Below, piece by piece: positions 1 to 64,000 of a stretch of 64,000 bases of DNA (its first letter is position 1; every line of letters starts with the position of its first letter). A program made the position numbers and the translations under genes. Below the pieces are notes generated by a model. It was not told the origin of the DNA and did no database searches. It saw only the letters and a program-made list of their open reading frames with translations. Origin of the DNA: an uncultured Planctomycetota bacterium (GTDB lineage Bacteria > Planctomycetota > Planctomycetia > Isosphaerales > Isosphaeraceae); the NCBI GenBank assembly GCA_963737655.1, contig CAVTTN010000002.1, positions 3,104,001-3,168,000 of the forward strand, given 5' to 3'.

Positions 1-811
1 CGGCATGCTCGCGGATCAGCTCGTTGGTCGTCACCCCGAGCGGCAGCTCCACGCAGACCTGCTTGTTCACATGACCCGAGACGCAGTAGAGCTTCGGCCC
101 GTAGCTCTTGGGCGTGCCCATCGACTTGAACCAGTCGGCGCCTCGCTCGATGATGTGGGGGACGCAGGCCAACGTCTCGACATTGTTCACGACCGTCGGC
201 TTGCGGAAGGCGCCTTCGATGGCGGGGAAAGGCGGCTTGATCCGCGGCCAGCCCCTCTTGCCTTCGAGGCTCTCGATCAGCCCGGTCTCCTCGCCGCAGA
301 TGTACGCCCCGGCCCCCCGGTGGCAGTAGACCTCCAGGTCGAAGCCCGAGCCATAGATGTTCTTGCCCAGGTGCCCGGCGGCGCGGGCCTCGGCGATGGC
401 GCGTTCCATGATGCGGAACGCATGGATGTATTCGAAGCGCAGGTAGACGTAAGCCGTCGTCGCCTTGGTGGCGAAGCAGCCGATCAGGATGCCTTCGAGG
501 AACTGGTGGGGGTCCTTCTCGATCAGCAGGCGGTTGTTGAAGGTGGCCGGCTCGCTCTCGTCGCCGTTGACGCACATGAACGTCTGCGTGCGGTCCCTGG
601 GCAGGAAGCCCCACTTCATCCCGGTGGGGAAGCCGGCGCCGCCCCGGCCGCGAAGCTCGGAATCCTTCACGACCTGGACGACCTTGTCCGGGTCCATCTG
701 CGTGAGCGCCTGGCGGCTCGCCCGATAGCCCCCCCGCGACTCGTACACGGGGAGCGTGTGCGAGTCCGGGACGTTCCAGTTGCGGGTCAGGACGGGTTCG
801 AAGGCGGCCAA
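1..811 (-). CDS. nuoF: NADH-quinone oxidoreductase subunit F (5' part; runs off window edge)
   Basis: Manual translation of the minus strand from TTG at 811: AAFEPVLTRNW...LRGRGGAGFPTGMKW...NGDESEPATF...GAGAYICGEETGLIESLEGKRGWPRIKPPFPA...VVNNVETL; canonical NuoF motifs; downstream of nuoE. Confidence 0.96.
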   Translation of the reverse strand, partial: MAAFEPVLTRNWNVPDSHTLPVYESRGGYRASRQALTQMDPDKVVQVVKDSELRGRGGAGFPTGMKWGFLPRDRTQTFMCVNGDESEPATFNNRLLIEKDPHQFLEGILIGCFATKATTAYVYLRFEYIHAFRIMERAIAEARAAGHLGKNIYGSGFDLEVYCHRGAGAYICGEETGLIESLEGKRGWPRIKPPFPAIEGAFRKPTVVNNVETLACVPHIIERGADWFKSMGTPKSYGPKLYCVSGHVNKQVCVELPLGVTTNELIREHA

Positions 812-868
812 GGCGTCACCCCATGTCGAGATTCGAGTCCTGGGCGGAGGTTACAGGCAGACGGTGGA

Positions 869-1216
869 TTAACCGACCTGGACCTCTCCGAGTTCGTGCT
901 TTCGGATGAGACGGGACGTCTGGTCGTCCTCGAACGCGTCGTGAGGAGGTCCGACGAGGATCCGGCCGGCGGCCTTCAAGTGAGGGATCGCATGGATCAG
1001 GAATCCCATGAGGGCGCCGCTGGCTTCTTCCGTGGTTCGAGCCTGGGGGGACGAAACCACCTGATTCAGTCGGCCGAGGTCGTCGAGCCAGTCGGTCATG
1101 TGGAAGATGAAATCGAAGCGGAGCCGAGCGTAGTCTTGGTCCGAGAGGGTCGCTCGATCGTCGGCATAGGCGTCGTCGAAGACCCGCCCGAGAAGCGTCG
1201 CATAGGGATCATCCAT
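869..1216 (-). CDS. Small acidic hypothetical protein (115 aa) inserted in nuo operon; candidate immunity/antitoxin
   Basis: ORF MDDPYATLLGRVFDD...FIFHMTDWLDDL; its ATG (1214-1216) overlaps the end of the upstream 80-aa ORF, suggesting translational coupling. Confidence 0.7.
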   Translation of the reverse strand: MDDPYATLLGRVFDDAYADDRATLSDQDYARLRFDFIFHMTDWLDDLGRLNQVVSSPQARTTEEASGALMGFLIHAIPHLKAAGRILVGPPHDAFEDDQTSRLIRKHELGEVQVG

Positions 1217-1451
1217 CGTCCACTCCCGCGTCTCGTTCCCATTGCCCGATCCGGTCGATCCACATCTGCCCGGTCCGCCTCCCGACGAGTCTCGACAGCT
1301 CACGCATCCCGCCGAGAAAGGCCTTTAACTCGCCCCTCCAGTGATCGGACGCGGGATGGGTCGGGTCGGCGGCGAGCTTTTCCAGGTGCCTCTCTACTTC
1401 CCCAACGAGTTCCTCGATGCCATCCAGTGCCCTCTTTCGACCGATTCCCAT
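1209..1451 (-). CDS. Small helical hypothetical protein (80 aa) inserted in nuo operon; candidate toxin-like domain
   Basis: ORF MGIGRKRALDGIEELVGEVERHLEKL...DHWRGELKAF starts 9 nt after the nuoE stop, same strand. Confidence 0.65.
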   Translation of the reverse strand: MGIGRKRALDGIEELVGEVERHLEKLAADPTHPASDHWRGELKAFLGGMRELSRLVGRRTGQMWIDRIGQWERDAGVDDG

Positions 1452-1460
1452 CAGAGATGC

Positions 1461-2075
1461 CTAGATCTTCTCATCCCGGGTTGTCACGTCCGGCCCGGAG
1501 GCCGCCGGCGGGGCGCCCGCGTGGGGGCCGGAGACGATCGGGCCGATCGTGTCGTCGGCGATCGGCCCCTTGCGGAGCTCGACGATCATGGCATCGACCT
1601 TGTCCTCGGTCAACGGGCCGAAGATCCGGCCGTCGTCGGCGAGGGCGGCCGGCGCGAAGTCGCAGATCCCCAGGCATTCGGCGAACTCGACGGTGATCTT
1701 GCCGTCCTTGGTGGTCTGGCCCGAGGTGATCCCCAGGTGCTGGCAGGCGTGGGCGAGCATCTCCTCGCCCCCGGTCAGCATGCAGGAGATCGACCGGCAG
1801 ATCCAGACGCGGACGTCGCCCAGGGGCGCCTGCGGGAAGAACCCGTAGAAGCTCATCGTGTCGTGGACTTCGGCCGGCGAGATCTCCAGGATCTCGGCGA
1901 TCTCGGCCATCGCCCCGTACGGCACGCAGCGGAAGTGCTCGTGGACGATGTGGAGGGCCGGGAGGGTCACGGCCTTCTTGTCCGGGTAGCGGGGGATGTA
2001 CGCGCGGATCTTCTCCCGAATCGGCTCGGAGAGGAACGGCAGCCTGGTCGGGGCGCTCAAGGCTTCGGCGGGCAT
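1461..2075 (-). CDS. nuoE: NADH-quinone oxidoreductase subunit E (2Fe-2S)
   Basis: CRSISC...ECLGICDFAP 2Fe-2S motifs; position after nuoD. Confidence 0.95.
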   Translation of the reverse strand: MPAEALSAPTRLPFLSEPIREKIRAYIPRYPDKKAVTLPALHIVHEHFRCVPYGAMAEIAEILEISPAEVHDTMSFYGFFPQAPLGDVRVWICRSISCMLTGGEEMLAHACQHLGITSGQTTKDGKITVEFAECLGICDFAPAALADDGRIFGPLTEDKVDAMIVELRKGPIADDTIGPIVSGPHAGAPPAASGPDVTTRDEKI

Positions 2076-2097
2076 CTCGGTCGGGTCCTCCCCTGCC

Positions 2098-3324
2098 TCA
2101 GCGGTCGAGTTCGGCGGCGATCACGTTCAGGCTCCCGAGCACCGCCACGATGTCGGCGATCAGGTGGTCCTGGATCAAGTACGGGAAGACGCTGAAGTGG
2201 ATGAACGACGGCGGTCGCGTCCGGGTCCGCCAGCCGGTCTGGCTGCCGTCGGTCACGAGGTAGTAGCCGAGCTCGCCGTTGGGCGACTCGACGGCCGCGT
2301 AGATCTCGTCCTTGGGCGACTCCATCCCCCGGTTGGGCATGATCAGCTCGAAGTGCTGGATCAGCCCCTCCATGCTGTTGTACGCGGTCGCCTTGTCGGG
2401 CAGGGGGAACTTCTCGGCGATCGGCACGTTGACCGGGCCGCCGGGGAGTTTGGCCATCGCCTGCTGGATGATCCGATAGCTCTGGTTCATCTCCTCCATG
2501 CGGACCTGGAAGCGGGCGTAGCAATCCCCCTCGGTCGCATAGGGCACGTCGAACTCGAAGTCGGGGTAGGCCAGGTACGGCTTGTCCTTGCGGAGGTCGT
2601 ACAGGACGCCGCTGGCCCGGGCGATCGGCCCGGTGCACGAATAATTCAACGCCTCGGCCTTCGGCAGGACGCCCACGCCCCTCATCCGGTCGAGGAAGAT
2701 CCGGTTGCGGAACAGGAGCTTCTCCATGTCCTTCAAGGCCAGCGGCAGGCTCTCCATGAGCTTGCGGATGCGGCCGAGGACCTTGTCCGTGAAGTCGTAC
2801 AGGACGCCGCCGACCCGCGTGTAGCCCGGGTGGAAGCGGTAGCCGGACATCTCCTCATACACGTCGTAGATCAATTCTCGCTGATTGAAGGCGTAGAGGA
2901 ACGCGGTGAACGCCCCCAGGTCCAGGGCGGCGGCCCCGGTGCAGAGCAGGTGGTCGCTGATCCTCGACAATTCGCCGATGATCACGCGAATATACTTGCA
3001 CCGTTCGGTCAGCTCGATCCCCAGCAGGGTCTCGACGGCGTTGTGCCAGGCGATCTCGTTGTACGGCGGGCTGATGTAGTTCTTGCGGTCGGCGATCGTC
3101 ACGTACTGGTTGAAATTCAGGTGCTCGCCGAGCTTCTCGAAGCCGGAATGGAGGTAGCCGATGTGCGGCGTGGCCTTGACGATCCGCTCGCCATCGAGCT
3201 CCAGGATGATGCGCAGGGTGGTGTGGGTCGCCGGGTGCTGCGGCCCGAAGTTCAGGGTCCAGTGGTATTCCTTGTCGCCCGGGGGAGCGTCGAGTTCGGG
3301 CTCGTCGAGCAGGTTGACCGGCAT
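2098..3324 (-). CDS. nuoD: NADH-quinone oxidoreductase subunit D
   Basis: NFGPQHPATH, IGYLHSGFEK, ESPNGELG, C-terminal ELDR. Confidence 0.97.
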   Translation of the reverse strand: MPVNLLDEPELDAPPGDKEYHWTLNFGPQHPATHTTLRIILELDGERIVKATPHIGYLHSGFEKLGEHLNFNQYVTIADRKNYISPPYNEIAWHNAVETLLGIELTERCKYIRVIIGELSRISDHLLCTGAAALDLGAFTAFLYAFNQRELIYDVYEEMSGYRFHPGYTRVGGVLYDFTDKVLGRIRKLMESLPLALKDMEKLLFRNRIFLDRMRGVGVLPKAEALNYSCTGPIARASGVLYDLRKDKPYLAYPDFEFDVPYATEGDCYARFQVRMEEMNQSYRIIQQAMAKLPGGPVNVPIAEKFPLPDKATAYNSMEGLIQHFELIMPNRGMESPKDEIYAAVESPNGELGYYLVTDGSQTGWRTRTRPPSFIHFSVFPYLIQDHLIADIVAVLGSLNVIAAELDR

Positions 3325-3369
3325 CGTGAAGCTCTCGATTCGGACAGGGGCGGGCCAGGGGCGGTGCGA

Positions 3370-3891
3370 TCAGGACTCGCCTCGGGTGATCCTCGGGAAG
3401 TTGTGCCGCTCGCCCCGACCCCGGAGCGGATAATCCTTGCGGAGAGGGAACGCCGTGAACTCATCGGGCATGAGGATCCGGCGGAGGTCGGGATGCCCGT
3501 CGAACTTGATCCCGTACATGTCGAAGACCTCCCTCTCCATCCAGTCGGCCCCCATCCACAGGGAGACGACCGAGGGAAGCGTCGGCTCGGGGTCGTCCAC
3601 GCCGGCCTTGACCACGAGCATCTCGTCGGTGTCGAGGTTGCGAACGACGTAATGGACCTCGAACCGGGCGCCGGTCCGCCCGGGATATTTGAGGTAATCC
3701 GTGGCGCCGAGCTCGGCCAGGAGGGCGAACCCGCGACCCTTCAGGGCTTCCAGCGCCGCGAACAACCGACCGGGCGGGACGGTCACCCGGACGTTGTCCC
3801 GGAACGTGGCGGTCGCGAAGCCATCGCCGACGACGGCGCGGAGGGCGTCCACGGTCGTCGGGCCAGGGTCGGCGGCGGTCCCGGTGCTCAT
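3370..3891 (-). CDS. nuoC: NADH-quinone oxidoreductase subunit C
   Basis: WMEREVFDMYGIKFDGHPDLRRILMP...PLRKDYPL signature. Confidence 0.96.
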   Translation of the reverse strand: MSTGTAADPGPTTVDALRAVVGDGFATATFRDNVRVTVPPGRLFAALEALKGRGFALLAELGATDYLKYPGRTGARFEVHYVVRNLDTDEMLVVKAGVDDPEPTLPSVVSLWMGADWMEREVFDMYGIKFDGHPDLRRILMPDEFTAFPLRKDYPLRGRGERHNFPRITRGES

Positions 3892-3933
3892 CTCGGATCG
3901 GGCCTCGAAGGTTCGTCTCTCTGGATCCCGGGC

Positions 3934-4668
3934 CTACTTCGTGTCGCCGGCGCCCAGGGACGCGGCGCCCCCGGGCAGGCGATAGCCGAAGCGGTCCTCG
4001 TCGGCCCGTTCGCCGGTCAGGGCGAAGCCGGGCCTGAGCCTCTGCTCCTGGAGCATCTTCTCGCGTTCGCCCAGCTCGGGCAGGCCGGTCCCGGCGATCG
4101 TCCCGCCGGCCTGCACCTTGTCCTGCATGTCCATCAGGGCCCGGAGGATCTGCTCGGGCCGCGGCGGGCAGCCGGGGATGTAGACATCGACCGGGATGAA
4201 CCGATCCACGCCCTGGACCACGGCATACGTGTCGAACACGCCGCCCGTGCAGGCGCAGGCCCCCATGCTGATCGACCATTTCGGCTCGGGCATCTGGAGC
4301 CAGATCCGCTGGAGGACCGGCATCATCTTCATCGACACCCGCCCGGCCACGATCAACAGGTCGCATTGCCGGGGGCTGAACCGCATGACCTCCGCGCCGA
4401 ACCGGGCGATGTCGAACCGGCTGGCGCCCACGGCCATGAGCTCGATCCCGCAGCAGGCGGTGGCGAACGGCATGGGCCAGAGGCTGAATTTCCGCCCGGC
4501 GTTGACGATCGGGTTGGCCCCCAGCTTCTCCGCCATGCCGTTGATGAACGTCGAGAGCTTGGTGACGATGGTGTTTTCCGGGACCTCGACCCCCCCGGGC
4601 AACAGGCCGGACTTGGCCGGGCCGTTGGTGAGGATCGCCGGGCCGGGGGTTCCGGGTGTTATCGCCAT
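3934..4668 (-). CDS. nuoB: NADH-quinone oxidoreductase subunit B
   Basis: [26 protein letters not shown]. Confidence 0.97.
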
Positions 4669-5087
4669 TCAAAAACCCCCTTCTTCCACGCGTATGCGAA
4701 CGCCGCCGTGAGGACCGCGACGAACACCAGGATCTCGCCGAAGACCAGCCCGCGGAACTCGACCGGGATGCCGATCCCCAGGACCGGGGCCGAGGCGGAC
4801 GGGACGCCTCCGGCGGGGGCGTCGGCGCTCCACTGGGCCACGGCCCAGGGATAGAGGAACAGGAGCTCGACGTCGAAGAGCAGGAAGACGATCGCCACGA
4901 GGTAATAGCGGACGTCGAACCGCTGGCGGGCGTCGCCGATCGGGTCCATGCCCGACTCATACGGCATCTGCTTGACGGCCGTCTTCTTCCTCGGGCCGAC
5001 CAGGGCCGTGCCGATCATCCCCACGGCGACGGAGATCGCCACGAGGATGAACAGGAAGATCGGCGTGAACTCGCTACCGCTGCCCAT
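4659..5087 (-). CDS. nuoA: NADH-quinone oxidoreductase subunit A
   Basis: [32 protein letters not shown]; 3 TM segments; start set at ATG 5087. Confidence 0.95.
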
Positions 5088-5121
5088 GTCTGGTCGCGCC
5101 CCTGGGGGCCGGCGGGTGGCC

Positions 5122-5139
5122 TTGTGAAGTGTTTCACAA
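5122..5139. promoter_or_regulatory. Rex-type operator TTGTGAA-N4-TTCACAA upstream of nuoA
   Basis: TTGTGAAGTGTTTCACAA, a perfect match to the Rex consensus (also contains a CRP-family TGTGA-N6-TCACA core), about 35 nt upstream of the nuoA ATG. Confidence 0.75.
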
Positions 5140-5148
5140 AGTCGTCCC

Positions 5149-5173
5149 AAAAAAAACCCAGCGGATCGCCGGG
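5149..5173 (-). terminator. Intrinsic terminator-like hairpin with T8 tail
   Basis: Minus strand CCCGGCG-ATC-CGCTGGG followed by TTTTTTTT. Confidence 0.45.
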
Positions 5174-5190
5174 CTGCCCTCGCCGCGGAT

Positions 5191-5219
5191 ACCATAGCCG
5201 CGGCGAGGGCCCGATGCAA
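5191..5219 (-). promoter_or_regulatory. Putative sigma70 promoter for nuo operon
   Basis: Minus strand TTGCAT-N17-TATGGT. Confidence 0.45.
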
Positions 5220-5276
5220 GAGACTGGTGGATCGAGGCCGCCGGATTGGCCGCCGGCCCGTCCCGCTCCCCTCATC

Positions 5277-6164
5277 TCAGCGCGGGGGGGCCGGGGGAAT
5301 CGCCGAGCCGCCGGAGGTCGGGGCGGCGGAGCTGGCCCGCCTCTGGTCGAATTCCCGAGACCTTTGGAGGGTCCGCTCCGGCGTGCTGGTCCCGGTCCGC
5401 GATCGCGTCGTGGGCAGCGTAGGGGGCGGAGGGATCGCCCCGCCGCGGCCGGCCGGGGTCGTCGAGCGGGCCGGCTTCGTCGAATCGGCCGACGGCAGGG
5501 CCGGGGCGCGGGGGGCGGTCGTGTTCGCGCGGGCCTGGGAGGCCCGGCTCGGCAGGTTGCCGGTCCGCCGGCCGGTCCAGGTCGAGGCCCGCGACGTACT
5601 CCCGGGCAGGGCGGGCGCCGGAGGGATCGAGCGGGTCGAACCGGTCAGGGGACGTCGGACCGACAGGCTCACGTCCCGGTTCTTGGCCCGGGCCTCGACT
5701 TCCAGCTTGCGGATCAGCTCGTCCCTCTTCTTCGGGTCGGTCTCTTTCCGGGCCTCTTCCAGCTTGCGTTCGAGGTCGAGCCGATCGCGGTAGTATTTCT
5801 CGTCGGCGTCTCCGTTGGTGACCGGGCCGCGATCCTGGGTCTGGAACGCGGCGTCGTATCGGCCGCCCCGTCCTCCGCGGGTCGGCGGGGCGAACAGGTC
5901 GCCGGGATCGGCCGGATCGCCGTTTTCCAGGTAGCGCTGGAACTGGTTCACGCCCGAGAGGCCGTTGCCGTACCGGACCGCGTTGGGCAACGACGGATTG
6001 TTGCCGGCCCCCGGGAATGCGAAGGAGCGATAGGGGGCGGAGTACGGGTCGAAACCGGGCGGTTCGGTCGTCTGCTGGGCCTGGGCGGTGCCGATCAGGG
6101 CCGCCGAGCCCGCCAGGACTGCCGCCACGGCCGTCCGACAGAACCAGGGCTGGAGACTCCCCAT
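5277..6164 (-). CDS. Secreted hypothetical protein with Pro/Thr/Arg-rich disordered tail
   Basis: Signal peptide (AVAAVLAGSAALIGTAQA), short coiled coil, low-complexity C-terminus. Confidence 0.7.
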   Translation of the reverse strand: MGSLQPWFCRTAVAAVLAGSAALIGTAQAQQTTEPPGFDPYSAPYRSFAFPGAGNNPSLPNAVRYGNGLSGVNQFQRYLENGDPADPGDLFAPPTRGGRGGRYDAAFQTQDRGPVTNGDADEKYYRDRLDLERKLEEARKETDPKKRDELIRKLEVEARAKNRDVSLSVRRPLTGSTRSIPPAPALPGSTSRASTWTGRRTGNLPSRASQARANTTAPRAPALPSADSTKPARSTTPAGRGGAIPPPPTLPTTRSRTGTSTPERTLQRSREFDQRRASSAAPTSGGSAIPPAPPR

Positions 6165-6544
6165 CGTTCCGCTCCTTCCTTCCTCGGGTCACGGGCCGAA
6201 AGTCGTTCGGTTTCCCAGAGAAGAACAGGCAAACCCGATACCAGGCCATCGACGAGATCGAGGCCAGCGATCGCGGGCCGGAGGATCGCTTCGGAGCCGG
6301 TCAAGCCCCGCCCAATCACCGGTCCGGCGACCGGGCGGAATCCCACGTTGTAGTGTACCACATCGCTCGATCCCCCCGCCACGACCTGGAAGCCGCAACT
6401 TTGGACTTCGGAATTTCCCCGTCTACCGAGTGGCCATCGGCCTCGGATGGGATATGATGGGGGACGCGACGGCCCGGAGCCGCCTCCGCCCTCTCGACGG
6501 GTCGGACGGCGTGGGTCCGGGCGGACGGCTCGGGGGACTCCACG

Positions 6545-7920
6545 ATGTCTTGGGCACTCCTCGGCTTGGTCCTCGGGCTGGGAACCGGCGATCCGAACGA
6601 CCCGGCCAGGCTGGTTTACCAGCTGGCGCGGGCAAGTACGCCGATCGCGAGGCCGCCTCCCGCGCCCTGGAGCGGATCGGCGGAGAGGCCCTGCCGGCCC
6701 TGAAGACCGCCCGGGCCTCGCGGGACCCCGAGATCCGATCCCGGGCGACCGAGCTCGTCGAGATGATCGAAAATGACCTGATGGTCCGCCCCACCCTGGT
6801 TCGCCTGGAAGGCGGGGAGCGTCGGCTCTCCGATCTCCTGAAGGACCTGGGCGACCGCTCGGGGATCGTCCTGAGCGCCCCGCCCGAGCTCGGATCGCTC
6901 GCCGTGACCCCGGCGAACCCGGGCGAGCCGATGCCGTTCTGGACGGCCCTGGATGCCGCGTGCCGGGCCGGCGGGGTCCAGTTCGTCGGCAACGCCCCGG
7001 GCCTGTCGGTCTCGCCCTCCGGGGTCCGGACGATGGTCCTTCCCCTGTATCGGACGGTCCCGGGCTCACCTTCGGCGCCCTCGCAGACCTCGGGTCCGTT
7101 CCGCGTGACCCTCCTGAATCTGTCCTATCACAAGTCGCGGTCCTTCGGCGGGACCGTCGAGATGCCCCAGGCCCAGGGCGGCATCGTCCGCGGTCTCGAA
7201 CCCGGGGCCGTCGGCACCGAGCAATTCCAGGCCACTTTCCAGGTCCTGGCCGAGCCGAGGATGGCCATCGCCCTGGCCGGTCCCTCCGTCCGCCTGATCG
7301 ACGCGATCGACGACAAGGGGCAGTCCCTCCAGGTCCCCATCGCGGGCAACACGATCCAAAATCCGTCCGGCTACATGGGTTACGATGTCTTCGGCGGACT
7401 GTCGCTCCAGGTTCAGGCGACTCTCCACTATCCCGACGCCCCGGGCCGAACGATCCGCCGCCTGAAAGGCACGATCCCCCTGATCGTCTCCTCGCGGAAA
7501 GACGATCCCCTGGTGATCCCCCTGGCCGAGCCCACGGGCCGGACCTATCGTCAGGGCGACATGAGCCTGACGGTCCACGAGGTCAAGCCCGAGCCGTCCT
7601 TCCCCGGGCAGACCAATATTGACCTGACCGTCCGCTCCATGGCCCCCTCCAACGGCAATCAGGGGATGTTCAACCAGGAATTCCAGGCGTTCCGAGGCCC
7701 CGGCCAGCCGCAGAGCCAGTTCGAGATCGTCGATGGCCGAGGTCGGCCGATCGCCCAGTGGTACGTGACCAGCCAGACCTACGGCCCGGAAGGGCTCCGG
7801 ATGACGATCCGCGCGACTTCTCAGGAAAAAGCGGGATCGCCGGCCCAGATCCGGTATTATGAACTGGCTCGGGCGACCACCGAGGCGGAATTCGATTTCA
7901 ACGATGTGCCGATGCCCTGA
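6545..7920 (+). CDS. Secreted hypothetical protein with N-terminal HEAT-like helices (frameshift near 6625)
   Basis: MSWALLGLVLGLGTGDPNDPARLVYQL from ATG 6545 joins AGKYADREAASRALE in another frame; colinear with the downstream paralog (QLGSNRYADREAASRALE). Confidence 0.75.
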
Positions 7921-7996
7921 GCGGCGGCCTCGGGTCGGCCCGATGGACACGCCAAGAACACCTTGAGTATCGGACCCGGGACTCGGAGGCGAGGCG

Positions 7997-9364
7997 ATGA
8001 CCTGGATGCCCGTCGGACTGGCGGCGTGGGCCGCGATCGGCCTGGCGACCGGCCCCGAGGTCGAGTCGCTGATCGGCCAGCTCGGCTCGAACCGCTACGC
8101 CGATCGCGAGGCGGCGTCTCGGGCCCTGGAGGGCCTGGGGCCCCGCGCCTTCCCCGCCCTCAAGGCCGCTCGGTCGGACCGCGACCCCGAGGTCAAGAGC
8201 CGGGCCGAGGCCCTCCTGGACCTCATCGAGCGATCGCTCCTGACCCGCCCGGCCAGCATCCCGCTCGACGGCCGCGCCACGACCTTCGGGGCCGTGATCG
8301 ACGCCATCGGCGATGCCGAAGGCGTCTCCATCGGCCTGGGCGAAGGGGTGGACGGCCGCAAGACCTCGCCCCTCTCCGGCCGGGGCCACGCCCAGGTCGT
8401 CACGTTCTGGCAGGCGATGGACCGTCTGGCGCTGACCCCCGTCTGGGAGGCCGAGGCCGAATTCGGCCGGCCGAGCTTCCGCAGGACCACGACGCTCAAG
8501 GTCATCCCCCGAGCCCTGCCCGCCCCCATCACGTCCGACTCCGGGCCGTTCCGCACCTCGGTCCAGACCCTGGTCTACGCGCCCGAGATCGCCGCGTTCG
8601 ACGGATTCCCCCGCCCGGCCGGCGAGGCCGCGGCGAGGCGAGGCCCCCGGGAAATGGACCTGGTCGTCCAGCTCGAGGTCTCCGCCGAACCCCGCCTGTC
8701 GCTCCGCCCGGCCGGATCCATCAAGCTCTTCGAGGCCACCGACGACCGCGGCCAGGCCCTCAACCTCTCCTCCCGAGGGCCGGGCGCGGCGGATAACCTC
8801 GTCCCGGGCGCCGAACAGTCCGTGCCGACCCTCCAGCAACTCCTCCGCCTGAAGCCCCCGGCCCGGGTCGGCATGACCCTGAAGCGGCTCCGGGGCGCGA
8901 TCCCGGTCCAGGTCGAGGCCCGCCGCATCGATCCGACCGTCATCCCCCTGTCCAACGCGGCGACCGCCGAGAAGAGGCCGGTCAATTGCGGGGGCGTGAT
9001 CCTCACCGTCCACGCCCTCCTGCCCCAGACCCGCCGGTTCTCCGGCGGCTATCAGATCGACATGACCATCCGCACCGAGGGATGGGTCGGCCCCCAGGGC
9101 CGCTTCGGCCAGAGGCGGCAGTGGGAGTGGATGAATAGCGAAGGCGAACGGGTCTGGCAGAACCTGGAGATCGTCGACGCCCAGGGCCGGACCCTCCGAG
9201 CCGGCCCGTCCCGGCCCGTCGCCTCGGACAACGAGGGGGTCCGCGTCCTCCTGGACGTGACCGCCGGGGACGACAACCAGCCCCCCGCCGAGATCCGCTA
9301 CTACGGAATGATCCGGACCAACCTCGACATCCCGTTCGATTTCGCCGACCTCAAGCTCCCGTAA
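7997..9364 (+). CDS. Secreted hypothetical protein, tandem paralog of the upstream gene
   Basis: Signal peptide, YADREAASRAL...DPEVKSRA, SGPFR, AEPRL, ATDDRGQ, IRYY...FDFADLKLP shared with 6545..7920. Confidence 0.8.
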   Translation: MTWMPVGLAAWAAIGLATGPEVESLIGQLGSNRYADREAASRALEGLGPRAFPALKAARSDRDPEVKSRAEALLDLIERSLLTRPASIPLDGRATTFGAVIDAIGDAEGVSIGLGEGVDGRKTSPLSGRGHAQVVTFWQAMDRLALTPVWEAEAEFGRPSFRRTTTLKVIPRALPAPITSDSGPFRTSVQTLVYAPEIAAFDGFPRPAGEAAARRGPREMDLVVQLEVSAEPRLSLRPAGSIKLFEATDDRGQALNLSSRGPGAADNLVPGAEQSVPTLQQLLRLKPPARVGMTLKRLRGAIPVQVEARRIDPTVIPLSNAATAEKRPVNCGGVILTVHALLPQTRRFSGGYQIDMTIRTEGWVGPQGRFGQRRQWEWMNSEGERVWQNLEIVDAQGRTLRAGPSRPVASDNEGVRVLLDVTAGDDNQPPAEIRYYGMIRTNLDIPFDFADLKLP

Positions 9365-9445
9365 TGGGCCTCGCACGCGCCCAGGGCGGATCGCGGCCCG
9401 TCCTCCTCGACGAGCGGGTCGGGCAGGCCCCACAGCCTGCCGGCC

Positions 9446-10291
9446 TCACCAACCGTCGGCTCTAGTGATCCGCCGGACCCAATCCAGGAACCGCTCGTCG
9501 ATGCTCTCCGGATGCTGCCGGAGGTGACGGATGCATTCCAGGACGATCGGCCCGACATAGCCGATCCGGTCGAGCGAGCCGAGCCAGTCCTCCCAGACGA
9601 CCGACCCCATGCCCGGCGGCAGGTGGGAATCCTGTCGGCCGTTGTTGTCGTGAACATGGGTGGTGACGAGCCCCGTTGCCGCGTCGAGCGTCTCCGAGGC
9701 CGCGGAGGCGACGAGGTTCGCATGCCCGGTGTCCAGGGCCAGCCCGAGCTCGGGTCGGCCGATCTCGGCCACCAGCGCCGTCAGGTCGGCCATCCGGCTC
9801 CCGGGATGGACCCCCGGCGGCATGTTCTCGACGGCGATCCGCAGCCCCATCGGCTTCGCATGGTCCGCCAGCAGGACCAGCCCCTCGGCCAGCCGGCCTT
9901 TCCTTGCCTCCTGCTCCTGAACATCGGACAGCCCGCCCGGATGGACCACGAGGACCGTCCCGCCCGCCTTGTTAAGCCAGTCGAGGCAGGTTTTCAGGTC
10001 ATCCAGGCTGGCCTGGAACACGGCGAGCGTGGTCGATCCGAGGTCCACCCGGGATGCCCGGATGGACTGGCCTCCCCAACAACCGTGGGCGCTGTGGACC
10101 CGGAGGCCGGCATCGACGATCCGTCGTCCCAGCTCGGCGGGATCGGGCAGCGCCGACCATTCCGGGAGGACCTCGACGACCTCGGCGCCGATCCGTCGGG
10201 CGATTCCCAGGTCCACGTCGATCGGGCTCCGAGGGAACCCGTGGACGACCATCGTTCCGAGCGTCCGGGCCGGGCGATTCGTGGGGATCAT
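9446..10291 (-). CDS. Sugar phosphate isomerase/epimerase (AP endonuclease 2 TIM barrel)
   Basis: VVHPG, AVENMP, LDTGHA, HVHDN, HLPPGMG, LE metal-binding motifs. Confidence 0.85.
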   Translation of the reverse strand: MIPTNRPARTLGTMVVHGFPRSPIDVDLGIARRIGAEVVEVLPEWSALPDPAELGRRIVDAGLRVHSAHGCWGGQSIRASRVDLGSTTLAVFQASLDDLKTCLDWLNKAGGTVLVVHPGGLSDVQEQEARKGRLAEGLVLLADHAKPMGLRIAVENMPPGVHPGSRMADLTALVAEIGRPELGLALDTGHANLVASAASETLDAATGLVTTHVHDNNGRQDSHLPPGMGSVVWEDWLGSLDRIGYVGPIVLECIRHLRQHPESIDERFLDWVRRITRADGW

Positions 10292-10462
10292 CGGGCAAGT
10301 CCGGGCCGGGTCGGCGACGGTTTCGGGGCTCGACCCTCTTGCCCTCGAACCCGAGTCGAGTCATGATATCCCATCGCCGGCCCGTCCGGCCATCGGCCCG
10401 TTTCTCGACCTCGACCGTGCCCGCGGGGTCGCCCCTCGACCCCGGGGAAAGGACCATCCCGA

Positions 10463-10951
10463 ATGCCCCCCGTCGCGCTGGTCGATCCCTCGACCATCGA
10501 TACCTCACACGTCCTCTACGACCTGGAGGGGATTCGCCGGGGGAACCCGCAACGCTTCGAGATGGAGCAACTCGACGCCATCGTCGGCCTTGAGCCGGAG
10601 AATCACCTGATCATCGGGTTCAAGGACGTCCGCCCCGACGAGTTCTGGGTCCGCGGCCACATGCCCGATTACCCCTTGATGCCCGGCGTCCTGATGTGCG
10701 AGGCCGCCGCCCAGCTTTGCAGCTTCTATTGCCACACGATCAAGATCATCGAGGACGGCTTCATCGGGTTCGGCGGGATGGAAGACGTCCGCTTCCGGGG
10801 CCAGGTCAAGCCCGGCGACCGCCTCGTGATCCTCGCCAAGGCCGCCAAGGTCCACCGCCGCCAGACCGTCTTCGAGACCCAGGGCTTCGTCGGCACGAAC
10901 ATGGTCTATCACGGCAAGATCATCGGCGTCCCCCTGGCCAACCGAGACTAG
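10463..10951 (+). CDS. fabZ: 3-hydroxyacyl-ACP dehydratase (FabZ/FabA hot-dog family)
   Basis: GHMPDYPLMPGVLMCEAAAQ catalytic His/Glu motif; FRGQVKPGD. Confidence 0.8.
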   Translation: MPPVALVDPSTIDTSHVLYDLEGIRRGNPQRFEMEQLDAIVGLEPENHLIIGFKDVRPDEFWVRGHMPDYPLMPGVLMCEAAAQLCSFYCHTIKIIEDGFIGFGGMEDVRFRGQVKPGDRLVILAKAAKVHRRQTVFETQGFVGTNMVYHGKIIGVPLANRD

Positions 10952-10964
10952 TTAGATCGCCCCG

Positions 10965-11586
10965 ATGACCGCCTCCCACCCCGAACTCGACGTCTCCCCC
11001 TTCACCCTCGACATGCCCTCGGCCCCCGTCGATTGGGCCGCCCTGTTCGGCAACGATCATCCGATCGAGCTCGAAATCGGCTCCGGCAAGGGCCTTTTTT
11101 TGGCGAATGCCGGGCAGAGTCGACCCGATCGGAACTTTCTCGGGGTCGAGATCGCCAAAAAATACGCACGAAGGGCGGCCGAACGGATCGCCCGGCGAGG
11201 GCTGGCGAACGTGAAGATCTTGCCGGGCGATGCCCGGAGGTTCCTCCACGAGTTCGTCCCGGCCGGGAGCGTCGCGGCGCTCCACATCTACTTCCCCGAT
11301 CCCTGGTGGAAGAAGAGGCACCGGAAACGCCGGGTCTTTTGCGAACCGTTCGTGGATGACGTGGCCCGGGCGCTCGTCCCCTCGGGCGATTTCCGGATCG
11401 CCACGGACGTCGAGGAGTATTTCGGCGTCATGCAGGAACTCATCGAGCGCCCGGACCGACTTCCAACCCGGTCCTCCGTTCGAGGCGAATGACCCGGAGC
11501 ACGACCTCGACTACCTCACGAACTTCGAGCGCAAGTATCGGATCGAAGGCCGGCCAATCTACCGAACGCATTACCAGAAAACGTAG
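10965..11586 (+). CDS. trmB: tRNA (guanine-N7)-methyltransferase (frameshift near 11447)
   Basis: LEIGSGKG, FPDPWWKKRHRKRR, ATDVEEY; C-terminal TNFERKY lies in an adjacent frame ending at 11586. Confidence 0.9.
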
Positions 11587-11603
11587 GGTGCATGCAATGC
11601 ACC
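11583..11603 (+). repeat. Single GTAG-type REP-like palindrome
   Basis: GTAG-GGTGCAT-GCA-ATGCACC between convergent trmB and purF. Confidence 0.5.
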
Positions 11604-11625
11604 AACCCGCGGGAGGAGCCTGCGG

Positions 11626-13209
11626 CTACCGCCGTTCGTAGGCCCGGATTCCGCCGGCGCCATTGGAGTGGCAGGTCGTTTCGAGGGCGTCGATTTCGTA
11701 AAGCCTCTGGCCGGTCGGGGTTGGGTATTCGCCCGTCACGCAGGCCCGGCAGAGCCGATCGGGCGAGAGTCCGACGGATCGGGCCAGGGACGAGACCGGC
11801 AGATAGCGCAGGCTATCGGCCCCAAGCTCCGCCGCGAGCCTCGCCTGGGCCTCGTCCGAGAGGCCGCCGTCGGGCAGGTCGGCGAACTTCGGGGCCACGA
11901 GTTCATCGCGGCTGGACATGTCGATCCCGTAATAGCACGGGGCGATGATGGGCGGGCACGCCACCCGGAGGTGGATTTCCCTGGCCCCGCCCCTCTCGCG
12001 GATCTCATTGACCAGCGCCCGCATCGTCGTGGAGCGGACGATCGAATCCTCGACGAGCAGAACCCTCTTGCCGGCCAGGACTTCGGGCAACGGCGTATAC
12101 TTCACGCGGACCTTGGCCGCACGGTCCGCCGTCCCCTCGATGAACGTCCGTCCGACGTAGCGGTTCCTCATCAACCCCTCCACCGAGGGGAGGCCCAGCG
12201 CGAACGCCAGGGCATCGCCGGCCGCCTTCGCCGTGTCGGGCACCGGCACGACGATCGTATCGGGATCGAGCGGGACGTCTTCCAGCTTCGCCAGCTCCCG
12301 ACCCAGCGCCGCGCGGCTCAAATAAACCGAACGATCGTCCAGGGTGCTGGCGACGTTGGCGAAATAGATCCATTCGAAGAAGCAATGGGCCGGCTTCCTC
12401 TCGGCGGCGAACCGCTCGATCCGGACTCCGTCCTCGTTGACGATCGCCAGGGTCCCGGGTTCGAGCGATCGGATGCCGGTGAACCCCAGGTTCGCCAGGG
12501 GGACGCTCTCGCTGGCCGCGGCGAACAGGGGCCCGTCCTCGGCGATGCACAACGGCCGGATTCCCAGGGGATCGCGGGCCACGATCAACTCGCCGGTGGC
12601 CGAGAGCAGGACCACGTTGTACGCGCCGTCGAACGTCTCGGCCAATCGCGCGAAGATCCGAGTCCAGTCCGGCCGGTCCCCCTGGTCCTGAAGCTCGTAG
12701 GAGATCGAGTGCATCAGGATTTCGGTGTCGGTGTCCCTCTTGAGGTGATAGTCCCCCTTGTCGAGCAGCTCCTGCTTGAGTTCGGCATAATTGGCCAGTT
12801 GGCCATTAAAGGCAAATGCAAACCATTTGGTCTTGCGTCCGTGGGAGCGTTCGAAGGGCTGGGCGTAGCTCTTGTCCTCGGCCCCGCAGGTGGCGTAGCG
12901 GACGTGGCCGATGGCGGCGGGGCCGCCGTGTTTCTTCATGATCGATTCGAATTTGTCGCGATGGTTGAGGCGGAAGGCCTCGGCGACGGTGCCCAGCTCC
13001 TTGTGGGTTTCGAGGAGGGCCTGGCGGTCGGGGTCGTAGCTGGTCATCCCGGCGGCGAGCTGGCCGCGGTTCTGCATGTCCAGGAGCATCCGGGGGATCA
13101 GCCGGGCCACGCTGGAGAGGTCGCCCGGGATCGGGGCGATCCGGCTCACGGGCTGGCCGGTGGCGTGGTACACGGCGGCGACGCCGCACTCGTGGAAGAG
13201 TTCACCCAT
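11626..13209 (-). CDS. purF: Amidophosphoribosyltransferase (Fe-S type, short propeptide)
   Basis: [11 protein letters not shown]-terminal Cys, [35 protein letters not shown]. Confidence 0.96.
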
Positions 13210-13302
13210 GGGCGGTCATGACCCCGAGGAAGAGGAGGGTGGTCCGCCCGAGGGGGCGCCGCGACGGTTGACGCATCTAGGCTAGGCCGCTCGGACGGAA
13301 CT

Positions 13303-13331
13303 ATTATAATGTCGGCGTGAAGACGGCACAA
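13303..13331 (-). promoter_or_regulatory. Putative sigma70 promoter for purF; the palindromic ATTATAAT could also serve proB
   Basis: Minus strand TTGTGC-N17-TATAAT in the purF/proB divergent spacer. Confidence 0.5.
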
Positions 13332-13415
13332 TCTTCGGCCGGCGCGTCGTGGCCGGACGATCGGCGCGTCGGCCGCCCCATCGACGAGAAAACGCCGGCG
13401 AAGGAGCGGTCTCGG

Positions 13416-14561
13416 ATGTCGCGCGATCTGGTCCGCGATGAGGTGGTCCACTCGGCGGCGACCTGGGTCGTGAAGGTCGGCTCCAGCGTCCTGGCCGGGC
13501 CCGACGGCCGCCTCGACCTGGACCGGATCGGCCACCTCGCCGAGCAGATCAGCGCCGTGGCCGCCACCGGCCGGCGCGTGGCCCTGGTGAGCTCCGGGGC
13601 CGTGGGCGCCGGGATCGGCCGCCTTGGGCTTTCGAAGCGCCCCGACACCTTGCCCCAGGTCCAGGCGGCGGCGGCGGTTGGCCAATCCTACCTGATCCGG
13701 GCGTATGACGAGGGCTTCCGCCGCCACGGCCGCCACGCCGCCCAGCTCCTGCTGACTCATGAAGACTTCGACAGCCGACCTCGCTACCTGAACATGAGGA
13801 ACACCCTGGCGGCCCTCTTCGCCTGGGACGCGGTCCCGGTGATCAACGAGAATGACACGATCAGCGTGGACGAGATCAAGTTCGGCGACAACGACCGGCT
13901 CGCCGCGATGGTCGCGAACCTGCTCCGGGCGCCGTTGCTCGTGATCTTGAGCGTCGCCCCCGGCCTCTGCCGGGCCGACCCCGGCACCGGCGGCTTCGGC
14001 GAGGTGATCCCGCTCGTCCCGGACCTGGATGACGCCGCGATGGGCCTCGCCGGGGACAGCCGCAGCGCCCTGGGCACCGGCGGGATGAAGAGCAAGCTGC
14101 AATCGGCGAGGCTCGTGACCCAGGCCGGCGGGTCCGTGATCATCGCCCCCGGCCGATCCGAATCCCCCCTGACCCGAATCCTCCGCGGCGAGCCACTCGG
14201 CACCCTCTTCCTCGCCAAGAGGGGCCAGGCCCACGGCGCCCGCAAGCGCTGGATCGGCCTGACCGCCCGCCCCCGGGGCCGTTACGTCGTCGATCTCGGG
14301 GCCCGGCAGGCGCTCGAAAGCGGCACCAAGAGCCTGCTGTCGATCGGAGTGGTGGACGTCCTGGGCGAATTCGAGAAGGGGGACGTCGTCGGCATCGAGG
14401 ACCCCGACGGCCACGAATTCGCCCGAGGGCTGACCAATTACGGCACGAGCGAGGCCCGATTGATCCGGGGGCTTCGGACCGACCAGGTCCGCCAGGCCCT
14501 GGGCCAGGCCGCCCCGTATGAAGAAGTCGTCCACAAGGACAATCTCGTCCTCACGGATTGA
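13416..14561 (+). CDS. proB: Glutamate 5-kinase with PUA domain
   Basis: VVKVGSS, VSSGAV, INENDT, FGDNDRL, GTGGMKSK, C-terminal PUA; AAGGAG RBS before ATG 13416. Confidence 0.96.
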   Translation: MSRDLVRDEVVHSAATWVVKVGSSVLAGPDGRLDLDRIGHLAEQISAVAATGRRVALVSSGAVGAGIGRLGLSKRPDTLPQVQAAAAVGQSYLIRAYDEGFRRHGRHAAQLLLTHEDFDSRPRYLNMRNTLAALFAWDAVPVINENDTISVDEIKFGDNDRLAAMVANLLRAPLLVILSVAPGLCRADPGTGGFGEVIPLVPDLDDAAMGLAGDSRSALGTGGMKSKLQSARLVTQAGGSVIIAPGRSESPLTRILRGEPLGTLFLAKRGQAHGARKRWIGLTARPRGRYVVDLGARQALESGTKSLLSIGVVDVLGEFEKGDVVGIEDPDGHEFARGLTNYGTSEARLIRGLRTDQVRQALGQAAPYEEVVHKDNLVLTD

Positions 14562-14576
14562 GCCCGCGGCCCCGGA

Positions 14577-15245
14577 TCAGGCCGAACGGGGCGCCTTCCG
14601 GCGACGGCGGGCGAACCGGCCGAGGGACAGGAGCCCCAGCCCGGTCAGGGTCAGGCTCGCGGGCTCGGGGACCGCGTTGGCCGACCCGGCGATCCCATCG
14701 ACCCGCAGGCCGGTCGGGCCTCCCCCGGAATTGCTGACCACGAAGTCCAGCACGTTCGTCCCCCCGAGGAAATTCCCGCCCGCAGGGAGGCTGAACGCGA
14801 CCAGCGACCCGTTGAACCCGGCGAGTCCGACCCCGGTATCGGCCCCGTTCAGATAGATCTCCACGCCATCGTCCGACGAGAAGCTGCCCGAGATCGTGGC
14901 CGTCGAGGGGTCGAGGCCGGCACCCAGGGAGAAGGTGGTCCGATAGTCGTAGATCGGCGGCGATCCGGGAAACGTCTGATCAAGGTTCGGGTCGGGCCCG
15001 ATCCATTGCGAGGTCGGGCCGTTGGCCTCGTAGCTGCTGGGAATATTCGACGAGACGAACGCGTTCGTGAACCCGCCCGGCGCGCTCACCAGGCTGTAAT
15101 GCAGGTCCAACGCCCCGCCGGGGGCGAGGACGCCGTTGGTGATCACGCCGGTGTCATAAAGGTCGGTGATCGGGTCGGCCGTCGCGGCCGACGCGAGGGC
15201 GAGGACGCAGGCCGGGGCGAGGCCCCATCTCAGCGCGGTCTTCAT
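14577..15245 (-). CDS. PEP-CTERM sorting domain protein
   Basis: Signal peptide; C-terminal VPEPASLTLTGLGLLSLGRFARRRRK. Confidence 0.9.
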   Translation of the reverse strand: MKTALRWGLAPACVLALASAATADPITDLYDTGVITNGVLAPGGALDLHYSLVSAPGGFTNAFVSSNIPSSYEANGPTSQWIGPDPNLDQTFPGSPPIYDYRTTFSLGAGLDPSTATISGSFSSDDGVEIYLNGADTGVGLAGFNGSLVAFSLPAGGNFLGGTNVLDFVVSNSGGGPTGLRVDGIAGSANAVPEPASLTLTGLGLLSLGRFARRRRKAPRSA

Positions 15246-15603
15246 GGCTGCATGCTCCTGGGCAGTCGGACAACCGCCCGCGCCACCCGCGGGCCGGCGG
15301 GATGATCACACGGCACCGGACTCGGGTAGTCAAGTCAAATCCAGATCATTGAAGTGTGAGATTTCTATGTAGACGAGGCCCTCCGCGGCGCGTTCGGGCG
15401 GGAGGGGCGGGCCGGCGTCGCCCGGCCGGGGCCCTGCGATCGCCGGTGCCGATCGCGACGGACGTCCGGCCTGTACCGGGGGCGGGTCGGCCCGGCGTCG
15501 CGCCGGCCTGATCGCCCGATCGACTCCCTCCGATAGTACGGGAAGACGGCCGGGGACGCGGCGAGGAACGCCCGTCGGATCGGTCTTCCAGGAGGGGCGA
15601 CCC

Positions 15604-17473
15604 GTGAAGCTCAACCGCCGCACGGCCCTGGGCGTGCTCGGGGCGATGGGGGCCGCGTCGGCGGCCTCGGCGCCGGCCCGGGGGCTGGACTTGCCCTCGC
15701 CGATCCCCCTGCCGCCCGCCCCCGTGGGCCGAGGGGTCCGAGGGCGGATGACCGGCGCCCGCGCCGCCGTCGCCGCGTTGCGGGCCGAGGGCGTCCGCGT
15801 CGTCTACGGGGTCCCCGGCGCCCAGAACAACGAGTCTCTGGGACGCGATGAAGGCCCTCGGCCAGCAGTATTTGCTCGTCACCAATGAATCCTCGGCCAG
15901 CGTGATGGCCGATGCCGCCGCTCGGGTCTCGGGCGAGGTCGGCGTCTTCTCCGTGGTGCCCGGACCCGGGCTGACCAACGCCATGACCGGCATCGGCGAG
16001 GCCCTCCACGACAGCATCCCGATCGTCGGCATCGTCACCGACGTGATCCGGGGGCCGAATGCCCACATCGGCCAGGTTCATGGCCTTGCCAATGGCGCGT
16101 TGATGCGGCCGATCTGCAAGGCCGTCTATGAGTTGCAGCACCCCTCGCAAATCCCCGGCGCGATCCACCAGGCGTTCCGCGTGGCGGTCTCCGGCGAGCC
16201 CGGCCCGGTCGGCGTGGTGGTGCCATTCCCGCTCTGGAACGAGATGTGGGATTATGACGAGCCGATCCCGCCTCCCCTGCCCGTCCCGTTCGACGAGGCC
16301 GCCTATCGCCGGGCCCTCGGCCTGCTCTCCGACCGCCGGATGAGGGTCGGCATCTACGCCGGCCTCGGCTGCGTGAACGCCGGGCCGGCCCTCGCCGCCG
16401 TGGCCGAGACGCTTCAGGCCCCGGTGGCCACCTCCGTGAGCGGCAAGGGCGTGATCCCCGACGCCCACCCCCTGGCCGTCGGCTGGGGCTATGGCAAGCA
16501 GGGCACCCGCGCCGCCGAGAAAGCGTTCGAGAACGTGGATCTGGTCCTCGCGGTCGGCGTGAAGTACAGCGAGGTCTCGACCGCGAACTACTCGATCCCG
16601 GATGGTCACAAGATCATCCACGTCGATGCCAATCCGAACAACCTGGGCAAGAACGTCCACGCCTGCGCCGCCGTGGCGGCCGATTCCCGCCTGTTCCTCG
16701 ACCGCCTGATGGCCGATTCGTCCGCGATCCGCCGGCCGGCCAGCCCGCCGCTTTGGGGATCGATCAAGGAACTCCGCGACCGAGACCGCCACGAATATTC
16801 TCGGGTGAGGATCACCTCGGCCGTCGATCCGATGGTCTTCCTCTGGTATCTGAGAAGGTCCTTGCGCTGCGATTCGCTGATGTTCGTGGACGTGACCGCC
16901 TCGACCCACTGGGCGAGCGAGGCCATCGAGGTGCCCGGCCCGAGGCTCTATTTCACGCCGGCCAACAACCAAGCGATGGGCTGGTCGGTGCCGGCGGCCG
17001 TGGGGGCCCAGAGGCTCGACCCGTCCCGGCCGGTGGCGTGCGTCGTCGGCGACGGCTCGTTCCTGATGACGGGCCTGGAAGCCTCCACGGCCGCGAGGAT
17101 GGCCCTGCCGGTGAAATTCTTCGTCTTCGACGACGGGGCCTATCACTACATGCAGATGCTCCAGGAGCCCACCTTCCGGCGGACCACCGCCACCGAGATC
17201 GCCCCCATCGATTACTGCGCCTTCGCCCGCGCCCTCGGACTCTCCTTCAACAACATCGCCGCGAACGAGGAGATCGTCCCCGGCATCGCGCGATCGCTGA
17301 GCATGCCGGGCCCGGTCCTGACCCGCGTGGCGATCGGCTACGACGGCCGAGACATCCGCTGGCTCTCGGCCTTGAAAAAATCGTACATCGACCACCTCTC
17401 CGGCCCGCAGAAGCTCCGGATGGCCTCGAGGATCGCGGTCCGTTCGATGAATCTCCGGCCCAATTGCGATTGA
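15604..17473 (+). CDS. ThDP-binding enzyme (acetolactate synthase-like family) with Tat signal (frameshift near 15836)
   Basis: MKLNRRTALGVLGAMGAASAA; MTGA...YGVPGAQN; TNESSA; PGPGLTN; VGDGSFLM...FDDGAY. Confidence 0.85.
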
Positions 17474-17688
17474 TGGGGCGAACCAAGCCGAACCGGGAAC
17501 GAATGCCCTGATGATCCGATCGTCAAGGGCAGGAGCCAGGAATGCCGTCCCGATCCGGCGGAGAAACCCGGCGAACTGACCTTCCCCGATCCCGGGGGAG
17601 AGCGTAACATCCTCGCCCGGCGGGGGAGCCTTCCAGGACGGATGGCCATCTCGCCGGTGATCAGGGATGATCGAATTGCGGGGCCTTC

Positions 17689-18570
17689 ATGGATGACGCG
17701 ACGGCCATGAGCACACGGACGACCCCCTCGGCCCCCCACGCCGAGTTCTTCCCCGCTCCTCCCGAGCCGGGGCCGATCTCGCGATGGATCGCCGGGGTGA
17801 CCTCGGACCTCCGCGACCTCCGCCGCTTCTGGCCGGTCGTCACGAACATGGTCGCGCAGGAGCTCCGCGTCCGCTACCAGAGGTCCGTCCTCGGCTTCTT
17901 CTGGACGCTGATCCACCCCATCCTGATGATGGGCATCCTCACCATCGTCTTCTCCCAGCTCCTGGCCAGCCCGCCCGGTGACTACGCCCTGACGCTGTTC
18001 GCCGGCCTCGTCCCCTGGAGCATGCTCGCCGGCACGCTCAATGACTCGGCATTCTGCATCATCGTCAACGAAGGGCTGATCCGCAAAATCTACCTGCCCA
18101 AGCTCATCTTCCCGCTCACTCGCGTGATCATCAATTTGGTCACATTTGCGCTTTCGCTTGGTGCCATGTTCTTACTTCTGGCGCCCCTGGGGGCCAGGGT
18201 CTCGCCGCCGATGATCCTCCTTCCGGTCATCATCGCCCTGTTCGCGACCTTCGCGTTCGGCCTGGGGATGATGGTTTCTGTCCTGAACACGTTCTATCGC
18301 GATTGCAGCCACCTGGTCAGCGTGGTCCTCCAGGCGTGGTACTTCGCGACGCCGATCCTCTACCCGGTGAGCCAGTTCGCCCGGATTCCCTGGATGATCT
18401 GGCTGAACCCGGCGTACCCGTTCATCCGGCTGTTCCAGGTCGTGATCCACGACGGGGCATGGCCGGGCCTGACCCTCTTCTCGGCGGCCGCCGGCCTCGC
18501 GACGGTGAGCCTGGGAGCCGGCTATGCAGCGTTCAAGTCCAACGAAGACAAGCTCGTCTTCCGCCTCTGA
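17689..18570 (+). CDS. wzm: ABC-2 transporter permease (Wzm/TagG family)
   Basis: RYQRSVLGFFWTLIHP, LIRKIYLP, YRD, TPILYP, LNP; start may be 17707. Confidence 0.88.
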   Translation: MDDATAMSTRTTPSAPHAEFFPAPPEPGPISRWIAGVTSDLRDLRRFWPVVTNMVAQELRVRYQRSVLGFFWTLIHPILMMGILTIVFSQLLASPPGDYALTLFAGLVPWSMLAGTLNDSAFCIIVNEGLIRKIYLPKLIFPLTRVIINLVTFALSLGAMFLLLAPLGARVSPPMILLPVIIALFATFAFGLGMMVSVLNTFYRDCSHLVSVVLQAWYFATPILYPVSQFARIPWMIWLNPAYPFIRLFQVVIHDGAWPGLTLFSAAAGLATVSLGAGYAAFKSNEDKLVFRL

Positions 18571-19402
18571 TCGCCCGGCGAAGGCCCGGAGGATCGACCC
18601 GCCGCCGATCGACGTCCGCGACGTGTCGCTCCGGTTCATCGCCTACCACGACAAGGGCTATTCGCTCAAGAGGGCCGCGCTCGACCTGGTCCTCCGCCGC
18701 GAGGACCCGATGCCCGCCTCCGCCTTCTGGGCCCTGAAAGACGTCTCGTTCACCATCCACCGGGATGAGCGGGTCGGAATCCTCGGCCACAACGGCGCGG
18801 GCAAGAGCACCCTCCTGCGACTGCTCGCAAGGATCTATCCGCCGACCTCCGGGTCGCTGGCGATCCGCGGGTCGGTCGCCCCTTTGATCGAGATGGGCGC
18901 CGGGTTCAACCCCGAGCTCTCCGGCCTCGACAACATCATGCTGAACGGAGCCATGCTCGGGTTCAGCCGCAAGGCGATGGAGGAAAAAGTCGAGGGCATC
19001 CTCGAATTCACCGGCCTCCGCGAGTTCGCCAACCTGCCGCTGAAGTACTATTCGAGCGGCATGTACATGAAACTCGCCTTCGCGATCGCCACCGAGGTCG
19101 AGCCCGACATCCTCCTGATCGACGAGGCCCTGAACGCCGGCGACGCCGCGTTCCTCGGCAAGGCCAAGGGCCGGATCATGGGCCTCCTGGAGCGCTCGAA
19201 CGTCGTCGTGATCGTCTCCCACGACATGACGGCCCTCGCCGAGATGTGCACCCGAGGCATCTGGATGAGGAAGGGGAAGGTCGCCTTCGACGGCCCCATC
19301 GCCGAGGCCATCGAGCACTACCACTACGACATCGCCCACCCGTCCGTCGCCGACGCCGACGCCGAGCCGGCCACGGTACCCAACGAAGCCCCGGCCGCCT
19401 GA
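18524..19402 (+). CDS. wzt: Polysaccharide ABC transporter ATPase (Wzt/TagH family, no C-terminal CBM); start uncertain
   Basis: FWALKDVSF, GHNGAGKST, YSSGM, LLIDEAL, VSHD. Confidence 0.9.
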   Translation: MQRSSPTKTSSSSASDRPAKARRIDPPPIDVRDVSLRFIAYHDKGYSLKRAALDLVLRREDPMPASAFWALKDVSFTIHRDERVGILGHNGAGKSTLLRLLARIYPPTSGSLAIRGSVAPLIEMGAGFNPELSGLDNIMLNGAMLGFSRKAMEEKVEGILEFTGLREFANLPLKYYSSGMYMKLAFAIATEVEPDILLIDEALNAGDAAFLGKAKGRIMGLLERSNVVVIVSHDMTALAEMCTRGIWMRKGKVAFDGPIAEAIEHYHYDIAHPSVADADAEPATVPNEAPAA

Positions 19403-19425
19403 ACACCGGCGAGGGACGCCGAGCC

Positions 19426-21015
19426 ATGACCCGACGGATCGCCGCGATCGCCTTCGTCCTCGGCCTCTCCGGCCTCTTTGCCGGGGGGATCTGGCTTCGC
19501 CTGACCAGCCTCGACTCCATGCCCTTTCCGGACGGCGACGAGGCCTGGTACGGCATCCAGGCCCAGCGCCTCCTCGCGGGTCAATCGGTGGCCTGGACCA
19601 CGCCGACAGGCAACCCGATCAATCCGTTCTACGCCGGCCTCGAAGTCCCCTTGCTCGCCGCGATGAAACCGTCTTTATGGCTCCTCCGCGTGCCCTCCGC
19701 GCTCTGCGGGCTCCTCGCGGTCGGACTCAGTTACGTTTTGATCGCTCGACTCTTCGATCGGACCACCGGGCTGATCGCCTCGGCCATCCTGGCCGCGTTG
19801 CCAGTGGCCATCGTGTTCTCACGGATCGGGTTCGACGCGAGCCAGACGCCGCTTTTCAGCCTGATTGCCGTGTATTTCGCATTCCGAGGCCGCCCGGGGT
19901 GGACGCTCCTCGCGTTCCTCGCCTGCCTGCTGATCCACCCCACGAACGTCTTCCTCGCGCCGGTGTTGCTGGCCGTCCTGGCCGTCCGGGCCCTGGAACG
20001 GACCGCCGGCAACCCTCGGGCGAGGCTCCGGTCGCTCGGCCTCCTCGCCATCGTGCCCACGCTGGGCGTCCTCGCCTTCGGTCTGTTCACGCTCCGCAAG
20101 CGAATGGTCCAGGCCACCTACGCCACGCCGTTCGAGGGGCTCGACTGGCCGAGGTTCGGCACGCGACTGGGCCGCCTTTTTTTCGCCCTCGGGCAGTTCC
20201 CGACCGGCGATTCCACGCTCGCCCTGCATGACTGGGCCTTCCGCCTCACCCTCCTGGTCTCGCTGGCGATCGGGCTTCGAGGCGTGTGGAAGTCGCGGCA
20301 ATACGACGTCCTCGCGATGCTGGGCGGCCTCGTCGCGGGCCTCGTCGCGTTCCACATCGTCGCCGGCCGCGACGCGATCCGGCTCGAATGGGTCTCGTAC
20401 CTCCGCTACGGCCTGTTCGCCGTGATTCCCGCCGTGATCGCCCTGGCATGCCTCCTGCGGACCAGCCTCGCCGACCCGCAAACGTGGCGGGGTTCCTGGA
20501 TTCGAGGGGCGCAGGCAACCGTCTTGCTCGCCCTCGGCTGGGCGATGCTCCTGAGCGTGAAGACGCAGTGGTTCGACCGCTTCACCGCGACCGGCACCGA
20601 GTCGATCTGGACGTTCCGCACCGACGCAAAAGACCCGAACCGCCAGGTCGTCTGGATCCTGTCGAGGGACGCGCTGGACCACCCCCCGGGGAAAATCCGC
20701 GTGTTCGCCCAGGACCAGTGGCTCCAGAGGCCCGTGCGCTACCTCGCGGGGCCGCGAACCGATCTGGAGGTGGTGAACATCGAGGAACATGCCGCGACGA
20801 TCGACCAGATCCGCGACTACCTCCGCGACCCCCTGAGCTCCGGCGCCTACGTCGTCGCGATCCGGGGCGGCAAGGTCGAGGCCGCGGCGACCGCCTCGGG
20901 CCCGCTCCGTCGCTGGGAGGCGACGATCAACGGATCGCCCTATCTCGTCGTCCTGAGACGTCTCGAAGCCCCGAGGACCGCCGCGAACACCGGCGGTTCC
21001 GGCCCGACTCGCTAG
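19426..21015 (+). CDS. GT-C fold membrane glycosyltransferase (ArnT/PMT-like)
   Basis: DGDEAWY motif after first TM, LRVPSALCG, many TM helices. Confidence 0.7.
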   Translation: MTRRIAAIAFVLGLSGLFAGGIWLRLTSLDSMPFPDGDEAWYGIQAQRLLAGQSVAWTTPTGNPINPFYAGLEVPLLAAMKPSLWLLRVPSALCGLLAVGLSYVLIARLFDRTTGLIASAILAALPVAIVFSRIGFDASQTPLFSLIAVYFAFRGRPGWTLLAFLACLLIHPTNVFLAPVLLAVLAVRALERTAGNPRARLRSLGLLAIVPTLGVLAFGLFTLRKRMVQATYATPFEGLDWPRFGTRLGRLFFALGQFPTGDSTLALHDWAFRLTLLVSLAIGLRGVWKSRQYDVLAMLGGLVAGLVAFHIVAGRDAIRLEWVSYLRYGLFAVIPAVIALACLLRTSLADPQTWRGSWIRGAQATVLLALGWAMLLSVKTQWFDRFTATGTESIWTFRTDAKDPNRQVVWILSRDALDHPPGKIRVFAQDQWLQRPVRYLAGPRTDLEVVNIEEHAATIDQIRDYLRDPLSSGAYVVAIRGGKVEAAATASGPLRRWEATINGSPYLVVLRRLEAPRTAANTGGSGPTR

Positions 21016-21052
21016 AAGACCCGGCCCGCTGAGAAACCGAACGGAGACCGCC

Positions 21053-23446
21053 GTGAGGATCGGCATCGACCTCATCCCCCTGCAATCGCCCCACAGCCGC
21101 CGTCGCGGGATCGGCCGCTACGTCGCCTCCTTCCTCCGGGCGATGTCGGAGACCGGCCTCGACCTTCGGCCCTACGCCCACGCCGGACTCGTCCCGCCCG
21201 AACTCGGCGCGATCCCCGCCGGCCTCCGGCCCCAGCCCTTTCCCGAGGCGACGACGCCCGCCGAGGCCGTCGATCGCCTCGCTCGCCAGGACCCCGACCG
21301 CCTCGACTGGCTCCTGATCCCCAGCCCGTTCGAGCTCGGCTCGCAGTACGAGCCGCCCGCCAGACCGATCGGCGGGCCGAGGCTCGCCGCGATCGTCTAC
21401 GACCTCGTCCCGTTCGTCTTCCAGGAACGTTACCTCGCCGACCCGACCGGCTCCGCGATCCTGTATCGCCGCCTTGAACGCTTGCGCAATTATGACCTCA
21501 TCCTGGCAATCTCCGAGGCGACGAGGGCCGACTACCTCCGCCTGACCGGGGCGGACCCTCGAAAGGTCGTCGCGATCGGGACCGCCAGCGACCCCGAATT
21601 CTTCGTCCCCGGCCATTCCCAAACCGACTGCGCCACGCTCGAACGCCTCGGGATTCGAGGCCGATTCCTGCTCGCCGTGGCCAGCGCGGATTGGCGGAAG
21701 AACCTGCTCGGGGTGCTCGACGCCGCGGCCCTCCTGCCGCCGTCGGTCCTGGGTGAGACGCGGATCGTCGCCGCGTGCTACCTCTCGCCCGCCGATGCCG
21801 CCAGGATCGCCGGCGAGGCCCGCGACCGTGGGCTTGCCGATCGACTGGTCCTCACGGGCGAGGTCTCGGACGAGGCGCTTCGCCTCCTCTATCAACGCTC
21901 CTCCGCGTTCGTCTCGCCGGCGTTCTATGAAGGGTTTGGCATCCCTCTGCTCGAAGCGATGCACTGCGGGGCGGCCGTGATCGGCGGGGCGAATTCGTCC
22001 CAGGGCGAGGTCGTCGGCGACGCCGGGATGCTCGTGAACCCTCACGACCCGTCGCACATCGCCGAGGCGATCGGAAGGCTCCTGACCGACCCGTCTCTCG
22101 CCGCCGACCTGGGCCGAAAGGCCGTCGCCAGGGCTTCCAGGTTCTCCTGGCCCGGCGTCGCGCGTGAGGCCCATCGAGCCTTCGCGACGCCGAGGAAAAC
22201 GAGCAAGCCGCGTCCGGCTAAGCCCAGGGTTGCCATGTTCTCCCCCTGGCCGCCGAAGGCCTCGGGCATCGCCGACTATTCCCGGAGGCTGGTCGCCGAG
22301 CTGGCGAAATCCTACCGGATCGACATTTATTACGAACCAGGATATGAGCCGGATTTCGGCCCCGAGGGCCGCGAGTTCGCCATGTTCGACGCGCGTTCGT
22401 TCGAACGGAACGACCGCATGCTCGGGCATCATGCGGTCATCTATCAGATGGGCAACTCGCTCTATCATAAGTTTGTCTACGAGCGCATGCTCCGGCGACC
22501 GGGGATCGTCGTGCTCCACGACTTCGGCCTGGCCGGATTCCACCACGGCTATGCCCATCAGGAGGGCGTGCCCGCGGGGCATTTCGAGCGAGAATTGCGG
22601 CATTCCGAGGGACTTCGCGCGCCGTGGGCCCTCGAACACATGGACGCCTGGATCTGGGACGAGGGAGGGGTGCAGGAGGCGTTCGCGGCGCGATCGTTGC
22701 CGATGAACCGCCGGGTCTTCGACTCGGCCTCCGCCGTCCTCCTCCATTCGCCGTGGCTGCTCGGGAAGGCCGAATCGCTCCATCCGGACCATCGCGACAA
22801 GCTCCGGGTGGTCCCCATGGGATGCTCCCCACGAGCGATCCCGGTCGCGGAGAAGACGGCGATCCGCGCCCGCCACAACCTCCCCGGCCACGCCCTCGTG
22901 TTCGGCAGCTTCGGCATCCTCCACCCGAGCAAGGGGAATGTCGAAACCATCGAGGCATTCGAGCATGTGCTGAAGCAAGTTCCCCACGCGCTCTTGATCT
23001 TCGTCGGCAAGGACCTGGCCGACGGGGAGGCGCGGGGCCGGGCCGAGGCGCTGGGGATCGACCATCGCGTCCGGTTCCTCGGCCGACGCGACGCCCCCGA
23101 GTTCGCCGATTTGATCGCGGCGACGGACGTCGGCGTCTGCCTGAGGAGGCCGCCGACCAACGGCGAGACCTCCGCCGCCCTGCTCGACCTGCTCCGCCAC
23201 GGCGTTCCCACGATCGCGACCCGGACCGGCACGTTCGGGGACTACCCGACCGAAGTCGTGCGATTCGTGGAGCCTCGGAACGACCGCGACGGACTGGTCT
23301 CCGCGATGCTGGAACTGGCGGAGGACCGCGAGTCGAGGGGCCGCGCCGCCCTGGCTCACGCGATCGAACGACACTCCTGGATGCTGTGTGCCAAAGGGTA
23401 CGCCGCCGCGATCGAGGCGGTCGCCGCCCGCCGCGTCGCGTCCTGA
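21053..23446 (+). CDS. Two-domain GT4-GT4 glycosyltransferase (WbdA-like architecture)
   Basis: MRIGID...RGIGRY, YDLVP, EGFGIPLLEAM; second domain SPWPPKASGIADY...GETSAALLDLL. Confidence 0.88.
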   Translation: MRIGIDLIPLQSPHSRRRGIGRYVASFLRAMSETGLDLRPYAHAGLVPPELGAIPAGLRPQPFPEATTPAEAVDRLARQDPDRLDWLLIPSPFELGSQYEPPARPIGGPRLAAIVYDLVPFVFQERYLADPTGSAILYRRLERLRNYDLILAISEATRADYLRLTGADPRKVVAIGTASDPEFFVPGHSQTDCATLERLGIRGRFLLAVASADWRKNLLGVLDAAALLPPSVLGETRIVAACYLSPADAARIAGEARDRGLADRLVLTGEVSDEALRLLYQRSSAFVSPAFYEGFGIPLLEAMHCGAAVIGGANSSQGEVVGDAGMLVNPHDPSHIAEAIGRLLTDPSLAADLGRKAVARASRFSWPGVAREAHRAFATPRKTSKPRPAKPRVAMFSPWPPKASGIADYSRRLVAELAKSYRIDIYYEPGYEPDFGPEGREFAMFDARSFERNDRMLGHHAVIYQMGNSLYHKFVYERMLRRPGIVVLHDFGLAGFHHGYAHQEGVPAGHFERELRHSEGLRAPWALEHMDAWIWDEGGVQEAFAARSLPMNRRVFDSASAVLLHSPWLLGKAESLHPDHRDKLRVVPMGCSPRAIPVAEKTAIRARHNLPGHALVFGSFGILHPSKGNVETIEAFEHVLKQVPHALLIFVGKDLADGEARGRAEALGIDHRVRFLGRRDAPEFADLIAATDVGVCLRRPPTNGETSAALLDLLRHGVPTIATRTGTFGDYPTEVVRFVEPRNDRDGLVSAMLELAEDRESRGRAALAHAIERHSWMLCAKGYAAAIEAVAARRVAS

Positions 23447-23471
23447 ATCGAACTGGCCGGGGGGCCTCGCC

Positions 23472-25955
23472 GTGAGAATCGGGATCGACATGCTGGCCGT
23501 GCAATCCCCGGGGAGTCGCCTCCGCGGCGTGGGGCGGTTCGGCCTCAACCTCGTCTCCGCCATGCTCGCGGCCGATTCAAAAAACGACTATGTGCTGTAC
23601 TGTCACGACGGATTCCCCATCGAGCACGTCCCGGGATCTCCGCGCTCCGAGACACGATCGATCGCGATCGACTCCGGACGCGGCGAGACCAGCCTCCGGC
23701 ACGCGATGGACCGGATCGCCCGGGATGATCCCGACGGCCTCGACGCCCTCTTCACCCTGAGCCCGTTCGAGCTGGTCCCGGGCTATGATCCCCCGTCCAG
23801 GCCGATCGGTGGCATGAAGATGATCGTGCTCATGCACGATCTGATCCCATTCCTCGCCCCCGAGAAGTACCTGGACGATCCCGGCAACGCCCGATGGTTC
23901 TATCGCCGGCTGAGGACCGTGGAGCGATACGACCTGATCCTGGCGAATTCCGAGGCGACGCGGGCCGATTGCCTCAAGATGCTGGACATTTCGGCCCATC
24001 GAGCGGTGACCATCTCCGGCGCCGGGAACGGCGCCTTCTTCCACCCGGATCGATCGTGGCCGATGCCTCGGGAAGTCCGACGGACGCTCCATCGCCTGGG
24101 AGTGTCGCGGCCGTTCGTCTTCTCCGTGGGCGGGTCGGATGATCGCAAGAATATCCGAGGATTGATCGACGCCTTTCGCCTCCTGCCTCCGGCGCTCCGA
24201 ATCGGCCATCAACTGGTCGTCACGTGCGGCTGGAGGGACGGCGACGAGCAAAAAACCCGGGATTTCGCCGCGTCCCGAGGCGTTGCGGATGCGCTGGTGC
24301 TCACGGGCGAGATCGAGGACGCCGATCTGCGCGTTCTCTATCAGCGATGCTCGGCGTTCGCGTTTCCCTCGCTGTACGAAGGGCTGGGGCTGCCCCTTCT
24401 CGAGGCGATGCACTGCGGGGCGCCGACCATCGGCGGCCACAATTCGTCGCAGATCGAGGTGGTGGGCGATGCCGGCCTCCTCGTCGATGGCCACGATTCG
24501 GCCGACATCGCCGAGGCGCTCCGGACCCTCCTGGAACGCCCCGAATTCGCCCGGTCGCTCGGCGATCGGGCGATGGCGAGGGCCTCGGAGTTCACGTGGG
24601 AACGGTCGGCGAAGCTGGCGATCGGCGCGATCGAGGCGCTCGACGCCCCTCGTCGGCCGAGGCTCCGCGTCGATCGGCCGAGGCTCGCGCTGGTCTCGCC
24701 GTTCGCCCCGAAGAAGTCGGGGATCTCGACCTACTCGGCGAGGCTGGCCTCGGCCCTCTCCCGCGATTTCCACATCGACCTCTATCACGATTCGGGCTAC
24801 GTGCCCGAAACGGGGCTTGATCCCAAGGGGTTCTCGGCCTTCGATCACCGTCTCTTCCCCCGATTCGCGCCGATCCGCGACTATCGCGGCGTCCTCTATC
24901 AGATGGGCAACTCGGGGTATCACACGTTCGTCTATGAGATGATCCTCCGACATGCCGGGATCATCACGCTTCACGATTTCTCAATCGCGGGATTCCAGTA
25001 TCTGTACGCTCATCATCGCGGCGGCGACCCGTCGGCGAATTTCCGCCAGGCCCTCCAGGACTCCGAACCCGCGAGGTTCGTGGAGGCCCTCGCGGGGCTG
25101 GAGTCGTGGAAACGCGAGCCCGGCGGCCTCCAGGAAGCGTTCACTCGTCGCGGGATGGCCATGAACCGGCCGATTTTCGAGAGGGCCCGGGCGGTCGTGG
25201 TCCATTCCCCGTGGTGCCGGGATCGCGCCTCGGAGATGGACCCATCCTTCGTCGAGAAGACGTTCGTGGTGCCGATGGGCGCGAAGGCGAGTCCGCCCGA
25301 TCCTGGCCGGAGGGCCGCGATCCGCGAGAAGTTCGGCCTGCCGCCCGATGGCCTGCTCTTCGCAAGCTTCGGCATCCTCTCGCGAGGGAAGATGAACGTC
25401 GAGGCGTTGCGCGCGTTCGCGATGGTCGCGGCCCATGTGCCCTCGGCAACGTTCGTGTTCGTCGGGCAGGACTGGGAGGAGGGCGAGGCGAGGCGAGAGG
25501 TCGATGCGCTCGGGCTGTCGTCTCGCGTCCGATTCCTCGGCCACCAGCCCGATTCGGCGTTCGACGAGCTTCTCGGAGCGGTGGACGTCGGAGTGTCCCT
25601 TCGAAGGCCCCCGACCTACGGCGAGACCTCGGCCGCCCTGCTCGACCTCCTCCGCCATGGGGTCCCGACGATCGTCACCGACGTCGGGACGTTCGCCGAC
25701 TATCCGGACGACGTGGTCCGGAAGGTCTCGCCCCGCGAGGAGGGACTGGACGAACTCGTCGAGGCCATGAGGATGCTCGCGACCGACCGCGACACGCGAC
25801 GGATGCTCGGGGAGGCGGCGTTGACCTATGTGATCGAGAAGCACGACTGGTCGCGGACGGCCGATGGCTACGCTTCGTTGCTTGAGAGTCTGTACGCCCG
25901 CGATTATGTGCGCAGGAAAAATCGCTCACGATCTCATGAAGGAGCCGGACGATGA
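23472..25955 (+). CDS. Two-domain GT4-GT4 glycosyltransferase, tandem paralog
   Basis: GTG start, RIGID...RGVGRF, EGLGLPLLEAM; second domain SPFAPKKSGISTY...GETSAALLDLL. Confidence 0.88.
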   Translation: MRIGIDMLAVQSPGSRLRGVGRFGLNLVSAMLAADSKNDYVLYCHDGFPIEHVPGSPRSETRSIAIDSGRGETSLRHAMDRIARDDPDGLDALFTLSPFELVPGYDPPSRPIGGMKMIVLMHDLIPFLAPEKYLDDPGNARWFYRRLRTVERYDLILANSEATRADCLKMLDISAHRAVTISGAGNGAFFHPDRSWPMPREVRRTLHRLGVSRPFVFSVGGSDDRKNIRGLIDAFRLLPPALRIGHQLVVTCGWRDGDEQKTRDFAASRGVADALVLTGEIEDADLRVLYQRCSAFAFPSLYEGLGLPLLEAMHCGAPTIGGHNSSQIEVVGDAGLLVDGHDSADIAEALRTLLERPEFARSLGDRAMARASEFTWERSAKLAIGAIEALDAPRRPRLRVDRPRLALVSPFAPKKSGISTYSARLASALSRDFHIDLYHDSGYVPETGLDPKGFSAFDHRLFPRFAPIRDYRGVLYQMGNSGYHTFVYEMILRHAGIITLHDFSIAGFQYLYAHHRGGDPSANFRQALQDSEPARFVEALAGLESWKREPGGLQEAFTRRGMAMNRPIFERARAVVVHSPWCRDRASEMDPSFVEKTFVVPMGAKASPPDPGRRAAIREKFGLPPDGLLFASFGILSRGKMNVEALRAFAMVAAHVPSATFVFVGQDWEEGEARREVDALGLSSRVRFLGHQPDSAFDELLGAVDVGVSLRRPPTYGETSAALLDLLRHGVPTIVTDVGTFADYPDDVVRKVSPREEGLDELVEAMRMLATDRDTRRMLGEAALTYVIEKHDWSRTADGYASLLESLYARDYVRRKNRSRSHEGAGR

Positions 25956-26290
25956 AACGCATCCTGAAGCGATTCGCGAGGGCGGGCTGGAGGCTGACGG
26001 GGCCGATCCGCCGGCCCCTCGGGCGGAAAGCCGAAGCGACGCTCACGCGGATCGTCCACGATCAGGTGGAAGGTGCGGTACGTCCGAGGTTCGACCTCCT
26101 GCTCCACGTGATGAACACGGCGAGGCAGGAGGCGCACGCCAACCGGGTCGAGACGAACCTGGTGCTCGACAGCCTGGTCCGCGAGATCACCCGGTTGCAG
26201 CTCCGGGTCGAATCGCTCCAGGAGGCCCTGGAGGGCGCCGGCTCGGACTCGTCGCCGCTGGGGATCGTCGATCGCGAGGCGGCGGCCTGA
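25952..26290 (+). CDS. Small basic-helix / coiled-coil protein of the glycan locus
   Basis: ATGA overlap with upstream GT; GWRLTGPIRR motif, then heptad-rich LVLDSLVREITRLQLRVESLQEAL. Confidence 0.75.
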   Translation: MKRILKRFARAGWRLTGPIRRPLGRKAEATLTRIVHDQVEGAVRPRFDLLLHVMNTARQEAHANRVETNLVLDSLVREITRLQLRVESLQEALEGAGSDSSPLGIVDREAAA

Positions 26291-26363
26291 GGCAAGGGCT
26301 TCCGCCCCGGTCAGGGCCGATTCTTCCGCCGGGAGGTTCGGGCCGGGAGCCTGTCGAGCGGCC

Positions 26364-26391
26364 TTGACCGATGGGGAAGTCGTCGTATGAT
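26364..26391 (+). promoter_or_regulatory. Putative sigma70 promoter
   Basis: TTGACC-N16-TATGAT upstream of the lipase gene. Confidence 0.45.
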
Positions 26392-26456
26392 ACGTCCTCT
26401 GCGCTGCCCCGGGCGCCCGGCTCGGGGGGTGGAAGGGTCGATGGAGTGGCCCGGCG

Positions 26457-28394
26457 ATGAACCCCGCGATCCTCGGTTTGCTGGCCGCGACCCTCGTGGG
26501 CCAGCCCACCATCACCGTGAGCCCGAGCAAGGCCGACCGCACTCACTCGGCCTGGCAGATGAGCCTCGCCGGGATCGACCGGCCGAGCGAACGGACCGTC
26601 GAGACGCTCAAGCGGTATGACCTCGAAGGCCGCTATCGCAAGGACCCGGACGGCGCTCTGGCCCTGCTGAAGAAGGGCGCGCGGAGGACTCCGGAGGCCG
26701 AGCTCGTCTACGCCCTGGCCGAACTCTCGTGGATCGAGGGGAGGCGCGCGGAGACCCGCCGGTTCGCCTCGCGTCGGGGCACGAACGCCCTGGATCACTA
26801 CGTCGCGACCGTGGCCTACGCGTTCGACTACCTGTTCGACCCCGACCTCGCCGCCGGACGGAACACGACCGATCCCCGGTATCGGCTGGCGTGCGACCTG
26901 TACAACGCCTCGCTCGACCGGCTCCTTCACGCCGCGAAGGGCCAGGACAAGGACAAGCTCCAGCCGGGCGGGGCCATTCGCCTGAAGCTCAATGGATCAG
27001 AACATGTCTTTCGTCTGGTGATGGGCGAAGGGACGCCCTGGAAGGCCGAAGACGTCGATGAGCTGCTGCTCTCGTCGGACTTCGAGGTCGCCGGCCTGGA
27101 CAGTCGGAGCCGGCAGTTCGGGCTCGGGGTGCCGATGATCGGCGTCCGCCGTCCGCCCTCGGCCGACGGCGATCGCGTGAAGGGGGTCGAGCGGTTCTAT
27201 CCCCCCGAGATGGCCTTCCCGCTCACGGCCGTCCTCCGGCCGACGAAGCGGCTGCGCGACGCCGACGAGGCCGAGGGCGAGGAGGGCCGCGAATGCGCGA
27301 TCGACCTGGTGGACCCGGTCCGCATCCGCACGCTCGGCCAGGGGCCGGACGCCGTGTCGATCGAATCGGACCTCACCACGCCCCTGGCTTACATGTGGTC
27401 GCGCACCGACCTGAGCCGCTATCGATGGAACGGGCTGTTCCGGCCCGGCGAGGCCCAGGGCCGCGCGGGGCTGATGCTCCTCCGGCCGTACGAGGCGGAC
27501 AAGATCCCCGTCGTGATGGTCCACGGCCTGGCGTCCAGCCCCCTGGCGTGGATCCCGATGCTCAACGAGCTGCTTCGCGACCCCAACATCAATCAGAAAT
27601 ATCAATTTTTCCTGTATGTGTATCCGACGGGCGTGCCCGTGCCGATCGCGGCGGCCGGGCTGCGTGATTCCCTGATCGACGCGCAGGCCGAGTTCGACGT
27701 CGAGGGGGCCACGCCCGATCACGAGTTCAACCAGATGGTCCTGCTGGGCCACAGCATGGGCGGGTTGCTGAGCCACGCCATGGCGCTGGACAGCGGCGAT
27801 CGATTCTGGGAGCTCAGCACCGACCGCCGGTTCGAGGACATCGCCGGGCCGCCCGAGGTCCTCGAGGAGCTCCGCCACTACACGTTCTTCAAGCCGCTGC
27901 CGTTCGTCCGGCGGGTGGTCTTCCTCGCCACGCCGCATCGGGGCTCGGAGATCGCGCGGAGGCTCGTGGGACGGGTCGTCTCGTCGCAGATCTCGGAACC
28001 CGACCGATATCACAGGCTCCTGATGGGTCTGGTGAAGGAGAACCCGGACGCCTTCAACGTCCGTCGATTTCGACATATGCCCACATCAATCGATACGCTC
28101 GAACCGGAATCCAAGGTGCTCCTCGCCCTCCTGGGGATGAAGCCGGCCGAGGGGGTGATCTTCCATTCGATCATCGGCTCGCTCCGGCCCGACGGCATCC
28201 GCGACACGACCGATGGCGTGGTGAGCTATCACAGCGCCCACATCGACGGCGTGGCCTCCGAGAAGGTCGTCCGCTCCGATCACGGCGTCCAGAAGGACCC
28301 GGTGGCGATCCTGGAGGTCCGCCGGATCCTCCACGAGCACCTCAAGGCCGACCTCGCCCGCCGCGCCGCCCCCGCCGGAGACGCCGTCCGGTGA
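26457..28394 (+). CDS. Secreted alpha/beta hydrolase (lipase/esterase)
   Basis: Signal peptide, VHGLASSP, GHSMGG nucleophile elbow, ATPHRGS, DGVV, DH. Confidence 0.88.
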   Translation: MNPAILGLLAATLVGQPTITVSPSKADRTHSAWQMSLAGIDRPSERTVETLKRYDLEGRYRKDPDGALALLKKGARRTPEAELVYALAELSWIEGRRAETRRFASRRGTNALDHYVATVAYAFDYLFDPDLAAGRNTTDPRYRLACDLYNASLDRLLHAAKGQDKDKLQPGGAIRLKLNGSEHVFRLVMGEGTPWKAEDVDELLLSSDFEVAGLDSRSRQFGLGVPMIGVRRPPSADGDRVKGVERFYPPEMAFPLTAVLRPTKRLRDADEAEGEEGRECAIDLVDPVRIRTLGQGPDAVSIESDLTTPLAYMWSRTDLSRYRWNGLFRPGEAQGRAGLMLLRPYEADKIPVVMVHGLASSPLAWIPMLNELLRDPNINQKYQFFLYVYPTGVPVPIAAAGLRDSLIDAQAEFDVEGATPDHEFNQMVLLGHSMGGLLSHAMALDSGDRFWELSTDRRFEDIAGPPEVLEELRHYTFFKPLPFVRRVVFLATPHRGSEIARRLVGRVVSSQISEPDRYHRLLMGLVKENPDAFNVRRFRHMPTSIDTLEPESKVLLALLGMKPAEGVIFHSIIGSLRPDGIRDTTDGVVSYHSAHIDGVASEKVVRSDHGVQKDPVAILEVRRILHEHLKADLARRAAPAGDAVR

Positions 28395-28874
28395 TCGTCT
28401 GTCCATGAACACGAATGCAGATGCATTTTGGTCGATGGATCTGCAAGAATTTTCGCCTGAATTGGATCGTCACCTGAGAAATCGTGATTTTCGGGGAAGT
28501 TGACTACACTTTGCGGTGCAGAGAAGAGATTGAGGCCGGAAATCTGTCCATTTGTCGGTGCGCATCGACTCTGCCACTTTGTCGGACAAATGACTCCGCG
28601 TCGTTCGGACAATCCGCCGATCCTGTTGGTGCGTAACGGGCTTGCGGCGCGGGACGCGTCCGGCTCCGGATCGGCGAAGGGTCCGAAATTTCGGACAACG
28701 CGCCCATCGAACGCGACGCGGTGATTCACACGTCTTCATGATAATCGCTACGACGCCCGGCGATCGGTCCGCGAATGGACCGATCGCCGGGCGGCGGGCT
28801 CTCGATGATACCTTCATCGAACTCGGGGCGGAGGGGCGGGCGGACGTCCCGCAAGGCCCCTCGCGCCCGTGTTT

Positions 28875-29603
28875 TCAGCGGAGAGGGACCGTGTACAGCC
28901 AGTCGCGGCCGTCGGTGGCCGAGCGGACAGTCAGGGTCATGGGCTGGTTGCCGGCGCGAGCCACGATCCATCGGAGGTTGCCGGGCTGCGTCGTCGCGAA
29001 GCCGTTGGACTGGTGGATCACGTCGCCCGGCCTCAGCCCGGCGCGGTCGGCCGCCGATCCGGGCGTCACGGAGACGATCTGCATCCCCGTCCCCTCGGCG
29101 TCCGTGGCCACGGTTTCCACGATCCCCAGGCCGTCCACGCGGTCGCCGACCGGACCGGGCGTGAACGTCGCGGTCGCCGGTGCGTATGAAGTCCACGTGG
29201 GGTAGGAAGAGTACGTGGGCGAGTAGTTGTAGCCGTAGCTCGGATACGAAGACGAGTTGCCGTAGTAGCCCGACCCGTAATAGCCCGAGTTGTAGTAGCC
29301 GGAGCCGAAATAGCCGAGATTGGAGAAGCCGTTGCCGTAGAAGAGGCGGGGCCGGTAGCCATATCCGTAGCCGGAGCCGGAATGGTGGACGGTCGAGCCG
29401 TGGTGGTAGCCGCCCGAGGAATGCCCGGAGGCGTGGTGGCCGCCGGAATGCCCGCCCGAGTGGCCTCCGCCGTGCCCGCCTCCGCCGCCGTGTCCGCCTC
29501 CGCCGCCCTTGGCCATCGCGGGGGGGCCGCCGAAGGCCAGGAGGCCGAGGGCCAGGGTCGCCGTCGAAATCATCGCCACGCCGCGCCGGTTGCAGGGAAT
29601 CAT
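28875..29603 (-). CDS. Secreted PDZ-domain protein with Gly/His/Tyr-rich low-complexity region
   Basis: Signal peptide, GGGGGHGGGGGHGG..., GYY repeats, C-terminal LGI...VTPGSAADRAGLRPGDVI PDZ; start could be 29573. Confidence 0.8.
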   Translation of the reverse strand: MIPCNRRGVAMISTATLALGLLAFGGPPAMAKGGGGGHGGGGGHGGGHSGGHSGGHHASGHSSGGYHHGSTVHHSGSGYGYGYRPRLFYGNGFSNLGYFGSGYYNSGYYGSGYYGNSSSYPSYGYNYSPTYSSYPTWTSYAPATATFTPGPVGDRVDGLGIVETVATDAEGTGMQIVSVTPGSAADRAGLRPGDVIHQSNGFATTQPGNLRWIVARAGNQPMTLTVRSATDGRDWLYTVPLR

Positions 29604-29881
29604 CGTCGCTCTCCCTCTCGGGGAACGCCCCGTCGATCGCTCGGAGTCGGGGCCCCGGCCGGACGGCCCCATCGGGGTTCTCGCCCCCGACATCTTTCGA
29701 TACGACGCCCGCGATCGGTTCGGGCCGGACGGTTCGAAGAAAATTCCGGGCTCGGGGATTTTTCCCCGAATTGCGGAATGCCCCGGGTCTCGATCGTATC
29801 CCCGGGGGGGACGGCGGTTGGCTTCGAGAGGGCCGCTCGCTACGATGGGGCCTCCATTCCCCGGGATCGGAGAGAGGCCCC

Positions 29882-31249
29882 ATGTCCGCGACCCTGGCCG
29901 ACCGCCTGGCCGATTTCGCCCTGTCCGTCCGCTTCGAAGACCTGCCCGCCGAGGTCGTCGCCGAGGCGAAGCGGCGATTGCTCGACGCCTTCGCCTGCGC
30001 CGCCGGGGCCCTGCATGAGCCGTCCTCGACGATCGCCCGGAGTCTGGCCTCTCGGGTGAAGGGCGAGCCGGGCGCGGCCCTGATCGGCGGCGGCCGGTCG
30101 TCGGCCGACTGGGCGGCGTTCGCCAATGGCGTTCATATTCGCTATCTGGATTGCAATGACACATATCTCTCGCTCGAACCGGCCCATCCCAGCGACAACT
30201 GGGCGGCCGTCCTGGCGGTCGGCGAGCACGTCGGGGCCTCGGGACGCGACCTGATCGCCGCGGCGGCGGTGGCCTATGAGGTCCAGTGCCGGCTCTGCGA
30301 CGCGGCGAGCATCCGGGCCCGGGGTTGGGACCACGTCACGTATGGATGCCTTTCCTCGACCCTCGCGGCGGCGAGATTGCTGGGCCTGGACCACGCGAGG
30401 GCCGTCCATGCGCTGGGGATCGCCGGGACGACCGGCACCGCCCTGCGACTGACCCGCGCCGGCGAGCTCTCGATGTGGAAGGGCTGTGCCTTCGCCCATT
30501 CCGCGAGAAATGCGGTGTTCGCGGCGCTGCTCGCCCACGATGGGATGACGGGACCGGCCCCCCTGTTCGAGGGGGACATGGGGTTCTTCCAGCAGGTATC
30601 GGGCCCGTTCGAGTTGACCCGGCTCGGCGGGCCGAGCTCGGCCGACTGGATGCTCCCGAAGACGTCGATCAAGTTCGTCCCGGCCGAGTATCACAGCCAG
30701 TCGGCGATCGCCGCCGCGTTCGCCCTCCGGCCGAAGATCGGCGACCCGTCGCGAATCCGGTCGATCGAGATCGCCACGTTCCGAACGGCCGTCGAGATCA
30801 TCGGCCAGGACCCCGAGAAGTGGCGTCCGAAGACCCGGGAGACCGCCGATCACAGCCTCCCGTACTGCACGGCCGTGGCCCTGGTCGATGGCATGATCTC
30901 GGCCGACCAGTTTTCGCCCGAACGCCTCAACGACCCGGCGTTGCTGGACCTCGTGGCGAGGACCACGGTGATCGAGGACCCCGAGCTGACCGCCGGCTAC
31001 CCCGCCGGCATCCCGAACCGGATCACTGTGACGCTCGACGACGGCTCGAAGCTCGTAGAACGGAACGACTTCCCGCCGGGTCACGACAAGAACCCGCTCA
31101 CCGATGGTCAATTGCGGACGAAGTTCGACGGCCTGGCCGTGGCCGAGATCGGCGCCGAGCGAGCCGAGGCGCTGTGGGACCGGGTGTCGGCGCTGGAGTC
31201 CGACCCTCGCCCGTGGGAGTCGATCGAGTTGATCCGTTCGGCCCGATGA
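29882..31249 (+). CDS. prpD: MmgE/PrpD family protein (2-methylcitrate dehydratase-like)
   Basis: RYLDCNDTY, HPSDN, GWDH, LSMWKG, TRETADHSLPY, PPGH. Confidence 0.85.
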   Translation: MSATLADRLADFALSVRFEDLPAEVVAEAKRRLLDAFACAAGALHEPSSTIARSLASRVKGEPGAALIGGGRSSADWAAFANGVHIRYLDCNDTYLSLEPAHPSDNWAAVLAVGEHVGASGRDLIAAAAVAYEVQCRLCDAASIRARGWDHVTYGCLSSTLAAARLLGLDHARAVHALGIAGTTGTALRLTRAGELSMWKGCAFAHSARNAVFAALLAHDGMTGPAPLFEGDMGFFQQVSGPFELTRLGGPSSADWMLPKTSIKFVPAEYHSQSAIAAAFALRPKIGDPSRIRSIEIATFRTAVEIIGQDPEKWRPKTRETADHSLPYCTAVALVDGMISADQFSPERLNDPALLDLVARTTVIEDPELTAGYPAGIPNRITVTLDDGSKLVERNDFPPGHDKNPLTDGQLRTKFDGLAVAEIGAERAEALWDRVSALESDPRPWESIELIRSAR

Positions 31250-31383
31250 TCGACTGCGGTTGACCGATCGGCGAGCCGAGGGTAAGACCCTGGCTCGCGG
31301 AATCGGAGAAGTCCGCGCGCCGATTGGACGATGATTGGTGTTGTACGGGCTTCGCGGGCCGACGTCCCCAGGGAGGGGGTCGC

Positions 31384-32969
31384 ATGCTGTTCAACACGTA
31401 CAAGTTCGCGTACTTCTTCGGCCTGCTGTTCCCCGTCTACTGGCTGTTGCATCGGCATTTGCGGCTCCAGAACCTGCTGGTCCTGGCCGCGAGTTACTAT
31501 TTCTATGCATGCTGGGAGCCGAAGTTCCTCCTCCTGCTGATCCTCTCGACGGCCTTCGATTTCGGCTGCGGCCTGGCCGTGGACCGGATCGAGGACTCCC
31601 GCAAGCGCAAGCTGTTCGTGGCCATGAGCATGGCGCTCAACCTGGGAATGCTGGGCTATTTCAAATATTTCGACTTTTTCGCGACCAGCATGCAAACGCT
31701 CCTCGCCCGGGGCGGCCTGCACGTGTCGATCCAGCTCCTGCACGTGGTCATGCCGATCGGGATCTCGTTCTACACGTTCCAGTCGATGAGCTACGTGATC
31801 GACGTCTACCGCCGGGAGATCAAGCCGACGCGGGACCCGATCGAGTTCGCCGCGTTCGTGAGCTTCTTCCCTCATCTCGTCGCCGGGCCGATCATGAGGC
31901 CGACGACGTTGCTCCCGCAGATGGAAAGACGCCGGACGTTCAACCCTCAGCAGTTCTACGAGGGATGCTACCTGATCTTCTGGGGCCTCACGAAGAAGGT
32001 GGTCGTCGCCGACAACCTCGAAGTCTTCGTCAAGGACCTCTTCGCCCGCTGGCCGACCATCGACGGCGGCCTCGCCCTCCTGGCGATTTATGCGTTCGCG
32101 TTCCAGATCTATTGCGACTTCTCGGGCTACACCGACGCCGCCCGGGGGATCGCCAAGTGCCTGGGCTTCGAGCTCGCCCTGAACTTCAACCTGCCGTACT
32201 TCGCCACCAGCCCGAAGGACTTCTGGAGCCGCTGGCATATCAGCCTGTCCACCTGGTTGCGCGACTATCTGTACATCCCCCTGGGGGGCAATCGCGGGGC
32301 GAACGGGACGGTCGCGTTCAAGGCGATCTTCGCCGCCATCGCCGCCGGCTGCGCCTGGTACGTGTTCGGGCCGATGCGGCATGCCTCGGTCCTCGAACCG
32401 ACGAAGATGATGTCGATCGGGGCCCTCGTGCTGGCGGCATTCGGCGTGGTTTTGCCGATGACGGGCAAGATCGCGATGTACCGCAACCTCCTGCTCACGA
32501 TGATGATCGGGGGCTCTGGCACGGGGCCCAGTGGACGATGATCCTGTGGGGGACGTACCACGGCCTCTTGCTGGTCGTCCATCGCCTGGTGGAGCCTTTG
32601 TTGAAGCGGTATCGGCCGACCGACCCGGTCGAATCGGCGGGCTGGGCGGCCGTGCGGATGATCGTGACGTTCCACCTCGTCTGCTTCGGCTGGCTCCTGT
32701 TCCGCTCGGAGTCGCTCGACCAGGCGTTCGGGATGATCCGCGCGATCGTCGAGAGGCCGGCGATCCCGGTCTACACGACGTTGATCCCGGTCCTGGTCTG
32801 CATCCTCCCCCTGCTCGCGGTCCAGCTCGTCCAGTACGCATCGAAAGACCTGGACGTGATCTTCCGGCTGCCCTGGTACGTCCGCTCGGTCGTGTACACG
32901 GGGCTGTTCTACGCCTTCGTCCTGGGCGGCCGGTTCGACGGCGAGCGGTTCATCTATTTCCAGTTCTGA
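31384..32969 (+). CDS. MBOAT O-acyltransferase (AlgI/DltB-like; frameshift near 32512)
   Basis: PIGISFYTFQ, FFPHLVAGPI, DFSGYTD, FWSRWHISLSTW, GLWHGA and C-terminal FIYFQF in the next frame. Confidence 0.9.
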
Positions 32970-32988
32970 ACCGGGAAGGGCGATCGCG

Positions 32989-34116
32989 ATGATGGAGGAG
33001 GGGCCTCGGCGACGAGCCCGGCTTCCGTGGGGACTGGCCGGGATGATCGGGCTGGTCGTCCTGGTCGAGGGCTTCCTCGCGCACCATCCCGACCGCTTCG
33101 GCCTGCCGAGCTGGGGCGACTGGTCCTCCGCCGCCCACGCCGCGAGGGACGAGGCGATCGGGGCTGAGGTGCTCCTGTTCGGCGACAGCCAGGTCAAGCT
33201 GGGCGTGCAGCCCCGAGTCATGGAAGCACGGCTCGGCGGACGGGTCCGCTCGCTGGCGGTCTCGGCGGGCCCGAGCCCGGCGAGCTATTTCCTCCTGAAA
33301 CGGGCGCTGGAGGCCGGCGCAAGTCCGAGCGCGGTCGTGGTGAGCTTCCATCCCCACCTGCTGCAGGAAGGGCCCCGGCATACGATCACCTACTGGCCCG
33401 AGCTCCTCAACCTGCGAGAAGCGTTCGAGCTCTCGAGGACGGCCCGCGATCCCAGCCTGCTCGCCGAGATCGCCCTGGGCCGGCTGATCCCGTCGATCGG
33501 CGGTCGCCACGAGGTCCGCGACGCCATCGCCTCGGCCCTGATCGGCCAGCCGAAGGGCCGGACCGACGCGATGCTCGCCTCGTGGCGGAACTGGAACGCG
33601 AACCGGGGCGGCTTCCTCATGGGCAACAATCCGAATTATCGGGGCGAGGTGGCGCCGGTATTCGCCTCGTTGTTCCCTCCCTCGTGGAAGCCCGATCCCG
33701 CCTCCGCCTCGTACCTCCGGCGGTTCCTTCGGCTGGCGAGGAGCCGGAAAATCCCGGTGGTCTGGCTGATCCCGCCGTTCGTTCCCGAGGCCCAGTCTCG
33801 CCGCGAAAACCTGGGGCTCGATGCGGGCTACACCGCGTTCGCGAAGGCCGTTCAGCGTGAATTCCCGGAGGTCACGGTGATCGACGCCCGCCATTCAGGC
33901 TACCAGGCGACGGAGTTCGCCGACCCGGTCCACCTGAACCGGCGAGGGGCCGTCGCGATGACCGAGGAGCTCGCCGAGGTCGTCGCCCAGGGCCTGACCG
34001 CCGGCCGATGGGTCGTCCTCCCGCTGTATCGCGAACATCCCGAACGAACGCCCCTGGAAGACGCATCGCAATCGACGCTCGCCCTGAAAAACCTCGGCCC
34101 GAGGGTGGTGCGATGA
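32989..34116 (+). CDS. SGNH-like (DltD/AlgJ-type) acyltransferase, copy 1
   Basis: N-terminal TM, LLFGDS, FADPVHLN (DxxH). Confidence 0.75.
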   Translation: MMEEGPRRRARLPWGLAGMIGLVVLVEGFLAHHPDRFGLPSWGDWSSAAHAARDEAIGAEVLLFGDSQVKLGVQPRVMEARLGGRVRSLAVSAGPSPASYFLLKRALEAGASPSAVVVSFHPHLLQEGPRHTITYWPELLNLREAFELSRTARDPSLLAEIALGRLIPSIGGRHEVRDAIASALIGQPKGRTDAMLASWRNWNANRGGFLMGNNPNYRGEVAPVFASLFPPSWKPDPASASYLRRFLRLARSRKIPVVWLIPPFVPEAQSRRENLGLDAGYTAFAKAVQREFPEVTVIDARHSGYQATEFADPVHLNRRGAVAMTEELAEVVAQGLTAGRWVVLPLYREHPERTPLEDASQSTLALKNLGPRVVR

Positions 34117-35243
34117 TCTCCGACCGCGTGAAATCGGCCTGCAAGCATCTCCCCGGCGGCTTCGTCGGCATGGTCCTGCTGCTGGTCATCATCGAACGCT
34201 GGGTCGCCAAGCATTCGCTCGATTTCGGGACGCCCACCGCGGCCGACTGGCGGCAGTCGGCCGGCTCGGCGACGAAGAGGGCGCCCAAGGCCGAGGTCCT
34301 GCTGTTCGGCGACTCGATGGTGAAGTTCGGCGTCCTGCCCCGGGTCCTCGAATCGGGCCTGAAGCGGTCGGCCTACAGCCTGGCCCTGTACAACGGCACG
34401 CCGCAAACCAGCTATTTCCTGCTGAAACGGGCGATCGACTCGGGGGCGAGCCCCAGGGCGATCGTCGTCGATTTCCAGCCGGAATTGCTGATGGCCGACC
34501 ACATCCGCCTGCACGTCCGGCAGTGGCCCGAGGTGCTCCGGCCTCGCGACGTGGTCGAGCTCGCCCGGGAGTCCGGCGAGCCCGACTTCGCCCTGGCCAC
34601 CCTGGCCGCCGAGGTCTTCCCCACCGTGAAGGATCGAGCCGAGATCCGCCTGGCGATCACCGAATCGCTGGGCGGGCGGCCCGCGTCGCCCCGTCCTTAT
34701 CTGATCACGTATGCACGCAACTGGCGGGAGAATCGCGGGGCACAGGTGCTCCCCCGGAACCCGGGGTATGCCGGCGAGGTGCCGCCGACCTACGCCCTGT
34801 TCTTCGACCAATGGGCCGCGAAGCCGCTGAACGCGGCGTTCGTGAGGAAGTTCCTGAAGCTGGCCGAGTCCCGCGAGATCCCCGTGTTCTGGGTCCTGCC
34901 CCCGAACGTCCCGCCGGTCCAGGCCCGGCGACTGGCGATCGGTTTGACCCCTCGATACGACGCCTTCGCGCATTCCGCCGTGGAGAAGTATCGGAACCTG
35001 ACCGTCCTCGATGCTCGCGAGATCGGCTTCGGCCACGAGAAGTTCATCGACGCCGTCCACCTCGACCGCCAGGGGGCCGCCGAGCTCTCGGCCAGCGTGG
35101 CGGAGGCGATCGCCCGGAGGCTGGGAGGGTCGGAAACCCGGCGATGGCTCGCGCTCCGGCCTTCGGCTCGATCCCGAGAAATCCCCCTGGAGGACACCGA
35201 ACAATCGCGATTGGCACTCCTCCGGGCGGGGGCGTTCCGATGA
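34113..35243 (+). CDS. SGNH-like (DltD/AlgJ-type) acyltransferase, copy 2
   Basis: ATGA overlap; TM, LLFGDS, FIDAVHLD. Confidence 0.75.
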   Translation: MISDRVKSACKHLPGGFVGMVLLLVIIERWVAKHSLDFGTPTAADWRQSAGSATKRAPKAEVLLFGDSMVKFGVLPRVLESGLKRSAYSLALYNGTPQTSYFLLKRAIDSGASPRAIVVDFQPELLMADHIRLHVRQWPEVLRPRDVVELARESGEPDFALATLAAEVFPTVKDRAEIRLAITESLGGRPASPRPYLITYARNWRENRGAQVLPRNPGYAGEVPPTYALFFDQWAAKPLNAAFVRKFLKLAESREIPVFWVLPPNVPPVQARRLAIGLTPRYDAFAHSAVEKYRNLTVLDAREIGFGHEKFIDAVHLDRQGAAELSASVAEAIARRLGGSETRRWLALRPSARSREIPLEDTEQSRLALLRAGAFR

Positions 35244-36376
35244 TGAAGGAAAACGCAAGCGGCGAGGCTCCGTCCCGATTCCGGGTGCCGCTGGGGCTGG
35301 TCGGCGCCCTGGCGATGATCGCCGCCGTGGAGTCGGCGATCGGCTCCAACGCGATGTCGTTCCGCAACCCCTGGGGCTGGGACTGGTTCCAGGCCAATCG
35401 CGCGGCCGAGAAGGAGGCGCCTCGGTGCGAGGTCCTCTTCTTCGGCGATAGCATGGTCAAGTTCGGCGTGGCGCCCCGGGTCGTCGAGCGGGAAAGCGGA
35501 CGCAAGGCGTACAACCTCGCGATCGCGGCCGGCCCGGTCCCGGCCAGCTATTTCCTGTTCCGAAGGGCGATCGAAGGCGGGGCCCGGCCCAAGGCGGTGG
35601 TGATCGACGCGATTCCGCATCTCCTGGCCTCGGGCCTCTCGCCCAGCGCCGTCTTGTGGCCCGATCTGCTCTCCTCTCGCGACTGCCTGGAACTGGCTTA
35701 TGAGGCGAAGGACGCCGATTTCTTCGCCTCGACGAGCGTGGCCAGGCTGTTTCCTTCGGTCCGGGACCGGATCGGCATCCGCAACGCCCTGATGGCGGCC
35801 TTTCGAGGGGAGCCGCCCCCCCTTCGCAACGGCGTGGGCACGTATCTCCGCAACTGGCGGGAGAACCGAGGGGCCCAGGTCATGAAGCGCGACCCGAACG
35901 CCCCCCCGATCCCGGCCGACCCCTGGGCCCCGGCCCTCTTCCCCGATTCCTGGCGTCCCGATCCGATCAACACCCATTTTCTCCGAGAATTCTTCCGCCT
36001 GGCCGACCTCCACGGGATCCAGGTCTACTGGTTGCTGCCCCCGTTCGGACCCGAGGTCCAGGCCCGCCGCGACTCCGGGGGCCGCGACGCCGAATATGAG
36101 GCATTCGTCCGCAAGGTCCGCCAGAAACACCCCAATGTGATCGTCCTGGACGCCCGACGCCGAGGCTACGGCGACGACGTCCACATCGACCCCATCCACC
36201 TCGACCTCCGAGGCGCCTCGGCCCTGAGCCGGGACCTGGCGGACCTCCTCGCCCGCCCGCCCGACCGCCTCACCTCCTGGACCCAAATGCCCCCCTTCCG
36301 CGAACCCTCGCCGGGAGGGCCGCTGGAAGACGTGGAGCAATCCGGGATTGCGGTGATGCTCCGCCATCGGCGATAG
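35240..36376 (+). CDS. SGNH-like (DltD/AlgJ-type) acyltransferase, copy 3
   Basis: ATGA overlap; TM, LFFGDS, HIDPIHLD. Confidence 0.75.
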   Translation: MMKENASGEAPSRFRVPLGLVGALAMIAAVESAIGSNAMSFRNPWGWDWFQANRAAEKEAPRCEVLFFGDSMVKFGVAPRVVERESGRKAYNLAIAAGPVPASYFLFRRAIEGGARPKAVVIDAIPHLLASGLSPSAVLWPDLLSSRDCLELAYEAKDADFFASTSVARLFPSVRDRIGIRNALMAAFRGEPPPLRNGVGTYLRNWRENRGAQVMKRDPNAPPIPADPWAPALFPDSWRPDPINTHFLREFFRLADLHGIQVYWLLPPFGPEVQARRDSGGRDAEYEAFVRKVRQKHPNVIVLDARRRGYGDDVHIDPIHLDLRGASALSRDLADLLARPPDRLTSWTQMPPFREPSPGGPLEDVEQSGIAVMLRHRR

Positions 36377-36408
36377 AAGACCCGGGCCGACATCGCCGGA
36401 CCGCCCGG

Positions 36409-37637
36409 GTGAGCGCCGTGAATCCGTTCGAAGCCGAAGTAAACGTCCTGACCACGGACGAGGGCCGCGCCCTGCTGGCGGAGGTCCAGGAGGTCGCTTC
36501 GCCGACGGTCCGCGACATCGACCGCTGGCGGAAGGCGTTCGCGGCCGAGGTCGTCTCGGCGGCCGTCCGGCTGGCCGATTCGCGGAGACGGGGTCGAGCC
36601 AAGTTCTCTCGGCCCAGGAGATGTGGCTCGACCCGGTCGGCCTCGAACAGGCGACTTCCGAACCCGTCGCCCGGCACAAGGCGAGGCGTCTGAACGAGGG
36701 AGTGGTCTTCGACGTCTGCTCGGGCGTGGGCGGCGACTCGGTGGCGATGGCCTCGGCCGGGGCGCGGGTCGTCTCGATCGATCGAAGCCGCGAGCGTCTG
36801 CGCCGAACCTTCTGGAACGCCCGGGTTTATGGCGTCGAAACCGCGATCCTCCCGGTCCGGTCGATGGCGGAATCCCTGGCGATGCCGCAATCGGCCCGGG
36901 TCCACATCGACCCCGACCGCCGGATCGGTCGCGACCGCCGGGCCCGGGCCGTCGCCGATTATTCGCCGGGCTTGCCGTTCCTGAGATCGCTCGTCAACTC
37001 GGCCCGAGGCGGGGCGATCAAATTGGGGCCGGCGAGCGACTTTTCCGTGTTTTTCGATCCGCTTCGGACCGAAATCGAACTCATCAGCCTTGGGGGCGAG
37101 TGCAAGGAGGCGACCGTGTGGTTCGGCGATCGGGCGACGGGTCGCAGGAGGGCGACGGCGTTGCCCTCTGGGGCGTCGTGGACCGACCGGGACGGGCCGG
37201 ATTCCCCGGCGGCGGTCGGCCCGCTCGCGTCCTGCATCTTCGACCCCGACCCGGCGCTGGTCCGCTCGGGGTTGCTGGATGGGTTCGCGGTCGTTCACGG
37301 GTTGGCCCGGTTCGCCCCCGGGATCGACCTGCTGACCGGCCCCGGGCCGGTGCGCTCGCCGTGGCTGGCGGCCTTCGAGGTCCTCGACGTGCTGCCGATG
37401 GACCTGAAGCGGCTCCGTAAGTCCCTGGGGAATCGAGGGATCGGCGAGGTGGAGATCAAGCCCCGGGGGGTGGACGTCCGGCCCGAGACGCTCCGAAAAT
37501 CGCTCGGCCTCGAAGGAGAGATCCGGGCGGCCCTGTTCCCGATCGGCGGGGACGGCCCGAGGCGGGCGATCCTGGCGAGGCGGACCGACTTTGCGGCTTC
37601 ACCTCCTTGCCCGGAATCGCCGGGACTGGCAGACTGA
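36409..37637 (+). CDS. Class I SAM-dependent methyltransferase with THUMP-like C-terminus (frameshift near 36614)
   Basis: GRAKF...LEQATSE, DVCSGVGGD, IDPDRR, KLGP, ECKEA, EIKPRG. Confidence 0.8.
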
Positions 37638-37701
37638 GGGACGATCGCCGGGGTCGGACCCGACCTCACCTCGTTCTCTTCCCTGGATGGGTGCATCACC
37701 G

Positions 37702-38625
37702 ATGACGACCTCGCGGCCCTGGACCCGGCCCCTCGCCCTGCTCGCCGCGACCGTGATCGCGGCCTCGGTCACCTCGTCGGCCTCGGCCGACACCAAGCTC
37801 CGGTGGAAGTTCGTCGCCGGCAAGTCCTATCAGTACAAGGTCACCCAGAAGACCAGCTCGAAGATGACGATCCAGGGCCGGGACCTGGACCAGACGATCA
37901 CCCAGGACATGGACATGACCTGGGAGATCAAGTCGGTCAAGCCCGACGGCTCCGCCGAGATGGTCCAGAAGATTGACCGGATCAAATTCATGATGGACGC
38001 GCCGTTCGGCAAGGTCAGCATCGATACCAAGGACGGCAAGGACCCCGAAGGCCCGATGGCGGCGATCGGGCCGATCTTCCGGGCCCTGGCCGGGGCGCCG
38101 GTCAGCCTGACGATGACCCCTCGGGGCGAGATCCAGGACGTCAAGGTCCCCCAGGAGCTGGTGGACGCGCTGAAGAACGCCGGCCCTGGCGCGGCGGCGG
38201 CCGGCGGGATGTTTTCCGAGGAGGGCCTGAAGAACCTGGTCAGCCAGGCCAGCCTCGTCCTGCCCGAGGCGGCCGTCGCCAAGGGGGCGAGCTGGAAGTC
38301 GGAAAAAGCGATCGATACCCCCCCCCTGGGCACGATGGTGATGGATAACACCTACACCTATCTGGGTTCGGAGAAGGGTGCCGAGAAGATCGGCTTGAAC
38401 CTCAAGATCACGCTCAAGGCCAAGGCCGATTCCCCCGTCCAGGTCACCATCGGCGACCAGGCGAACACCGGTTCGTTCGCATTCGACAACGTCGCCGGCC
38501 TGCTCAAGGCGTCCTCGGTGACCCAGAAGACCAAGATGACCATCTCCACCATGGGCCAGGAGTTCGTCCAGGACGTGACGTCCGAGACGGCCATGACCCT
38601 GGCTTCGCCGGGAACTTCGAGGTAA
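37702..38625 (+). CDS. Secreted beta-rich hypothetical protein (DUF6263-like)
   Basis: Signal peptide, LRWKF...G...Y, LPE..V.KG.SW, FDN..GLL. Confidence 0.7.
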   Translation: MTTSRPWTRPLALLAATVIAASVTSSASADTKLRWKFVAGKSYQYKVTQKTSSKMTIQGRDLDQTITQDMDMTWEIKSVKPDGSAEMVQKIDRIKFMMDAPFGKVSIDTKDGKDPEGPMAAIGPIFRALAGAPVSLTMTPRGEIQDVKVPQELVDALKNAGPGAAAAGGMFSEEGLKNLVSQASLVLPEAAVAKGASWKSEKAIDTPPLGTMVMDNTYTYLGSEKGAEKIGLNLKITLKAKADSPVQVTIGDQANTGSFAFDNVAGLLKASSVTQKTKMTISTMGQEFVQDVTSETAMTLASPGTSR

Positions 38626-38634
38626 TCGGTCCAG

Positions 38635-38673
38635 GAGGGCCGTCGGGCAAGTCCGAGCCGCCCGACGGCCCTC
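38635..38673. terminator. Hairpin between convergent genes
   Basis: GAGGGCCGTCGGGC ... GCCCGACGGCCCTC, 14-bp perfect stem. Confidence 0.55.
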
Positions 38674-38696
38674 TCGATCCCATCGCGGACCGCCGA

Positions 38697-41600
38697 TCAC
38701 GCCAGCCCGTGTTTCTTCAATTTGCTGAAGAACGTGCTCCGGGGCATCTTCAGGAGCCGCGCGGCCTCGCTCTTGATCCCCCCCGCCTCGGCCAGCGCCT
38801 CAACAAGCATCTGCCGCTCGTCGGCCTCGGACTCGCGGTCCATCGGCCCGTCGTCGAGGTCTCGGCCGCCCGGCACGGTGACCAACGCCGGAGTCCTGGT
38901 CCGGCGACGGGCTGGACGGCGGATCTCGCCCGGCAAGTCGTCCCGGGTCAGCGCCGGACCGTCGGCCAGCACCACGGCCCGTTCGATCACGTTCTCCAGC
39001 TCCCGGATATTGCCCGGCCAGTCGTGGGCGATCAAAGCCTCGATGGCCGAGTCGTCCAGGTGGGTGACCGGCTTGCCCACCCTCCGGGCATGCTGGATCA
39101 AGAAGTGAACGGCGAGCTCGAAAATGTCCTCCCGGCGCTCGCGGAGGGCCGGGGTGCGAATGCTGATCACGTTCAGCCGATAATACAGGTCCTCGCGGAA
39201 TTTCCCCTCGCGGATCAGCCCTTCCAGGTCCTGGTGAGTCGCCGCGACGATCCTCACGTCCACCGTGATCGACTGGGAACTGCCCACCTTCTCGAACGCC
39301 ATCTCCTGGAGGACCCGCAAAAGCTTCGTCTGGACCTCCAAATTGATGTCGCCGATCTCGTCCAGGAACAGGGTGCCGCCGTCGGCCTGCTGGAACCGGC
39401 CGATCCGGTCCCGATGGGCATCGGTGAAGGCCCCCTTGACGTGGCCGAAAAGCTCGGATTCCAGCAATCCTTGCGAGAGGGCCGCGCAATGGACCTTCAC
39501 GAACGGTCGGCCCACCCGGGGGCTTGCCGCGTGGATCGCCTCGGCCAGAAGTTCTTTGCCCGTCCCGCTTTCCCCCCGAATCAGGACGGCCGACGGACTC
39601 GCCGCCACCTTCCTCGCCACCTCCAGCATCCGGCGGACGGCCCGGCTCGACCCCTTGATCGGCCCGAACACCGCCGGAGGGGCCGTTGCCAGGGCCATCT
39701 CGCCGGAACCCGGCAGAGTCCCCCCAATCGGCGAGGTCAACTGGTCCTGGAGGATCAGGATTCGCCGTTGCTGCTCGGCGATCTTCTCCACCTTGTCGCG
39801 CAGCTCGTGATTCAGAAGTTCCAGAGTGGCCTGGATTTCGGCCGATCGGAGCGCCAGCGTCGCCACCGAGCCCAGGGCCGCGAGAAAGGCAATCTCCTCG
39901 TCCTCATACGGCATCCCGCTCCGCTTCGGGCCCAGGACCAGCAAGCCCGGGGGCACGCCGTCGGCAATCAACGGGGTGGCGATCTCCCCTCCCAGCGCGA
40001 TCAGGGCATCCGCCGCCGGTCCCGAAGTCGGCCCAATTGAGCCAGTCCCCCGCGATGACCCCTCGGCGGCCCCTCGGAGGTGTTCCACCAGCGGGTTGCC
40101 CTCCTCAAGGATCGTCTCCTCGGGTTCCGGGCCGCTCGAAGCAGCCAAAAAAAGCCGGCCACCCTCCGCTTCGGCCAGGTAGATAGCTCCCCATTCAACC
40201 CGCAGCACGTCTCCGGCCGCCTCCAGCAACCGCCTCCCGAGCGTCTCGCGATCGACCAGACGATCCACGGCGGCGCTCATTTTCCGCATCGCCTGATCGA
40301 ATTTGTACTTTTCGCGGTGGAACCGGCGGTCGATGGCCGTCTGGAACCTCTGCCGGGCCGCGCCGGAGAGGATCAGCACCACGATGGCCGTGATCCACGC
40401 CACCACGGCGCCCATCGATGCCTGTTTGTCGAGCAGCCTTTCGCCGATGATGAGCGCGCCGACCACCAGGACGCCCGAGTACAACAGGCCAGCCATCACG
40501 CTGACCGCCACGTACACCACCCCGCGATTGAGCAGGGCTTCGGCCTGCGTCAGCTTGTAGCGTGTGATGCTCAGGGCATAGGCAATCGTGTAGAAAACCG
40601 ACACGAGGAACATTGGCCAGGCCGACCGGGTCATCCCCAGCCGGGCCGGGTCGATCATCGCATCCCAGAGCAGCCAGCTAATCGGCAGGAAGGAAAGCAG
40701 GGTCGCCAGCAAGATCCATCGGACCTGGTTCCGCTCGGCGGGCGTCGGCGACGTGCGATAGCTGTAGATCAGGCAGAGGAAACAGGCCACGAAGAGAACA
40801 AAAGCGAACCCCACGTAGCCCAACGCCAGCCGGCGGAGCAAATCGAGGGCGAACTCGACCCACGGCCCTTCGGACATCATCCGCGACCACGCCATGCAGC
40901 CCCACATCGCCAGCAGCGCCCCGATCGGCACGCCGTAAAGCAGCCTAAGTAAGACCCGTCGATGGGCGACCAGCAACGGATTGGGTCGAGGGAAGACCAG
41001 GTAGAAGTGGAGACTGACGATCGGGACGAACACGGCGAAAGCCGCGAACAGGTAGATCAAGGGTAAGAACACCACGATTTGCGACCAGTGGTAACCCCCC
41101 ATGAAGGCGCCCACCGTCACCACGCAGTTCCAGAAGAAGATCCGGGCCGAGGCGTCTCGCGGCCTCCTCGCCAGGACCCGCCATCCCACGGCGAAGATCA
41201 CCATTTCCTGGAGGAACCAGAGGACCGACCACACGAACGCCCCGGCCGGGGGGCGGCGGACCACGACCTCCCCTCGGCGCAGTTCGGAGTCGTCGGCCGA
41301 CGTCCAGACGACCTCCACCGCCTGGCCGATCCGGTCCCGGACCACCCGCAACGCCCGGACGTAATCGGCGTAATTCCGAACCGGCTGACCGGCGATGGAT
41401 TCGATCGAATCCCCCACGCCCGGAGGGCCGGGCGACCAGGCTCCTCGGCCCGTCGAGTCGCCCGCCGATGGCTGGACCCGCCAGGAATACGGGGCCACTT
41501 CCTTCACCTTGCGGCCGAACACACAACGAATCCCGAGATCGCCATTATAAGCGACAAGACCGAGCACCGAAACCGAATAAAAGATCACGAAAAGCGACGG

Positions 41601-41714
41601 AAGCCACATCCAGGCGGACCCCGGATGCGCCGGACCCACGCCGGGCCGGGCGATCCATCCTCGACGATCGGCATTCGCGGGGAAGGCGGACCGGGACATA
41701 AACGCTCGATTCAT
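38697..41714 (-). CDS. Membrane-embedded sigma54-dependent activator (PDZ-like + multi-TM + GAF + AAA+ + Fis HTH)
   Basis: GESGTGKE, ESELFGHVKGAFTDA, LFLDEIG, FREDLYYRLNV, WPGNIRELEN, C-terminal HTH; about 8-9 hydrophobic helices in N-terminal half. Confidence 0.9.
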   Translation of the reverse strand: MNRAFMSRSAFPANADRRGWIARPGVGPAHPGSAWMWLPSLFVIFYSVSVLGLVAYNGDLGIRCVFGRKVKEVAPYSWRVQPSAGDSTGRGAWSPGPPGVGDSIESIAGQPVRNYADYVRALRVVRDRIGQAVEVVWTSADDSELRRGEVVVRRPPAGAFVWSVLWFLQEMVIFAVGWRVLARRPRDASARIFFWNCVVTVGAFMGGYHWSQIVVFLPLIYLFAAFAVFVPIVSLHFYLVFPRPNPLLVAHRRVLLRLLYGVPIGALLAMWGCMAWSRMMSEGPWVEFALDLLRRLALGYVGFAFVLFVACFLCLIYSYRTSPTPAERNQVRWILLATLLSFLPISWLLWDAMIDPARLGMTRSAWPMFLVSVFYTIAYALSITRYKLTQAEALLNRGVVYVAVSVMAGLLYSGVLVVGALIIGERLLDKQASMGAVVAWITAIVVLILSGAARQRFQTAIDRRFHREKYKFDQAMRKMSAAVDRLVDRETLGRRLLEAAGDVLRVEWGAIYLAEAEGGRLFLAASSGPEPEETILEEGNPLVEHLRGAAEGSSRGTGSIGPTSGPAADALIALGGEIATPLIADGVPPGLLVLGPKRSGMPYEDEEIAFLAALGSVATLALRSAEIQATLELLNHELRDKVEKIAEQQRRILILQDQLTSPIGGTLPGSGEMALATAPPAVFGPIKGSSRAVRRMLEVARKVAASPSAVLIRGESGTGKELLAEAIHAASPRVGRPFVKVHCAALSQGLLESELFGHVKGAFTDAHRDRIGRFQQADGGTLFLDEIGDINLEVQTKLLRVLQEMAFEKVGSSQSITVDVRIVAATHQDLEGLIREGKFREDLYYRLNVISIRTPALRERREDIFELAVHFLIQHARRVGKPVTHLDDSAIEALIAHDWPGNIRELENVIERAVVLADGPALTRDDLPGEIRRPARRRTRTPALVTVPGGRDLDDGPMDRESEADERQMLVEALAEAGGIKSEAARLLKMPRSTFFSKLKKHGLA

Positions 41715-42145
41715 GAGTCGTGTGACCGAAACGAGGCCGGCGGCTGATGTCCCTCAACCTAGCGGATTCGGGGAGCGAAAGGAAGTATTTCGTTAACGAA
41801 ACCTTCGGCGCCGACCTTGGTGGCCCGTTTCGGCGCTTGTTGAAAGCAGCGAGGGTGGGTAATTTAGGGAAGAATGAGTGAAGAATCGATTTGCAACTTT
41901 CCTTCGCCTTTCTAGAGTGGCCAAACCCAGGACTCCTGGCCAGAACCACCCAGACCCAGGAAAATGTAGGGTTTGCACAGTTGGGGAGTGCGAGATCCCT
42001 GGTCCCCAGTCTGCGGGGCCACTCCGCCTTGCCCAGATCTCCAGGAGAGTAAAGTTAAGGCGCCGAAAAATGAGGTGTTTCGGCGCCGAAAACTCGACAA
42101 CCGAGAGGGTTTGACATACGGTCCCCATCCATTTTTTCGTGAGGT

Positions 42146-43071
42146 ATGCCGGATGCTTTGATGGAATCCCGACACCTCGGATCGAGACACCTGGGCCCAG
42201 GCTGGGACGGACTCATGCGGCTTGCGAAGAAGCATCGGAACGCGGGCAATGGTTGGAGCGAGTGGAGCCGGCTGGGCGGAGGCCCGGGCGATGGTTTCGA
42301 CGGCCCGGACGTGGTCCGCACCGGCCGAGGTGCCCCTCTGGTCCTCCTGCCAGGTTTGGCGGGTGGCACCCGTTTGCTGGCGCCCCTGATTACGTCCCTG
42401 GCGAGCCATTTCGAGGTCTTCGCGCTGGGGCTGCGAGGCGACCGAGGCGTCTGCCTGGGTCGCGACGGTCAGGGCGCGGCGGATCATGCTCGCGAGGTCG
42501 CCGACCGCCTCCAGACGCTCGGCCTGGAGAGGCCGACGGTCCTGGGCGTCTCGTTCGGCGGCGCCGTGGCCCTGGAGCTGGCCGTCCGGCGCCTCACGCG
42601 GTGGGCTCGCTGATCCTGAGCGGGGTCGAGGGGCGATTCCGGTCGAACCTGGGGACGGCGATCGCCGTCAGCGCGTTGCAGAGGTTCCCCCTGCCTCGCG
42701 AGAACGGGTTTTTGAATCAATTCTTCAACCTTCTGCACGGCAAGGCACCCGAGCCGGGCCCTCTGGCCGATTTCATCGTCCGGACCTGCTGGGAGACCGA
42801 TCAGGGCGTGGTGGCCAACCGGCTCCGGGGATTGGAGCGGTTTGACGTGACCGATCGGCTCTGGCGGATCGAGGCCCCGACGCGCATCCTCGCGGGAAGT
42901 CGGGACGTGGTCGTCCCGCCCGCCCGTCAGGAGGCGCTGGCCCGGTCGATCGCCGGGGCGACCGCAGCCCGGATCGAAGGGGCCGGTCACGTCGGCTTCC
43001 TGACCCATCGCGAGGAGTTCGTCCGTTCGATCCGCCGGTTCCTCCGGGCCGAGGTGCGGTCTCTCTGCTGA
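42146..43071 (+). CDS. Alpha/beta fold hydrolase (frameshift near 42590)
   Basis: LLPGLAGG, GVSFGG, GSRDVVVP, GAGHVGF split across two frames. Confidence 0.8.
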
Positions 43072-43089
43072 GGACGAGGCGACGGCCGG

Positions 43090-44295
43090 TCATTTTGCCG
43101 GCTTTTCCTCGGCCTTCGGCGCCTCGCGGATCGCGCGGACCTGGGCCTCGACCTTCTCGGCCTGGTCCTCGCGGTCGGTCTGCCGGAGGAGCAACGCCCA
43201 ATGCTCCATCACGGCCGCGAGTTCGCCGCTCCTGGCTCCATGAGCCTTCTCGGCCAGGGTCATGGCCCGTCGGTAATACGGCTCGGCGACCTCGAAGCGA
43301 AGCTGGACGTAGGCGAGGTCTCCGAGGGTCGTCAGCGTGGGAACCAGGGCCGAAGAATCCTTGCCCCGGGCGGTCTCCTCCAGGGCGATTACCCGTTTAT
43401 AAAGGGGTTCGGCCTCCTGGTACTTGTCGGTCATATAAAGCACATTGGCCAGGCCGGAGAGGGCGTCGCAGAGTTCGACGTTCTGGGTCCCCGGGACTTT
43501 TTCCTGGATCGCCAGGGCCTTGCGGAACAGGGGTTCGGCGTCCGCGTAGCGATCCTTCTTGTAGTAGAGCGAGGCCAGACCCTGGAGGATTCGGGCGCAA
43601 TCGGGATGATCGGCGCCGAGGGCGGTTTCCTGGGCCTTGATCGCCTTCTTATACAGGGCCTCGGCCTCCTCGGTCCGATCGCGAAGGGCGGCGACGTTCG
43701 CCAGGCCGGCGAGGGTATGGGCCATCATCACGGAATTCTCGGGCTCGTTGGCCCGGCGGAGGGCGGCTTCGGCTTTCTGGTAGTGGGCCTCCGCCTGGTC
43801 GAGCCGGCCGGTCATGTAGAGCAGGTCGGCGAGGCCCACGAGCGAGGAGGCGGCCTCGCCGACGTTCTCGCCGCCCTCGGCCGATTCGAGGATCTTCAAG
43901 GCCCGCAGGTACTTCGGTTCGGCGTCCTTGTACTCGCCCCGGACGTAGGCGATGTGCGCCAGGCCGTTCAGGCAGCGGGCGGCGTCGGCCGAATCCTTCG
44001 CGCCGGCTTCCTCGAAGACGCCCAGGGCGCGGGTTTCGGTCTTCTCGGCCCCGGCCAGATCGTTCTTCATGTACTGGGCGCTGGCCAGCCCGTGGAGGCA
44101 CGTCGCCAGGATCTTGCTCCGGGGTCCCAGGCGCTCGGCCAGGGCCACGGCCTGCGCGAAATTCGCCTCGGACAGGGTGTAATTCCCCTCGGCGAACGCC
44201 TTCCAGCCCGCATCGTAGGCCGCTCGATAGGGGTCGTCCCGGAGCGGGCCGATCAGGGAAAGCACGACCGAGGCCAGGACCACACACGCATTCAT
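43090..44295 (-). CDS. Secreted tetratricopeptide repeat protein
   Basis: Signal peptide; about 8 repeats of L.GLA.L.Y....Y.EAEPLY..AL.I.E. Confidence 0.9.
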   Translation of the reverse strand: MNACVVLASVVLSLIGPLRDDPYRAAYDAGWKAFAEGNYTLSEANFAQAVALAERLGPRSKILATCLHGLASAQYMKNDLAGAEKTETRALGVFEEAGAKDSADAARCLNGLAHIAYVRGEYKDAEPKYLRALKILESAEGGENVGEAASSLVGLADLLYMTGRLDQAEAHYQKAEAALRRANEPENSVMMAHTLAGLANVAALRDRTEEAEALYKKAIKAQETALGADHPDCARILQGLASLYYKKDRYADAEPLFRKALAIQEKVPGTQNVELCDALSGLANVLYMTDKYQEAEPLYKRVIALEETARGKDSSALVPTLTTLGDLAYVQLRFEVAEPYYRRAMTLAEKAHGARSGELAAVMEHWALLLRQTDREDQAEKVEAQVRAIREAPKAEEKPAK

Positions 44296-44640
44296 GGCAT
44301 TTCCCCCGCCGCGCCGGCCGACGATCGGCGGCGGGCCCTCTCAGTTTCCGCGACGAGCCTTGCCCTCGGCAACTCCTTTCCCTGAGTCCTGAATCCCATC
44401 GGGCCGTTCCTGTCGGAAGGAATCCCCGGGCGATTCACCACAAGGGGACCAGGATGACGGGCGAGGACGGGGAGGAAGACGCTTCTTCGCGAGACGTATA
44501 GCGTCCTTCGTGGGCCTCATGCTCCAACCCGCCCGGACCGGCACGGAATCCACGACGAATCGGCTCCTGGATGGCTCGGGCAGCCGTTTTCGGCGACGAT
44601 CGGCGGGCCATCGTGAATCTGGAATCGTGGAGACCGAGCC

Positions 44641-45276
44641 ATGAACGGGATGGGACGGGAGCCGCTCCTGTCGCTTCGCCTGGAATCTGCCCTGCGCCGG
44701 GCGGCCTCCTGGCACGCCGCCGAAGTTCGCAAAGGGTCTCAAGTCCCTTATTTCGCCCATCCGGTCGCCGTTGCGATGATCCTCGATCGCCTGGGGTTCG
44801 ACGAGGACGTGGTGATTGCCGGGCTGCTCCACGACGTGGTGGAAGACACTGACGCGACCCCCGAGGACGTCCTCCGCGAGTTCGGCCCCCGGGTCTCGCG
44901 ACTGGTGGCCGATCTTTCCGAGCGAAAAGTGGACGATCTAGGCGCGAAACGGCCGTGGATCGACCGGAAGACCGAGCATATCGACCATCTGGCCGGCGCC
45001 TCGGTCGAATCGCGGGCGATCGCCCTGGCGGACAAGCTCCACAACCTCACGAGCATCGAGTTCGACCTGGCCGAGGGGAGGCCGGTCTGGTCGCTGTTCA
45101 ACGCCAGCCGGGAGAGCGTCCTCTGGTACTATCGGACCAGCATCGAGCGTTATTCGTTCGAGACGCCGGAACTCGCCGAGCTGGCCGGGGCGTGCCGGGC
45201 GGTCCTGGATCGCGTGACGAGGGACACGGCGGCACCGGCCGGAAAAATCGTTTCGGAGGGGGTTCCGGCCCGTTGA
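44641..45276 (+). CDS. HD-domain protein, Mesh1-like small alarmone hydrolase family
   Basis: H...RKG..PY..HP, AGLLHDVVEDT, LADKLHNL. Confidence 0.8.
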   Translation: MNGMGREPLLSLRLESALRRAASWHAAEVRKGSQVPYFAHPVAVAMILDRLGFDEDVVIAGLLHDVVEDTDATPEDVLREFGPRVSRLVADLSERKVDDLGAKRPWIDRKTEHIDHLAGASVESRAIALADKLHNLTSIEFDLAEGRPVWSLFNASRESVLWYYRTSIERYSFETPELAELAGACRAVLDRVTRDTAAPAGKIVSEGVPAR

Positions 45277-45593
45277 TCCCCCGGACGAAATGCGTATAGT
45301 GTCTCTGTCGGCTGGGATTCACCCCCCAGCCGGCTCGGGTCGCGCAGAACGTAGCGCGACGGACTAAAGCCCGCTCCTGCTCGAGGCTGGACTCCCGCCG
45401 GACCGGGGAGGCCCGTTTTGCAAAGGGGGTGATCGCGTGTGTAGTGACAACCAGAGGCGGCTCGCCTAACGGCAGCCGACGGGTTGCCCGTCGGGCAGCC
45501 GCATCTTTTCGGCTTGTGAGATCGATCCGGCCGGGCCCGATGTTCTCGGGCCCGGTCGGGTCCCCAAGACCCTCGGGGACGGACGGAGAGACC

Positions 45594-45707
45594 ATGACCC
45601 CTCGGCCGGAAACCACGATCGCGGAGGCGTCCCTCGCCGCAGGCGGGTGGTATTGGCTGTTTACGGGGTCGGATTCCTCGGGTCCTGGGGCCGGATCGAG
45701 CGTCTAA
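45594..45707 (+). CDS. Putative aromatic-amino-acid attenuation leader peptide (37 aa)
   Basis: GGAGAG RBS + ATG; MTPRPETTIAEASLAAGGWYWLFTGSDSSGPGAGSSV; all aromatic residues clustered at 45648-45662. Confidence 0.8.
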   Translation: MTPRPETTIAEASLAAGGWYWLFTGSDSSGPGAGSSV

Positions 45708-45753
45708 TCGCCACGCTCTCCGAAAGCGAATCACCGAAGCCCCGGGACCCGAG
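45677..45753 (+). promoter_or_regulatory. Antiterminator helix of the attenuator
   Basis: CTCGGGTCCTGGGGC (45677-45691) pairs with GCCCCGGGACCCGAG (45739-45753): 15 bp with one G-U, sequestering the terminator 5' arm. Confidence 0.8.
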
Positions 45754-45772
45754 CGGTCCCGGGGCTTTTTTT
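45737..45772 (+). terminator. Intrinsic terminator (attenuator) upstream of DAHP synthase
   Basis: AAGCCCCGGGACC-CGAGC-GGTCCCGGGGCTT, with the T run extending to T7. Confidence 0.88.
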
Positions 45773-45883
45773 GTCGGTCGAGGCGAGGTCCGGGGGTCGG
45801 GCCTCGGCGGTTTCGCAGGTTCGGCGGGGGTCGCGGCGGGCCTCCTGAGGCTCGCCGACCCTCGCCCGGGAGGACGGGGCACC

Positions 45884-46896
45884 GTGATCGTCGTGATGAA
45901 GCCGGAGGCGACGGCCGACCAGATTGACGGGGTGGCCGCGCACATCACGGCCCTCGGGATGACGCCCCAGGTCATCCGAGGGACCGAAACCACCGTGATC
46001 GCCGCCATCGGCGAGGAGCGCGAGGGGCTGGCCGAGGCGTTGGAGCCGGGCGCGGGGGTCGAAAAGGTCCTGCCGATCCGCGCCCCTACAAGAGGGCGTC
46101 CTCGGAGCTCAAGGCCGAGAGGACCGTGGTCCGCGCCGGCAGCCTGGAGATCGGCGGGAAGAAGATCGGCGTGATCGCCGGCCCCTGCTCGGTCGAGAGC
46201 GAGGCCCAGATCGTCGCCCTCGCCCGGACGCTCAAGGCCAGGGGGGCCACGGGTTTGCGAGGAGGCGCGTTCAAGCCCCGGACCAGCCCCTATAGCTTCC
46301 AGGGCCACAAGGAAGACGGCCTCAAGATGCTGGCCGCCGCCCGCGAGGCCACGGGCCTGGCGATCGTCACTGAGGTCATGGCCCCGGAACACGTCCCGAT
46401 GGTCGCCCGATACGCCGACGTCCTCCAGATCGGCGCCCGCAACATGCAGAACTATCAACTCTTGCAGGCCGTCGGCGACAGCGGCAAGCCGGCCCTCCTG
46501 AAGCGGGGGATGAGCGCCACCGTTGATGAGTTCCTGCTCGCCGCGGAGTACATTCTCGATCGAAACAACCCGAACGTGATGCTTTGCGAGCGAGGCATCC
46601 GCACGTTCGAGGACCACACCCGGTTCACCCTGCCCCTGTCGGTCGTGCCCTACCTGCACGACAAGAGCCACTTGCCTGTGGTGGTCGATCCCTCGCACGG
46701 GACGGGCAAGGCGAAGCTCGTGGCGCCGATGGCGAAGGCGGCGGTGGCGTGCGGGGCGGACGGATTGATCATCGAGGTCCACGACGACCCCGCCCACGCC
46801 ATGAGCGACGGCTCCCAGACCATCACCCCGGCCGCCTTCGCCGCGCTGATGGCCGAGTGCCGACGGGTGGCCGAGGCGGTGGATCGGAGCCTCTAG
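45884..46896 (+). CDS. aroF: DAHP synthase type I-beta with N-terminal regulatory domain (frameshift near 46085)
   Basis: MIVVMK N-terminus, [54 protein letters not shown]. Confidence 0.93.
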
Positions 46897-46906
46897 AATC
46901 CGAGAG

Positions 46907-46951
46907 AGATGGGGGACGGCCCCTCGTTCCCGAGGCGCCCGTCCCCCATCT
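46907..46951. terminator. Hairpin between convergent aroF and peptidase genes
   Basis: AGATGGGGGACGG ... CCGTCCCCCATCT, 13-bp perfect stem. Confidence 0.55.
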
Positions 46952-46964
46952 TGCCCGCTTTACT

Positions 46965-48713
46965 TCACTTGATGGGCTTGCGAGGCAGCTTCTCGTCGGC
47001 CATCGCCGTGTTGTAGAGGAACCCGGCGATCACCACGGAGGCTTGCTTGAGGTCATCGGGCACGAGCCGTTCGTAAACGTCCATGTTCGAGTGGTGTGTC
47101 CGGGTGTCGTATTCCAGGGGGTCCTGGATGAACTGGAAGCCGGGCAGGCCGATGGCGTCGAACGACATGTGATCGGTGCCGCCGGTCCGGCTGCCGGTGA
47201 TGGTGGTCGCGCCGAGCTCGCGGAACGGGGTCAGCCACTTCTTGAAGATGGGGCGGACGGCCTCGTTCCCCTCGATGTAGACGCCCCGGACCTTGCCCGA
47301 GCCGTTATCCAGGTTGAAGTAGGCCGACAGCTTTTCGTACTCGGGGGTGGTCTTCAGGCTGGCCTGGGGGGCCGGGCCGCCGAACATGGTGGCGTAGAGG
47401 GCGACGGCCGAGGCGGTGGATCCTTCCTCGAAGCTGCCGAAGTGCTCCTTGACGTAAGCCCTGGAGCCGTAAAGCCCTTGCTCCTCGCCGCTCCACAAGG
47501 CGATGCGGATCGTCCGCCTCGGGTTGAGCTGGAGCTTCTGGAGGATGCGGACGGCCTCCATCGCGCAGGACACCCCGGCGGCGTTGTCCGTGGCGCCGGT
47601 GCCGCCGTGCCAGGAGTCCATGTGGCCGCCGACCATCACGATCTCGTCCTTGAGGTCGGTGCCGGGGATCTCGGCGACCGTGTTGTAGCCCATCAGGTCG
47701 TCGTCATGGAACTGGACGGCCAGGTCCACGGCCATCTTGAGGTGCTCCCCCTGGCGGATCATCCTCACGAGACGGTTGTAGTGCTCGACGGCCAAAACCA
47801 TCTGGGGCAAGGACTTCGGCGCCGATTTGTCCCACGCGGTCAGCCTCTGGCCGGGCGCCATCGAGGGGAGCCGGGTGACCCGGGCCGAGTCCACGAACAG
47901 GGTGCCGCCGTCCCCCTGGCCGCTCGGCTCGGCGAGGATCGCGGCGCCCTCATCGACGAGGAACTGGGCCCTCTTCAGCGCGAAGCTCGGGCCGTCGCCG
48001 CCGGCTCCTCCGCCGCCACCGCCGCCCCGGCCTCCGGTGCCTCCGACGGACAGCCTCCGCCGGCCCTGGGCTTCGGGGGTCTGGGCGTCGGCCAGCTCCA
48101 GCATCTCGGTATCGGTCAGGCGGGTGCCCGGGGCCTTGAAGTGGGGCGAGACGGCCCGGGGTCCCGCCTGCAAGATGATGGCGCCTTTGAGTTTACCGCG
48201 ATACTTCTCCAGGTCTTTCTCGTTCGTCGCCTCGAACAGGACGACGTCGCCGAGGATGGGCGCCTCCAGCCCCTGGGTCCACGCCCGAGGCACGGCGATG
48301 ATCGGGATGCATTGCGGCTCCACGACCTGGGCGCTGAACCTCTTGAGCGACCAGCCCCGGCCGAACGGTCCCCACGCTTCGAGATGGGCATCCTTGAGGC
48401 CCCATTCCGAGAGCTTGTCGCGCGTCCAGTTATTGGCCCGTTTCATGTTGGGCGAGGCGGTCAGGCGGGGGCCGATGGCGTTGGTCAGGTAATCCAGGGT
48501 CGTCATGACCTGGGAATTCTTCGTCCCTTCGTCCTTGATCTTCTCGATGGCGATCGTCGTGAACCGAGGAGCGGCCTCGGCGGCCTTCTTCGCGGCCTGG
48601 GTGGCCGATTCCTGAGACGGAGGGGTGGCCGGCGGGGCCTGGGGATACGCGACGGTCGCCGTCGCCAGGATCAGGGCGAGGCCCAGGGAGAGGGCCGGAA
48701 GGCGGAGGGGCAT
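46965..48713 (-). CDS. Secreted M28 family metallopeptidase (carboxypeptidase Q-like)
   Basis: IGPRLTAS, GGHMDSW, GATDNAAG, WSGEEQGL, NLDNG, GTDH, HHSNMD. Confidence 0.9.
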   Translation of the reverse strand: MPLRLPALSLGLALILATATVAYPQAPPATPPSQESATQAAKKAAEAAPRFTTIAIEKIKDEGTKNSQVMTTLDYLTNAIGPRLTASPNMKRANNWTRDKLSEWGLKDAHLEAWGPFGRGWSLKRFSAQVVEPQCIPIIAVPRAWTQGLEAPILGDVVLFEATNEKDLEKYRGKLKGAIILQAGPRAVSPHFKAPGTRLTDTEMLELADAQTPEAQGRRRLSVGGTGGRGGGGGGGAGGDGPSFALKRAQFLVDEGAAILAEPSGQGDGGTLFVDSARVTRLPSMAPGQRLTAWDKSAPKSLPQMVLAVEHYNRLVRMIRQGEHLKMAVDLAVQFHDDDLMGYNTVAEIPGTDLKDEIVMVGGHMDSWHGGTGATDNAAGVSCAMEAVRILQKLQLNPRRTIRIALWSGEEQGLYGSRAYVKEHFGSFEEGSTASAVALYATMFGGPAPQASLKTTPEYEKLSAYFNLDNGSGKVRGVYIEGNEAVRPIFKKWLTPFRELGATTITGSRTGGTDHMSFDAIGLPGFQFIQDPLEYDTRTHHSNMDVYERLVPDDLKQASVVIAGFLYNTAMADEKLPRKPIK

Positions 48714-48878
48714 CGGGACGGGCCTCCGAGAAGGAGGGATCGGGAGATGTCACGGCGGGAGAGGCGACGGACCAGCATACCCGGACCGCCCGCGGAGGCA
48801 ACGGGGCAGATCGGAGCGGAGTCGCCAAGGTGTTGGGCTCCGAATTCGGGAAACGTGATTCCGGGGTCGCGTCGTCCT

Positions 48879-48998
48879 GGGTGCCCCCGGTTCTTGAACC
48901 GGGGTCGCGCAGCGACGAGAGGCCGTGGTTTTCCGGCGCTGTCCGGACAACGGGCCTCCTGCGGCTGCGCCGCCCCGGTTCGAGAACCGGGGGCACCC
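48879..48998. repeat. 120-bp imperfect palindrome (REPIN-like doublet, GGGTG-headed)
   Basis: GGGTGCCCCCGGTTCTTGAACCGGGG ... CCCCGGTTCGAGAACCGGGGGCACCC; each end is itself a hairpin. Confidence 0.7.
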
Positions 48999-49077
48999 GG
49001 ATCGATGCCATCACCCGACCAGCCGAGTCGGCCGGATGGGGAGTTTCAACTCGAACCGTGTGCGAGCTGGGACCGCC

Positions 49078-51497
49078 TCACTGCCCGTCGATCCACCGCG
49101 AGAGCGCTTCCTCGCCGGGCCGACCGGCCTCGATCTTGAGCTGCGACCCGGCATCGGCCAGGTCATAGGCGTTCACGGGCCAGGCGGAGGCGAAGCCGGA
49201 GGGCGTCCCGGCGATCCACAACGGGGCCGGCGCGACCAGGGCCGCCGCCGCCTTCGGACCTCCGAATTGCAGAACTCCCGGCAGCCGCAGCCCTTCGGGA
49301 ACGGGTTGCGAGCCGTCGCCGTAGGAGAAGCCGTCCAGGTCGACGTAGGTCCTCGCCACTCCGTCCAGCATCGGCCGGGCCAGCAGGGCGAGCGTCCCAC
49401 TCTGACCCCGGGCGACCAGGTTGACCTGCCGGACGTCTGCTCGGGCCCGGCCCAGCCGATCACCGCGGCGAGGTCGCGCATCCGCTCGGCCGCCAGGACC
49501 CGGTTGTAAGTCGCGTTGTGAACTGTGTTTGGGCGACGATCGGCCGGGTGGAGCGGGTCGAAGGACTCGCCCACGAGGAACGGGTCGAAGCCGATCACCG
49601 CGATCCCTCGATCGAGCAGGGCGCGGACCACGGGCGTCGGCCTTCCGTCGGGTCCGACCAGCGCCGCCTTGCCGCGATCTTCCGCAATCACCGCGACCCG
49701 AACGGTCGGAGCGCCCTTCGAAACCAGGACGACCGGAATTTCCCCGGGCTGGCCGACCCGTCCGACCCGAAAATGAACGATCTGGAGCCCTTCCGAACTC
49801 TCGCGGCGGACCTCGGTCTCCCGGATGGTCGTCGGCAGGCGGTCTTCCAGGCCGACCCGGACCCGTGTCGCGGTCTTCAGCCGGTCGCGAAAGGCCGCCC
49901 AGAGTGCCGGATCGTTCGCCGGGGCCATCGCCTCGATCTCGGCGCCGACCTGGCCGATCAATTCGGCCTCAAGCTCTTTCGGGGTTCGAAGATCGGACGG
50001 CGCGGGGTGGGCCGCGTCGAAGGCGAGCATCTCGACGGGCTTTTCCAGGGTCTGCGGGCCTTCCTTCGTCGCCTCGGCGTCGTCGATGCCCAACAACCGC
50101 CGGCCGAAGAACGGATAGACTGCATTGCGGCTGGTTTGATTGTAATTGTGCGGGAAATCGAACAGGAACGCTTCGAGGTCCGAGGCCCGGCCGACCTTTT
50201 CGTAGACCCCCCGGATCGCCGGAAAGACCTTCGTGAGGTTGTTCGAGGTCCAGTCGCCGGTGGCACCCACGAGGATCATCGGCCGGGGGGCGGTCAGGGC
50301 GGCGATTTCGACGTTGTCCGTCCCCAGTCTCAGGCCCGACGCATTCTCGCAGACGCAGCCGCCCTGGAACCGCTCGGACACCATGACCACCGGCGCCGAG
50401 ACCGCAATCCGCGAATCAATCGCCGTCAGCAGAAAGGTTTGTGTCGAGCCGCCCGATTCGCCCGTGCAGCCGAGGCGGGCGGCATCGACGTCGGGCAACG
50501 AGGCGAGCCAGTCGAGCGCCCGAAGGCTGTTCCAGGTCTGGAGGGTCGGCAGGCTCAGGCCCCAGAGGTCGAGTCGGTCGTTCAGGAAGGCGTGTCCGAA
50601 CGGTTTCGTGTCGTTATAACCGACCATCTCGTAATCGAAGACGACCGCGCCCAGCCTGGCCAGGCCGATGCAGCGGGCCTGGACGTCGGGATGGACCCGG
50701 CCTTCCTCGTAATGGCCGTGAGGCGACAGGATGCCGGGGCGTTTCGTCGTCGGACCGGCCGGGCGGTAGAGGTTGCCGGCGATCACGAAGCCCGGGAGCG
50801 ATTCCAGGACGACCTTTTCGATCGTGTAGCCGTCCCGGGCGACCTTGCCGTAAACCCTGGGATGCAAGGGAGTTTTGGGAGGCATGGGCCAGAGGCCCAG
50901 GGTGACCAGCAGTTGTTCGCGGAGGTCTCGAGAGCGGTCCCGCCAGGCTTCGGCGGTCTCGGGAGGCCGGAACTGGGCCCCTTCGTGGTTCGTGCGGACG
51001 GAGGTGCGGCGCAGGTCGTCGGTCGGCAGGGTCGAATCGAGCCGGCCCCGGGCGATGGCCATCGCCGCCGACGGGTCGGCGTCGGTCGCCGTGCTGAGGA
51101 AGATCATCGCGGGGACCGGCGAGGAGGCGCCGCCCGTGACCTTCTGCTTGCCGGACTGATAATTGCCGGAAATCGTCGGAGGGTCAAACGTTGCGCCCCG
51201 GACCCGGACCGTCACCGGGCGATCCGCCGACAGGGGAACCCGGCCGACGACCCGCCAGGATGGCCTGGCGTCGGCCGATCCCGGCGTCTCCTTGCCGAAG
51301 AATTCCAGGGCGTTTTCCGAGTCCGACACGCCCCACGACGGATCGCCCGGCCCCCAGACCTGGATCGTGTAGTCGCCGGAGATCGGCACGCGAACGCCCG
51401 ACCGGGCGAGCCGAGGGAGGTCGCTGGCCAGGATCAGCCGAGAGGCCGGGGCGTCTCCCGGGGCGGTCAGCGCGAGTCCGAGCAAGATGGGCAGCAT
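49078..51497 (-). CDS. Secreted acetylxylan-esterase-like alpha/beta hydrolase (frameshift near 49451)
   Basis: Signal MLPILLGLAL, GYTIEKV, PHGH, TGESGGSTQT, GGCVCEN, PHNYN; C-terminal 97-aa ORF continues in another frame. Confidence 0.8.
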
Positions 51498-51738
51498 GGG
51501 CGATCCAGGGTTGGGAGCCGGAGATCGGCCGGGTGGGGCGTTCCTGGCGATCGGCCCGGCTCTGGGTTCCGGGACGAGGCGGAAGGACGCTAATCCCTTG
51601 TGACGGCTTTCCTCGGATGGTAAGACTGGACGGGCGGGAACGAAAGCCTCTTCTCGCCCAGCTTCGGGACTTCCGGCCAAATCCTCTCCTGCCGACGATC
51701 CCCCCGCCCGGCCCATCCCTTCGCCCTCGGAGCACCTC

Positions 51739-54700
51739 ATGAATGCCCTGCGACACCTCGGGAGAGGTCGGCCGGCGGCCCTGATGGCCGTGGCCCTGGT
51801 CACGATCGCCACCCCCGCCCTGTTCTCGGCCGACGGGGAGTTCCGGCCCGACTATCGCCCGGCCGCCTATGCCATCGCCGGCGCGAAGGTCGTGCCGAGC
51901 CCGGGCCAGGTGATCGAGAACGGCACGGTGGTCGTCCGAGACGGCGTGATCGAGGCCGTGGGCAAGGCCGAGGAGGTCGCCATCCCGGCCGACGCCGAGA
52001 CGATCGAGGGCAAGGGCCTGGTGGTTTATCCCGGGTTCCTGGACATGTACACCACGCTCGGCACGCCGAGTGGGACGCAACGCTCCCTGACCGGCCCCGG
52101 CCGGACGATCCCCTACGCCGACTTCGCCCTGGCCCGCACCCCGACCGACAACCGGACCGGCATCACGCCCGAGTTCGCCGTCGGCAGCGTCCTGGAGATG
52201 CCCGACGCCACCGTCGAGGAGCGGCGGAAGCTGGGCTTCACGGACCTCGTGGCCGCCCCGGGCGGGTCGATCGCGGCCGGTCAGAGCGCGGTGGTGAGCC
52301 TCAGTGGCCTCCCCCGCCGCGAGGCCCTGCTCAAGACGCCCCTGGCCCTTCATATCCTGCTGGCCAACCCCGCCGGGTTTTCATTCTCCGAGAGCCGCGC
52401 GTGCGAGGATGAGGTCGTCCTGTTCGACGAGTTCCGGGCCGACGGGACGCCGCCGACGGCCCCCGCGCCCCCGGCCGAAGACCCGATCGAGGCCCGCCGT
52501 CGGGCGATGAGGGCGGCCGGCTATCCGATCTCGCTGATGGGCGTGATCGCCCATCTTCGCCAGGCCATGCTGGACGCCGATTACCAGCAGAAGCAGGAGG
52601 CGTATTACGCGAAGGACGGCGGCAACCGCCCCGCGCACGACCCGTCGCTCGACGCCCTGGCCGCGGCCCGCAGCAAGAAGCTGAGCGTCTGGTGGGAGGC
52701 GAACACTCGTGACGAGATCCACCGGGTCCTCGACCTGGCCGCCGAGTTCGGCACCGACGCCACCATCGTCGGCGGTCGCGAGGCCGCCAAGGTCGCCGAT
52801 CGCCTGAAGGCCCAGGAAATCCCGGTCGTCCTCCGGCTCGACTTCCCCGAGGAGCCCAAGGTCCCCTCCGAGGCCGATTTCCGGAAGAAGAACGCGGAGG
52901 GTCGCGATACTCCCCTGAAAGTCCTCCAGGAGCGTGAGAACCGCTGGAAGGAGCGGGTCGCGACGGCCTCCGCGCTCCACAAGGCGGGCGTGAAGTTCGC
53001 GTTCGGCTCGGATGGCCTGGCGAAGTCCGACACGTTCCACTCGCAGGTTCGCAAGCTGATCGCCGCCGGCCTTCCGGCCGATGCCGCCGTCGAGGCCCTC
53101 ACGCGCTCGGCGGCCGAGATCGCCGGGCTCGGCGGCAAGCTCGGGACGATCGAGAAGGGCAAGCTCGGCCACCTCGTCGTGATGACCGCCCCTTATGGCG
53201 ACGAGAAGGCCAAGCCCCGATACGTCCTGGCCGATGGCATGAAGTTCGACCTGGAAAAGACCTCCGCCGCGACCGCCAAGAAGGGCGGCGAGGGCCGAGG
53301 GGACGCCTCGAAGAAAGGCGACCCGACGTCCCCGCCGAAGAATGAGGAAGACCAGGCTACGAAGCCCGAGTCGAACAAGGTCAAGGCCGACCCGACCAAG
53401 GCCAGCCCCCCGGGACCGAAGCCCGAGCCGGGCAAGGCGGATGCCCCCGCACCGGCACCGGCGCCCGGCCCCGCGCCCGCCCCGAAGGCCGCCGACGGTG
53501 CCCCGGCTCACTCGCCGAAGGCCGCCGAACCCGCCCCGGGGCCGTTCGTGGACGTCCCCTCGGAGTTCGAGGCCGACCGCTATCCGAAATTGCGGACCGG
53601 AGGCAACGTCCTGATCAAGGACGCCACGATCCTGACCGTCTCCCGGGCCGGGACGATCGCGAAGGGGTCGATCCTCGTCCGCAACGGCAAGATCGAGGCG
53701 ATCGGCGCCGACCTGGCGGCCCCCGAGGGGTTCCAGGTCCTTGACGCGAACGGACTTGTGGCGATGCCGGGGATCATCGACACCCACTCGCACATGGCGA
53801 TCCAGGGCGGCGTGAACGAGGGGACGCTCTCGATCGTCCCCGAGGTCCGCGTGGCCGACGTCGTGGACGGCGAGGACCCGACGATCTACCGGGCCCTGGC
53901 CGGAGGGACGACCTCCGCCCGCCTCCTCCACGGCTCGGCCAACACGATCGGCGGGCAGGATGTGGTGGTGAAGCTCCGCTACGGCCTCCCGGCTCGGGAC
54001 TTGATCCTCCGGGACGAGAAGAGGCCGCAGGGCGTCAAGTTCGCCCTGGGCGAGAACGTGACCCGTCGGACGAACCGCTTCCCCTACAGCCGGATGGGCG
54101 TCGAGGCGACGATCGAGCGGGCGTTCCTCGAAGGCCGGGCCTACGCGGCCGAGAAGAAGGCCCACGACGAGGCCGAGGCCGCCGGCAAGGCCGTCGCCCC
54201 ATTCCGCCGGGACCTCCGCCTCGAAGCCCTCGCGGCGATCGTCGATGGCTCGATCAAGATCCACAGCCATTGCTATCGAAGCGACGAAATCCTCATGCTC
54301 CTCAGGACTTGCGAGCGGTTCGGGGTGCGGGTCCAGTCGCTCCAGCACGTCCTGGAAGGGTACAAGGTCGCCGCCGAGATCGCCGCCCACGGGGCCAGCG
54401 CCTCGACGTTCTCCGACTGGTGGGCCTACAAGATCGAAGCTTATGACGCCATCCCGTTCAACGCCGCCCTGCTGACCGAGGCCGGTGCCCGGGTCTGCAT
54501 CAAGAGCGACAGCGAGGAACTCGTCAGGCACCTGTACCTCGAAGCGGCGAAGATGGTGAAGTACGGCGCCGTGACCGAGGGCCAGGCCCTGGAGATGATC
54601 ACGCTCAACCCGGCCCGGGAACTCGGGTTGGAGCACCGGCTCGGGACGATCGAGGTCGGCAAGGACGCGGACATCGCCCTGTTCAACGCCCACCCGTTCG

Positions 54701-56264
54701 ACACGTTCGCCCGCTGCCAGATCAGCCTGGTGGACGGCGAGGTCCGGTTCCTCCGCAAGGAGGCCGACGGCAAGTTCGCCCCCCGTCCCGGCGACAAGGG
54801 GATGCCCGGCCCGGACCTCGCGGTTCGCACCCGGCCCCTCGACATCCCCGCGAACGCCAAGAACCTGTACGCCCTGACCGGCGCCACGATCCACCCGGTC
54901 AGCGGGGCCGACGTGCCCAACGGGACGATCGTCGTGGCCGACGGAAAGATCGCGGCCATCGGCGGTTCGGACACGCCGGTCCCGGCCGGGACGACCACGA
55001 TCGACGCTCGCGGCCTGGACGTGTGGCCGGGGATGGTCGATGCCGGCAGCGTCGTCGGCCTGTTCGAGATCGGCAGCCTCCCCGAGACGCTCGACGCCAG
55101 CGACTCGGCCCAGAGCCAGCCGGAAGTCCGCACGAGCGTGGCCATCCACCCCGATAGCGAGCTGATCCCGGTGACCCGGGCCAACGGCGTGCTCTCGGCC
55201 TACATCCAGCCCGGGGGCGGGGGCGGCCAGGGCCCCAACGGCGGCCTGATTCCCGGCCAGGGGTGCATCGCGGACCTCTCGGGCTGGGTGCCGTCGGAGA
55301 TGGTGCTCGTCGATGGCGCGGCCCTGAACGTGAACATCCCCAACTACATCCCGCCGGACCCCGAGGGCGGCCGTCGAGGCCGGTTCGGGGGAGGCGCCGG
55401 CGGCGACGATCCGAACAGCCGCCGCAAGGAACGTCTCGACGCGATCCGCGACGCCTTCCAGACGGCCGTGGCGTATGACAAGGTCGTCAGCGCCGCCAAG
55501 GCCGGCAAGGCCGCGATGCCCGCCCCCGACCCGCGAAACGCGGCCCTCGCCCCGTTCGCCAGGGGGAAAAGCTGGTGATCTTCCGCGCCGAGAGGCGGAT
55601 GGAAATCCTCGACGCCCTCAAGCTGATCGCCGACCTGAAGCTCAAGGGGGCGATCTCGGGAGCCGGCGAGGCGTGGAAGGCGATCGACGAGCTCAAGGCC
55701 GCGAAGGTGCCGGTGCTCGTCGCCGGGACCCTGCGAAGCCCGATCGATCGCCACGACCCGTACGACGCCCCTTACTCCAATCCGGCGAGGCTCCACGAGG
55801 CCGGCATCTCGTTCGCTATCCGCTCGATCGGCCAGGGGCCCGACCAGGCGACCTCGGCGAGGAACCTTCCTTATGAGGCGGGGACCGCCGTGGCGTATGG
55901 CCTGCCCGAGGCCGACGCGATCAAGGCCGTCACGATCGTCCCGGCGACGATCCTCGGCGTGGGCGACCGGCTCGGCTCCCTCGAAGTCGGCAAGAAGGCG
56001 AACCTGGTCATCACCGCCGGGCCGTTGCTCCAGGCGACGACCGACGTGAAGGCCCTGTTCATCGGCGGCAAGCCCCTGCCGCCGGAGAGCCGCCACACCA
56101 AGCTGTACGCGAAGTACCGGCAGAGGTTGGCCGAAGTCCGGGCCGGGACCGCCCCTCTGGGGCTGGAACGGACCCAGCCGACCGCGAAGGCCCCGGCCGA
56201 ACCCGCAGCCTCGCCGGTCGGCTCGGCCCCGACCCCGACCGCCGGCCCGGCCGACCGGCGATAA
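51739..56264 (+). CDS. Secreted protein of three fused amidohydrolase domains, about 1500 aa (frameshift near 55565)
   Basis: Three PGxxD motifs (PGFLDMYT, PGIIDTHSH, PGMVDAGS) and three G.IE.GK-type C-caps; 55575..56264 completes domain 3. Confidence 0.85.
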
Positions 56265-56291
56265 GGCGTTTAACCTTCGAGTGGCCTCTCC

Positions 56292-56350
56292 GTAGGGCAG
56301 GCCTTGGCCTGCCGAGATCCGCGAGGACGGCAGGCCGAGACCTGCCCTAC
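56292..56350. repeat. GTAG-type REP doublet (REPIN-like), copy 1
   Basis: GTAGGGCAGGCCTTGGCCTGCCG-agatccgcgagga-CGGCAGGCCGAGACCTGCCCTAC. Confidence 0.8.
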
Positions 56351-56373
56351 GGAGACTGGCCAGGAGGCTCTTC

Positions 56374-57195
56374 TCAGTACTCGATCCCCCGGGCGTCCAG
56401 CGCCGCCTGGAGCGCCTTGGCGGCCTCGGCGAACCGTTCGGGGCCGGTGAAACCGTGGGATTTCTCGGCCAGGAGCAGGTGGGGCTCGAGCGTGCAGAAC
56501 CCGTCGTAACCCGTCGCCACCGCCTCGGCGATCAATCGGGGGATCTGCCCGGCCCCCTGCCCCGCCGGGACATTCTTCCGGGTGACCGGGTCGAAATCCT
56601 TCACGTGGAAGTGGATCACGCGAGTCCGGAGCAGGTCCCACGCCTCGTCGATCGGTTGTCCGACTTCCAGGTAATTCGCCGGGTCGAACGCGTGGCCCAG
56701 CGCCGGCGAATCGACGGTTTCGAGGATGTCGAGCACCCTCGGGGCGATGTCGCCGTAGATCCCCCGCTCGTTTTCCAGGACCATCCGCCGGCCCCGGGCC
56801 TCGGCGGCCTGCGCTTTGGCGGCCATCCGGCGGATGACCTCGTCGCGAAACGCCGAAGGATCTTCGCCCTCGGGCAGATAGTAGCTGAAGACGCGGATAT
56901 TGGGCGTCTCGTAGAACTCGGCCAGGTCCAGGGCCTTCTCGAACCGCTCCAGGTGGGGCGGGAACGGGTCGGTGATCGGGATCTTGCCGATCGGCGAGCC
57001 GATCGCGCTCAGGCTGTAGCCTCGTTCTCGGAGGAGGTCGCGGAACTCCTCGTGCTGGCCCGGGGAGAGGTCCATCACGTTGGTCCCCCAGGCCGCCCGG
57101 AACTCGATGTGGCGGATTCCCAGGGGGTCGAGGCACTCGAACTGTTCGAGGGGGTCGGCGGCGATCTCGTCCGCGAAGGCGCTGAGGCGGATCAT
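56374..57195 (-). CDS. Sugar phosphate isomerase/epimerase family protein
   Basis: MIRLSAFADEI, IGSPIGK, IRVFSYY, LENE, FDPANY, HVKD, LEPHL. Confidence 0.85.
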   Translation of the reverse strand: MIRLSAFADEIAADPLEQFECLDPLGIRHIEFRAAWGTNVMDLSPGQHEEFRDLLRERGYSLSAIGSPIGKIPITDPFPPHLERFEKALDLAEFYETPNIRVFSYYLPEGEDPSAFRDEVIRRMAAKAQAAEARGRRMVLENERGIYGDIAPRVLDILETVDSPALGHAFDPANYLEVGQPIDEAWDLLRTRVIHFHVKDFDPVTRKNVPAGQGAGQIPRLIAEAVATGYDGFCTLEPHLLLAEKSHGFTGPERFAEAAKALQAALDARGIEY

Positions 57196-57324
57196 GGGAG
57201 AGGTCCTGGCGAGACGCGACGGGATTCCGCCGTGATCGTACCATGCTTCCGGCTTGACTTCCGGGGGCCGACATCTGACAACGGAAGACGACCGAGCAAT
57301 CGAACTCGACGAGGCATCCCCCCG

Positions 57325-57792
57325 ATGGCCGCGATCACCGGCAACATCCTGCCGTTCCTGTTCTACTGGCTGATCCTGTTCGTCACGTGTTTCAGCGTGG
57401 TCGAGTTCGGCCAGAATTACCTGTACGACGAGTCCACTCGCGGCGTCGGCTGGAAGGTGGCGATCGGCTCGGCGATCCTGAGCCTCCTGCTGACGTACAC
57501 CCGGCCCCGCTATGACGTGATGTTCACGTCGGAGATCGGCTGGACGGTGCTCCTGGCGGTCCTGTCGTTCGCGATCTTCACGCTGCTGTTCCAGTTCCAG
57601 CCGCACCACGGGGCGGCCATCGGCATCCTGTCGATGCTGCTCGTCTCGGGGATTGCCACGATGGGCGTGACCAGCCTGATCGACCCGGCCCCTCCGCTGT
57701 CGCCGACGGTCACCCGCCCGAGCAAGCCCCTCCGGCAACAGGGGACCAAGGCCGCCCCCCTGGTCCCCGTGGGCCCGCCCGTCAAGCGATGA
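57325..57792 (+). CDS. Membrane hypothetical protein (about 4 TM)
   Basis: Hydrophobic ORF MAAITGNILPFLFYW... with typical codon usage. Confidence 0.75.
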   Translation: MAAITGNILPFLFYWLILFVTCFSVVEFGQNYLYDESTRGVGWKVAIGSAILSLLLTYTRPRYDVMFTSEIGWTVLLAVLSFAIFTLLFQFQPHHGAAIGILSMLLVSGIATMGVTSLIDPAPPLSPTVTRPSKPLRQQGTKAAPLVPVGPPVKR

Positions 57793-57807
57793 CCGGCCAG
57801 TGGTGCG

Positions 57808-59037
57808 TCAGGCCGGGGTGAGCAGACGCTCCCGGAACCGATGGAGGAGCCCGGCCGACGTCTTCTCCCACGTCGATTCCCGGGCCAGGTCCCATCGGAG
57901 GTCCGCCCGGCCATCGTCCGACCCCCGGGCCACGATCCGGCCGATCGACGCCACGAACGCCTCGGGCGTCTCGGCCACGTCGAAGAGATGGGCGTACAGC
58001 CGGCATTCGGGCAGGGCCGTCGAGACCACCGGCCGGCTCGTCGCCATGTAGTCCATCACCTTCGTGGGGCAGGCGGCCCGGTTGAACGGGTGATCGACCC
58101 GGTACGGGATCAGGCAGACGTCGAACGCCGCGTTGTAGCGGCCCACGTCCGCCCTCCAGCCGATCCGGTGGACGTTGGGCCGGGCCGCCGCCTTCAAATA
58201 GTCCGAGTACCACGCCTCGCCGGGCGTCGGCGCGGGCTCCCGGCCGATCAGGACGATCGAACCCTCGGGAAATTCGCGTGCCACCCGCTCGACCAGGGGC
58301 CAATCCAGCCGATCCTCCAGCGACCCGACGAACCCGAGCAACGGCCGAGGCAATTCGGCGATGTCGGCCGGGGCGAGGGCCGGCGTCCTCTGAGGTTGCT
58401 CGGCGATCGCGGCCGACGGGGCCCCGTGCGGCAAGTGGACGATCTTGGAGGCGGCGCCCGGCTCGGCCTCGGCCAGCTCCTCCGCCCGGATCCGGGCGCA
58501 GAAGACGGACAGGTCCGCCTCGCGGACCGCCTGCCGCTCCAGGCGGCGGATCGCCTCGCCCCGAGACGCCCAGTAGAAGGCGTAGTCGTCCATGTTGTAA
58601 TACAGCAGCCAGTCCGGCCGGAGCAGGTCGCGCAGATACAGGTAATGCGGATACGAGATCGCCAGGGCCAGCGGCCTGGGGCGGTCCAGCGACCGATGCC
58701 ACTCGCGGGCGGCCCAGGCCAGCGGCCTCATCCCCAGGCGAGGGTACGTCTTCATCCAGCCCGGAGGCAGGATGAATTGCCTCTGCCAGAGCCGTTCGCC
58801 CCGGCGACTCAGGGGCGAAAGCCAGTCGCGGACCGGCCGTCTCTGGTGGAGCGCATTACGCCAGTCGCACGCCTTGATCAACAGGGTGCGGACCCCCAGA
58901 TCGGCCAGGGGGGAGAACAGCTTCTCGGTCCAGGACCACGAGGCATCGGCGACCACCAGGTCGAACCCCGGGTCATCCTCGGGCGGCGCGCTCGCCACGA
59001 GGGGCGTCCCGGCCAGGTCTCCGTGGGGTCGGTTCAT
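57808..59037 (-). CDS. GT-B glycosyltransferase (GT4/TuaH-like)
   Basis: YYNMDDY, GFVGSLEDRLD, DVCLIPY, PTKVMDYMATSRPVVST. Confidence 0.85.
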   Translation of the reverse strand: MNRPHGDLAGTPLVASAPPEDDPGFDLVVADASWSWTEKLFSPLADLGVRTLLIKACDWRNALHQRRPVRDWLSPLSRRGERLWQRQFILPPGWMKTYPRLGMRPLAWAAREWHRSLDRPRPLALAISYPHYLYLRDLLRPDWLLYYNMDDYAFYWASRGEAIRRLERQAVREADLSVFCARIRAEELAEAEPGAASKIVHLPHGAPSAAIAEQPQRTPALAPADIAELPRPLLGFVGSLEDRLDWPLVERVAREFPEGSIVLIGREPAPTPGEAWYSDYLKAAARPNVHRIGWRADVGRYNAAFDVCLIPYRVDHPFNRAACPTKVMDYMATSRPVVSTALPECRLYAHLFDVAETPEAFVASIGRIVARGSDDGRADLRWDLARESTWEKTSAGLLHRFRERLLTPA

Positions 59038-59236
59038 GCTCGGCCGAGGTGCTCACCCCGTCTCCGCCTCGCAAAGGGGCATCGAGTCCGTTCGAGGCCC
59101 GAGCGACGGCCAAGGCCGCCCGCTTCGACCCATTCGAGGCCGGGAGCCTCACTCTAGCCGGATTCCCCCACGTGTCAAGCGGATCGGGGACGGACCCAGC
59201 GCCGTTCCCCATTCCGAGAGGTCTCGGCTAGAAGCA

Positions 59237-59318
59237 TTTCGGGTGGCAAGGGTTCCGTACTCGGAGCCCGCGGGACGGCCCTCACGGGTGAAGAGGACGG
59301 AAACCATGCCACCCGAAA
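59237..59318. repeat. Inverted repeat, GGGTGGC-headed REP-like doublet
   Basis: TTTCGGGTGGCAAGGGTTCCGT (59237-59258) vs ACGGAAACCATGCCACCCGAAA (59297-59318), 20/22 complementary. Confidence 0.55.
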
Positions 59319-59459
59319 CCTTTCGGAAGATTCCTCTAGTGAGAAGGAACCGGCCCGGGAGACGGCCTGGAGATCGTGGCAGCTGTCGGCTGCCGAGCGT
59401 GGCCTTATCCTGGTAGGATGAATTGGTGTGGTCCCCACCCTCGGAATTGAGGCGACTCG

Positions 59460-61199
59460 ATGAACCCGGCGCGTTCTCTGGCCTGCGTCCTGGCGGCCCT
59501 CGTCCTCGCCGGCCCGGTCCTGGCCCAGGACTCCGGGCCGAGCGTTCCGGTGGCTCTGCGATGGCTCGGCGAGGATCGCCTGGCGGTGGCCCTTCGCGAG
59601 ACGCAATCGGTGGTCCTGGTGGACCCGGCGACCCGATCGGTGGTTTCGACCCGAAACGTCCCGCTGCGCCCGTTCTCGCTCGTCCTGCTCGGTGGTTCCC
59701 GCGTCGCCGTGGGCGGCGAAGACGGCTCGCTCGCCTTGTTCGACCTCTCGGGATCGGCGACCCCAGCTCGTCTCGAACTCGGGAGGGGGCCGGTCCAGCT
59801 CGCGGCCTTGCCCGACGGCCGGCTCGCGGTGGGCCTGCGATGGGATCACCGGGTCCTGATCGTCGATGCCCGGTCCGGCGAGGTGGTCGACCGTCACCCC
59901 CTGCCGTTTCCTCCCGGGACGCTGGTGGCATCCCCCGAGGGGCGGGTGATCGTCGCCGACGCCTTCGGCCCTCAACTGGCGGAAATCGAACCAGGGCGGA
60001 TCGGATCGGAACGATTTTTAACCTTTCCCAACCAGATGAACCTGCGAGGGCTGGCGATCTCGGGGGATGGTCGCGAGCTTTTGATGGCGCACATGGTCAA
60101 GAACGGACCGGGGCCGATCTCGAGGACCGCGATCGATTGGGGCTTGCTGATTTCGAGCAAGATGAGCGCGTTGCGGCTGACCGAGTTCGGGGTCGAGGGT
60201 CGGCCGGTGAACGTCCGGCGGCTCACGCTGGACGGCTCCCACAATGGCGCGGCCGACCCGTCGGCGATCGGGGTTTCGAACGACGGAAAGACCGTCCTGA
60301 TCGCACTTTCCGGCGCCCATCGCGTGCTCAAGATCGACCGGACGAAGGGGACGGCCGCCGCGACCGACTTGCTCCCCCTGGGCAGCAGCACGGCCATCGA
60401 GGAGATCGAGGTCGGCCGCTCGCCGGCGGACCTGGCGATCTCCCCGAGCGGTCGGCTCGCCGCCTCGGCCGATTCGATGGGCGACACAGTGACCGTGTTC
60501 GATCCCCAGACGATGCAACGGGTTGCGCAAATTTCGGTCGGACCCGAAAACGCCCGGAAGACGGCCGAGCAACGAGGAGAGGCGCTGTTCCTCGACGGCC
60601 GGCTCGCGCTGGACCGCTGGATGTCGTGCGCGACGTGCCATCCCTCGGGCCATTCGACGGGCCTGGCGTTCGACACCCTGGGCGACGGTGACAACGGCGA
60701 CCCCAAGGACACGCCCAGCCTCCTCGGCGTCGGGCCGACCGCCCCGTTCGGCTGGACCGGGCGGTTCCGCCGGCTGGAAGACCAGGTGTCCCAGTCGCTG
60801 GAATCGAGCTTGCAGGGCCACTCCGCCGACCCGGCCACCGTCGCGGACCTCGTGGCATATCTCCAATCCCTGGAAACACCTCCGCCGAAACGATCGGCCG
60901 ACGATCCCCGGGCGGTCCGGGGCCAATCGGTGTTCCAGGCGCGGAAATGCACCTCGTGCCATGTACCCCCGAGCTTCACGAGCCGGCCGTTGCGAGACGT
61001 CGGGTTCCGGGACGGCTCGGCGCGGGTCCGCTTGTACAGCCCGCCCTCGCTCCGGGGCGTGGGACGGTCCTCGCCGTACCTGCACGACGGCCGGGCCGCG
61101 ACGCTCGACGCGGTCTTGGGGCAGCATCATCCCGGTTTCGACGCCCCTCCCGAGCCGGCCGACCGAGCGGCCCTGGAAGCGTATCTTGAGTCACTTTAA
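59460..61199 (+). CDS. Secreted beta-propeller + di-heme cytochrome c (peroxidase-like) protein
   Basis: Signal peptide, YVTN-like blades, CATCH and CTSCH heme motifs, TPSLLG, PYLHDGRA. Confidence 0.85.
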   Translation: MNPARSLACVLAALVLAGPVLAQDSGPSVPVALRWLGEDRLAVALRETQSVVLVDPATRSVVSTRNVPLRPFSLVLLGGSRVAVGGEDGSLALFDLSGSATPARLELGRGPVQLAALPDGRLAVGLRWDHRVLIVDARSGEVVDRHPLPFPPGTLVASPEGRVIVADAFGPQLAEIEPGRIGSERFLTFPNQMNLRGLAISGDGRELLMAHMVKNGPGPISRTAIDWGLLISSKMSALRLTEFGVEGRPVNVRRLTLDGSHNGAADPSAIGVSNDGKTVLIALSGAHRVLKIDRTKGTAAATDLLPLGSSTAIEEIEVGRSPADLAISPSGRLAASADSMGDTVTVFDPQTMQRVAQISVGPENARKTAEQRGEALFLDGRLALDRWMSCATCHPSGHSTGLAFDTLGDGDNGDPKDTPSLLGVGPTAPFGWTGRFRRLEDQVSQSLESSLQGHSADPATVADLVAYLQSLETPPPKRSADDPRAVRGQSVFQARKCTSCHVPPSFTSRPLRDVGFRDGSARVRLYSPPSLRGVGRSSPYLHDGRAATLDAVLGQHHPGFDAPPEPADRAALEAYLESL

Positions 61200-61232
61200 G
61201 TCGTTGTGGAACGAACCTCTCGGACCTCGCCG

Positions 61233-61469
61233 ATGGATCATTGCCTGAACAAGCTGGATGAGATCCTCGCCCGAGGGACCGACGACCGCCGATCCGTCCT
61301 GCAACTCGGCTACAACCTCGGCCGGTTGAGCGAGCTGTCCGGCCTGGGCCGCTCGGCGTTCTGGGACCAGTGGAAAGGGCCCGTGGAGCGGTGGGACCTG
61401 CCCTCGATGCAGGCCCTGGCCCAGTCGCTCCGGCGCGACCTGGGGTCCGGACCAGAGACGCTCCCCTAG
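61233..61469 (+). CDS. Small hypothetical protein
   Basis: MDHCLNKLDEILARG...QLGYNLGRLSELSG; plausible codon usage. Confidence 0.55.
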   Translation: MDHCLNKLDEILARGTDDRRSVLQLGYNLGRLSELSGLGRSAFWDQWKGPVERWDLPSMQALAQSLRRDLGSGPETLP

Positions 61470-61496
61470 AGTTGTCCTGGGACTGGGTACACATCC

Positions 61497-61555
61497 GTAG
61501 GGCAGGCCTCAGCCTGCCGAGATTGGCGAGGACGGCAGGCCGAGGCCTGCCCTAT
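61497..61555. repeat. GTAG-type REP doublet (REPIN-like), copy 2
   Basis: GTAGGGCAGGCCTCAGCCTGCCG-agattggcgagga-CGGCAGGCCGAGGCCTGCCCTAT; same length as and near-identical to 56292-56350. Confidence 0.8.
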
Positions 61556-61902
61556 ACGGGGGCGCGATCCGACCGAGGACCGCTCGGAATTGAGGCGAGA
61601 ATCGGCCCTGGCGGTCCGTCCGCGAGGTTCTCCGGCGAATTGCCGCGCAAAGGGGCCGCAAACCCGTCCGCTCGCGAAGAAGTTTTTGCGAAGATGGGGA
61701 GCAATTCGGCATTATCGACCGAAAAAGGTTCTATAATCTCCAAAACGCCCGACAATCCGGCGAAAGTTCGCGGATTTTTCCTTGCAACCGGCGGAGGCGG
61801 CATCCCAGAATGGGTCTCGACGGTCCTAAGGATATGGTCGTTCCTGAACAGACGGTCCACGGATGCCCCGTGCTCCAGGCACGAACTCAGGAGCCAGCCC
61901 CG

Positions 61903-62133
61903 ATGAACCAGCACCACCTCGCGGTCGACGGCGACTCGCTCGTCCAGCAAGTCGAGGACCGCGTCCGCCAGACGACTCACGGACGAATTCGCGGCCTGGC
62001 GGTGGAAGAGATCCAGGGGAACGTGGTGATCCGGGGCCAGGTCCCCTCGCACCACACCCGGCAACTGGCGCTCCACGCCGCCCTCGAATTGCTCGGGGGG
62101 GACCGCTGCCGGTCCTTCATCACCGTAGGTTGA
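61903..62133 (+). CDS. Small BON-like domain protein
   Basis: GRIRGLAVE...VVIRGQVPSHHTRQLA pattern; AGGAG upstream. Confidence 0.7.
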   Translation: MNQHHLAVDGDSLVQQVEDRVRQTTHGRIRGLAVEEIQGNVVIRGQVPSHHTRQLALHAALELLGGDRCRSFITVG

Positions 62134-62287
62134 CCGGCCCGGCCTTCTCCGTCTGACCTTCGCTCGATCGACCCTGGACGACCCGGGCCGGGCGCCCTCG
62201 ATCCGCCTCGAAGTTGACGGCTCCCCGCGATTGGCGCACCATGAACGGCCTGTTTGTCGGTCCGAGCCGTCTTCCGAGGAGCCTTTC

Positions 62288-63775
62288 ATGATCCGATTGA
62301 CCCGCGCCTCGCTGGCGGTGGGAGTGATCCTCGCCCTGACCTCGCCCGCCGCACCGGCCCAGGAATCCTGGGACGCGATCTATCTCGGCGGCTCGAAGGT
62401 CGGCCACACTCACGTGACCATCGAGCCCGTGAAAGACAAGGCGGGGCGGAGCCTGGTCCGGGTCCGCGTCGATTGGGACCTCACGTTCCGTCGCGGCAAG
62501 AACCACGCGCGGATGAAGCTGATGTACGGGACGATCGAGACGCCCGACGGCGAGGTCATCCGGCTCGACACCCGCACCCACGCCGCCCAGAACGACGATC
62601 GCACCTATGGCGACGTCAAGGACGGCGCCATGGTCCTGATCCACGAGAACGGCGGCAATCGCCAGCAGGAACGGATCGCCTGGGGCCCCGAGGTCCGCGG
62701 GCCTTATGGCTCCGAGCTCAGCCTTTCGCGGAAGCCGATCGCCCCGGGCGAGGCCCGCGAGGTCAAGACGTATATCCCCGACCTGAACAAGGTTTGCGTC
62801 ACGAGGCTCGTGGCCAAGGACAAGGAGCCGGTGCCGATCGGCCAGGCCGGGGAGAAGCGTGAGCTGCTCCGCGTGGAGCAGGCCGTCCTGGGCGAGGACG
62901 GCAAGCCTCTTCCCGGGATGACCTCGACCCTCTGGATCGACGCCTCGGGCCAGATCCTCAAGAGCCATACCGACTTATTCGGCGGGATGGAGACCTTCCG
63001 GACCACCAAGGCCGGCGCCCTGGCCGAGGGGAACGATCGATTCGACCTGATGGCCCACGCCGTGCTCCGGGTCAAGGACATCCCGGACCCCGAGAAGAGC
63101 CGGCAAATCGTTTACCGGGTCACCTCGACCGACGACGACCTCGCCAGCGTCTTCCCGAACGACCGCCGACAGGAATACACCCCGGGAACGGTCAAGGGGA
63201 CCGGGACTTTGACCGTCCGGATGGCCAGGATCAACGACGGACTGGCCGATGGGGCCGAGCCGGACCCGGAATTCCTTCGCCCCAACCCCCTGGTCAACAG
63301 CGATGACCCCCGGGTCGTCCGTCTGATGAAGAGCGCGACCAAGGGAGTCCGGGCGGATGACCCCTGGGCCAAATCGGTGGCGATCGAGGATTGGGTGGCC
63401 ACGAACATCAAGGACAAGAATTTCAGCACCGCGTTCGCCTCGGCCGCCGAGGTCGCCAAGAACCTTCAGGGGGACTGCTCCGAGCACAGCGTCCTGGTGG
63501 CCGCGATGTGCCGTGCCGCCGGCGTTCCCGCTCGATGCGTCGTCGGCGTGGTCTACTCGCCGAACCTCGGGGGGTTCGGGCCTCACATGTGGAACGAGGT
63601 GTTCGTCAACGGCCGATGGGTCGCGATCGACGCGGCGTTCCATCAGTCGGAGGTCGATGCGACCCATCTCAAGCTGTCGGCGACGAGCCTCGACGGCGTG
63701 GCGCCGTTCCAGGCGTTCCTGCCCGTGCTGAAGGTGTTCGGCCCGCTGTCGCTGGAGCCGATCGAGATCCGCTGA
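62288..63775 (+). CDS. Secreted transglutaminase-like domain protein
   Basis: Signal peptide, GDCSEHS (Cys), HMWNEV (His), WVAIDA (Asp) triad. Confidence 0.88.
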   Translation: MIRLTRASLAVGVILALTSPAAPAQESWDAIYLGGSKVGHTHVTIEPVKDKAGRSLVRVRVDWDLTFRRGKNHARMKLMYGTIETPDGEVIRLDTRTHAAQNDDRTYGDVKDGAMVLIHENGGNRQQERIAWGPEVRGPYGSELSLSRKPIAPGEAREVKTYIPDLNKVCVTRLVAKDKEPVPIGQAGEKRELLRVEQAVLGEDGKPLPGMTSTLWIDASGQILKSHTDLFGGMETFRTTKAGALAEGNDRFDLMAHAVLRVKDIPDPEKSRQIVYRVTSTDDDLASVFPNDRRQEYTPGTVKGTGTLTVRMARINDGLADGAEPDPEFLRPNPLVNSDDPRVVRLMKSATKGVRADDPWAKSVAIEDWVATNIKDKNFSTAFASAAEVAKNLQGDCSEHSVLVAAMCRAAGVPARCVVGVVYSPNLGGFGPHMWNEVFVNGRWVAIDAAFHQSEVDATHLKLSATSLDGVAPFQAFLPVLKVFGPLSLEPIEIR

Positions 63776-63917
63776 ACGGGCCGTTTGCGGATAATCCGAG
63801 AGGGCCCCGGATTTTACTCGCCGTGATCCCCCCCGCCCGTTCGCTTGTTACAATAGGGACGGGCCGGGCGGATCGGCCGATCTGCCCGGCCCCGAGCCCC
63901 AGCCTTTTGAGGGGACC

Positions 63918-64000
63918 ATGGAACGGCACATCCGGCGGAACCTCGCGCTCCTCGCTCTGGCGGCCCTGAGCGGAGGCCCAGCCTGGGGGCAGGCGGCCCC
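63918..64000 (+). CDS. Start of a secreted protein (truncated by window edge)
   Basis: GAGGGG RBS + MERHIRRNLALLALAALSGGPAWGQAA signal peptide. Confidence 0.6.
   Translation, partial: MERHIRRNLALLALAALSGGPAWGQAA

What the first reader, a model, noticed from the sequence alone, without database searches (positions are those of the whole stretch)
45594..45884. Complete leader-peptide attenuator sensing Trp, Tyr and Phe ahead of DAHP synthase
Seen: RBS plus a 37-codon ORF whose only aromatic codons are TGG-TAT-TGG-CTG-TTT (W-Y-W-L-F, 45648-45662); a 13-bp terminator stem whose T run extends to T7 (45737-45772); and a 15-bp antiterminator whose 5' strand begins at 45677, about one ribosome footprint beyond the last control codon, and pairs with the terminator 5' arm. 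Established: DAHP synthase is the entry step for all three aromatic amino acids, and trpL/pheL-type attenuation works this way. Inference: one leader integrates all three amino acids. I do not know of a characterised example in a planctomycete, and gene callers would miss this ORF.
Basis: partly seen in the sequence, partly recalled or inferred. Interest (0 to 1): 0.85.

Follow-up and report, generated by a model that had tools for sequence, protein, structure and literature searches.

The report
Three-aromatic attenuator behind ribosome-binding mini-RNA
A tiny gene rich in tryptophan, phenylalanine and tyrosine codons, joined to two competing RNA hairpins, sits before the first enzyme of aromatic amino-acid synthesis in many planctomycetes and likely lets a stalled ribosome switch that enzyme on: a textbook mechanism, here placed directly behind a separate conserved mini-RNA whose promoter it probably borrows.

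Summary
The 37-codon ORF, terminator and antiterminator precede a type I-beta DAHP synthase and are the best such arrangement in the genome. A homologous leader stands before 94 of 106 family orthologues and 24 of 35 in other families; both helices covary, and modelled antitermination survives a ribosome stalled at or before the Phe codon but collapses 3-6 codons later. Trp and a final Phe are invariant in this family; Tyr is enriched (89 of 93 leaders) but wanders. Sensing of all three is plausible, not shown: Corynebacterium aroR (Phe-Tyr-Phe before aroF) answers to Phe only. The last Phe codon is UUU in 115 of 115 leaders, mostly followed by A, which is unexplained. aroF carries a one-base deletion here, probably an assembly error. 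The scan found both the leader type and the mini-RNA before on other DNA. Known mechanism, new variant; no published planctomycete case found.

The parts
45273..45300 (+). Sigma-70-type promoter (TTGATC, 16 nt, TATAGT); the only promoter-like site found for the whole unit
   Evidence: 1 found against 0.1 in shuffles; TTGA...TA.A.T consensus at the same place in the alignment of 101 family loci
45307..45505 (+). Conserved structured RNA of about 200 nt (rreB-like mini-mRNA), a gene of its own in other planctomycetes
   Evidence: 102 of 106 family loci; 20 of 38 predicted pairs with changes on both sides; model R1 finds it in 18 of 149 other planctomycete genomes; no Rfam match near a gathering score
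45422..45434 (+). Extended Shine-Dalgarno sequence, 13 pairs with the 16S rRNA 3' tail (one G-U in this genome)
   Evidence: 16S tail read from the genome; duplex -21.6 kcal/mol; nearly invariant in alignment A1
45437..45469 (+). 10-codon mini-ORF, GTG start, (M)CSDNQRRLA
   Evidence: insertions only of whole codons (9 loci with 11 codons) and stop codon exchange TAA 85, TGA 9, TAG 7 among 101 loci
45524..45562 (+). Strong hairpin without a T run; position of the mini-RNA's terminator, here degenerate
   Evidence: -37 kcal/mol; median -33 in 85 family loci, 5 or more T in the 10 nt at the stem end in 28 of 85
45585..45588 (+). Ribosome-binding site of the leader ORF
   Evidence: sequence; anti-SD duplex -7.0
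45594..45707 (+). Leader peptide ORF, 37 codons
   Evidence: homologous ORF in 94 of 106 family loci
45648..45662 (+). Control codons Trp-Tyr-Trp-Leu-Phe; the last is the invariant UUU, followed by A
   Evidence: W in the 8 codons before the Phe in 93 of 93 leaders, two or more in 86; anchor codon TTT in all
45677..45691 (+). 5' strand of the antiterminator (pairs with 45739-45753); starts 17 nt after the first base of the Phe codon
   Evidence: covariation on A2, 10 of 16 pairs with double changes
45737..45772 (+). Intrinsic terminator: 13-bp stem, 5-nt loop, T7
   Evidence: 95.8% of cells paired in the main helix across 43 genera
45884..46896 (+). aroF, type I-beta DAHP synthase with N-terminal ferredoxin-like regulatory domain; one base missing in a C run near 46083-46086 in this assembly
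   Evidence: PRK08673 and TIGR01361 above cut-off; PF18152; alignment with 5 relatives

Best explanation
A conserved 37-codon leader with Trp, Tyr and Phe codons, an antiterminator and an intrinsic terminator lies before aroF and likely works as a ribosome-mediated transcription attenuator. Inferred mechanism: transcription probably starts at the promoter at 45273-45300, runs through the mini-RNA and in part past its weak terminator hairpin; a ribosome loads at 45594. With charged tRNA-Trp, -Phe and -Tyr in supply it reaches the stop codon, covers 45677-45691, the terminator folds and RNA ends near 45770. If it stalls at or before the UUU codon, 45677-45691 captures the terminator's 5' arm and loop before the 3' arm is made, and aroF is transcribed. 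Trp and Phe are the most likely signals in this family (my odds about 0.8 and 0.7), Tyr a weaker one (about 0.5). Shown: anatomy, conservation, covariation, codon enrichment. Modelled: the switch point. Inferred: translation, stalling, which amino acids count, and read-through from the mini-RNA promoter.
For: Leader in 94 of 106 family loci and 24 of 35 aroF orthologues of 11 other families. Stop codon exchanges (TGA 35, TAA 32, TAG 24 of 91) and lies 14-16 codons after the Phe in 87 of 93. Trp 0.33 per codon in the control window against 0.013 in long ORFs of the genome; Trp 120 vs 18, Tyr 22 vs 3.9 by shuffling in 44 genus representatives. Antiterminator: 39 cells with double changes vs 17.9 shuffled, 0 of 500 shuffles as high, all slid registers lower; own duplex beats cross-genus duplexes in 35 of 44. 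With the RNA ending at the terminator loop, the antiterminator has probability above 0.5 in 35-39 of 43 loci for a ribosome at codons -14 to 0, 17 of 43 at +3, 1 of 43 at +6. None of the other five candidates of the genome scan lies near the chorismate-binding, prephenate dehydratase or prephenate dehydrogenase genes. AroF has no Trp codon in 9,715 codons of 29 orthologues.
Against: No experiment, and no RNA cover of the leader in the two metatranscriptomes laid. At equilibrium the full-length RNA forms the terminator whatever the ribosome does (median 1.0 in 44 loci), so the switch must be kinetic, which I did not simulate. Without any ribosome the antiterminator still wins in 29 of 43 loci and in the window, and 76 of 91 starts are TTG or GTG, so basal read-through could be high. 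A pause-type hairpin round the UUU codon is found in 27 of 44 loci against 20.6 by shuffling and not in the window. Phe is not enriched in codons -8 to -1 (14 vs 12.7), and Asp is as enriched upstream as Tyr (36 vs 13.4), so part of the upstream signal may be shared ancestry or another constraint. The anchor Phe was partly chosen by the pattern, so its 93 of 93 is circular for the residue (not for TTT versus TTC). 12 of 106 family loci lack the leader. aroR answers to Phe but not Tyr.
Confidence: 0.8

Rival explanations
1. It is an attenuator for Trp alone (or Trp and Phe); the Tyr codons are kept by ancestry or RNA structure and do not affect read-through.
For: Trp dominates in this family (two or more in 86 of 93); Tyr lies between the first Trp and the Phe in only 23 of 93; no significant compensation between Tyr positions (p 0.06-0.10); published aroR ignores Tyr; single codons stall weakly (established knowledge, recalled).
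Against: Tyr in 89 of 93 leaders and 5-fold over shuffles in the control window; in other families Tyr (54) outnumbers Trp (36) in the clusters and all three occur in 23 of 24; modelled stalls at codons -14 and -9 antiterminate as well as at the Trp codons.
Confidence: 0.35
2. The invariant UUU-A is not a hungry-codon sensor but a nucleotide signal (RNA polymerase pause, hairpin loop, protein or nuclease site), so Phe is not sensed there.
For: TTT in 93 of 93 family anchors where 5% of the genome's Phe codons are TTT, and 22 of 22 in other families against a 37% background; the next codon begins with A in 21 of 22, with Ser written AGC/AGT in 7 of 8 cases. A hairpin closing over it covaries in part (4 of 5 pairs with double changes, 71% paired).
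Against: It is always in frame as a Phe codon; 64 of 78 Phe codons in the other families' clusters are TTT, as would follow from selection for the wobble-read codon; it lies one ribosome footprint (median 16 nt) before the antiterminator.
Confidence: 0.25
3. The leader acts through its nascent peptide or as a small protein (arrest peptide or trans-acting peptide) rather than through tRNA shortage.
For: Residues other than the aromatic ones recur: Asp at -9, Arg-Gly before the Trp run, Thr/Ser after the Phe.
Against: The residues after the Phe are explained by the antiterminator and covary with the terminator; the N-terminal half varies freely in sequence and length; other families share the aromatic cluster but not these residues; no Pfam or NCBIfam match.
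Confidence: 0.08
4. Chance ORF before a plain terminator that ends the mini-RNA transcript.
For: The terminator could simply be the 3' end of the upstream RNA, whose own hairpin lacks a T run in the window.
Against: ORF, control codons and antiterminator are conserved and covary, also in 23 loci of other families where the mini-RNA is not upstream.
Confidence: 0.02

Closest known systems
Corynebacterium glutamicum aroR-aroF attenuator (Mentz et al. 2013, PMC4046766, passages; Neshat et al. 2014, not read, as summarised in passages of PMC11802643)
   Same: Leader peptide with mixed aromatic codons ahead of a DAHP synthase gene; transcription attenuation.
   Different: aroR has Phe-Tyr-Phe and answers to Phe only; here Trp is the dominant codon and all three occur. 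Other phylum; sequence homology not tested.
E. coli trpL and pheL attenuators (Rfam Trp_leader RF00513; passages; spacing details recalled)
   Same: Short leader, control codons about one footprint before the antiterminator, mutually exclusive terminator.
   Different: They guard terminal branches with one amino acid each; no Rfam match here; a 1:2 pause / anti-antiterminator hairpin is not clearly present.
Multivalent ilv and thr attenuators (E. coli ilvGMEDA and thr recalled; Corynebacterium ilvB uORF in passages of PMC11109978)
   Same: One leader carries codons for all end products of a branched pathway.
   Different: Branched-chain or aspartate-family amino acids, not aromatic.
rreB / rreR small mRNAs of Alphaproteobacteria (Hahn et al., PMC5711450, abstract and passages), for the upstream RNA
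   Same: Small RNA with an over-long Shine-Dalgarno sequence, GTG start and a tiny ORF; function unknown.
   Different: 13 instead of 16-17 nt of complementarity, not reaching the start codon; several covarying helices; planctomycetes are not mentioned in that paper; here it heads the aroF leader.

Membership tests
Ribosome-mediated transcription attenuator (trpL/pheL type) | Short leader ORF with start, ribosome-binding site and conserved stop | tested here: met
   start with SD 16-29 codons before the Phe in 90 of 91 loci; stop codons exchange
Ribosome-mediated transcription attenuator (trpL/pheL type) | Control codons for the products of the downstream pathway, enriched and conserved | tested here: met
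   downstream gene is DAHP synthase
Ribosome-mediated transcription attenuator (trpL/pheL type) | Intrinsic terminator between leader and gene | tested here: met
Ribosome-mediated transcription attenuator (trpL/pheL type) | Mutually exclusive antiterminator, free at the control codons and covered further on | tested here: met
   covariation and in-silico ribosome scan; equilibrium fold of the full RNA favours the terminator
Ribosome-mediated transcription attenuator (trpL/pheL type) | Pause / anti-antiterminator (1:2) hairpin | tested here: inconclusive
   27 of 44 vs 20.6 shuffled, absent from the window's MFE; partial covariation
Ribosome-mediated transcription attenuator (trpL/pheL type) | Read-through depends on the charged tRNA in vivo | not testable with these tools
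   no experiment; no RNA cover of the leader
Rfam leader families (Trp_leader, Phe_leader, Bacteroid-trp) | Match to the covariance model | tested here: not met
   no hit near a gathering score, none of these families among 13 hits with E up to 10
aroR-type DAHP synthase leader | Lies before a DAHP synthase gene | tested here: met
aroR-type DAHP synthase leader | Phe-Tyr-Phe control motif without Trp | tested here: not met
   W-Y-W-L-F here; Trp in 93 of 93 family leaders
aroR-type DAHP synthase leader | Sequence homology with aroR | not tested
   the aroR sequence was not fetched
rreB/rreR mini-mRNA (upstream RNA) | 16-17 nt complementarity to the 16S 3' end reaching the start codon | tested here: not met
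   13 pairs, ending 2 nt before GTG
rreB/rreR mini-mRNA (upstream RNA) | GTG start and ORF of under 20 codons in a small RNA with its own promoter | tested here: met
rreB/rreR mini-mRNA (upstream RNA) | Binds 30S subunits, weakly translated | not testable with these tools
   no experiment
tmRNA, 6S, SRP RNA or RNase P (upstream RNA) | Match to the family, as the genome's copy | tested here: not met
   each is found elsewhere in the genome (the 6S candidate scores 42.3, under the 46.4 cut-off) and none at this place

The most novel reading that the evidence does not exclude
aroF in Isosphaeraceae is under a two-tier ribosome control: it has been wired behind a very abundant ribosome-binding mini-RNA, so that read-through of that RNA's weakened terminator (possibly set by ribosomes on its 10-codon ORF) feeds a single attenuator that counts Trp, Phe and Tyr together, with an invariant UUU-A as a class-wide timing element.
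Probability: 0.2. Interest if true: 0.72.

Novelty: new variant of a known kind. Interest (0 to 1): 0.45.

Why it matters
It extends leader-peptide attenuation to Planctomycetia, where my searches found no report, and adds Trp to the one published DAHP-synthase leader, giving a natural series of leaders (Trp-heavy in this family, evenly mixed in others) in which to ask which codons in a mixed leader are really sensed. The invariant UUU-A is a sharp, testable oddity. The link to the rreB-like RNA offers a read-out (aroF read-through) for an RNA class whose function is unknown. The mechanism itself is textbook.

Tried and rejected
Rfam scan of 45200-46000: nothing near a gathering score. tmRNA, 6S, SRP, RNase P for the upstream RNA: rejected. 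Rhodopirellula-1 motif: a single hairpin of other sequence in the supplement passages seen. Riboswitch for aroF as the role of the upstream RNA: unlikely, as it stands alone with its own terminator-like hairpin and unrelated neighbours in the other families' loci that I could see (10 of 19; the output was cut), and precedes aroF in only 1 of 39 loci outside the family. Occurrence outside Planctomycetota: of 30 pattern matches in genome contigs, the 12 that lack the motif's structure do not score with model R1; three that score carry loose titles (two 'Kuenenia', one 'bacterium'). Tyr compensation: first significant (p 3e-4), then traced to a boundary artefact (p 0.06-0.10). Equilibrium ribosome scan on the full RNA: uninformative, and the first 'arm sequestered' measures were unspecific; redone. 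RNA runs: only two with small shares; they do not cover the leader, so no 3' end could be tested. A planned rate of frameshifts in this assembly was not obtained (timed out). The supplement of PMC11109978 (motif lists from 50 genomes) could not be read and might list either element.

Full report
Observation. The downstream gene is a type I-beta DAHP synthase with the ferredoxin-like regulatory domain. It starts at GTG 45884 and lacks one base in a C run near 46083-46086 relative to 5 relatives; I take this for an assembly error but did not show it. Among 45,493 short ORFs of the genome only 6 combine an aromatic cluster with a following terminator, and this one ranks first.

Conservation in the family. 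I searched 120 genomes of the family and fetched 109 orthologous aroF loci including the window's; 3 were dropped because the contig ends before the gene start, leaving 106. Record titles of loci with the near-identical upstream RNA name the family as Isosphaeraceae. A profile from 46 seed loci, not including the window, finds the window's leader as the single hit below E 0.01 in the genome. 94 of 106 loci have the leader; 93 (44 genera) could be anchored on the final Phe, one (L014) could not; 12 lack it, among them all 7 of genus g50. Consensus: about 22 variable codons ending R-G-W-W-W-S-W-A, then F-T, then 14-16 codons to a stop (87 of 93). Starts, picked by best SD, are TTG 44, GTG 32, ATG 14, none 1 of 91; stops are TGA 35, TAA 32, TAG 24. 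The other two frames hold stops in 31 and 44 of 93 loci and far fewer Trp codons (the leader frame was chosen as open, so only the codon contrast counts).

Which amino acids. Trp occurs in the 8 codons before the Phe in 93 of 93 leaders, twice or more in 86; Tyr occurs there in 40 and anywhere in the leader in 89. With one locus per genus and shuffled bases as control: control window Trp 120 vs 18, Tyr 22 vs 3.9, Phe 14 vs 12.7; upstream part Phe 47 vs 20.9, Tyr 36 vs 13.1, but also Asp 36 vs 13.4; at least one Tyr in 41 of 44 vs 18.8 +/- 3.2. An apparent trade-off between Tyr positions disappeared when the boundary was set at the first Trp (p 0.06-0.10). Outside the family I took 39 aroF-like loci from a class search, set aside 4 as distant paralogues, and found a dense aromatic leader with a terminator in 24 of 35, in 11 families; all three amino acids occur in 23 of 24 clusters (Trp 36, Phe 78, Tyr 54 of 360 codons; e.g. 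YYWFYFSPP, YWYYFWFTF). The cut-off there was 4 aromatic codons in 9, so the density is selected; the mixture is not. Kin are not independent, so these controls overstate significance.

The UUU-A oddity. The anchor Phe codon is TTT in 93 of 93 family leaders, where TTT is 5% of Phe codons in long ORFs of the genome and 11 of 159 in aroF itself; other Phe codons of the same leaders are mixed. In other families the last F-[ST] exists in 22 of 24 leaders, is TTT in 22 of 22 (background 37%), and the next codon starts with A in 21 of 22. This is either selection for a wobble-read, starvation-sensitive codon in a fixed context or a nucleotide signal; I cannot separate them.

Structures. On an alignment of 43 genus representatives (one dropped for a mislocated terminator) the terminator helix is 95.8% paired with 6 of 10 pairs changing on both sides. 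The antiterminator is 75.6% paired, 10 of 16 pairs change on both sides, 39 such cells against 17.9 in shuffles, and all slid registers score lower; it reaches into the terminator loop, and two mismatches are conserved in most relatives but paired in the window. Its 5' strand starts a median 16 nt after the first base of the Phe codon. At equilibrium the complete RNA forms the terminator in nearly all relatives, so the choice must be made during transcription. With the RNA ending at the terminator loop, the antiterminator is favoured in 35-39 of 43 loci for a ribosome anywhere from codon -14 to the Phe, in 17 at +3, 5 at +4, 1 at +6, 10 at the stop; with no ribosome, in 29. So any stall up to the Phe codon, the upstream Tyr and Phe codons included, is placed to cause read-through. 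A hairpin over the UUU may serve as pause signal but is not established.

The RNA upstream. Between the promoter (45273-45300) and the leader lies a region folding at z -5, present in 102 of 106 loci, with 20 of 38 pairs changing on both sides, a 13-nt Shine-Dalgarno sequence, GTG and a 10-11-codon ORF whose insertions keep frame and whose stop exchanges. A covariance model finds it in 18 of 149 other planctomycete genomes of 9 families; in the 10 of 19 loci that I could see it stands alone, mostly with a terminator-like hairpin, beside unrelated genes, and it precedes aroF in 1 of 39 loci outside the family. It is not tmRNA, 6S, SRP or RNase P. In contigs of two soil metatranscriptomes the summed depth on it is 10^4 to 4 x 10^5 against 0-350 on aroF; contigs cannot rank expression and the runs were found by this stretch, so this is only a hint of abundance. 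In the family the spacer to the leader start is a median 123 nt, holds a -33 kcal/mol hairpin with 5 or more T at its end in 28 of 85 loci, and a -10-like hexamer in 19 of 85; in the window the hairpin has no T run and ends about 30 nt before the ATG. I infer that the leader is usually fed by read-through from the mini-RNA promoter; a promoter of another type in the spacer is not excluded.

Comparison with what is known. C. glutamicum has a Phe-Tyr-Phe leader before aroF (PMC4046766, passages), which responds to Phe but not Tyr (PMC11802643, passages; the primary paper was not read). Predicted attenuators before DAHP synthase operons are listed for several other bacteria (PMC1173090, passages). 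Multivalent leaders for branched pathways are textbook (recalled; PMC11109978, passages). Seven full-text searches and passage searches in PMC4833913, PMC12125101, PMC2864571 and PMC2965389 gave no planctomycete attenuator and no description of the upstream RNA; the library lacks most subscription papers and one relevant supplement was unreadable. Earlier notes of this scan describe the same leader type in other planctomycetes, cyanobacteria and archaea and the mini-RNA in planctomycetes; these are unchecked AI notes, not support.

Verdict. Real and conserved; works like a trpL/pheL attenuator (0.8); not a member of any Rfam leader family; a Trp-containing variant of the aroR idea. Sensing of all three amino acids about even odds. 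Interest 0.45.

Noticed in passing
window 45307-45505 (+): Phylum-wide structured mini-mRNA with a 13-nt Shine-Dalgarno sequence and 10-codon ORF, not in Rfam; the loop of its first hairpin is complementary to the SD (window, L005, L008) or to the start region (ACACAC against GTGTGT) in many loci, a possible pseudoknot that I did not count.
   Followed up: partly
window 46083-46086: One base missing in a C run of aroF relative to 5 relatives; splits the ORF in this assembly; probably a sequencing error.
   Followed up: partly
L005-L033, aroF coding sequences: No Trp codon in 9,715 codons of 29 AroF orthologues, and half the genome's Phe frequency; fits an enzyme that must be made under aromatic starvation.
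   Followed up: no
L089, L090, L094-L096, L098, L099 (genus g50); L019, L087, L101, L105: Leader lost: in g50 aroF follows the mini-RNA and a T-tailed hairpin directly, and the mini-ORF there ends Q-R-W; L019 and L105 keep the terminator hairpin without the aromatic ORF.
   Followed up: partly
window 44641-45276 (+): Stand-alone HD-domain protein related to the RelA/SpoT hydrolase domain (PF13328), ending at the mini-RNA promoter; linkage in relatives not checked.
   Followed up: no
G000:C2:3180065-3180808 and 7015832-7016572 (L002, L003): Two further DAHP synthase paralogues (55-56% identity); the leader profile finds nothing beside them.
   Followed up: partly
G000:C2:3414197-3414358 (-), L143: 6S RNA candidate just under the Rfam cut-off (42.3 bits against 46.4).
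   Followed up: no
L210:701-762: A Caulobacter record with a long SD, GTG and a 21-codon ORF, as described for rre genes; does not score with model R1.
   Followed up: no
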